A stretch of DNA of 63,857 nt, counting the filler, from Octopus bimaculoides (lineage: Eukaryota): the NCBI RefSeq assembly GCF_001194135.2. It is 6 parts of 6 records of this genome, joined end to end, with 100 filler letters (N's around TTAATTAATTAA, not from the genome) between each part and the next. Parts side by side here need not be neighbours in the genome. Positions count along the whole stretch, not along the records: positions 37,871 to 57,830 come from NC_068981.1; 5 more parts are not named here. One strand, written 5' to 3'. The notes under the pieces were generated by a model. The model saw nothing but the letters and a program-made list of their open reading frames with translations, had not been told where the DNA came from and did no database searches. Shown here piece by piece: positions 1-63,857 of this stretch; within the stretch, counting starts at the first letter, position 1; each line of letters opens with the position of its first letter. A program made the translations under genes and the position numbers.

Positions 1-189
1 AAGACGGCCGAAAGGGAAATAAGAAATGGTTCACACGTATTTTATTTTGCTTTACTCGTTAATTATTTTACCTAGTTTTAGAACTAAACCATTACCTCTA
101 TTCGTGTTACGTTATAATCAGTTTAAAACTTCAGAACCAGAAAACGTCAATATCACATTTATGAGTGTATATGTGTAAGCACTATTTCC

Positions 190-233
<44 letters not shown>

Positions 234-1169
234 AAATATATTTATATAAATTTACAGACACACACGCACACACGTACGCGCGCGCGCACGCTCGAACACA
301 TATATTTACACATACACGCAGAGACAAATATATTCAATTTATAGTTTAAGATATAATTATACATGAGGCTCGCTCTTAGAAGCAGCTGTAAACCACTAAA
401 CTCTATTGATTCCAGTAAGTTCTTTCATAAAATACTCACACAAATTACTCTGGGAATGTAGCAGATTTTCTTATAAACTAAATGAACAATTAAAATATTC
501 CTGGAGGGTCTCTTTTATGATCATTATAATTATCTTATTGCTGGGTTAGCAGAGTCGATAAAGCGGCCAGCAAAATACATTGCAATACTTAGTTCCCTCC
601 ATTTTTTTTTCTCGGTTCAAATTTCGCCTGAGAATATTTTTCTTTTCCCGCTTCCGGGAATTAATTAGTCGTAAAATATTGGATTGGATTTTAATCACCT
701 GCACCCCCTCCACCCGCAAAATGCGTAACCTTGTTGTTTATGTAGAAGTAAGTCGGAAAATACACACACACACACACACTCAGAGTATTTGCAGCATTTG
801 TCCCGGCTCTTCTCATTCTGAGATCAACTTTGACTTCATTACTTTGGGATTGACATAGTACATACCATCAAGTATTGCTGGCGATAGTATCGATTGTACC
901 TAGTGTATCTAGGATTACATTAACCAATGTATGTTCCACGTTGTTTGTTTCTATTGTTTATAAAGACATATTCCAACAAACCCTATGGCGCAAGGGGTTC
1001 CAGGGGACAGCGATCAACCTGTTCTTTGCAGCTATATTGTACATTGATCAATGCATTGTCCGATTGAATTTGTCAATATCTAAGAGAGATTTTGTTGTTA
1101 TTTCCAGCGGGTTGAGTGACGGGTAGGACCCTCAGTCGAAGAAACACTAAGACTTTTATCTTTTATCTC

Positions 1170-1325
1170 TTAGTTGTTTCATTTATCAGATTTCGGCCAT
1201 GCTAGACCACCGTCTTCAAGAAGATTTAGTCGAATGAATCAATCCCGGTACTCATTTATTTTAACCCTGGTACTTATTCTATCGGTCTCTCTTGTAGAGC
1301 CGCTAAGTTACGGGGATGTGAACGC
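1170..1325 (-). mobile_element. SINE family A (CORE-type, CR1-like tail), 3' part
   Basis: Reverse complement matches the 3' half of the near-complete copy at 11050-11431 (…CTTAGCGG…GACCGATAGAATAAGTACCAGG…AGCATGGCCG…). Confidence 0.8.
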
Positions 1326-1559
1326 CTTTCCCTTGGATAACATCGGTGGCATGGAGAGGTGAGGCTGATATGCATGGGTGACACTGGTCTTCCATAAACA
1401 ACTTTGTTCGGACTTGTGCCTCGGAGGGTAACTTTCTAGGAGCAATCCCATGGTCATCCCTTTTTAGCAATGAGCAGACACAGTCACCACTCAACGCTCA
1501 TCTTTGATCCAGCAAAATATCCATGATGTGACAGCTGGAGTGAGAGAAGAGTGTACACA

Positions 1560-1690
1560 CAAACAACCATCTGGAAGCGTGTCGTAGCGTGAAATAAAGT
1601 ATGGTGCTCAAGGACACTGCCCTGATTAGAATTAGAGATCATGACCTTACGTTAATGGCCTGACAAACCTAATCACTAAGCCGTACGCCT
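1560..1690 (-). mobile_element. tRNA-derived SINE head (CORE-like), degenerate
   Basis: GTGAAATAAAGT…GCTCAAGGACAC…ATCATGACC…AATCACTAAGCC on plus; same pattern as 10615-10740. Confidence 0.5.
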
Positions 1691-1747
1691 CTACTGTATA
1701 GGACTACATTGTCATTAATAGTTTTTGTTGTAGTTGTTTTACGCCTA

Positions 1748-3996
1748 TGTAGTGGTGTAGGTAGCTAAATAGTTGAATGATCTCCCTTGCAAGAAAGGTC
1801 ATAGAGTAACCTCCCTTTTCTAAGTTTCTCGAAGCATCAATGTCATGAGACGTGATTCTTGATTATTCAAGAAGCTTAGCGTTTCTCTTGAAAGTTTCAA
1901 GAATGTCTAGCGTTCCATTAATAAAAACAGCTTGCTAACCTATCTTTTTGCTTCTTAGTCGATTAGATTTAGAGCCATCCACGTCGCTGCTATGTCCGTC
2001 TATTTCTCTAGCTGTTATTCTACATTTTCTATCTCTGAACTTTCTTGCATAGATTACTTCATTCAACTAGCTTCTACAATTTGATTCTATGTAGCATCAT
2101 CGATAAAGGAATAAAATATATTTTTATGTAGTAAATATATAGATCTTGAATTTATTCTTTCATCTTTCTATGAACTCTTGTAATAAATACACACAGCCAC
2201 ATGAACACCTTGTACTGACTATATATTCTACTACATTAATTGGTGACCAACCGTCGGGGACACCGAATTCTAACCTGGAGAATAATCACTAGCCAATTGG
2301 TTGCCACCCGACATATTTAGTTATATTCTACTACTTTCCATATCACAATTTTCTTCAACTGAATTATCTTCAACTCAAACGACGATGATATCTGCTATGA
2401 ATCAACTTGTATTATCAATTTTCACAGGAGACATCGCTGTCTGGTTTGCCCCGTTAGAAGCATTTTTCTCTGTACACAAACAGAATTCAGACCAAGAGTA
2501 GCTCTACATTATACTTAGCTCTATTCCACCATCATTAACTGGAGAATTGCAAGATATTATTACAGCTCTACCGGCAGATGCAACGTATTCGTCAATCAAA
2601 AAGGAAATTTTAAGACGAACCCCGCTCTCTTCTCAGAAGTTTCGAAAATCTTTCAACGACAAGCATTTAAGAGATTGAACATCATCGTAAAAGCTCAGAA
2701 AAATGCGGCAGCTCACGGAGGACAACCCTGCTGAAAGTAAGTTGCTTAAACAGCTCTTTTTCTCCAAATTACCACAGCATGTTCAAGGTATCGTCGCCCA
2801 TTTGACCGACGTTAGCACAATCGTCCAACTTGTAGCGTCGGTAGATAAAATTTTGGAGTATACAAAATCCACTCCAGAACAGAACAGCTCTGTTTTGTCA
2901 GTTGTTACAATTTCCTCTGAATTTAAAGAATTTCGTGAATTTATGCAGAGGACTATAGGATAAGCTAGTCGCAGAAATCCGTCTCTTGCACGTCAATAGT
3001 TCTTCACCTCGTCGCTCTCGTCGTTCTAATTCCCATTCTCCTAGCAGATCATAACCTTTTTGCTGGTATCATTATAAGTTTGGTTCTGTAGCAAAGAAAT
3101 GTATTTCACCTTGTACATTTAAAACTCAGGAAAACTAAAAATCCGAACTCCGAACGTGACCGCAATTCTTGGCACATTTTCTCCTAATCGTGCATTTTTC
3201 ATACTAGATTTCGAGTCAAAAAAAGGGATTTCTAGTCGATTCCAGAGCGTCCTGCATTATCTGGACGTCTAAATTTGTTAAAGAAAATCTTCGTTTCTGA
3301 CGTATCTCTTCAAGTAGTCAACAACTCTCCTATTAAAACTTCCGGTGAGATTTCACCCACACTGGAACCGAATTTCAGACGAAGTTTTCTTGGGTTTTCA
3401 TAATTGCTGACTTTCATCACTCAATTTTGGGAGCTGATTTTCTCCGTTATTTTTCACTATTAGTCGATGTCAAAAGAAAGAGACTTATTGATAGTAGTAC
3501 ACAGTTATGCGCTTTATGAAGACTTTTCAATTCCACTTCAATTCCACTTCTGCGGTTAAATCAGACAAATATCAAGCCTTGCTTCAATCCTATCCTGAGT
3601 TAACAAATTTAACTTTTTATATCAATGCTTCAACTCATACAGCTATTCATCACATAACCACCAATGGATCTCCCGTTTACTCGCATCCTAGACCTTTAAC
3701 ACCTGAAAGCTCAAAGCTGCTAAATCATAGTTCAGCAACATGCTCCAGCTTGAAATAATTCGCCCTTTAAAGAGCAGCTAGTCATCGATACTCCTTTTAG
3801 TGAAAAATAAATCTGGTGATTTTAGACCTACTGGTGGTTACAGATGACTCAACGTTATTACCACTCCAGTTAGGCATCCTATCTGGAGTTTTGCATCTTC
3901 TCTCTGCATGGCTGCACTATTTTCTGAAAAATAGATTTGATACGAGCATGCCATCAGATTCCTGTAAAACCAAATGATATTCCGAAAATGGCTCTA
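1748..3996 (+). mobile_element. Gypsy LTR retrotransposon relic (CsRn1-like): 5' LTR, PBS, gag, protease, N-terminal RT; many stops and frameshifts
   Basis: Gag: DIAVWFAPLEAFF…KKEILRRT…MRQLTEDN…LLKQLFFSKLP. CHCC motif CWYHYKFGSVAKKCISPC (about 3061-3114). Protease-like FLVDS…ILGADFLRYFSLLVDVKRKRL. RT start HHITTNGSPV…GDFRPTGGY…KIDLIRACHQIPVKPNDIPK. LTR 3' end CTACA at 2231-2235; the 5' boundary is uncertain (TGTAG at 1748, 1756, 2090, 2127). Confidence 0.9.
2241..2248 (+). other. Primer-binding site complementary to tRNA-Trp 3' end
   Basis: TGGTGACC 5 nt after the LTR terminus CTACA and upstream of gag. Confidence 0.7.
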
Positions 3997-4699
3997 TATT
4001 CCACTACACCTACTTAGACCTGACGCAACAGGTCTTTGATCAAGCAGAATAGCCACGTGCTCTAGCTGTGGCCATCTTGTTTGTTCTTCTTAAAATATTT
4101 TAGCTAGAACTGCATTATCTAATGTGTATTTCTACTTTTAAGACAGCAAATTATGAACTGAAATATGAGAGAGAGATTAAGCTGCTGATTATGACAGGTC
4201 AGGAAAGCACGTAGAGACACCATCTCTAGTTGGTAGGTTATTTGTATCAATGGCTGCCCTAAATAACGACAACCACAGTAGCATGTACGACTAACGAGTG
4301 TTCCATTGGCTTACAATGCTCAGTTTAATCTGCATCGTGTACTAGATAGAGTGCCGTGTCGTCTTGGTCAAGGCTATAGATCCAGCTTATATCGTAGCTG
4401 TAGCCAGACTTTCAGGCGTTTACGTTTTTTAGAAGTAACCAAACTTGCGTCTCAATCTTTGGTAATAAGTATTTACATTCTAAGTTCGATTTCTTCTTGG
4501 TCAAAAAGATGGAGAAAAAAAAACACTAAATTACCTGCAACAAAGAAATTATAATCGACTGTAACTCTGCAAGAAATTTCTAATAACGAAAACAATGCAA
4601 ATGTTCAATATTTCGTGATCATTCGTTTCTCTACAGAGATTGACAACTGTTTCTGGATTGATATCTTTTATCGTTTAGCGGTCATATTGTAGCACCGCT

Positions 4700-5150
4700 T
4701 TTTAGTGTGTTTGAGTTGGGCGAATTCATCCAGCTATTCGCCTGCATAATATTGCCATGGAATATTGCACCACTACTCATGTGGATTCTCAGACCATACA
4801 CCGACTCTAATTCTTATATTTCACTACACCCTGGTCTTCTGTATTCCAACTGTTGTTAGTTTATGCGCCGATAGTGGAGTACTTAAAACTCCTTAGCATT
4901 GAACCGCTTTTTATTTTCATTAACCCTTTTGTATACTGCATGCAGATTGTTTTGCAGATTTAGTATGTCATCAGGGTCTATCAGGATACCTAGCTTAATT
5001 GAAAACTTTCAGTGACAAAAGTTGCATAAGGTGAATCCAGCCAGGAATTAATAGCCATCAGTAGAACTTGAACTCATGATGAGTTTTTTTTTATAAACAG
5101 CTCCTTCAATAGTACCATTGCATAAACAACATATCCCGTCAAGAGAACCA
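4700..5150 (-). mobile_element. Highly decayed CR1-type LINE reverse transcriptase fragment
   Basis: Minus-strand translation …IDPDDILNLQNNLHAVYKRVNENKKRFNAKEF*VLHY…IHMSSGAIFHGNI resembles the CR1 RT region after the FADD motif. Confidence 0.45.
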
Positions 5151-6169
5151 TTATCCATTTTGAGGCATAGCACATCCACAATCGTCGTAATCCAATCCTC
5201 ATTTATGAGATTGATGAGCAATAGAAATATTTCCAAATCCAGCGTTGTGTTCGATAATGACTAAGAGAAATATATCTACGCTGGCATATACGAAAACGTT
5301 AAGTGTATGTTTCTGTTTGTGTATATATATGTGTGTGTGTGTTTGTGTGTGTATGTGCAAATATACCTCTCTATAGAGAGAGGTATATACATACATACAT
5401 TCATATATATATATATATATATATATTAGTATGCATTTGTTGTCTGTGGGCTTGTGTGAATGAGTATGTGCATCTAGATATCAGCTTATAGTTAATAAGT
5501 GTGTATTGGGGGGGGGGTGCGCACGCGTGTATTTACTTGATTCAGTCATTCGACTGCAGCCATGCTGGAGCACTGCCTTAATGTACATTACAAAAAGTAT
5601 TTATATATAAATGTAGAAATGTAGAAATATATAAATGTAAATGTGTAAGTCTATGTATAGTTATATACATTTATGCATATATACGTACATATACATTATA
5701 TGTATATTCATATAATGTATATATAAATTTATATATATATACATATAGACGCACATAAGATGTATAAATAATATGCATATACATACATATGTATATATAT
5801 ATAACATATATAGTATGTATACATATAATACAAGCGCGCTCGCACACACATATATACATACATACATACATGTGTATGTGTATATATATATATATTCCTG
5901 AAACCACTTTCTTGATGTATTGGATGTCAAAGAGCACCAAAATAACTCTCGTGAATATTTGATATAACTTGCAACTAATTACTTTTTGTGGATACTAAAA
6001 AAAAATATTAATATGGATGTCGATGTTGTTGATAACAAATAGGGATGGTAGGGGAGGAGATGGCTGGTGGTGATGGCGGTGGTAAGATAACAGCTGGAGA
6101 AGAAATTGGTGTAGTATCTTCCCACACAACAGAATATGTATGTAAGAATTAATGTAAACATATAATGCG

Positions 6170-6204
<35 letters not shown>

Positions 6205-7730
6205 GATGGATACTCTCGTGGTCTTCGACGTATGAGTCCAAGGAATTTTACTTTCTGTTTCTTTACAGCACATGTATGAGACTTCAATGAGACGCTAGAT
6301 CTGCTTTATTTTTGCAAACCCGAACGCATCCTTCATACACGGAACATTGAAACGAAACTGTATTCTTTTGGATTAAATAGGTGCTCAGTCCTTGTCACAT
6401 TTTCCTTCACCTACTACAGTCAGCAGTACATTCCTAAAATTCTAATTCTTTTATCATTCTTCAGATTATCCTTCGAGCTAAGAAGAGGTCTTCCTACATT
6501 TCGCACTTCAACCATAAGTGAGAATTCTGAGCCGTCTTTCATCTTCCTCCTAGTAACATGGCCAGCCCATATTAATTGACAGCATGAAGATGGCCTCTAC
6601 GCTTTGTACGCTACATTTATGAAGTAACTGTTCATTAGAGATTTTGTCCTTCTCTGTGAAACCACAGTATACCTTGTCTATGGTTCGTATCCAGGCCCTA
6701 AAGTCACACTGGGATTCAAGATAAACATGATCTACCAGGTGAGTAATTATTCTTCTAAGAACAACTCAAGCAAAGGTTTTGTCACAGAAAGCAGTGATAT
6801 ACCTCGATGATTGTCACACGATTACTTTTACTCCTTTATATTTAAATAAATGGGTAACACATGAGTCTTTAGATTCCAGAAGAACCTGGCGATTCTTCCA
6901 AATCAAAACAAACAAATCCAAACGCTTATTCACAAGGACATTAACTTCATATCTGTAAACCTCAGCTGTTTCAGCAGCATCACCGGGCGATTTACCTGAT
7001 ACCATTTGTTTTATAGCTCTTTTAACTTCGGCGTATATCAAGTCAAAGTCCTATTCACGGATTTCCGACCTTATAGGAATTGAGTAAATAACATCATAAT
7101 CCAAAACAGATTCAGAATTCAAATGAAGTGATCTTTCCATCGGTGAAGAATATAACTTTTCTGTGTTAATAAAGAAGATCTATTTGATGATAGTATCAGT
7201 GAGGACTCGCGTTGATGCGGGCCATAAACCTGTTTTATGTCCTCATAGAAGGCTTTTATAGCTTTCCTATCGGAAACTTTTTGATGAGCGCCACTCGACT
7301 TTCATCTTCCTCAAGGTCTATTGAACAATTTATTTACACCTCAAATATAACTTCTTTTTTCACTAAAGATTTTTTGTCGGTAATTTATACTTCATGGGAG
7401 GAGCTCATTTTTTTTCTCTATTAGTGATAGTATATTTGTACTGTTTTTATTGAACCGATCGTTATCCTCACACTTTTGCAGGCCAAGAGCTTCAAGTGAA
7501 GTAGAATATGCTTACTTCCTTGAAATTATTACACGATCCTTCAATATTTTCCGAAATTTCAACTCGTTCAAACTGCACGTCGAATAATTATGACAACTTT
7601 GCTTTTCTTCCAGCATCAAGTGACCAAACATTTATTAGTTTAAAAAAATTTGCATTGTCTTTTGTGCGTTACCTGAAGTTAAAATTGCACCTTAAAACGC
7701 AACAGAGTGTGGTCAGATAATCAACATGTG
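6205..7730 (-). mobile_element. RTE (BovB-like) LINE, 5'-truncated and internally deleted
   Basis: EAFYEDIKQVYGP…LHRWKDHF; EVKRAIKQMVSGKSPG…CDNHRGISLLS; ESQCDFR…; C-terminal EGCVRVCKIKADLASH; (CA)n tail at about 6165-6205. Confidence 0.85.
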
Positions 7731-8044
7731 CTATGGAAGGTGCGAATACGACGAATGCTACGTTGATGAGAAGGATGTGTGGAGTTCCTTGGTTGTTCCT
7801 GGGTGAAATTCCCTACTTTTGAGGATTTTTATTGTTGAACTTTTGTTGTTTTATACACGAAATTTTGTGCTAAGCCCCAGATGTCTTTGTGTTGTATGAT
7901 CCCTTTTTCTTTTGTGTTTGGCCCTTTTGGCCAATGAAAAAAGGATTATTATCATTATTATTATTATTAGTAGTAGTAGTAGTAGTAGTTGCATGCGTAG
8001 CTGCATGCGTAGGAGGTTTGCTGCCTGCTGCCTACGGTAACAAG

Positions 8045-9060
8045 CTATCTGTTCTTTTCAAATATCTAATACTTTCCTGATTATTCTGGCCGTGCCAAGG
8101 AGGCAAACCTTTTGTAATTTCTACTGGGTACTCTATTCCGATTTCCTTTATATTCCTCTTGATGACTTCTGACGCTGTCCCCAAGAACTCAACAATAATT
8201 GGTACTATCTTCACCTTTTTCATTGTCCATAGCCGGGCTATCCCGTACTTAAGAGGATTGTATTTATCTAGTTTTTCACCTTCCTTCTTAACTATTCGTA
8301 GCTCAAAAGGGGACGCAGCATCAACTATATAGTATATGTAGTGCATCTTATTTCTTTATTGCCCACAAGGGGCTAAACATAGAGGAGACAAACAAGGACA
8401 GACAAAGTGATTAAGTCGATTACATCGACCCCAGTGCGTAACTGGTACTTAATTTATCGACCCCGAAAGGATGAAAGGCAAAGTCGACCCCGGCGGAATT
8501 TGAACTCAGAACGGAAAGACAGACGAAATACCGCTAAGCATTTCACCCGGCACGCTAACGTTTCTGCCATCTTGTCGACCACCACTAGGTTCGGTCTTTT
8601 ATGCTCTAACATCTGATCTATTTCGATTGGGGAATCCCACAGGATTTTGCAGGTCTCCGGCTCCGCCACTCTCTGCGTTTTGTGCTCATACTACGTCTTG
8701 CCTCTCTTTAGACCCCACTTTTGACAGTTTCTAATGTCACACTTTCGATACCTCATCGTGTCGCCGTAACTTATAATGATTTTGGGCAAGTCTAGGACAT
8801 TCGTCCGCAATATGGACAATGGTTACCTCAACTCTATTACAGACGCGGCACACCGGAGACACTTGTTCATTCCTAAGGTTGATCCTCCAATTTGTGACCA
8901 AAGCTTAGACTTGTACTGCCAGTATAGTCCTTACAGTCTTGTTTTTTATTTTTTTTTTTTTTTTGGCATCGTTAGAAGCTTTCTTGGATTCTTGTCCAAC
9001 TCCTTTAGCTCTTCCTCTGTCCACTTCAGAATTTCAGCGTCATACTGAACTACTGCGACT
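8045..9060 (-). mobile_element. R4/Dong-type non-LTR retrotransposon 3' end (restriction-like endonuclease), interrupted by a SINE
   Basis: CQKWGLKRGKT*YEHK…KILWDSPIEIDQMLEHKRPNLVVVDK | …DAASPFELRIVKKEGEKLDKYNPLKYGIARLW…VPIIVEFLGT; (ACT)n(AAT)n tail at about 7945-7990. Confidence 0.85.
8350..8567 (-). mobile_element. SINE family B (tRNA head plus CTTTCATCCTTTCGGGGTCGATAAA central domain)
   Basis: Near-identical to the first monomer at 49377-49610; flanked by the direct repeat CATCTT (8344-8349, 8568-8573). Confidence 0.9.
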
Positions 9061-9109
9061 GCGCGTGAGGTTATAACCAAAATTATGTTTCTGGAATTCA
9101 GCTTTGAAG

Positions 9110-9214
9110 CCAATATTTATTGTTATTATTATCATTATTATCATTATTATTATTATTATTTTTGTTATCAATATCATTATTATTATTATTATCATCATTA
9201 TCATTATTATCATC

Positions 9215-9290
<76 letters not shown>
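9110..9290. repeat. (TAT)n/(CAT)n microsatellite
   Basis: Direct reading. Confidence 0.95.
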
Positions 9291-10420
9291 TTGCATACAG
9301 CTATTGTTATACGATTCCCTACTGTGTTTATTTCGATTGACATGTGCAGATAATGCCTTTCAGACATTCCTTATTAAAACTGTATGATCTTACACCTGAC
9401 ATTTCCCCGGTACCTTTGCAAATACTTACCTTTGTATTCTCTCACTTATTCCAATTGCAATTACAGACGCGGTTAAGATGAAAGATTAAAACAATACCAT
9501 TGTGATTTGATCTCCGAAGCCAGAGACACTAAAGAAAATGTATATAAATGTTCTGTTTTGGTTACCTCGACGACCGATGGGAGTCAGATTAAATATTGAT
9601 TGAAACACGTGAGCACGCACACACACACATACGCGTGTGTGCATTTGACTTAGCCTTTGTGTTTAAATGTGATGTGAGTGTGTGCATGGATGTGTGTTTG
9701 TGTGTGTATGTTACCAATAGACAATGCAAAGACAAAGAATTCTTTCACTTCTGGATATGTATATACATATATATATATATANNNNNNNNNNNNNNNNNNN
9801 NNNNNNNNNNNNNNNNNNNNNNNNNNNNNNNNNNNNNNNNNNNNNNNNNNNNNNNNNNNNNNNNNNNNNNNNNNNNNNNNNNNNNNNNNNNNNNNNNNNN
9901 NNNNNNNNNNNNNNNNNNNNNNNNNNNNNNNNNNNNNNNNNNNNNNNNNNNNNNNNNNNNNNNNNNNNNNNNNNNNNNNNNNNNNNNNNNNNNNNNNNNN
10001 NNNNNNNNNNNNNNNNNNNNNNNNNNNNNNNNNNNNNNNNNNNNNNNNNNNNNNNNNNNNNNNNNNNNNNNNNNNNNNNNNNNNNNNNNNNNNNNNNNNN
10101 NNNNNNNNNNNNNNNNNNNNNNNNNNNNNNNNNNNNNNNNNNNNNNNNNNNNNNNNNNNNNNNNNNNNNNNNNNNNNNNNNNNNNNNNNNNNNNNNNNNN
10201 NNNNNNNNNNNNNNNNNNNNNNNNNNNNNNNNNNNNNNNNNNNNNNNNNNNNNNNNNNNNNNNNNNNNNNNNNNNNNNNNNNNNNNNNNNNNNNNNNNNN
10301 NNNNNNNNNNNNNNNNNNNNNNNNNNNNNNNNNNNNNNNNACTCCCGTAAAATATATCTGAATGTTCTTCCTATATAATATTATCACCTGCACTTTTTTC
10401 TTCACGCAAACACACACACA

Positions 10421-10475
<55 letters not shown>

Positions 10476-10614
10476 ATATCGTGGTGGCATCCAAACTATC
10501 GGATGTTTTACATCGCTGGGCACAATGCGCTTCGCTTTGTTTTAGCTTTCGTTATCCCCACCCCTACTTATCCCTGATCGAAAAAGTATTTCATCACACT
10601 TTTACCGATTTACA

Positions 10615-10740
10615 ACTGGACTGGAATAACGTGAAATGAAGTTTCTCGAGAGTAAAAAGCGTCACCCGGTCCAAGAATTGAACCTATGATCTGGCAATCT
10701 CGAATGTAATATCCAAACCACTAGGACACGCACCTTCATA
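10615..10740 (-). mobile_element. tRNA-derived SINE head, degenerate
   Basis: GTGAAATGAAGT…GAATTGAACCTATGATC…AACCACTAGG…CACCTTCA (B-box and A-box read on minus). Confidence 0.5.
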
Positions 10741-11049
10741 TAATACGTATCTATGTAGGTATATTTATAAATCTGAGTATATTTAGAATCAGAGAACTTA
10801 AATCAAATACTGCATAATCCAACTCCATTCTATGAAGCCGGGTTAATATTGTTCAATAATCTGAGGGGCGTTGAAACTGGCAGTCGTAATATAATCCATG
10901 GTTAATCATTTTTATTCAAAATTACATATGCATATATCTGCGTGTGTATATGACGCAGGTTTGAGCCTCTATGTATGTATGTGTGTGTGCGTGTACATAT
11001 ATCAGTAGAATTGCAATAACAAAATATCCAGAAATATATACATTTCCAT

Positions 11050-11431
11050 GGAGTGGCTGTGTGGTAAGAAGCTTGCTTCCTAGCCAGATGGTTCCGGGTT
11101 CAATCCCACTACTATAGCCTCGGGCCTTACAAGTGGATCTGGTAGACGGAAACTGAAAGAAGCCCGTCGTGTATCCATATATATATATGTGTGTGTGTGT
11201 ATGCGTGTGCGTGTGTGTATGTATTTGGGTGTCTGTATTTCCCCACCCCATCACTTGACAAACGATGCTGGTGTGTTTATGTTCCTGTAACTCAGTGTTT
11301 CGGCAAAAGGAACAGATAGAATAGGTGCTAGGCTTACAAAGAAGAAGTCCTGGGGTGAATCTGTTCGACTAAAGGTGGTACTCCAGCATGGCCGCAGTCA
11401 AATGACTAAAAGGAGTAAAAGAGTAAAAGAA
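11050..11431 (+). mobile_element. SINE family A, near full length with internal (TA/TG)n microsatellite
   Basis: A-box TGGCTGTGTGG, B-box GGTTCAATCCC, body GGTAGACGGAAACTGAAAGAAGCCCGTCG, microsatellite, tail GGTGGTACTCCAGCATGGCCGCAGTCAAATGACT and (GAGTAAAA)n. Confidence 0.9.
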
Positions 11432-11936
11432 TATATATATATATATATANNNNNNNNNNNNNNNNNNNNNNNNNNNNNNNNNNNNNNNNNNNNNNNNNNN
11501 NNNNNNNNNNNNNNNNNNNNNNNNNNNNNNNNNNNNNNNNNNNNNNNNNNNNNNNNNNNNNNNNNNNNNNNNNNNNNNNNNNNNNNNNNNNNNNNNNNNN
11601 NNNNNNNNNNNNNNNNNNNNNNNNNNNNNNNNNNNNNNNNNNNNNNNNNNNNNNNNNNNNNNNNNNNNNNNNNNNNNNNNNNNNNNNNNNNNNNNNNNNN
11701 NNNNNNNNNNNNNNNNNNNNNNNNNNNNNNNNNNNNNNNNNNNNNNNNNNNNNNNNNNNNNNNNNNNNNNNNNNNNNNNNNNNNNNNNNNNNNNNNNNNN
11801 NNNNNNNNNNNNNNNNNNNNNNNNNNNNNNNNNNNNNNNNNNNNNNNNNNNNNNNNNNNNNNNNNNNNNNNNNNNNNNNNNNNNNNNNNNNNNNNNNNNN
11901 NNTATATATATATATATATATATTTATATATGTATG

Positions 11937-11969
<33 letters not shown>

Positions 11970-11976
11970 CTATTTA

Positions 11977-12008
<32 letters not shown>

Positions 12009-12103
12009 CATACACATATATATGTATGTGTGTATATGTATATATGTGTTTGTGTATATATATATATATACAAATATATATATATACATGTATATATGTA
12101 TGC

Positions 12104-12163
<60 letters not shown>

Positions 12164-12785
12164 ATTCATATGTATATATATATATGTATATATACATGTG
12201 TGTGTATATATGTGTGTGTGTGTTTGTGGATGTATATGTATATAACAGTACCATACTAAGATTTTCAGAATTTTCTTTTTTCTTACGATTCACTTTCTAT
12301 GGCTTTTGTTCTCGTTATTTCTCTATTCCTTTCTTTTGTCGTTTACAATTTTTTCTCTTTTTTTCCTCTATTTTTTTTTCTCTTTGATTATCTTTTGTCT
12401 TCTGGTATTTTGACTGCAGCAAAGTAATACGTGTTACTTATAGAAGCATTTTTTGGTCATAGTTTTCCTCTTAATTTTTATTATTATTGTTATTTTAGTA
12501 TTTTCCTTCTTTTTTGTAGACTATGGAAATTTATGAGTTCTTTTAAGTTTCTGGTATATACTTTATTTGAGGAGATGCCTGTGTGAGGAAGAAAGGTATG
12601 TATTTTATTTTACTTTTGTTTTTATTTTACGTTGACGTCTCCCACAGATAATCACGATTATTTAGGAGCTCAGGTGAACATTAAGTGACTTATACATACG
12701 TTACAGACATGCATGCAGTCATCGATTCATACATACTAATATATGTATGTATTAGTGCTTGTATATGAATGATACACACACACAC

Positions 12786-12818
<33 letters not shown>

Positions 12819-13685
12819 NNNNNNNNNNNNNNNNNNNNNNNNNNNNNNNNNNNNNNNNNNNNNNNNNNNNNNNNNNNNNNNNNNNNNNNNNNNNNNNNNN
12901 NNNNNNNNNNNNNNNNNNNNNNNNNNNNNNNNNNNNNNNNNNNNNNNNNNNNNNNNNNNNNNNNNNNNNNNNNNNNNNNNNNNNNNNNNNNNNNNNNNNN
13001 NNNNNNNNNNNNNNNNNNNNNNNNNNNNNNNNNNNNNNNNNNNNNNNNNNNNNNNNNNNNNNNNNNNNNNNNNNNNNNNNNNNNNNNNNNNNNNNNNNNN
13101 NNNNNNNNNNNNNNNNNNNNNNNNNNNNNNNNNNNNNNNNNNNNNNNNNNNNNNNNNNNNNNNNNNNNNNNNNNNNNNNNNNNNNNNNNNNNNNNNNNNN
13201 NNNNNNNNNNNNNNNNNNNNNNNNNNNNNNNNNNNNNNNNNNNNNNNNNNNNNNNNNNNNNNNNNNNNNNNNNNNNNNNNNNNNNNNNNNNNNNNNNNNN
13301 NNNNNNNNNNNNNNNNNNNNNNNNNNNNNNNNNNNNNNNNNNNNNNNNNNNNNNNNNNNNNNNNNNNNNNNNNNNNNNNNNNNNNNNNNNNNNNNNNNNN
13401 NNNNNNNNNNNNNNNNNNNNNNNNNNNNNNNNNNNNNNNNNNNNNNNNNNNNNNNNNNNNNNNNNNNNNNNNNNNNNNNNNNNNNNNNNNNNNNNNNNNN
13501 NNNNNNNNNNNNNNNNNNNNNNNNNNNNNNNNNNNNNNNNNNNNNNNNNNNNNNNNNNNNNNNNNNNNNNNNNNNNNNNNNNNNNNNNNNNNNNNNNNNN
13601 NNNNNNNNNNNNNNNNNNNNNNNNNNNNNNNNNNNNNNNNNNNNNNNNNNNNNNNNNNNNNNNNNNNNNNGTGTGTGTGTGTGTG

Positions 13686-13724
<39 letters not shown>

Positions 13725-14073
13725 CGTAACATTGTATTACTCAGTAGAAATGAAAATTAGCATAAGTATTTGAATGTCTATGCTGTGATAAGAAATCATA
13801 GTAATGTAAATACATTCGTGCTATACTTTTGATGCGAGGAGCAAAGCATGGCCAGACTTCTGACCAACATATTCAACACTATTTTTATTGTTGGTCTTAT
13901 GAAATGCACCGAATATTGGATTGTTTGTTTTTTCTTACAGAAAGTATCGGATATTTGGCTAATATATATTGCAGGCAAAAATTCAGTTCGTTTTGTAGTG
14001 GATAACACCACTAACATACGTTATTTATATTATTTACAATTGACGGATATTCGTCCTTATCTTGTTTGTTGTT

Positions 14074-14111
14074 AACCTAACGTTTCGGCTGATATACCTT
14101 CATCAGGTGTC
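14074..14111 (-). ncRNA. Minimal type-I hammerhead ribozyme motif (Penelope-type), decayed
   Basis: Minus strand GACAC-CTGATGA-A-GG-TATATCAG-CC-GAAA-CG-T-T-AGGTT; palindromic stem III AACGTT; stem I has two mismatches next to the core. Confidence 0.55.
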
Positions 14112-14159
14112 TTGGGGAAATTTCAAACCTGGATTCTCATTCCTAAAGTATTTTTCGAT

Positions 14160-14274
14160 ATTGTTGTTGTTGTTGTTGTTGTTCTTCTTCTTCTTCTTCT
14201 TCTTTTTCTTCTTCTTCTTCTTCTTCTTCTTCTTCTTCTTCTTCTTCTTCTTCTTCTTCTTCTTCTTCTACTAC

Positions 14275-14329
<55 letters not shown>

Positions 14330-14345
14330 CATTATTATTATTATA
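14160..14345. repeat. Compound (TTG)n(TTC)n(TTA)n microsatellite
   Basis: Direct reading. Confidence 0.95.
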
Positions 14346-14915
14346 ACCATGATTATTTTTATTTTTCATTATCATCATCATTAATGTTTATGGCAATATT
14401 GAAGGCAATATTCATGGTAGTATCCTCAGAACGCTGGAGAAAATGTATTTCAGTAATATAATTACCGAATCTCCACAGGATATTTTGCAATCCATGCTTT
14501 ATCTTCAACAAATTAAGTACCAGTAAAATACTAGGATAAAATCTATTAGATATGTACTCCATCCTGAGAAATCTGTCATCTCGTCTTTTTGTAAAACATC
14601 AATATCCGCAGGAAGGAAAAAGTGTCATTTACTGTCTGTTTTTGGATATCTAATTGCATTTGATTGTACGTGCATGTTATAGCAAAAGTTTTTCTATTAA
14701 GAATCCAAACATTAAACAAACACTTCCCACATAAATTTGTTTTTCTTTCCTCCTTCCAGTTAATTTTATCTTTTCTTGCTCAGATATTTTCTATGAACTC
14801 ATAAAATCATCAAACCTAACAATTGTGATATTTCATTCGTGGCAATAAATTATTACATTGCTATAATTTTTTTTTTTAAATTCATTTGAATTGCATTCGT
14901 TGTTGCATTCTATTT

Positions 14916-14968
<53 letters not shown>

Positions 14969-15559
14969 CCCATAGCTGTCATTGCTTTCGTATTGCCTCA
15001 GCCATTGTTATTTGTTTTGTTTTTGTTATTGTTTTTGTCACCTTTCTCAACATCAGTCACGTTGATGTTTTTGTTCGAGCTACTGGTGTTGTTGTTGCAT
15101 GTGTCATTGTCCTCATTAATGTCGTTGTTGCTATTGCTGTGGCTGTTATTGACTGATGTTGTTATTAAGACAAAAGTTTTCGGGTAATTATTATCATTAC
15201 AAGGTGTTTGCAAGACTCGTGGCCTAAAGAATTTTAATGACATAGCCATGTCCAATAAAACTGTTTATTAAATTCTCTATAGGCGTGGATGCTATAATCA
15301 ATTTTGTAGAATTTTGTTGTTAAATCTTTCTGTTAGGGAAACTTTTTTGCTTATTCTTTGACGTCTTTTTAAAAACCTTCATGCAACAATTAGCAAAAGT
15401 TATCATGAAATATTTGTTATAGTTACGATCATTTTCATTTTGTATCTGTAATAATCTTGAGAATTTATTGATTTAGCTGTGATGTATTTTGAATATGTGT
15501 ATGTGCGTGCGTAAGTGTGTGTATGTGTATGCATGTATATGAATATATATGTATATATC

Positions 15560-15750
15560 TATACGTGTGTGTTTCTGCGTTTGTCACCCATCACCGTTTG
15601 ACAACAGATGTTTGTTTACGTCTCCGTAACATAGCAGTTTGACAAAAAGGATCCGGTATAATGTGTACCAGGTTTAAAAAGAAATGGTTTTCGACCCAGT
15701 ATTGTGGCAGTCGGATGACTGAAACAATAAAAAGAAAAAAAAGAAAAGAG
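15560..15750 (+). mobile_element. SINE family A, 3' half
   Basis: TTTACGTCTCCGTAACATAGCAGTT…GGCAGTCGGATGACTGAAACAATAAAAAG. Confidence 0.7.
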
Positions 15751-16112
15751 ATATATTTTTTTTGTGTGAAGATACGTAACCAGATGGTGAAGTTATTGGA
15801 CACACGGTCGTAAGGACATGGGTTCGATTCTTAAACTAGGTGATATTTTGTCTCCTTGAGCACTTATGCAAATCTCTTTGATCCAGTCTGCTCACCCTAT
15901 ATGAGTGCCTGCTAGGAGTTGGTGCCACCCTCTCTCCCTCTATCATTCGCATTCTGTATATCCCACCGGGTCAATGATGGAAGGCTCGAGAGTATATCTG
16001 TGTCTGCTCGTGTTACATACGCACTTAAGACAATAACCGAAAGCATGTTACATGCTACCGAGTTATGATCGCATTTATATATTATCGTGTAAGTATGCGT
16101 GTATGTGCGTCC

Positions 16113-16168
<56 letters not shown>

Positions 16169-16496
16169 TATGAAATCAAATGTGACGAAGTGACAAATGA
16201 AAAGAAAATTATGCTATGAGCTTCATTGACTTACAGCTGTTTCTGCAACATGATGCAACGTACTCAGAACTGAGTACCTGTGCATAACTTTACAGCTTAT
16301 TACTTCCTCTGAGCTTCAAACTAGAAGTGCAGAAACAGCTGTAAGCTAATTAAATTCATTCCATAATCTTTTTGTCATTACTTTAATTCCTTATTAAGCT
16401 CTGTGCTCGACTAACGTTGTATTCTGAAGCATATGTATATAGATTTCTAACACCATATTTTAGCATCGCTATGCTTAAGAAGAATGTTAAAATATA

Positions 16497-16532
<36 letters not shown>

Positions 16533-16549
16533 CATATATATATATGTAC

Positions 16550-16635
<86 letters not shown>

Positions 16636-16644
16636 GCATATATA

Positions 16645-16679
<35 letters not shown>

Positions 16680-16832
16680 TTATATATATACATATATATA
16701 TACACATATATATATACATATATATACATATGTATATTTATAAATGTGCAACATCGCAAGCAACCAAGCAGGATTGAGCTTCATTTTAATATATTATATA
16801 TAAAGAGATAGATAGACAGATAGATAGATAGG

Positions 16833-16870
<38 letters not shown>

Positions 16871-16876
16871 CATACA

Positions 16877-16908
<32 letters not shown>

Positions 16909-17221
16909 AATATTACATTTCTAAATCTCTCAGAAAGAGTTATGCAGTAATAGCACGATAAAGTGATGGCTTGTTGCCAAGTTAATATAGCAGCCCCAGG
17001 AAAGGGTTCTCTCTCCTCGGGTTGCCACATTAAGTTTGGTAACAAGCCATCTCAATATATATAAATATATATATATCGTTTTGGGGTTTGGTTTGCAAGA
17101 TTCTCTTTATGTGAGTTCGTATGTTGAAGAGTCATTTTCTTTTTGTGCCTTATAATTTAACACACTCACCGAGTTACATTATAAGGCACAAAAGAAATGA
17201 CACTCCCCAGACACAACAGAG

Positions 17222-17337
<116 letters not shown>

Positions 17338-17603
17338 CGTACGTATGTATGTATTATGTATGTATGTATGTATGTATACACGAGTGAGTGGACAAACGAA
17401 AAAGGCACTCAGCGCATTTAGTATGAGCTACCTTTATTATTACTTAACACGGTTTGGTTCAGCCCCATACAACTAAAAGTTTCGAAGGCTCGTTACAAGA
17501 ACACAGTTCGCACAGGCAGCTGAATCCTGATCTAGGCTCCTGTAGCAACCTTACGAAACTTTAATTTGCATGGGGCCGAATCAAACTGTTTTAAATACAC
17601 ACA

Positions 17604-17651
<48 letters not shown>

Positions 17652-17814
17652 CCACCATCCACCCCGCTACTACTACCACCACTATTGCTACTATTACTAC
17701 CACTACCAACACCACCACCACCACCATTACAATATAAAGCTGAAGCAAATCAACACCAAATATATAGTGCGTGTGTTTTTATTGGCTAAACTGGCAACAT
17801 GACCATCCCCAAAT

Positions 17815-17871
<57 letters not shown>

Positions 17872-17969
17872 GTCATAATTTTCATAATTCTAAATGCTAT
17901 ATGGTTATAAATAGCTATTTGTGTATGACAACTCTTGTTCGCAAATATTCGTTGCATCTAAGAACTCAC

Positions 17970-18111
17970 CATTGAAAGACGTCCGTTTTAAAGCCTGCAA
18001 ATGAGGGACCGTCAACGTGATCTTTAGAAAGAGCAGTATAATCTCTCGAAAATGAATAATGCATTGTATGATATAACCGATAGTTTGTAGAACATTGAGG
18101 GATGTAATTAC
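17970..18111 (-). CDS. Candidate internal exon of an unidentified minus-strand gene (142 nt)
   Basis: Acceptor TTCTTCCTTCTAG| and donor |GTGAGT. Two frames are open, one giving (G)NYIPQCSTNYRLYHTMHYSFSRDYTALSKDHVDGPSFAGFKTDVFQ(W). Could instead be a decayed LINE. Confidence 0.35.
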
Positions 18112-19244
18112 CTAGAAGGAAGAATGCGAAGCCTATCGTTTCGATCTCTTGCTCTTCAAAGGAGATGAAGCTGTCGTTGGTAGAAAACGAAGAAGGGTGA
18201 CGTTCAATGAACAGTAGAATAAAATGAATGCGTTCAAACGATGAATGGAAAACACTTTTGAAACGGGTTGCTGACCTGTTTTCGATTTTTTTACTCTCCT
18301 TCAATAGAAAGGAGGGAAAGATGAAGATGCTGTTGGTCTGACCTTCAGCAATGAGTGAAGGGTTGTTTTTCCTATCTTCAATCATTCTTTCAGATTCTGA
18401 GCTTTACTCTAGTGGATCATAGAGGTCCATATACAGTTTGCCACTGTATCCCATCTTCAATCACTCTTTCAGTTTCTGGGCTTTACTCTTTGGCTAATGT
18501 AGTTCTATGTACACCTTACACCAAAGTAAATGGATTCTGGTTTCAGTACCCCATTATAACCCCTCATAACTATTTTTAGTTTTATGAATTTTCAGAAAAG
18601 TTTTGCGAATTTGTGTTGTACACACGGGAAGTCTTACGATTATGAAAAAGGGATTTTTTTAATTTTTAAACCCATCATTAACCCTCGGATACATCATAAT
18701 TACATTAAATGTGTTTATGGCGAGAAACATATTGAAAAACATCAATGTTTCAGAATGACAAAGAAACGAGAAAGGTATCAGGTGGTCGTGAGATGTGCTT
18801 AAATTAACAGCTAAATCGCCCTTAAGTCACACGCAATTTTTTTTTTTTTTTTGTCGTATGAATTCTCGAGAAGGCATATTCGCAATTTTCTGAAAATAAA
18901 AATGTTAAGAGGGGTTTTATATGGAATACTTAAACCAGAATTCCATCCCAAATTAATATGGAGTTTTTACAGGTGAGATATCATTGTTTGATTAGAACTC
19001 ATATGATTCAAACAAGCAACAACACATCCTAGGTATCTTCTTTTATCTTACCTGGTTTCGCTATATTTTGTATCAATTCAGGGTCTGCAATAAGAAAAGC
19101 ACCAACCAGACCTTACAGATGAATTATAGATACAGAGACAAGACACTGAGAAAAGACAGACTGGAAATCAGCCAACAGAATGTGAACTCAGAAAATATCA
19201 CAAAACCTTATGTCTATCACTAGTTTCAGTTATAATGATTTCAA

Positions 19245-19685
19245 ATTTTTACACAGGGCCAGTAATTTCGGAGACGGAGGTAAGTCGATTCTATCAACCC
19301 CAGTACTCAACTGATGTTTAATTTATCGAACCCAAAAGGAGGAAAGGCAAAGTCGACCCGGCAGAATTTGAACTCAGAATGTGAAGACGAGCGAAATGGC
19401 GTTAAACAATTTGCCCCGCGTGCTAATGGTTCTGCCAGCTCACCGATTTATTAGCTTCAGTTATAACGATAATAATCCTTTCTACTAAAGGTCTGAGATT
19501 TTGTGGGAAGTGGAAAACAGATTGTATCAACTCCAGTGCTCAATCGGTACATAGTTTATCACCTCCGAAATGATGAAGGTGAAGTCGACCTCGGTAGAAT
19601 TTGAACTCAGAACGAAAAGAGTTGGAAGAAATACTGCTAAGCATTTTGACCGACGCTCTAACCATTCTGCGATCTCACTACCTTT
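19245..19685 (-). mobile_element. Two tandem SINE family B copies
   Basis: Two matches to AAAGGCAAAGTCGACC…GAATTTGAACTCAGAA…GCTAA…TTCTGC (about 19245-19445 and 19480-19685). Confidence 0.85.
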
Positions 19686-19713
19686 AATAATCATAATAAT
19701 AATAATAATAATG

Positions 19714-19746
<33 letters not shown>

Positions 19747-19749
19747 TAA

Positions 19750-19945
19750 CAAAACACCAGGACTTACAAATATATATAACATACAGAAAATTGCACTACT
19801 GGGCACAGCACACATCCTACGCAAAACACTTTCAATACAGTAACCATAAGAGCACCACAGCAAACCACAGCACATACCCAAGGCGCACAGAGCTGCGCTC
19901 GGTTGTGAAGTGAAAGCACGTTATAAAAATAAAACTACTGAATAA
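19750..19945 (+). mobile_element. R4/Dong-type LINE extreme 3' end embedded in (AAT)n
   Basis: PGLTNIYNIQKIALLGTAHILRKTLSIQ* (same motif as the QK..LLGT..I end of the other RLE copies), 3' UTR, (AAT)n on both sides. Confidence 0.8.
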
Positions 19946-20059
19946 TAATAATAATAATANNNNNNNNNNNNNNNNNNNNNNNNNNNNNNNNNNNNNNNNN
20001 NNNTTAATTAATTAANNNNNNNNNNNNNNNNNNNNNNNNNNNNNNNNNNNNNNNNNNNN

Positions 20060-20328
20060 TACGCAATGTTACAGAAAGTGTAAAAGCAGCAGACGATTCG
20101 AAGACGGCCTAAAATAATTCGATATTCACGAACGTTCTGGGAGCCCGCAAGCAGCAGAACTGAGAAAAACATCGCAGATGTGCGTGTAGCTGCGAGGGGA
20201 AATCGTCAAATCACCATCCGTGAGTCATCAGAGTATGTGCAGATTAGTTACCGTTCAGCTCAGTCCATTATCACTGAAGATTTGGGTATGAGACGTGTGT
20301 CTGTACGTTTGTGCCAAAACTGCTTTTA
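20060..20328 (+). mobile_element. mariner transposase HTH fragment
   Basis: HERSGSPQAA…NIADVRVAARGNRQITIRESSEYVQISYRSAQSIITEDLGMRRVS, matching the mariner ERSGRP…LGMRRVSAKFVP pattern. Confidence 0.8.
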
Positions 20329-20843
20329 GTGTCATGGGCAGTGTGACAATCACACGTTACACACCAAGCGGCTTTACTCTGCGTGCATTAACTTCGTTAC
20401 TAGGGCAACATCGTCGACTAAACTAGCAACCCCACCTAGTTTGCTGGGTGGGAAGGGTGATTGTTGGACTCGTGAGTAATCAACAATCATCCAACAATAC
20501 ATATGTATACACCGTTCTAATTTTATTAAACATCTGATTTTATTTTACATGTTTATACATTTCAATTTATGTATATTTTTAATTAAATTTTACTTTTGTA
20601 TATTTAATTATATANNNNNNNNNNNNNNNNNNNNNNNNNNNNNNNNNNNNNNNNNNNNNNNNNNNNNNNNNNNNNNNNNNNNNNNNNNNNNNNNNNNNNN
20701 NNNNNNNNNNNNNNTATATATATACGTATATATATGTATATATATATATGTATATATGTACATATATATATATCTACATAAGTATATACATATATATATA
20801 TACGTATATGTATGTATACACACACACACACACNNNNNNNNNN

Positions 20844-20894
<51 letters not shown>

Positions 20895-21302
20895 CATATG
20901 CATATATTCCTGCATGAGTTAGAGGTTGGGAAACCAACTAAGGGATAGTACTTATCCAATATACTGCTGGTAGTAGTGTACCCAATTATTCATATCCATA
21001 TGATAGTTATTGCATGGCAATCTTGCAATTGGGTATTGTATATGGGCGGGGGTAAGAAGTGGTTTACCCGTGATTTATACGGCAAATAAGAAATCGGAGA
21101 GGGTATAAAATCGACAGACATCAGTCGGTAAACATTCCAGTGTGTCTATTTATTCAAATGTATTGGATGAATATACACACATGTATGAGTGGTACAGATT
21201 AACGAGTGGAAACACTGCACAAACAAAGGTGTGAATACATATAAGCAATTAGAAAGAAGTGAGCAAATTGGCAAAAAAACTAAATGGGTGTGCAGGTGCT
21301 AG

Positions 21303-21336
21303 TTCCTTACGGCCGTTTCTGCCAAGAGGCAAGGAA
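21303..21336 (-). ncRNA. Hammerhead scaffold lacking the CUGANGA core (pseudo-ribozyme)
   Basis: Minus strand TTCCT-[no CTGANGA]-TGCC-TCTT-GGCA-GAAA-CGGCCG-T-A-AGGAA; stems I, II and palindromic III are all perfect. Confidence 0.55.
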
Positions 21337-21519
21337 ATCTTCACGGTTATCTCCGTCTCTTCAGTGTTATGCAGGGATGAGTAGACAAGACTTGGATAAT
21401 GGATGTGCCCCTAGGTTTCTTTAGAGTATCTAAGTGGTTGGGGAGGCTAACACATATAAATATCAGTTAAGAATATCTAAGGTGTGTTTATCCTTTTAAA
21501 TAGAGTAGAGTAAGAAGAA

Positions 21520-21875
21520 GAAGAGTGACAGCAAACACAAGAATACGAGTGAAGTACATCAAGATATAGGACATGATATTGCCAGACCCTGGGCTTCAGA
21601 GGTGCACAGCTCTTCAATATCCTCCCGAAGGACCTGAGAGACCTGCATGGGGTGGATGTAGGTGTCTTCAAACTAAAACTGGATCGTTTACTGTCAAATG
21701 TCCCAGATGAGCCAATTTCACGGCAGGAGGTGCAGATGAGGTGAGCGGCATCAAACTCCCTCATGCACCAAATGTCAATTCTTAAAGAGCATTCGTGAAG
21801 TAAAATTATGTAGCAACACGAAATGTCGGTGCCCCAGCATGGCCACAGCTCGTGAGCTGAAACTAGATCAAATCA
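21520..21875 (+). mobile_element. CR1 LINE 3' end
   Basis: TLGFRGAQLFNILPKDLRDLHGVDVGVFKLKLDRLLSNVPDEP; tail GGTGCCCCAGCATGGCCACAGCTCGTGAGCTGAAAC. Confidence 0.85.
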
Positions 21876-21883
21876 AATAATAT

Positions 21884-21922
<39 letters not shown>

Positions 21923-21984
21923 TGTGTGTGTGCATGTATGTATGTATGTATGTATGTATGTATGTATGTATGTATATATATACA

Positions 21985-22130
21985 CAAGTTAGCCGTTTGG
22001 CAAAACACAACAAAAGCATAAGTTGTAGGCTTACAAAGAATATATCATCGCGTCGATTTCCTCGACTAAAGGCGGTGCTCTAGCATGGCCGCAGTCACAT
22101 GACCGAAACAAGTAAAACAATAAAAAGTAT
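21985..22130 (+). mobile_element. SINE family A, 3' half
   Basis: GTTAGCCGTTTGGCAAAA…AAAGGCGGTGCTCTAGCATGGCCGCAGTCACATGACCGAAACAAG. Confidence 0.8.
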
Positions 22131-22181
22131 AGCTACGCATATAGCCACTCTTATGCATATATAAGTATATATACATGTATA

Positions 22182-22223
<42 letters not shown>

Positions 22224-22399
22224 TGTGTGCATATATATATACATGTATATATATGTATATATGTATGTATATATAAATGTATATATATATATATGTATAT
22301 ATACATGTATATATATAAACATACATGTATATATACATACATGTATATATATATACATGTATGTGTATATACATACAAGTATATATATATACATATATG

Positions 22400-22489
<90 letters not shown>

Positions 22490-22814
22490 CATATATATAT
22501 TTAAAATGCAGAGATGCCTATAATAGGACATCTAACCCGCTAGAAATAGCAGCAAAAGACTACATACCACAAAAATTAGGGATAATTTCGAAAGGGAATG
22601 AAAAATAAAAACATTATATACACGCATATATTTGCGTTGGTTCCTGGTAAACTCTTGTTTATCCTGTTGTTACCCGCACTCTACGTGCATGGTGTGCCTG
22701 CATACCAATGCCCGGAGATAATACGGGTAACGGATGCCGTTAGTATATGCGGATATTTTATCCCTTAGTCGGTTACTATAACCGCTAACTCTGTTTACAC
22801 ATATATACACACAC

Positions 22815-22945
22815 ACACATGTTAGCCGTTTGGCGAAGCACGGTGATAGCATAAGTACTAGACTTACAAAGAATAAATCGTGGGGTCGATTCATTCGACT
22901 AAAGGCGGTGCTCCGTCATGGCCGCAGTCACATGACTGATATAAC
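22815..22945 (+). mobile_element. SINE family A, 3' half
   Basis: GTTAGCCGTTTGGCGAAG…AAAGGCGGTGCTCCGTCATGGCCGCAGTCACATGACTG. Confidence 0.8.
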
Positions 22946-23380
22946 TAAATAAAAGCCTATGCCATTTTAATCCCGATGAAGGCCGGGTATCTCTACTAGT
23001 TTATCTATCTATAAGTAATTACCCAACCAACGACGGGTATTACTGCTCGCATTTAATATATGTAGTCAAACTACAGATGAGCGTACTCTGCCCAGCTATC
23101 CGTTGGCGACGGCGACAGTAACAACGATTCGCAACATGAAACTGTAACCCACTATTCCCCGCTCGGTTATTTCCCGTTAGGCGAAAGTAACCTACTAGCA
23201 ATTGGCCTGTGACCTATATACTGTGATAAAAAATATTTCATTCATAAAAAGCTTTCCTCTTCTCGTAAACCAAAATCTCTGTCACACTGAAAGTAAAATA
23301 TTGGCACAAGCTTCAACTTCCGCAACAAATGAAAGCTAGCAATTTTCGTAAACTAAATTTAGACAATGGATAAAGGAAGC

Positions 23381-23462
23381 TGATAACTTCCAACTTTTTA
23401 ATGGAGGCCATCAAATATGAATGGATTTTCCAAACCTATATCTGCTCAGAAAGCTATATAAG
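23381..23462 (+). promoter_or_regulatory. Core promoter of gene A: TATA box with upstream kB-like and GATA motifs
   Basis: TATATAAG at 23455-23462, about 100 nt before ATG 23562; GGATTTTCC at 23423-23431; TGATAA at 23381-23386. Confidence 0.55.
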
Positions 23463-23561
23463 CCGATATTCCATCGTTAAATGAACACAGTTTCATAGCC
23501 AACAGTGGAACTACAACCTGACTTTCTCGTAAAACCTTGTTCATAACAAAAATCACACAAA

Positions 23562-23571
23562 ATGAATAACT
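23562..23571 (+). CDS. Gene A (secreted, helical-cytokine-like) coding exon 1
   Basis: CAAA-ATG AAT AAC T|GTAAGT; the phase-1 end joins exon 2 to give MNNY-WQYILILCV…. Confidence 0.75.
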
Positions 23572-23663
23572 GTAAGTATGAGGTCTTCATAATATACATA
23601 CATACACATATACATACATATATACATATATACATAAAGGCACACACACACAGATATACACAT

Positions 23664-23696
<33 letters not shown>

Positions 23697-24244
23697 TATA
23701 CACACATATTATGTTTTGCTTGTTTTAGTCACTAGGCTGCGGCCATGCTGTAGCATGAACAAATCCTTTCAACTCCTACTTTCTCTTATGAACCTTTACG
23801 AACAATCCAACAACAAATACAAAAAGAAAGGAAGGAGAAACACTGACAGTAAAAGAAAACTATTTCAGTATCAAAACTCAAACAATCACATTTCGATACT
23901 GTAATGACAGTTTCNNNNNNNNNNNNNNNNNNNNNNNNNNNNNNNNNNNNNNNNNNNNNNNNNNNNNNNNNNNNNNNNNNNNNNNNNNNNNNNNNNNNNN
24001 NNNNNNNNNNNNNNNNNNNNNNNNNNNNNNNNNNNNNNNNNNNNNNNNNNNNNNNNNNNNNNNNNNNNNNNNNNNNNNNNNNNNNNNNNNNNNNNNNNNN
24101 NNNNNNNNNNNNNNNNNNNNNNNNNNNNNNNNNNNNNNNNNNNNNNNNNNNNNNNNNNNNNNNNNNNNNNNNNNNNNNNNNNNNNNNNNNNNNNNNNNNN
24201 NNNNNNNNNNNNNNNNNNNNNNNNNNNNNNNNNNNNNNNNNNNN

Positions 24245-24308
<64 letters not shown>

Positions 24309-24911
24309 TTAAATTTTTCCCACAAGGGCGGCTTCGGGAAGGTGGAGAATAGTCGATTATATCGACCCCTATGTCCAGGGTTACGGTTTTTGGGTTAGGG
24401 TTTTAGGGTTACGTAATAAGTCACAGCCGGACAACGTCGGGTTATACTGCTAGTGTATGTATAAAAGTGGTTTTAATATGGTCTTGTCTTTCCTGTGATA
24501 TATAAAATATCGCCTGTTTCCATATATTGAATATTTCTATTTTTATCTTTGCTGAATACAACCATCACAGTGCAGTACATTGTTTTTATTTCTATTATTT
24601 AAATATCGCACTCTATTCCTATGTTAGAACAAAACACCACAAAACACTTAAAACATGGCCTTCTTCCACTCACCAAATTATCTATTCACATCTCTATAAA
24701 ACACTACACAAGAAATTATTGTTTATATTTAGTGGAACTATATGAAATATTTGTGAATTTCGTTTATTGAGTTCCAAAACGTTCAGCTCATTGTTTACTA
24801 CCCGTGAAAAACTAACAGCGATTTAGCGAGATCTTTCTTTCAAGAGTTCCTTAAATGTCTCCGTTTCCTTCTAAATGTTCCTTAATGATATTTTTTTGTA
24901 TTTTCCCGTAG

Positions 24912-25069
24912 ACTGGCAATATATATTGATCCTATGTGTCTCAGTCTGGACTTCATTCATCCATGGGGCGTCCATAAAATCCACAACGATACCAATAACT
25001 AACATAAAGGCTCAGCTTGACACGGCTCGAAGGGCCTCAAAAGCTGTGAACACTACTTTGTACACTTTT
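24912..25069 (+). CDS. Gene A exon 2 (signal peptide remainder plus predicted helix A)
   Basis: Acceptor TTTTTTGTATTTTCCCGTAG|, donor TTT|GTAAGT; 158 nt, phase 1 to 0; WQYILILCVSVWTSFIHGASIKSTTIPITNIKAQLDTARRASKAVNTTLYTF. Confidence 0.8.
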
Positions 25070-36631: not shown

Positions 36632-37737
36632 GTTATTGTTATTGTTGTTGTTGTTGTTGTTGTTGTTGTTCTTGTTGTTGTTCTTGTTCTTGTTCTTGTT
36701 CTTGTTCTTGTTCTTGTTCTTGTGCTTGTTCCTTATATATCTTTACGAATGATTGAGCTCGAGAATTAACAGTAAGGAAGGAAATTTTGTTCTCTAGAGT
36801 TTCGAGAACGAGAAATAAAGAAGTAAATGAACAAAAATAAAAAAAGAGAAAAAAGAGAAAAGAAACAGGTTTTGTAACAAGGGAAAGACGTATTCTACGG
36901 TCGCCATTGGATGATTTACTTCCAAAATCTCACAACTTCCGGTCGAATGTCTCCGTAATTAAATAGTGAATATTTTTGAAATGTAGCTTTTCTTTCCTTT
37001 CCTTCTGGTGCTATCAGGTCTTGGAACGATCCCTGGTGGCTTTCTTGTCAAAAACTATGGTTTGTCAGGGAATTTCAGTTGAAGAATGTTGTCACACTTC
37101 GGGTGATCATTCGTTTTCCGTTTTCTTCTTGTTTTTTTTTTCCTAAACGTATTTTGTTTTCCAACATTTTATTGGCTACAAAAGACAGAAAGAGAGAGAG
37201 AGAGACAGAGACAGAGAGGGTGAAGAGTTAATGAGTGAGAGAGAGAGAGAGTGACAAAGAGACAGAAAGAAAAAGAGAGACTGAGATAGCAACAGAGAGA
37301 AGAAAAGCAGGAAGTGCTAGAGATAGAAGAAGAATCGACAGACCTTGCCTCGTACTATATATATTTAATGACAGTGTCCTGCGTAAGAATAAACAGATAT
37401 ACGGAAACGAACAAATGTGTATTTAGACAAACAAATATATATATATATACATATATAATTGTGAGACTACGTGCTTGAGTGCGCGCGCGTGCGTGTGTGT
37501 TTGTGATGATCTAACTTGGACCTAAAGTTTCGATGTAAAAGGCTTATTCATCGATCCCTTGTTGAGTAAATTGTACCACGGTTCGCAATCCTATCGAGAA
37601 ATTTCTCAATGTATGGAGTTTCACCATAAGCAAACGGTCTTCCTGTTTTTCAACAAGCTCATAAACATCATAGACACGCATACATAAATGTATGTATGTA
37701 TGTATGTAGGCATGCATGCATAAATGTATGTACGTAT

Positions 37738-37770
<33 letters not shown>

Positions 37771-37892
37771 NNNNNNNNNNNNNNNNNNNNNNNNNNNNNN
37801 NNNNNNNNNNNNNNTTAATTAATTAANNNNNNNNNNNNNNNNNNNNNNNNNNNNNNNNNNNNNNNNNNNNATAGTGTTATCACCATTATTAA

Positions 37893-37926
<34 letters not shown>

Positions 37927-38109
37927 GAAATGGAGCAAAAGTACATAAAATTGAGTAATTACGCATACACTCGAATGTCTCCACAATCATATATACATTT
38001 TGATACTCATAGGACTACACATACATCTCAATGTTTACACAACAACGTGAAAATTACAGGACACACATTCACGCATATGAAAATACATGACACAAACGAG
38101 GCAAAAATG

Positions 38110-39700
38110 ACAGAAACATCTAAGGTTAACCATGACCAGCAGAATGTCATAAACGAATTAGTACCAGCAGAGAGCTACAAATACCTAGGGGTATTTAAAG
38201 GAGACAGAGTCAAACATTCAGTGATGAGGGAAAGGATCAGAAGAGAATGTTATCTCAGGGTGAGAGCAATACTCAAGACAGAGCTGAATGCAAGAAACAG
38301 GATCGAAGCGATCAATACTTTAGCCATACCAGTCGTGACTTACAGTTTCAATATCATTGACTTGTCAATTACGGAAATGTGTAATCTTGTCAGGAAAATA
38401 TGACAATTGTTGACAATGCATAGAATGCACCACCCTAAGGCAGATTTACACTGATTTTATCTGCCAAGAAAAGAGGGAGGCCGTGGACTTTTACAACTGG
38501 CATTAACAATGAAGATTGCCACAATTGGTCTAGACACCTACCTGAAAAACTCTGAGGACTGGATGTTAAAACTTGTCTCAAAACATGAAAATAAGAAAAC
38601 ATCATACTCAGTGACAAAACAGGCAAAGGAATATATAAGTGAATTCCAAATACAAATTCCAGAATTTGACGTACTATAAACAAGCAGAGAAAAAGCTAAG
38701 CGTATGAAAACCCATGCTAAAACTGCTGCCTTAGATATTCTGACTGATAAATGGCAAGAAAAACCTCTTAATCACAAATACCCAAAGAGATCTAATAATA
38801 CCGATGCTGACAAAGCCCTTGCCCATCAATGGTTAATGGCTTCAGAAACAGAAAGGTTTGTTATAGCAGCCCAAGATCAATGCTTACCTACAAGAAACTA
38901 CCAGGTCAACATATTAAAGAACGGCAATTTCCCTACATGTCGTGTATGTCAACAACAAAATGAAACCATCGATCATGTTGTCTCCATGTGCAGTCTTCTT
39001 GCACCTACAAAGTATCTCAACAGGTATGATAGAGCTGCACAATATATTCACTAGGTAATTTGCAAAAACCTGGACCTGCCCCATGATAAAAACTGGTGGG
39101 AACACAAACCACTTCTAGTGCTTGAAAATGATCACGTCTCACTCCTCTAGAACTTCACCATTCAAACTAACAGAAAGATAAATGAAAATAGGCCAGACGT
39201 CATATTGAAAGACTTCAGACAAATATCATGCTTCCTCATTGATATGACTGTCCCAATCGATATAAACGTATCTGTCAAGACCTACCAAAAACTGAGCAAG
39301 TATAAAGATCTTGAAATAGATACTGGCAAAATGTGGAACCTGAAGACTAAAACAATACCTGTTGTCATAGGAACGATAACGAAAGGGGCTCATTGCTACG
39401 TAGCTCAGATACCAGAAAACCCCAAAATGGCAGAAATTTAAAAGTTAGTGCCCATGGGAACTGCCCATATCCTATGTAAAATACTGTCTATCTAATCTCA
39501 AATTTTAAAACACACTCATAATTTTCTTATGGTTTCTTAAACATTATCTAGAACAACAATAGGTACAAAACCAAATATATGGTACCCTTGGCATAACACC
39601 TACATGAACTTCTAACTTGTTGTCTCTTGAGGTCTCTGGGTGAGACTTGGAGCCAACTTGTACAAATGCAAAGCGAAAGTCAAACATAAAGTAATAATAA
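38110..39700 (+). mobile_element. R4/Dong-type non-LTR retrotransposon, 5'-truncated, with stops
   Basis: SYKYLGV…IEAINTLAIPVVTYSF; LYLPRKEGGRGL; IAAQDQCLPTRNY; CCHC CRVCQQQNETIDHVVSMC; RYD; RPDVILKD; KLSKYKDL; 3' UTR then AAT repeats. Confidence 0.92.
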
Positions 39701-40394
39701 CAATGAAGTGGCCAGTGAAAAATTTGTAGATTTCTAGTGGGTGGTAGGTAATTCCGGTACCCTACTTTATATATATGTGTATGTCGATAATATACCGTAA
39801 TTGATTCGATCGATTAAACTCCTCACATTGCGAATGTTTCTTCTGTTAAGGTAATCGGTGAAGTTGCTCTTTATGTAGCTGGCATGGCTGTGGGATTAAG
39901 TTTGCCTCGATACAGCGTAGTATTGATTTTGATCCCACTGTGCAGTACCCTAGACATCTAATCCATGGCTTCAAGTCGACAGAAGCTTTATGAGTGAGAC
40001 CGCTCCTGTTCTTGAAGGGTAAACTTAATTTGTCACTACTTCGACCTTGGATGATTTAAACAAATTTCAAAGCTTCACCACAAACACCAAGAAAAAAAGA
40101 GCAAAGAATCATATGTGCGCCCAGGCTCACTGAATATAAAAACTTAAACCATTTCTAATTCAGTTGAACCTGTATGGAAAGCGTTCCAGCTGTGACTACC
40201 CTATTTTTGTATCCCATCTTTTTGGTAGTGTTTCTACTATTGTATTATCCAATGTATTTTTGCTTTTTCCTAAGATAGACGCAGGGTGTGATCTAAGTGT
40301 GATTCGGCTGCTATTTCTAGTAGCCAAATCATACGCGTTGGATCGCGAGTGTAGGAAGTTACAGTTGAAACAGTTGAACCCGAGTCAAGGTGAC

Positions 40395-41268
40395 GTGATG
40401 GTAGAATCGTTACCACATCGGACAAAATGGTTAGCTACATTTCGTTCTGAGTTCAATTCCGACAAGGCCTATTTTGCCTTTTATCCTTTCATGATCGATA
40501 AGATAAGTACCGGTCAAGTCATGAGGTCGATGCCATCATCTTGTCCCTTCCTCTTAAATTTGCTGGCATTGTGCCAAGAATTAGAAAGAAATATTAATGT
40601 CAAGTCAGGAGATATACAAAGCTAAGAATTATTTCGACTCTAGTCTAGGCCCAAAATTTTGAGGGAGGGGGCCAGTCGATTAGATCGATCCCAGTACGCA
40701 ACTGGTACTTAATTTATCGACCCCGAAAGTGTGAAAGGCAAAGTCAACCTCGACGCAATTTGAACTGAGAACGTTGCGACGGGCGAAATACCGCTAAGCA
40801 TTTCGCCTGGCGTGCTAACACTTCTGCCAACTCGCCCTCTTGGTACAAGACCAAGAATTTCGAAAAGGTGGGTAAGTCGATTACATCGACCTCAGTGTTC
40901 AAATGGTACTTATGTTATCGACCTCGAAAGGACGAAAGGCAAAGTCGTGCTCGGTGGAATTTCGGCTCCACGTAAAGACAGACGAAATACTGTAATGCAT
41001 TTTTCCCGGCGTGTTAAGGATTCTGCCAGCTCGCCGCCATTAAAAAAAATTCTAAACATACTGGTTTCAAATTTTGGCACAAGACCAGCAAGCTCGGGGA
41101 AGGGTTAAGTCGATTACGGTGATCTCAGTACATGACTGATACTTATTTTGTCGACCCCGCAAAAAAGGAAAAGTAAAGTCGACCTTAAGTTAATTTGAAC
41201 TCAGAACGTAAGAAATGCCGCTAAGCTTTCTACTCGGCGCGCTAATGATTCTGCCAGCTTACTGCTAT
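40395..41268. mobile_element. Cluster of four SINE family B copies (one plus, three minus)
   Basis: About 40395-40600 (+), 40640-40837 (-), 40843-41040 (-), 41065-41268 (-). Confidence 0.85.
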
Positions 41269-42234
41269 TAAAAGGAAGATCTAAATATATTAGCCAAATT
41301 ACCTTATAGGGATAAAGAAAGGGTTAATTACATATTCTGCAATCATTAAAGATTAATGTAGCTCTCACTGTATATTCATACCTTTAGAGCAGGCTGGTAA
41401 ATGTTTGCTGACAGACCTAATTTTTTCCTTCGAGGTTCTCCTAACTCTCAGCCATGGCAAATTCTCCTTTGATGCTGTTTCTTTATTTCTGTCACAGCTT
41501 ACTTCAAAATTTTACCTCGCCTATTAAAAATTCGGAATCTCACATCTGTTGGCCATTGATAGTTTAACCTTTAACACAAATCAATCTAAATCGTTGCACC
41601 GAAAGCAGTTGGTGTTGATATGTGGATCAGTTATTAATCTATTGCTTGTTATTGTTATTTTATTATAAGTGACAACAGCGATAGATCATAAATAAATAAA
41701 AAGTAGATAGTGATAAATAGTTATTTAATAAGCCCCAGAACTTTCGCTAACATAAATATGCAAATTTATAGTCAGAAAACAATATATTCTCCTGCTTGCA
41801 GAATTATTACAGTTTGACGTAATAGCAAATAGCAAAGAAAAAAGGGCAACGATTGTGGAGTTGTTGTAGTTCTTGTTGTTGTTGAAAATGATGTATGGCA
41901 CGGACAGTGGTGTAGATGATGAGGATGCTGATGGTAGTGTTTACGTTGGTGGTAGCGTCGGTTGGGGTTGAGTTTTCTTTTTGTTGTTGTAGTTGCTGCT
42001 GTTGCTGTTCTTGGTCTTGTTTAGATTTTTGTCTGCACTGGTTGAGGTATGTAGCCAAAAGCATTTGGTATAACGACATAGCTGTGTGATTAAGAACCTT
42101 GTTTTGCAGCCTCATAGTTTCACCAACAATCCCACGGTGGTGCACCCTGAGCAAGTCTCTTCTATTATCGCCCCGAGGGACGACCAGTTCGAACCCCATC
42201 CTGTCTTCGTCTTTTGTTTTCTGTAAATCTGAAC

Positions 42235-42327
<93 letters not shown>

Positions 42328-42764
42328 AAGTGACTGCCGATCTTCCGATCGAAGCAACCATACTAGATTCCTATTGGTTTTACAAACTGCTGATAGCATC
42401 TTTCTGCCGAGATGACATTTGAACTGAAAAAGTATGAAACCTGAACAGATACCGCTTAAACAATTCTGCCAGTATTTTACTTTGGATTGGTACGTTTTCT
42501 CGATCCCTAAAATAATGAAAGGCAAAGATGAATCCTGCGAGATTGAAACCCAGAACGCAGAACCGGAACAAAAGCTGTGAAGCTTTTTTTTTTCAAATAC
42601 TTTTAAGATTTTGATCGTTCGCCTACACACACGCTCACACATATTCTAATTGCGTTCCATATTCGAAATAAATATTAATCAATTATAAACCCCAAACGAA
42701 TAAAAGAGAGAAAGATTGATAGTGACTTCGAAGTTATTATCAACGTTAACGACGGATAACCCAC

Positions 42765-43880
42765 TTTCTTGAAAACAACAGACTGCTGAACCCTAACGCA
42801 GCTCCTGTATCACTTTGATGACATTTTGAGAGCTTTGGGAGAGGGCTCGAATACTGATATCATCGACTTTGATTTCAGCAAGGCCTTTGACAGGCTGGAT
42901 CATAAGATCCTCTTGAAAAAACTATCCAAAATTGGTGCCTCTAGAAAGTTACTACAATGGATGAAGTGTTTCCTGACAGGCAGTAGTCGAATGAGTAAAA
43001 GCAAGCCCAGCCAAAGTCAGTAGTGGTGTTCCACGAGGCACTGTGTTGGGCCCGCTTCTTTTCATCGTCTACATCAATGAAATTGCTGACATCATCAAGC
43101 ACAACATAAGAATCTTTACAGATGATTCCAAGATCCAGAAGGTCATCAATGAAGTGGGTGACCAGACATACGTTCAGTCACATCTATTTGCTGTCATCCA
43201 ATGGGCAGAAAAGAATAATATGCTGCTGAACGTTGACAAATTTGAGTTAATCCACTTTGGAAGAGGATAACCTGAAACTTCCATACTCCATTCCTTCTGG
43301 TGAAACTCTCATGACATCCAACAACATCAGAGACTTGGGAGTAATTATGGATAACAACATAAGCTGGGCCGCTCATATAAACAGCAAAGTTGACATGGTC
43401 CGCAGAATATGTTCCTGGACTCTCAGAACTTTCCATTTGAGAGACATCCATATCATTATCCTTCTCTTCTCTACTTTTGCCCGACCCCACTTTGAATACT
43501 GTTGTCCACTGAGGACCGCCCCACACGAAACAAAGTATCATGAAAGTTGAAGCACCCTAAAGGTCAATTAAAAAAAAGATAGATGGCATGACAGGCCTTG
43601 ACTATTGGGATCGACTAGAAGAGCTCAAGCTTTATTCTCTCTAACGCTGTCGAGAGTGCTACATCATCTGCTGGATGTGCAAAATATTCCATCAGCATTG
43701 TCCAAATGATGTTGGCATCGCCTTTAAGATACACGCAAGACTTAAACCATACTCGCATCATAAACCATACTCATAAACCACAACATAAACCATACTCGCA
43801 TCACATAACAACAATACGACACAATTATTTCACCTCAATTAGCTCCTATCTCTTTAACATTACACCAAAACACATTAAAG
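42765..43880 (+). mobile_element. CR1 LINE reverse transcriptase fragment
   Basis: DFDFSKAFDRLDH; SGVPRGTVLGPLLFIVYIN; IRIFTDDSK; IRDLGVIMD; ARPHFEYCCPL. Confidence 0.92.
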
Positions 43881-43894
43881 CAGAAAGAGACCCC

Positions 43895-43941
<47 letters not shown>

Positions 43942-45786
43942 NNNNNNNNNNNNNNNNNNNNNNNNNNNNNNNNNNNNNNNNNNNNNNNNNNNNNNNNNNN
44001 NNNNNNNNNNNNNNNNNNNNNNNNNNNNNNNNNNNNNNNNNNNNNNNNNNNNNNNNNNNNNNNNNNNNNNNNNNNNNNNNNNNNNNNNNNNNNNNNNNNN
44101 NNNNNNNNNNNNNNNNNNNNNNNNNNNNNNNNNNNNNNNNNNNNNNNNNNNNNNNNNNNNNNNNNNNNNNNNNNNNNNNNNNNNNNNNNNNNNNNNNNNN
44201 NNNNNNNNNNNNNNNNNNNNNNNNNNNNNNNNNNNNNNNNNNNNNNNNNNNNNNNNNNNNNNNNNNNNNNNNNNNNNNNNNNNNNNNNNNNNNNNNNNNN
44301 NNNNNNNNNNNNNNNNNNNNNNNNNNNNNNNNNNNNNNNNNNNNNNNNNNNNNNNNNNNNNNNNNNNNNNNNNNNNNNNNNNNNNNNNNNNNNNNNNNNN
44401 NNNNNNNNNNNNNNNNNNNNNNNNNNNNNNNNNNNNNNNNNNNNNNNNNNNNNNNNNNNNNNNNNNNNNNNNNNNNNNNNNNNNNNNNNNNNNNNNNNNN
44501 NNNNNNNNNNNNNNNNNNNNNNNNNNNNNNNNNNNNNNNNNNNNNNNNNNNNNNNNNNNNNNNNNNNNNNNNNNNNNNNNNNNNNNNNNNNNNNNNNNNN
44601 NNNNNNNNNNNNNNNNNNNNNNNNNNNNNNNNNNNNNNNNNNNNNNNNNNNNNNNNNNNNNNNNNNNNNNNNNNNNNNNNNNNNNNNNNNNNNNNNNNNN
44701 NNNNNNNATATCAGTGGCGAATCCGGCACTGAGGCTGTTCGTGCTTTGCCCGAGTATAAATTTAGTAAAGTGAACGTGTATTTGCAAGCTGATCTAATTT
44801 CTGCCACCACTAACTTCAAGTATGTAATTTCAGCCAATAACTCGGGCTCCTTTTATTGAGCCTGGTCGCAGTTCATTTATTTTTGTTCAGCGTCTATCGG
44901 TCGTCTTACAGGTGCCCTATGTCAAAAAATATCATTCGTAGCGGACGTTCTCTCGACATCGTTCATACGCGCCTGACTCAGGCTCAGAAGTTACAGCCCG
45001 ATTTGTTATCTAGAATCGTAAAAATTAAAATAATTCAAACTCAATGTTTTCTCGAAACAATAAATTTCTATAGTGATTAAGATTTAAATTCCAATCTATG
45101 AACAGTTTCCGTTCTATAATATACTCAAAGGCTTATCCAGCAACTCGGGCTAAAACGAATGAGCCTGGTAGGCGTAAAAGACTAACTTGCATCTCTGGTC
45201 AAGAGTACAGGCGACGGTCAGATCGCTGATGTTTGTTGTGAAATCCACTGTCGTTATTTGATTACTGTTATTCTGTGTGTCTGTGTGTAAAGATCAGTTG
45301 TGTTCTGCAGGGTTGCTTTATTTTTACTCTTAACTTAGAAATGAAGAAAGACACAGTGCTAAATATAAAATATAAGCCATTTGGGGCTAGAAATATTGCG
45401 GAAAACGTGAAATTCTTCGAGCAGGCATGTGTCTTATGCGAAATCTGTGATGAGCCCGAGTGACGCTGATGACCTGGAGACATTTATGTACGTAGATGTA
45501 AATATATATATATATATATATATATANNNNNNNNNNNNNNNNNNNNNNNNNNNNNNNNNNNNNNNNNNNNNNNNNNNNNNNNNNNNNNNNNNNNNNNNNN
45601 NNNNNNNNNNNNNNNNNNNNNNNNNNNNNNNNNNNNNNNNNNNNNNNNNNNNNNNNNNNNNNNNNNNNNNNNNNNNNNNNNNNNNNNNNNNNNNNNNNNN
45701 NNNNNNNNNNNNNNNNNNNNNNNNNNNNNNNNNNNNNNNNNNNNNNNNNNNNNNNNNNNNNNNNNNNNNNNNNNNNNNNNNNNNNN

Positions 45787-45854
<68 letters not shown>

Positions 45855-46756
45855 ATGTATGTAGATTGGTAGGTAGGTAGACAAAAACAGATATGTGCGT
45901 AAGCCCGTACGCGCGCGCGTGTAAATACACATGTGCTTGTGTCTGAAATAATATTCTAAGTGGGAATATCGAACCCCCACAAGGGATCAAATGTTGATAA
46001 AAGCTCGGAGTTAGAATTTCTCTGGCTGTTTTTTGATTCAATGTAAATGATTGGAATCAGACATGCTAAATAAATCTCGTGATGTAAATAAGATGTAAAT
46101 TAGTCTAAATCGTACTTATTTTGTCCTGACAGTGTTGTGGCGAAGACACTTTCCAGAAATTCCTACCCCTTTCCTTTCGTCCCAAAGTAAAGTCCACTAT
46201 GATTAAATTTCAGCTCAAAGATTCGTAAACCAAATTTGCCAGACATTGTTCGGGTTATTTGTGTGACGATGGGCGTGTTGTGCACACGTTCGATGAATGT
46301 GGTTTGATCGAAATCTTTTCACTCTTAACGCCATTAGGGATTTATTACGAATTTAAATCTACATTTCAGAGTTTTCTCTTTCATGAAACCTAACGTACAA
46401 ATGATTTATATAACGTGTTTTCTTTCTTCTATCTACTGCTTACCATCTGATGTCATTAGTTAGTAGTCTCCAAAGAAAAACGAAATACAAACAGTATTTT
46501 TTTTTAGTTGCTTGTATATATTTTTTCTTTGTTCGTTTGTTTGCTGTGAGTTGGATACAGCTCATATCACCTGTCTGTTTTATTCATGGGTGGTTTATTT
46601 GATTCCGTACGTCGGCTGCTTGCTGTCAAGGCCCATAAACCTTCCTGAAAATACCAGCCATCAGTTTGGGTAGGAAAAAAACAACAGCGCCATAAATATA
46701 CAATTGCACACAAAATTTAGCTTTGTCTGGTTTACCACAAAGTGAATATAGTGGTC

Positions 46757-46854
46757 ATGACTACTCCATCTTATTCAACCATGCGGTTGTTGTTGTTATT
46801 GCTGTCGCTGAGTGTGACTGGTGTTGGTATCGCTACAGCTGTACTTCAGTTGAC
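46757..46854 (+). CDS. Gene B candidate exon 1: signal peptide
   Basis: MTTPSYST-MRLLLLLLSLSVTGVGIATAVLQL(T), ending AC|GTAAGA (phase 2); second ATG 46781 in ACCATG context; TATA-like CATAAATA at about 46691. Confidence 0.55.
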
Positions 46855-48770
46855 GTAAGAACATACATACTTGATGACAGAATTTGAATAAAATTTCGAT
46901 CAATATCTTACAGCATTTACACCCGGAGTGTTAAAGCTTGAAAATAAAAGCCAGGGATCTGCAGTTGACATCAACAATATAAATCAAATTTAAGGAACAC
47001 TTGTCAAATTTCGTTTTATTTTTCTCCCTTATATAAATATTTGCTGACATTCAAAGGAACATATTGAACCAAAGGACTTATCGTAATTTTCTCACCGCTG
47101 CCTAATTTGAATTTAATGATTGTAATGTAAATAGTTAGAAAACAATTTTCGAATTACAAATAGAAAGATTACGATTTTTAATAATTTATTTAACAGGGTC
47201 CAAAAACTGCTAGACAGTGAAAATTCTATACTATGAGTTCAATTTAATGTTTGGTCATAATAAAGATATAATTCAATATCATTTACCCTTAATATTTGAG
47301 CTTGTTACGCTTACACAAAAGTTATGAAGATTAACATGCTTTAAAATTGAATTTTTATACATATTTTCTTCAAATAGTATGACATCAGGATATCTGTCTC
47401 GCAGCATACTTTAACAAATAACTATTGATGACTCCTTTACCTAAATAATTAATCATTCTCCATCAATTAATTTAATTTCGATTGTTATAAAAATATGTTT
47501 GCTTTTAGCTTTGCAAACTGAAAACGGATTGTGTGATAATACATGCAATATATATATCCAATTATTTCTTGAGTATCGTTATCTCAGTTCCCTAATCGTG
47601 CATTGGCCGTCCAATAGTTTGTATCCGACTAAAAGCGTTTCTGAATTGCCACTATAATTAAGACAATTGATTCTCAACAGCTAAGTCCAATAGATTTCAG
47701 TGGATACTGCATGTAGTATGATTCACCTCTATAAGCAGCAGCACGAGGTGATTTTCTAACTGTTGTGATCACCACATTGCTAAATTCGCTTCCGCAGATG
47801 GATAAAACTACTTACAATAGAATCAGAATTCTATTGAGATGGAAATTTGTCTTGCCACTTATCCACACAGCACTGGAAATGAATCAAGCACAAGTGATTT
47901 TTTTGGTTCGGTCACAACGGGCCAGACTCTTGTTTGAATGATTTTTAGACATAGTATTTGTACAAAATTGCTTTTCAAAATAAACTAGAAATTATAGTCT
48001 CGAAATAACATTAATAATTCTAACAAAGGTATGAATTCGGAGGGAAGATGTTATTCGACTATATTGAATAGTTAAAAGACAAAGCAAAAATTGAACTCAA
48101 AGAACCAGACCGAAAACCGTATAGTATTTAAAAATCGACGTTTCTAACGACTTTGCTAATTCGTCGCCTTTGCCAAATTCTTCCAAACTACCTACAAAGC
48201 CTGAAATTTGGATAAAAGGTTAATCGATCACGTCAACACTAATTCTTGTTTATTTCTTCATTTTATCGAATAATGTACATTAAAAGCTTGGTTTGAAGTT
48301 GAGAACACCATCTTGTGAGTTATCTCCATACAATCCAGAAACAAGAAATAACTAAGAAGCATAAAAGACAAAAAGCATCAGTTGACAACAAATGGAGGCT
48401 ATGCAAACCGAAACCAAAGTTACTAATCACATTATCACTAAATGTAAGTAAGAAAATGCCCTCTAGATACTAAGTTACAATGCGGTAATCAGAGCAATCC
48501 AAAATAAATTAAGAAATAAAAAGAAATAAAAATAAACATATTGAGATTGATGGATTAAAAGAATATTGGTGAAATCTAATAATAAAAATTAAAAGAAAAG
48601 AGATATGATATTGCTGTTTGGGACCACAAAATTTAACCATGTACTGTTGTGAAAGTTAGCTGTTCACTTGACCTCAGTGCAACAAGAAAATATATAGAAG
48701 AAAGAAAATATGAATTCTAGAGGAAAAACCTATTAATCCAGTTTTTAAAATATACTTTCGGCTTTTATAG

Positions 48771-48960
48771 CCGTTATATCCCCAGTATATGCACCAAATC
48801 GCCCAAGGAATATATATGGTTGAACTTGGACTCTCGAAGAACGTTGCCCTATAACTTGAGGGATTACGAAATCTATAACAATAAACAAATGCAAGACTTT
48901 AAAATTTCGACGTTGAATATTTGCGCAAGGGATGGCGGAGAGAAGAGTGCTTCCTTTTAA
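48771..48960 (+). CDS. Gene B candidate terminal exon
   Basis: Acceptor TACTTTCGGCTTTTATAG|, phase-compatible with exon 1; RYIPSICTKSPKEYIWLNLDSRRTLPYNLRDYEIYNNKQMQDFKISTLNICARDGGEKSASF*. Confidence 0.4.
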
Positions 48961-49376
48961 AAAGAAAATCAATTCTTTACAGCCTCGTCACAGTGCAGAT
49001 GACAAGTCAGAATACACTCTAACGTTCTGATCAAGAAGAGACAGCATACATGTGTGGATGCATACAAACGAGACACAGATGCATACACACATGCGTGCAT
49101 ACATAGGTACATAAATTCATATATACATAGATGCACACAGTGGACAACTTGATGTTCAGACATATGTTTTTGAAAGTTGGAAGTTTGAGTTAGAGATGCA
49201 GGGAAGAGTGCATACGACTATTTCTATGCAAAGTATCTAAACATTGCATACACTGAAGTATACGTATTTAAACAAATCAAACTTTGCAAACAATCGCCAC
49301 ATGTTGCACAGTAACTTAGTATGTTCAAATACAATTGTAAAATTGAAGAGTTTTTTTTAAAGAAATGTCAAGCTGA

Positions 49377-49785
49377 AGGCGGTGACTGGCAGAAACTTTA
49401 GCACGCCGGGCGAAATGCTTAGCGGTATTTCGTCTGCCGTTACGTTCTGAGTTCGAATTCCGCCGAGGTCAACTTTGCCTTTCATCCTTTTGGTGTCGAT
49501 AAATTAAGTACCAGTTACGCACTGGGGTCGATGTAATCGACTTAATCCCTTTGTCTGTCCTTGTTTGTCCCCTCTATGTTTAGCCCCTTGTGGACAATAA
49601 AAAAATAAGAAACGTTAGCACTCTGGGTGAAATGCTCAACGGTATTTCGTCTGTCTTTATGTTCTGAGTTCAAATTCCGCCGAAGTCGACTTTGTCCTCC
49701 ATCCTTTCGGGGTCGATAAATTAAGTACGAGTTGCATACCAAGATCGATCTAATCGGGCCTTGTGCCTAGAGCAGAAAAGAAATG
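49377..49785 (+). mobile_element. Dimeric SINE family B
   Basis: Two consecutive head plus central-domain monomers with different tails, joined at AATAAAAAAATAAGA|AACGTTAGC. Confidence 0.9.
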
Positions 49786-50369
49786 TCAAGCTGTGGAATC
49801 TATGAATTTGATCGGAACTAAAAGTTGTCGAAGAATATTGCCATCTTTTTAAGCTAAATTATAAATTCTCTGTAACGAGACAAAATTAACGACATTGAAA
49901 ACATGTCTTCTCGAACTAATTGTGATTATAATCCTAACATAAAGTGGAGTTACCGGTTTAATGGAGGTTTTATATGAGGCGTATATATATTTAATGTGAA
50001 TCGAAAACATTTTGATTTTATGTTCTCAAATAAAATGTATTCCCAAACACATTTATGATCAGATTAAACGTATTATTAAATGAAAACTTATTCATGTAAT
50101 TGAATCACATTAATAAATATGGGTAAGTAAGTTTGCCTTAAACAAAACTCCAAATAACATGCTGCAGCAACGTACAAATTCAGTGCCAACCGTTCGTATA
50201 CTTTCAATGTGAACAATACAATTTCTGGAAAAATCACTCATTAGAAGTAAAGAGTGAAAGTTATGGGAAGTCTAAATGAGGAAAAAAATGAAAGGTACAA
50301 GAAGCATGTTGCATGGCTACTGCATGCATATTAAACAAAGAACAATATGAAATTAATGAAAAAATATTG

Positions 50370-50525
50370 AACGAATTCCGTCCGTCTTTATTTTCTGAGT
50401 TGAAATTCTGCTGAGGTCGACTTTGTCTTTCATCCTTTCGGAGTCGATAAAATAAACACCAGGTACGTTCTGGGATTGATGTAATCGACTTACCCCTCCA
50501 ACAAAAATTCAGACCTTGGATTATT
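50370..50525 (+). mobile_element. SINE family B, partial
   Basis: TTCTGAGTTGAAATTCTGCTGAGGTCGACTTTGTCTTTCATCCTTTCGGAGTCGATAAAA. Confidence 0.8.
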
Positions 50526-50574
50526 ATTTTTTCACATACGCACAACAGATTAAACTGTTGGAAAAGAAAAATAC

Positions 50575-51900
50575 ATAACATCGAGCTACAACAAGTAACC
50601 TTAGATGTCAAGAACCTTCCCAAGTATATTGTAGTTGTCCCTAATAACACTGTTTTCTGGAGCTGCACAGGTTTATGCCTATTTCCTCTATTCATCTGTT
50701 CAAACCTTTAGCCATAGTTCCTAATGCACCTATAACAACAGAGATACATTTTACCCACACTTTCCATAGCCTCTGTAATTCAATGGATGAGTCTTGATAC
50801 TTTGCTATTTTTTATACCTCTTATATTGACTTTTTCATCATTTGAGACAGTAAAGTCAATTATCTGGCACCTTTTATTATCTTTGTCTACTACTACTAAA
50901 AATCAGGCCTTCTAGCTTCTATCAATCTGTCAGTCTGAATGTTAATGTCCCACAATGTCTTACATTTCTTACTTTCTATTACTTTACTAGGTTCATATTC
51001 ATACCATTTATCAATATGGTCAAATCCTAGCTTTCTATATAACTCCCAGTGGATTAATCCCCTTGGGTTGTCATATCTTTTCTTGTACGCTTTCTGTGCC
51101 AGCATGCTACATTCACTTACTATAAGAGTATCACTTCCCTCTTTTGATTTAAATAACCTACAATGGGAATCTTCCTGATTCTTATCTATTTTGGCTTTTA
51201 TCCAATTAGTCCCCAATGCTTGATCTTGTGCTGCTACTAACAGACTTTCTGTCTCCTTTTTCAGCCTTCCTTTCTGCAACCAAAACCATGTCTCACAATT
51301 ACTATTTCCTGCAACTATCTTTGGCAATCTACCATGCTAGTCAGATAATCTTTCTTCTTTCTGGAATTTAACTTCATTTGGCTTTTTGGTTTCCCTATGT
51401 CCTACTGTTACTCTAGCAGCTCTAAATAAACTTTCTTCCCTATTACCTACATAGGAGTCTATATCTGCTCTAGCCAACCCTACACAGTCTTCTACTGATA
51501 TTAACCCTCTACCACCATTCTTTCTTGGTAAGTATAATCTTGTTAATCCTGCTCTCCGGTGAAGTCTTCTATTCATCTTGAATTTGTTCCTAGTTCTTTT
51601 TTCTAGATTTGCTAATTCAGATTTTGTCCAGTCTACAAAAGCCGATGAATAAGTAACGATACTGCCCAAGTATTCATAGCCTTCACAAGATTCGGACCAT
51701 TTAGCTTTGACTTCCTTAGCTTCATCACCCATCTGATGTACTCCATCTTAATTTTCGTTTTCATTTCTATAGTTATTACTCTGTCAGATTCTAATACTCC
51801 AAGATACTTTTAACTCTCTCCTTCTTTCAGTGATTTTAGTGTCTGGCCATTTGATAATTGGATTACTTCACCTGTCCATTTTTTATGACTAATGTTGCAC
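50575..51900 (-). mobile_element. R4/Dong-type non-LTR retrotransposon fragment
   Basis: RLYLPRKNGGRGLISVEDC; KETESLLVAAQDQALGTNW; CRLFKSKEGSDTLIVSEC; RYDN; ILWDINIQTDRLIEARRPD; QKTVLLGT. Confidence 0.9.
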
Positions 51901-52269
51901 AATTATCTATGCCAAATTTAAGAAGTATAAGAATTATAAGATTGATAAATCTAAAATGGCAGACACATGTCGCTTTAAATGAGATGTTCTCCAATTGCGA
52001 ATAACAACAGCGATCAGATATTCACATTTGAATCTGCCAGAATATATTAAGAACGCATACGTTATTATTTGGATTCTAACTGTTCCGCTTGTATCCCATG
52101 AATAAACTGTATTTTTTTCATAAAATATGTATAATTCTAGTTTTCATCATAACTTCGCATTTGGTATAATTATAACTGAAAAAAATATTTGAAAATAAAG
52201 ATATGCCGATATCCAGAATCAGCAAATTTATCTCATAGGTAGGCGAAATTTTCGTACTGAGGAGTAAAG

Positions 52270-52341
52270 AGGGCGCGGGCAAAGAACTACGCGCCCTTCT
52301 CTGCCATTGGTCAGTTGAAGCTTAGACAGTGTCACGTGACA
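52270..52341 (+). promoter_or_regulatory. CpG-rich promoter-like island: 8-bp inverted repeat, CCAAT box, palindromic E-box
   Basis: AGGGCGCG…CGCGCCCT (52270-52297), ATTGG (52306-52310), TGTCACGTGACA (52330-52341). Confidence 0.55.
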
Positions 52342-52455
52342 GTTAGCTGGTGCTAGCTGCCGGAGCCTACCGGCGAGTACTTAAAGGGTAATTTGGCAGG
52401 ATGGTCATTCGCTCGCTGACATTCGTTGACGCTGCATCGAAGAAATAAAAGAACA

Positions 52456-52522
52456 ATGGGGAAAAAAAGGAAAAAGAAAAAAACGCACTTAACACCAGAG
52501 CTGAAGACACCTCTGAAACATG
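52456..52522 (+). CDS. Candidate first exon, or 5' end of a decayed LINE ORF1
   Basis: ACA-ATG-G; MGKKRKKKKTHLTPELKTPLKH then G|GTGAGG; stops follow if unspliced. Confidence 0.3.
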
Positions 52523-52849
52523 GTGAGGGGACCACGTCGAAAATGGTGGAGGAGTAGGGGCTGGATGTGGTTCCTCCTGATGATGTATTTAGCCACTAGA
52601 TCTTATAAAGGAACTGTTGAGGTAGCGGACCACGAAACGTGGTTGGAATTCCTCCAGTTTGGGAATTCGTGATCCAGAACTAAACTGTTAGATGTAAGAT
52701 TCACTTTTTTAAGTTGCGATTTGAGTTGGGAGATTTTTTTGTGGTCTGGATACCTTACATGGAATGAAAGACGGTAGTGTTTCGTTTACATTGAATATAA
52801 ACCACTCTGCACAAATACGTAGACTTGAAAGAAATTGTGTTTTTTTTTT

Positions 52850-53190
52850 TAAATCATTTAAAAATTGAGCTGTTTAGCAACTGCCACAGACTACTATTGG
52901 TATTCACTAGTAATTATCTTGTTAAAGTAACAATGACCCTGGAGAAGTTAATTAAGACAGTTTACAATTTATATGACCGGTAACTTTTCTCCTAAGTGTT
53001 CTGCCATCTCTGTTGCATATTATTGGCTTTCTATGCATTAGAACAAGTGAGTTATTTATTACTCAAAGTAAACGCATTCTGTAGGCCAATTATATCATTA
53101 ATACACAGCGGTTTCTCAGCATCTAGCTTCTCTATAATCGTTTATTTTAACATTTACTGCTTAAAACTCATTTCAAAGTCATAATTCTAT
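52850..53190 (-). mobile_element. Decayed hAT transposase C-terminal (dimerisation) fragment
   Basis: Minus strand …INFSRVIVTLTR.LL…IPIVVCGSC*…, resembling PN…LRILLTIPVTVASCERSFS. Confidence 0.4.
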
Positions 53191-53279
53191 ATTCAAAGAT
53201 GAAAAATTTCTTTTTGGGATATTTTTCCTTTAATTTTTTTCTGCAACTATGTGTGAGTTTATTACTAAAGCGTGGCATG

Positions 53280-53330
<51 letters not shown>

Positions 53331-53388
53331 GTCTGTCTGTCTATGTACCTATCTATCTATTTATTTATCTGTATGTATGTATGCATGC

Positions 53389-53424
<36 letters not shown>

Positions 53425-53596
53425 ATGTGTGTGTGTGTGTGTGTTTTGGGTGTGTGTGTAGACATATATATATATATGTATACATATATATATACCTGAG
53501 TAAGCACATAAATGTGCAACAATGTGGAAAAAAGAGTACTCAAATACCAGATGTAGAGTAATATGCTTTACTTAAAAGCAGCAGAAATATAATAAA

Positions 53597-53640
53597 TAAC
53601 TGTTACTCGGAGTTTCACGTTCCCGTTCATCGGACAGTTA
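53597..53640 (-). ncRNA. Type-I hammerhead ribozyme motif (U4C variant, dimer-type stem III)
   Basis: TAACTGT-CCGATGA-ACG-GGAA-CGT-GAAA-CTC-C-GAG-T-A-ACAGTTA: 7-bp stem I, 3-bp stem II, GUA cleavage triplet. Confidence 0.75.
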
Positions 53641-53933
53641 AAACTGTCCGATGAACAGGAACNNNNNNNNNNNNNNNNNNNNNNNNNNNNNNNNNNNNNN
53701 NNNNNNNNNNNNNNNNNNNNNNNNNNNNNNNNNNNNNNNNNNNNNNNNNNNNNNNNNNNNNNNNNNNNNNNNNNNNNNNNNNNNNNNNNNNNNNNNNNNN
53801 NNNNNNNNNNNNNNNNNNNTATATATATATATATATATATGTTCATATATGTGTATACACACACACACACATACACAAACGTACGTACATATGTACATAT
53901 GTAAATACATGCATTCCTTATATATATTATATA

Positions 53934-54137
53934 CAGTAGTCCATCGCCATATCGCGGTTCACCTATCGCGCACTCAGTACATCGCGGATTTTTCTGGCTA
54001 ATATATGTAAATTTATATTGCGGACTCTTCAGTATATCCGTTTTCTACGACCGATAAGTATTTATATTTTTTTAGATTTTAAATATTTCTGTGGGACGTC
54101 TTGGAACGTAGTGTCCGCAATAGTCGAGGGATTACTG
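53934..54137. mobile_element. Tigger/pogo-type MITE (204 bp)
   Basis: TA|CAGTAGTCCATCGCCATATCGCGG … CCGCAATAGTCGAGGGATTACTG|TA; imperfect TIRs and TA duplication. Confidence 0.85.
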
Positions 54138-55054
54138 TATATGATTATGCATATATGGTATGTGACTATACATGTGCAAGTACGCGTGTATACGTGTGCG
54201 TGCGCGCACGCGAGTGTGTGTGTTTAATTGTATGTATGTTTGCGTATATACGTTCTATCGAATATATTTCTCAATTTTCCCGCCAGAGGATTGAGAGCCG
54301 ATCTCTTACACGTAAACAAAGCTCTTTCAATGGAATTATGAAAAAGTAAGTGAGTAGGCCTGTATGTATGTATCTATGTATGTATGTGTGTATATGTTTA
54401 TCGATATATATATATATATATCCGTCTGGGAGCGGTAAATACGAAAGACCATCATCCTATCCCAAAAGAAGTTTTCTTTTTCATATGTAATATAGGAGAT
54501 AAGCGTTATCTCACATAGGTGTGTGCGAGTGTGTGTGTATGTGAGTGGGATGGCGGGCCGTACTTGTATAACTGCTATAAGACTCATTAGATTACCGATT
54601 TCATCAATGTGATAATATCTCACGCCATACAAAGACATCCAAGCCCCTATCAAAAGAAGCCATTTGAATGGCTGGTGATTATATAGCAGGTTTGACAGCA
54701 ACTCAAAGATAGGAATATATCGTTAAGAATATATTAAAACACTGAGACAAAGACGGAATATGAGTTTTCCACTCTCCAACACATTATTGATTTCACTACG
54801 CGTATTCTCGTTCACAATCAAAGGATATATATGTTAGGAAGGAAATTGTCCCGTTCCCATCTGTTCAACGAGCGAGAGCTGCAATAAGGCAAGTCCTATT
54901 AAGTCAACTGTGGAACTGAAAGTCGTGTCAAAGATTCAAGTCAGTGAGGAGCCTATCACTTATTGAATTGTTTAATCAATACAAATACGAAAAATATTGA
55001 TTGAACAAGTCAACAAGGGAGCATCTGTGTATTCACTTATATAGCTTTTACGTT

Positions 55055-55230
55055 TTTCTTGTTTCACTCATTTGACTGTGGCTACGCTGGGGGACCACCT
55101 TGAAAGGTTTTTGTCGAATAAATCGACCCCACCAGGACTTATTTTTTTAAAGCTGACTACCTATTCTATCGGCCTCTTGTACCGTATCGCAAAGTTACAG
55201 GGACATAAACATACCAACACCGGCTGTCAA
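55055..55230 (-). mobile_element. SINE family A, 3' half
   Basis: CTTGTTTCACTCATTTGACTGTGGCTACGCTGG…TCGACCCC…ATTCTATCGG…AAGTTACAGGGAC. Confidence 0.8.
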
Positions 55231-56189
55231 GTAGAAACATAGAACAAAGGCACACACTCACACACATAAATATATTCCTATATATATTCTCATATATATA
55301 TGCATATATATATATATANNNNNNNNNNNNNNNNNNNNNNNNNNNNNNNNNNNNNNNNNNNNNNNNNNNNNNNNNNNNNNNNNNNNNNNNNNNNNNNNNN
55401 NNNNNNNNNNNNNNNNNNNNNNNNNNNNNNNNNNNNNNNNNNNNNNNNNNNNNNNNNNNNNNNNNNNNNNNNNNNNNNNNNNNNNNNNNNNNNNNNNNNN
55501 NNNNNNNNNNNNNNNNNNNNNNNNNNNNNNNNNNNNNNNNNNNNNNNNNNNNNNNNNNNNNNNNNNNNNNNNNNNNNNNNNNNNNNNNNNNNNNNNNNNN
55601 NNNNNNNNNNNNNNNNNNNNNNNNNNNNNNNNNNNNNNNNNNNNNNNNNNNNNNNNNNNNNNNNNNNNNNNNNNNNNNNNNNNNNNNNNNNNNNNNNNNN
55701 NNNNNNNNNNNNNNNNNNNNNNNNNNNNNNNNNNNNNNNNNNNNNNNNNNNNNNNNNNNNNNNNNNNNNNNNNNNNNNNNNNNNNNNNNNNNNNNNNNNN
55801 NNNNNNNNNNNNNNNNNNNNNNNNNNNNNNNNNNNNNNNNNNNNNNNNNNNNNNNNNNNNNNNNNNNNNNNNNNNNNNNNNNNNNNNNNNNNNNNNNNGT
55901 AGTGACAGGTAGAGGCGAAGAACAGTAGAGGGAAGAATGAGAGGGGGAGATAGATATAGAGATAGAGAGAGTCGCGTTAGAAAAATAGTTAAAACTTACT
56001 GTATAAAGGTAACGCGTGCGTTCTGTCGTGATACAAACAATATATGAGTATATGCATATGTATGTACATGTATGTATATACCTTCATCTACATGTACATA
56101 TAGATACATAACTGGGTACATGAAGTGACAAAAGAACATGGACAAAATGATAAACAAGGTACAACAAACAAGCAAGCCACATAGAAACA

Positions 56190-56249
56190 TCTCCTTCATC
56201 AGCTGCCACCATTAAAACACCGGCGTTTCGAAGAATTAAGGCAGTACGC
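56190..56249 (-). ncRNA. Candidate non-circularly permuted hammerhead ribozyme
   Basis: GCGT-A-CTGCC-ttaat-TCTTC-GAAA-CGC-cggtgttttaatggt-GGCAG-CTGATGA-A-GGAGA: all three stems pair and the core residues are intact. Confidence 0.65.
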
Positions 56250-56309
56250 ATCGTTGTATTTATGTATGTATGTATTTATGTATGTGTATACATACGCGTG
56301 TGTGCATGT

Positions 56310-56465
56310 GTATGTACAACGGGCTTTTTTCAGTTTCCGTGAACCAAATCTACTCACCAAGCTTTGATCGGCCTGAGACTATAATTGAAGACACTTACCC
56401 AAGGTACTACGCAGTGGGACTGAACTCGGATGTATGTAGTTGGGAAGCAAGCTTCTTATCACACA
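56310..56465 (-). mobile_element. SINE family A, 5' half
   Basis: ACGGGCTTTTTTCAGTTTCCGT…GAAGACACTTACCCAAGGTACTACGCAGTGGGACTGAACTC…GGGAAGCAAGCTT. Confidence 0.85.
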
Positions 56466-58024
56466 ACTGAAATACCGATCAAGTTTTTTTTTTAAACTTC
56501 AACCCACTGCCTTTAAACCAGAAGTTTACATTAAGTAGCATAATTCTATAAATACTTTCTCGAAAAAATTCGATGCGATGGTCATGACGAGGACGCCTTT
56601 GATCATAGAGCTGTTAGATCAACTTTGACCTGATCTAAACAGCAACAACAACAACAAAAATGACTGCAACTAACCCTGCATTCACAGCTAACAATTGAAC
56701 TAGCCAAGGCAGCAGATTTAACTTAGAATTATACTACATAAAAAGTATAAGAAATACTGGTATTATTATTTGTTAGGCATAAGAGGTTTATATATAATAA
56801 GATAAATTACGGTAAAGTTTCATGCCACTGTCTCGAAGATTAGCCACAAAACAAAAGCTAACGAAAAAATACCAACAAAAACAGTATTTTAGCAAACTAG
56901 CGTCATGAAAAAGAACATGCGGAAAGCAATGCGTATGTGTGTACATTTATGATATATATGTGTGTGCGCGCGCGTGTGTGTGCGCGCGCGTGTGTGTGCG
57001 TGCATGTGTGTGTGTGTGTGTGTGTGGATATAGGTAGAGAGATAGATAGATACTCACATGCAAGTATGTGTTCGCTTTGTATGCGTTTGTGTGTGTGCGC
57101 GTGTGTGTATGCGTGAGTGTGTATTCGTGTAAATAGGTACAAATATCTTGCGGCGTATGAATCTGTCAAGGGAGATAACTAGCCAAAGAGAAGTAACCCT
57201 CTATAGAAACGTAGCTACATTAAACCATTCTATAAATAGGCATCGATAAAAGTTAATAGTAGATTACATATTATGGTTCGACTATAATTGTCTACAATCC
57301 TTCAAAGTAGTTCTACATGTAGATGCAGACTACAATCAGCGAAGGGAAAAAAAGAATTCGAAGACGTATTAAATAGCAGTATGCCTAGTTTTCTGAAGTA
57401 TGAAACAAAGGTGGAGCTCAGAAGTTTCAAGTCTGATACGTGTAGACAGAACAATGTAGCAAATATTCTGTCAACTGATAGAAACATTATTAATTTTCAC
57501 AGTAATATATGAAAAAAAATATAACGCATCCAACAGTTATAAAATAAAATGTAGAAATAGTATTGCATTGACACAAGATATAAAGTACAAGTTTCTTACG
57601 ATTTAGCGAAGTCATACGAAACCATTTACGAAACCATTAACAATAGTTCGTCGGTTATTACAAAATGGTTGTAAAAGTTTTTGCAAAGTTTATTGGTCGG
57701 GAGCAAATCTTACACACTAGATAACACAACATAGATACAAACACTCATGTGTATGAGCATGTTGTGTGTTTATATGCATACAATCATACACAAACACACA
57801 CACACAGATATATATATATATATATATATANNNNNNNNNNNNNNNNNNNNNNNNNNNNNNNNNNNNNNNNNNNNTTAATTAATTAANNNNNNNNNNNNNN
57901 NNNNNNNNNNNNNNNNNNNNNNNNNNNNNNCGATTGTAAGCTCGATGCTCTAACCACTGAGCCATGCACCTTCACATATAGTTACTATATACACCTTCTA
58001 ATTACAATATACGTCTGAGAATTA

Positions 58025-58228
58025 AGGCAGCGAACTGGCAGAAACATTAGCACGCTGGACGAAATGCTTAGCAGTATTTCTTCTGAGTTCAAATTCCACC
58101 AAAGTTGACTTGCCTTTCATTCTTTCGGGTCAATAAATTAAGTACTAGCTGCATGCTGGGGTCAATCTAATCGACTGGCATCCTCCCTCAAAATTTCAGG
58201 CTATATTCTTTTCTAGAGTAGAAAAGAA
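58025..58228 (+). mobile_element. SINE family B
   Basis: GGCAGCGAACTGGCAGAAACATTAGCACGC…CCTTTCATTCTTTCGGGTCAATAAATTAAGTAC…AGAGTAGAAAAGAA. Confidence 0.85.
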
Positions 58229-58265
58229 TATACATTTGAGAGTTATATTCACCAGCTAGTTACTA

Positions 58266-59503
58266 TCAGGCTGAGTAAAAAGTAAACGTTTTGAAACATG
58301 AAATTCATCACAATATATTTCAATGTGGTAATTTTATTCATCAAAGTAAGTACCGTTACAATCAAAACATTTTTGCCAATCTGTTACAAGTTTCTTTATT
58401 CAGGTAACATAAAAATCTGGACTTCTGGAGCTGAAAGTGAATGCACTTTCAGCATCAGTGTGATTTCTGAACTCCTTCTCTCGCAGGAAACCATCAAGGT
58501 GCTTGAAAAAGTGGTAGTCGGTAGGAGAAAGGTCCAGGGAATAAGCTAAGTGGGGAAGAACTTTGTAGTCAAGTTCCCTCAACTTCTGGAGCATCATTAG
58601 TGAAATGTATGGTTGGGCATTGTCATGATGAATGATTGGCCCTCTTCTCTTGACCAGTCTGGGATGGAGGAGTAGCAGTTTTTCGTTCATTTTGGCAATT
58701 TCATGACAATATGTTTCTGCAGTAATGGTTTTTCTGGGTTTTAAGAAGTTATAGTGGATAAGTCCAGCAGTACACCACCAAACAGTCACCATAACCTTCT
58801 TTTTGAAGAGCTTGGGTTTAGGGGAATTTTTCGGTGCTTCATTTTGGTTCAACTACTGCGAGGAATGTTTTTAATTATTGTACAGAATCCACTTTTCATC
58901 TCAAGTTACAATGGATTGGTCTGGTTACGGAGAAGAAGCAAAGAGCAAATTTCATATTTGCGCATTTTCTGATTTTCATTCAAATTGTGTGGTACCCAGT
59001 TGTTGGGCTTTTTTGATTTTCAGATCGCATGCAAATGGTTGCAGGCAGTTTTCTGGCTAACTTGAAGTTCTTTTGCCAGTTCTCAAGTGGTTTTACATGG
59101 ATCTTTCTCAATGACGTTCTTTCATGGGCATCCACTATGCTCACAATCTTCAAGACTCAGGTCTCCATTGTGAAATCGTTTAAACTATTTTCATGCTGAC
59201 CACTCACTGGTCATTTCCTCATCAAAAGTTTCGTTGATATCGTGAGCAGTTTCAGCTGCTTTATGTCCGTTTTTGATTTTGAATAGCAAAATTGTTCAAA
59301 TATCGCGCTTTGAAAGTTCCATTTCAGATGATTGTAACAATGGTGAAAAAATATCAATGTTAATTTATTGATGTATTTGGGCAAGTCTATGTCTGTATTA
59401 TTAGACAATTGCAAACAAATGTTAAAAAAAATTCAAAACTCTGCAAAAATCCAATACAAATTCTTCATAGTTCAAAATGTTGCTTACTTTTTACTCAACC
59501 TGA
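58266..59503 (-). mobile_element. Full-length (1238 bp) non-functional mariner, D,D34D
   Basis: TIRs TCAGGYTGAGTAAAAAGTAA (19/20 identical) with TA on both sides. Transposase MELSKRDI…IVT*DEKWILYNN…KKVMVTVWW…HHDNAQP-(34)-LSPTDYH, with stops and frameshifts. Confidence 0.95.
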
Positions 59504-59872
59504 TATATACACCTGCTAATTACTATATACACCTTCTAGTTATTATATACACTTGCTAGTTACCATATACACCAGGTACTTACTATATACACCAGCTATT
59601 TACTATATGCACCTGCTAGCTACTATATAGACCTGGTAATTACTATATATATCTTCTAGTTACTATATGTACCTACTATACACCTGTAAATTACTATATA
59701 AACCTAGGGATGATAGTTGTGAACATCAGGAACTTGATGATCAGCATTTAAGAACAATATCTAGAAGGTACATATGGGAAGTGACAGTTGTATATGATAA
59801 CTAGCAGGTGTATATATTAACTTACATGTATATATATTAACTACATGTATATATATTAACTACATGTATATA

Positions 59873-60368
59873 TTAAGTTGTTCACAAAATACTGTCCGAT
59901 TTTTTGAAAACATTTTTTCAAATTCGATTGAAGATGTTGCCTTTGTAGTATTTTAGACAAAATTTTACATGCTTAATAATTCTTTGTGGATTTCTTTCAG
60001 AATATCATTTTGAAGAGTAGAAATCCCTAATTTCAAACATGAAAAAAGAAGAAATGTGTATACTTTTTGCATGAATTCCAGCTTGGACACAATGCTTCCC
60101 AAACAGCCACCAATATCAACAGAGCATAGGATGAAGGATATACGAGTGAGTGAACAGTAAAATGGTGGTTTGGGTGATTCAGTAATGTGGATAGGAGCCT
60201 TCAAGATCAAGGAGGAGAGGATATACATGCACTCTTGATGAACAGCTTTTGAATATTCCAACAAAACCCATGACAAAGTGTCAGAGAAATGTCTCATATA
60301 CTTGGTGTCAGTGTTTCAAGAATATAGGATTATTTTTTAAATCGGCCATTATTTTCCAAGCAACCTAA
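59873..60368 (+). mobile_element. Internally deleted mariner (496 bp), different family
   Basis: TA|TTAAGTTG…AAAATACTGTCCGATTT versus the right-end reverse complement TTAGGTTG…AAAATAATGGCCGATTT; N-terminal transposase …LHEFQLGHNASQTATNINRA…TVKWWF. Confidence 0.8.
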
Positions 60369-60953
60369 TAGTAACTTGCTGGGTTTATAGTAACTAGCAG
60401 GTGTATATGGTAACTAGCTGATACATATAGTAACTAATGGGTGCATATGGTAACTAGCAAGGACATATTGTAACTAGCAGGTGTATATAGTTACTGACAG
60501 GCGTATATTGTAACTAAGTGTGTAAAGTAACTAGCAGGTGTGTATGGTAACTATCTTGTGCATATAGTAACTACCAGGAGTATATGGTAACTAGCAGGTG
60601 CATATAGTAATGAGGTGTACATAGTAATTAGCAGGTGTATAGAGTATACAGTAGGTGTATATAGTAACTAATAGGTGCATATAATTACTAGCAGGTTTAT
60701 ATGGTAAACAGTAGGTGTATATAGTAACTATCAGGTACATTTGATAATTAGCAGGTGTATAGCAGGTACATTGGATAATTAGCAGGTGTATATAGTAACT
60801 AGCAGGTGTATATATGGTACCTAGCTAGTGTATATTGTATTTAGATGTATATANNNNNNNNNNNNNNNNNNNNNNNNNNNNNNNNNNNNNNNNNNNNTTA
60901 ATTAATTAANNNNNNNNNNNNNNNNNNNNNNNNNNNNNNNNNNNNNNNNNNNN

Positions 60954-61097
<144 letters not shown>

Positions 61098-61233
61098 GTC
61101 TATGATAATCGAACGTACACAAAAACAAATAGAAAAGCGCTTAAAGCAAACTAGAAACAAATCATTGATATTGGAAATGCGGTATTGAAGAATTTTTGGA
61201 AAAAACGTGGTGTGTGTTTGTGCGTATATATGC

Positions 61234-61273
<40 letters not shown>

Positions 61274-61379
61274 ATATATATACATACTTTTATATATACG
61301 TACACATGCATACATGATGGGTACGGAGGGGTAAGTGTTTGTACATAAATGTGTTCGTGTTTGTGTGTGTGTATATATA

Positions 61380-61412
<33 letters not shown>

Positions 61413-61449
61413 TCGTCTGTGTACATGGGCGTGTATATATATCTATATC

Positions 61450-61503
<54 letters not shown>

Positions 61504-61518
61504 CACATGTATATATAA

Positions 61519-61566
<48 letters not shown>

Positions 61567-61966
61567 ATGTGTATGTGTAGAAGTTTATGTAAGTATATAT
61601 ATATATATGCCTATACACTTATATAAACTTATACACACCTATGTAAGTGTATATTTAGATATATTTATATGTATATACATGCATACATATATGTATATAC
61701 ATGTGTATATATATATGCATATATATGTTTGCATATATAGCTATATGCAAATGTGTGAGCATATATATGTATATATATGTACATGCATATATGTATATAT
61801 ATATGCATGTATATATATATATGTATGTGCATGTATATGTATATATATACATATACATGCACATACATATATATACATATATGCATTTATATATATACAT
61901 ATGTATGTGTTTGTATATTTCTGTTTTGCGGGTGTGTACGTGTGTCTGTGTTCCATCTCTACTTAC

Positions 61967-62289
61967 CTCTCGCTCGGACTGGCCTTTATCCGTCCCGTAT
62001 TGTGTAAAAGAACCAGACGTGCTAGAAGCTCATCCCGTTGTTCTCCAACTTTGGTAAGATCCACCTTGAGATTTTGAATACGCTGCGCTTGCGAGCGTAT
62101 TATACGGTCCTTGTCTCGCAGCAGGAGCACCAGCCGGTCCACGTTCGCGTACTCGTCGTTGCTACTGCTAGCCGCGCTCAGGGACGATCCATTAGGCGTT
62201 GTGGTGCTGGTGTTCGTGGTCGTATCCTCAGGACTTGGTAAGGTAACGCTCACTAATATCTCCTCGTCTCCATAAACCACATCTCCCAT
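61967..62289 (-). CDS. First coding exon of an unidentified coiled-coil protein gene
   Basis: ATG 62289; 107 codons plus 2 nt ending AG|GTAAGT. GC-rich relative to flanks. [25 protein letters not shown]…[42 protein letters not shown] with a heptad pattern. Confidence 0.8.
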
Positions 62290-62880
62290 GCTTTATTCTA
62301 CTTCCTACGTACATAGCCCAGCGCTGCACCGCGCACACTCGCCGCCGCTTTCGTCGTCGTCGTCGTCGTCGTCGTCGTATGCTGCTGCTCTTAGTGTTGG
62401 TGCTGCCTTGCTGCCTACCGCTTGCTGCTGGTGCTGGTGGCGCTAGTGTTACTGCTACTTACTGCTGCTTGACGTGGTGTCGGCGGTGGAGACCTAGCTG
62501 CTACACTCGCTGCATCTACAACGTCTGTCTCCTGTTGATGCTGATTGACAATTACGGCGCTGCTTCTCCCGCTGTTCGTTACGCCAGTTGTTGCGATTGT
62601 TTATGATGTTATTGTCGACGTTGTTATGGCCAATGTTGTTGCTATTACTGTTGCCATGTTTGTTGCTGTTGCTGATGTTCCGTTGTTATTGTTTTGGTAA
62701 TTGTTTTGTTTCTTTCATTGTCGTTAGTCTTATTACTTAGGACGATGTTGCTGCTGTTGCTGCTGATGATATTTCGATTCTTCTTCTTCTTGTCATCATG
62801 ATGGCGGTGGGGCAGGCAGTGGTGGCGGCGGCAGCGACTGGTGATGTTTTCGTTGCAACTTTACTTGTCGCTGGTGTTAT
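62290..62880 (-). other. Probable 5' UTR rich in ACG/CAG/CAA/CCA trinucleotide repeats
   Basis: Contiguous with the ATG, with no obvious acceptor close to it; CpG-rich. Confidence 0.45.
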
Positions 62881-63519
62881 GAATGTTCGCCCTAACCCCA
62901 TGACTAATCAATCACCATTAATCAAACGCACCAATCTATAATCAAACGGACTCCACTGGCGCTGACACCCACCTCGCTGCACCCCACATTATCTTTCGCC
63001 CGGTATTGTGTCCTACAAGAATACTTTTCAAAGCGTTACAGTATACAATGCATTGAGAGGGACTTTAGCTGTTATTTCTAGCAAAAGATCCACAGCCGNN
63101 NNNNNNNNNNNNNNNNNNNNNNNNNNNNNNNNNNNNNNNNNNNNNNNNNNNNNNNNNNNNNNNNNNNNNNNNNNNNNNNNNNNNNNNNNNNNNNNNNNNN
63201 NNNNNNNNNNNNNNNNNNNNNNNNNNNNNNNNNNNNNNNNNNNNNNNNNNNNNNNNNNNNNNNNNNNNNNNNNNNNNNNNNNNNNNNNNNNNNNNNNNNN
63301 NNNNNNNNNNNNNNNNNNNNNNNNNNNNNNNNNNNNNNNNNNNNNNNNNNNNNNNNNNNNNNNNNNNNNNNNNNNNNNNNNNNNNNNNNNNNNNNNNNNN
63401 NNNNNNNNNNNNNNNNNNNNNNNNNNNNNNNNNNNNNNNNNNNNNNNNNNNNNNNNNNNNNNNNNNNNNNNNNNNNNNNNNNNNNNNNNNNNNNNNNNNN
63501 NNNNNNNNNNNNNNNNNNN

Positions 63520-63690
63520 TTCTTCTTCTTCTTCTTCTTCTTCTTCTTCTTCTTCTCTTTCTTCTTCTTCTTGTTCTTCTTCTCTTTCACTTTCTTCTTG
63601 TTCTTGTTCTTGTTGTTGTTGTTCTTCTTCTTTTTCTTCTTCTTCTTCTTCTTCTTCTTCTTCTTCTTCTTCTTCTTCTTCTTCTTCCAT
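63520..63690. repeat. (TTC)n/(TTG)n microsatellite
   Basis: Direct reading. Confidence 0.95.
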
Positions 63691-63857
63691 TCGCTCACTC
63701 TTTCGATTGTTAGTTTCGTTCGTTCGTTTCTTTCTTCCGGTTTTCTCTTTCCTTCTTTTCTGCTGTTTCGCTTCTGTAGTTGTATCAATCACGCTTCCGT
63801 AAACATCACACACAACATTCCGCCACCACCACCACCACCACCACCACTGCCACCACC

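What the first reader, a model, noticed from the sequence alone, without database searches (positions are those of the whole stretch)
56190..56249. Hammerhead ribozyme with strands in non-circularly permuted (3-2-1) order
Seen on the minus strand, 5' to 3': [III' GCGT, A17, I' CTGCC]-5 nt-[II' TCTTC, GAAA, III CGC]-15 nt-[I GGCAG, CTGATGA, A, II GGAGA]. Stem I has 5 perfect pairs, stem II 5 pairs (one GU), stem III 4 pairs. C3-A9, G12-A14, A15.1-U16.1 and the GUA site are all canonical, plus one extra A after A9 as in Penelope-type variants. Known: types I-III are the circular orders 1-2-3, 2-3-1 and 3-1-2; 3-2-1 needs a pseudoknotted fold. Non-circular hammerhead permutations have been reported but are rare, and standard covariance models miss them. 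The short linker joins the tips of stems I and II, which lie side by side in the active fold, so the topology is plausible. The motif follows the 5' half of a SINE A copy on the same strand, so a Pol III transcript could carry it. Predicted cleavage is between 56245 and 56244.
Basis: partly seen in the sequence, partly recalled or inferred. Interest (0 to 1): 0.9.

Follow-up and report, generated by a model that had tools for sequence, protein, structure and literature searches.

The report
Lone rearranged hammerhead-like motif, probably fortuitous
A 60-base stretch next to an old SINE copy carries every core element of a hammerhead self-cleaving RNA in the rare, already published "S-G-C" order. 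It is a single copy with no relatives I could reach, and it lacks the extra helix that known examples need, so it is most likely a chance match rather than a working ribozyme.

Summary
On the minus strand, 56249..56190 reads GCGU-A17-CUGCC / 5 nt / UCUUC-GAAA-CGC / 15 nt / GGCAG-CUGAUGA-A-GGAGA, with 5, 5 and 4 base pairs and one G·U. The order is not new: it is the "type SGC" hammerhead of Eckert et al. 2023 (PMC10085705). Validated type-SGC ribozymes also have a 5-bp stem II, a 5-bp or longer stem I, a short stem I–II linker and one extra base after A9.

The three helices sum to -12.9 kcal/mol, as stable as in validated SGC-1 and SGC-3. In simulated sequence, equal-or-better matches in any of the six block orders occur about 1e-4 to 1.4e-3 times per 58-kb window. 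That is about 5–60 per 2.7-Gb genome (a size I assumed).

Against a real ribozyme:
- No second copy exists in the piece or in any collection I could search, so covariation cannot be tested.
- The published search of all RefSeq found none in genomes of known organisms.
- A TTTT run sits between blocks G and C.
- Competing folds are at least as stable.

Verdict: most likely a fortuitous match (about 0.8). A real ribozyme is about 0.06.

The parts
56240..56249 (-). Block S: stem III 3' strand GCGU (56249-56246), N17 = A (56245, predicted cleavage 3' of it), stem I strand CUGCC (56244-56240)
   Evidence: sequence and descriptor script
56235..56239 (-). S-G linker UUAAU (5 nt). It joins the distal ends of stems I and II.
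   Evidence: Published type-SGC linkers in the alignment read are 2-4 nt and 'typically three'
56223..56234 (-). Block G: stem II strand UCUUC (56234-56230), G12A13A14A15.1 (56229-56226), stem III strand CGC (56225-56223)
56208..56222 (-). G-C linker CGGUGUUUUAAUGGU (15 nt). It contains TTTT at 56217-56214, a minimal Pol III terminator. It should supply the 5' strand of the fourth helix but does not.
   Evidence: best duplex with the 3' flank is -2.6 kcal/mol; 68% of shuffles do as well; T-run
56190..56207 (-). Block C: stem I strand GGCAG (56207-56203), C3-A9 CUGAUGA (56202-56196), extra A (56195), stem II strand GGAGA (56194-56190)
56311..56465 (-). Context: decayed 5' half of a SINE-like repeat, 84.5% identical to a consensus I recalled from memory as an abundant Octopus SINE
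   Evidence: The consensus is from memory, not from a database
56251..56310 (-). Context: (ACAU/TGTA)n-type microsatellite tail between the SINE half and the motif
   Evidence: Tandem Repeats Finder, 56255-56285, period 4; sub-threshold mir-297/466-like hits here are low-complexity artefacts
56045..56122 (-). Context: second AT/TG-rich low-complexity stretch. It bounds the roughly 128-nt unique unit (56250-56123) that holds the motif.
55053..55231 (-). Context: 3' half of the same SINE family on the same strand, beyond the assembly gap 55319-55898. It is not similar to the motif unit.
   Evidence: 76.5% identity to the recalled consensus; unit versus this copy: p = 0.22

Best explanation
This is a fortuitous match. 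Unique, non-coding, AT-rich DNA lies between microsatellites, downstream of a decayed SINE half in an invertebrate genome (cephalopod-like by my recollection of the SINE). It happens to carry CUGAUGA, GAAA and a UA site with complementary flanks in the S-G-C order. It has not been selected as a ribozyme and has no biological cleavage function. The three core helices are as good as in validated type-SGC hammerheads, so a synthetic transcript might cleave slowly at high Mg2+. Without the helix that bridges stems I and II, I expect little or no activity.

Shown: the anatomy, the chance rates, the missing fourth helix, and the absence of copies in what I could search. Inferred: that it is not selected, and that it cleaves poorly.
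For: 1. It is a single copy. There is no second copy of the motif or of its 128-nt unit in the 18 kb of real sequence. The 55-aa ORF that spans it has no homologue and no exact record. A motif-specific pattern is absent from the metagenome, viral and prokaryote genome collections.

2. The fourth helix is missing. All the published HRIMA-1 alignment rows I read carry it, and disrupting it abolished cleavage in SGC-3. Here the best duplex is -2.6 kcal/mol, and 68% of shuffles do as well. The same measure gives -14.6 for SGC-1 and -8.3 for SGC-3.

3. Chance rates are not negligible. Equal-or-better matches occur at 0.8e-9 to 1.2e-8 per strand-nucleotide. That is 5-60 per 2.7-Gb genome.

4. Eckert et al. 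searched all RefSeq with type-SGC descriptors. They expected false positives and kept only hits with covariation. [quoted passage not shown]

5. Stem II (-2.7) and stem III (-3.4 kcal/mol) are weak. Competing nested folds of -11 to -22 kcal/mol use the strands of blocks S and C.

6. The first T4 run on this strand after the SINE head lies between blocks G and C.

7. No Rfam family, hammerhead or otherwise, reaches threshold in the piece. No hammerhead model matches even at E <= 10 in the 700 nt around the motif.
Against: The match is of high quality.
- It ranks in roughly the top 0.03% of chance hits by helix energy (1 of 3465 hits at the loose threshold in 1.2e9 nt).
- The per-window expectation is only 1e-4 to 1.4e-3.
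- Every core position is canonical.
- Its summed helix energy (-12.9) is comparable with validated SGC-1 (-14.1) and SGC-3 (-12.2).
- Its 5-bp stems, short I-II linker and one-base insertion after A9 resemble the published family.

The absence of relatives is weak evidence. None of the searchable collections appears to hold this genome: the SINE itself found nothing in them.
Confidence: 0.8

Rival explanations
1. It is a genuine, selected type-SGC hammerhead ribozyme encoded in an animal genome. It would be carried on a transcript that starts in or reads through the neighbouring SINE, and it would cleave 3' of A56245. The three mutually crossing helices assemble the normal hammerhead core. The 5-nt linker holds stems I and II side by side in place of the usual fourth helix.
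For: All core positions are canonical, and the helices are as stable as in validated SGC ribozymes. The block order, 5-bp stems I and II, short linker and insertion after A9 match the published architecture. The per-window chance expectation is 1e-4 to 1.4e-3. From established knowledge, repeat-borne hammerheads exist in animals (Schistosoma Sm-alpha, newt satellite 2, retrozymes, Penelope-like elements).
Against: There is no fourth helix. No copies or homologues could be reached. A TTTT run between blocks G and C would tend to end a Pol III transcript before block C. The published RefSeq-wide search found none in genomes of known organisms. The motif unit is not part of the SINE as I recall it, nor of the other SINE copy in the piece. 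Competing folds are stable.
Confidence: 0.06
2. It is an accidental but catalytically competent hammerhead. It is not selected and has no role, yet a transcript of 56262-56170 (minus strand) would self-cleave measurably in vitro. The lone GCS-1 sequence of Caballeronia peredens behaved this way.
For: GCS-1 is a single pattern match without covariation, and it cleaved at 0.014 per min. The core here is intact, and the helix energies match active examples. The topology has been validated experimentally for this block order.
Against: Mutant M8 of SGC-3, which disrupts only the stem I/II bridging helix, showed barely visible cleavage if any. That helix is absent here. A competing helix, CUGCC·GGUGG plus UUAA/UUAA, can form before block C is transcribed.
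Confidence: 0.12
3. It is a rearranged relic of a canonical hammerhead-bearing repeat (retrozyme, satellite or Penelope-like element). Deletions would have brought blocks from neighbouring tandem copies into S-G-C order.
For: Fragments of non-LTR retroelements are common in the piece. Tandem hammerhead repeats are known in animals (established knowledge).
Against: No other hammerhead-like site exists in the piece, even at stems of 3, 3 and 3 pairs, and no Rfam hammerhead hit. The spacers of 5 and 15 nt leave no trace of skipped blocks. There is no repeat structure around the unit.
Confidence: 0.02

Closest known systems
Type-SGC hammerhead ribozymes (HRIMA-1 motif and type-SGC variants; Eckert, Friedrich, Weinberg & Weinberg, NAR 2023, PMC10085705)
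   Same: The block order is the same: S (stem III strand, cleavage site, stem I strand), then G (stem II strand, GAAA, stem III strand), then C (stem I strand, CUGAnGA, stem II strand). The three helices cross one another. Stems I and II are 5 bp, as in HRIMA-1. A short linker joins stems I and II. One extra base follows A9. The summed helix energy is comparable.
   Different: There is no helix bridging stems I and II. The linker is 5 nt rather than 2-4. The extra base is A rather than U. Stem I is CUGCC/GGCAG, not the invariant AUGUU/AACAU of HRIMA-1. It lies in animal-like genomic DNA beside a SINE. The published examples come almost only from metatranscriptomes of presumed circular RNA agents with hairpin ribozymes. 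It is a single sequence, so no covariation is available.
GCS-1, the lone type-GCS candidate of Caballeronia peredens (same paper)
   Same: It is a single pattern match to a non-circular hammerhead permutation in the genome of a known organism. It has no covariation support and no obvious biological rationale.
   Different: GCS-1 was tested and cleaves slowly, at 0.014 per min. This candidate is untested. The block order differs (GCS versus SGC), and GCS-1 is bacterial.
Repeat-borne canonical hammerheads of animals (Schistosoma Sm-alpha SINE-like element, newt satellite 2, metazoan retrozymes, Penelope-like elements). Named from established knowledge, not tested here.
   Same: A hammerhead core sits next to or within short interspersed or tandem repeats in an invertebrate genome.
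   Different: Those ribozymes are type I or type III (circular orders). They are part of the repeat consensus, are present in many copies, and are detected by Rfam models. Here the order is S-G-C, the unit is single copy in the piece, it is not part of the SINE, and no Rfam hammerhead model matches.

Membership tests
Hammerhead ribozyme (catalytic core) | C3 U4 G5 A6 N7 G8 A9 box next to stems I and II | tested here: met
   CUGAUGA at 56202-56196 (minus strand), flanked by GGCAG and, after one extra A, GGAGA
Hammerhead ribozyme (catalytic core) | G12 A13 A14, an A15.1-U16.1 pair, and N17 other than G at the cleavage site | tested here: met
   GAAA at 56229-56226, U16.1 at 56246, A17 at 56245. 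The C15.2-G16.2 and G10.1-C11.1 pairs are also present
Hammerhead ribozyme (catalytic core) | Three helices I, II and III closing the core | tested here: met
   5, 5 and 4 contiguous pairs with one G·U. Isolated duplex energies are -6.8, -2.7 and -3.4 kcal/mol
Hammerhead ribozyme (catalytic core) | Site-specific, Mg2+-dependent self-cleavage that is abolished by core mutations | not testable with these tools
   This needs in vitro transcription and cleavage assays
Hammerhead ribozyme (catalytic core) | Conservation of the core and covariation in the stems among homologues | tested here: inconclusive
   No homologue was found in the piece or in any accessible collection. Those collections do not seem to hold this genome, since the SINE itself found nothing
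Hammerhead ribozyme (Rfam covariance models) | A match to an Rfam hammerhead model | tested here: not met
   No hit at gathering score in the piece, and none at E <= 10 in 55900-56600. This is expected for a non-circular order, so it says little either way
Type-SGC hammerhead (Eckert et al. 2023) | Block order S-G-C, with a short linker running from stem I directly to stem II | tested here: met
   Order SGC with linkers of 5 nt and 15 nt. Published linkers are 'typically three nucleotides' and '0-44 nt'
Type-SGC hammerhead (Eckert et al. 2023) | A helix joining the other sides of stems I and II (fourth helix), required for cleavage in SGC-3 | tested here: not met
   The best duplex between the 15-nt linker and the 3' flank is -2.6 kcal/mol, no better than 68% of shuffles. 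SGC-1 gives -14.6 and SGC-3 gives -8.3. The requirement is shown
Type-SGC hammerhead, HRIMA-1 motif | Invariant stem I AUGUU/AACAU and the conserved U after A9 | tested here: not met
   Stem I here is CUGCC/GGCAG, and the inserted base is A (one search compared with the alignment)
Type-SGC hammerhead (Eckert et al. 2023) | Occurrence in metatranscriptome contigs of presumed circular RNAs, often opposite a hairpin ribozyme | tested here: not met
   The context is scaffolded genomic DNA with assembly gaps, retroelement fragments, a SINE and microsatellites. There are no ribozyme hits nearby
SINE- or repeat-borne hammerhead | The motif is part of the repeat unit and recurs with it | tested here: not met
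   The unit 56262-56123 is not similar to the SINE 3' half in the piece (p = 0.22) or to the recalled consensus (score at shuffle level). It has no second copy in the piece. Whole-genome recurrence could not be tested

The most novel reading that the evidence does not exclude
The motif is a functional type-SGC hammerhead encoded in the DNA of an animal. That would be the first non-circularly permuted ribozyme in a eukaryotic genome. It would be a minimal form that works without the stem I/II bridging helix, possibly tied to SINE-derived transcripts.
Probability: 0.06. Interest if true: 0.75.

Novelty: not a real feature. Interest (0 to 1): 0.27.

Why it matters
If it were real, non-circular RNA permutations would extend from uncultured RNA agents to animal genomes. 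It would also show that the S-G-C hammerhead can do without its fourth helix. That bears on how easily ribozymes arise by rearrangement or convergence.

As it stands, the finding is mainly a calibration point. A hammerhead pattern with canonical core positions and helices as stable as in validated ribozymes is expected about 5-60 times by chance in a genome of a few gigabases. This is why the authors of the published class accepted only hits with covariation. The two checks that would settle it are cheap: a search of the source genome and one transcription assay.

Tried and rejected
- **Rfam.** I scanned the piece at gathering score and ran a permissive scan around the motif. There were no hammerhead hits. 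The mir-297, mir-466 and mir-1277 sub-threshold hits are microsatellite artefacts.
- **Copies within the piece.** BLAST of the motif, its flanks and the SINE against the piece found only low-complexity matches.
- **ORFs as handles to fetch paralogues.** Two ORFs overlapping the motif, of 55 and 67 aa, have no exact record. The homologue search found nothing with the 55-aa ORF that spans the motif, and nothing with the ORF antisense to the SINE.
- **Host contamination in metagenomes.** A scan with a SINE pattern returned 0.
- **A retroelement ORF as a handle to DNA of the same species.** The homologues are only about 55% identical. The fetched ENA contig L001 has no copy of the SINE, so it comes from a different organism.
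- **Motif-specific pattern.** It returned 0 in the metagenome, viral and prokaryote genome collections.
- **Is the motif unit a diverged SINE 3' half?** Rejected. The alignment score is at shuffle level.
- **Pair probabilities in the nested ensemble as a test of the fold.** Rejected as uninformative. The validated SGC-1 also scores near 0 for stems I-III, because the helices cross.
- **tRNA-like head of the SINE.** ARAGORN found nothing.
- **Literature.** A search for the SINE sequence found only an unrelated paper, and a search for hammerheads in Octopus found nothing bearing on this motif. No paper other than Eckert et al. uses the term 'type-SGC'.
- **Covariance model from the HRIMA-1 alignment.** I did not build one. 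The invariant stem I and the fourth helix already exclude membership by inspection.

Full report
**1. Observation.**
One search read the minus strand. 56249..56190 is GCGUACUGCC UUAAU UCUUCGAAACGC CGGUGUUUUAAUGGU GGCAGCUGAUGAAGGAGA. I wrote a descriptor script that looks for three things:
- CUGAnGA, with 0 or 1 inserted base after it;
- GAAA;
- a U followed by a base other than G, with contiguous pairing for stems I, II and III.
It allows any of the six block orders. It finds this site and nothing else in the 19,960-nt piece on either strand, even with stems of only 3, 3 and 3 pairs.

Stem I is CUGCC/GGCAG (5 Watson-Crick pairs). Stem II is GGAGA/UCUUC (5 pairs, one G·U, starting with G10.1-C11.1). 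Stem III is ACGC/GCGU (4 pairs, starting with A15.1-U16.1 and C15.2-G16.2). N17 is A at 56245. One extra A follows A9.

**2. What the arrangement is.**
Eckert et al. 2023 (PMC10085705) divide the hammerhead into blocks C (CUGAnGA), G (GAAA) and S (cleavage site). Types I, II and III are CGS, GSC and SCG. The authors found and validated a non-circular order, type SGC, with 583 predicted sequences. [quoted passage not shown] The candidate has exactly the S-G-C order, so this order is a published class and not a new topology.

I rebuilt SGC-1 and SGC-3 from the oligonucleotides in the supplement and read the HRIMA-1 alignment. HRIMA-1 rows have a 5-bp stem I, a 5-bp stem II, a 2-4-nt linker and, almost always, one extra base (U) after A9. 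My descriptor recovers SGC-1, SGC-3 and CSG-1. Their summed helix energies are -14.1, -12.2 and -17.3 kcal/mol. The candidate's is -12.9. In its three core helices and its core bases, the candidate is as good as ribozymes that work.

**3. What is missing.**
Every published type-SGC alignment row I read has a fourth helix. It forms between the sequence just 5' of the block-C stem I strand and the sequence just 3' of the block-C stem II strand. Disrupting it in SGC-3 (mutant M8) left cleavage 'barely visible, if at all', and compensatory changes restored it.

In the candidate, the best duplex between the 15-nt G-C linker and the 20-30 nt after block C is -2.6 kcal/mol. It is rich in G·U pairs, and 68% of shuffled pairs do as well. 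The same calculation gives -14.6 for SGC-1 and -8.3 for SGC-3. Stem I also differs from the invariant AUGUU/AACAU of HRIMA-1. The candidate is therefore not a member of that motif, and at best a helix-IV-less variant.

**4. Folding.**
[quoted passage not shown] Nested competitors are at least as stable.
- In the 60-mer (-11.0 kcal/mol), CUGCC pairs with GGUGG and the two UUAA linker segments pair with each other. This helix can form before GGCAG is transcribed.
- With flanks added (-14.5 to -22.2 kcal/mol), block S pairs with the 3' part of block C and the sequence after it.
Pair probabilities from the nested ensemble cannot judge a fold whose helices cross. The validated SGC-1 also scores near 0 for stems I-III, so I draw no conclusion from them.

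**5. Chance.**
I scanned simulated sequence with the same descriptor, allowing any of the six orders and a span of up to 150 nt.

By pair counts (stems of at least 5, 5 and 4 pairs), an order-3 Markov model of the piece gives 70 hits in 4e8 strand-nucleotides. That is 0.006 per piece, 0.02 per 57.9-kb window, and about 950 per 2.7-Gb genome. Most of these hits have 4-5 G·U pairs.

Ranked by summed helix energy (<= -12.9 kcal/mol), the counts are:

| Null model | Hits | Strand-nt scanned |
|---|---|---|
| Order-3 Markov, 36.6% GC | 1 | 1.2e9 |
| iid, 45% GC | 1 | 6e8 |
| iid, 50% GC | 7 | 6e8 |

A hand calculation from motif frequencies gives about 6e-9 per strand-nucleotide, which agrees.

The expectation is therefore 1e-4 to 1.4e-3 per window and about 5-60 per 2.7-Gb genome (a genome size I assumed). 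The match is much better than a typical chance hit. Even so, a handful to a few dozen equally good ones should exist in such a genome without any selection. I do not know how many windows the first stage read.

**6. Relatives.**
I found none. There is no second copy in the piece. ORFs overlapping the motif have no exact record, and the 55-aa ORF that spans it has no homologue. A motif-specific pattern is absent from the metagenome, viral and prokaryote genome collections.

This is weak evidence, because the collections do not seem to contain this genome. The neighbouring SINE found nothing either. The closest retroelement proteins are about 55% identical, from an ENA contig that lacks the SINE. 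Covariation, which was the criterion used by the authors of the class, could not be tested.

Those authors searched all RefSeq. [quoted passage not shown] GCS-1 nevertheless cleaved slowly in vitro.

**7. Context.**
The piece is scaffolded eukaryotic DNA. It has four N gaps, fragments of non-LTR retroelements and many microsatellites.

On the minus strand, 56465-56311 is 84.5% identical to the 5' half of a repeat that I recall from memory as an abundant Octopus SINE. The 3' half of the same repeat lies at 55231-55053, beyond the gap 55319-55898. This consensus is from memory and not from a database. The strong alignment shows only that the window carries that repeat.

The motif lies in a roughly 128-nt unique unit (56250-56123), between a (TGTA)n tail and another low-complexity stretch. 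This unit is not similar to the SINE 3' half (p = 0.22).

**8. Verdict.**
The anatomy and the feasibility of the topology are right, and they match a published, validated class. That it is a ribozyme in any biological sense is unsupported.

Five things point to a fortuitous match (about 0.8):
- the missing fourth helix;
- the single-copy status;
- the internal T4 run;
- the stable competing folds;
- the published negative result for genomes of known organisms.

I put an accidental but in vitro-active hammerhead at about 0.12, and a selected animal type-SGC ribozyme at about 0.06. A search of the source genome and one transcription assay would settle it.

Noticed in passing
window 56311-56465 (-) and 55053-55231 (-): The two halves of one SINE-like repeat family lie on the same strand about 1.1 kb apart, separated by the motif unit, microsatellites and a 580-N assembly gap. 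They may be one disrupted or mis-scaffolded element, or two separate copies. The family assignment (abundant Octopus SINE) rests on my memory of the consensus.
   Followed up: partly
window 43942-44707, 45527-45786, 53663-53819, 55319-55898: There are four runs of N (assembly gaps). Each is bordered by TA, TG, CA or TATC-type microsatellites, so the scaffold breaks at simple repeats.
   Followed up: no
window 37930-39054 (+) and 50896-51732 (-): ORF fragments of non-LTR retrotransposon reverse transcriptase. One has a weak zf-RVT Pfam hit. The 50896-51327 ORF has homologues of about 55% identity on long ENA contigs (ERZ25073825) from a different organism.
   Followed up: partly
window 56045-56122 and 56251-56326: Sub-threshold Rfam hits to mir-297, mir-466 and mir-1277 (E down to 1e-5, scores far below gathering) fall on (TGTA/TATG)n low-complexity DNA. 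They are composition artefacts, not miRNA genes.
   Followed up: yes
window 56084-56251 (-): A 55-codon ATG-to-stop ORF runs through the whole motif (MRTALILRNAGVLMVAADEGDV...). It has no homologue and no exact record in the protein collections, so it is probably a chance ORF.
   Followed up: yes
window 42237-42325 and 45787-45851: Long (TG/CA)n microsatellites produce the 'HTHTHT' and 'CVCVCV' pseudo-ORFs in the ORF list.
   Followed up: no
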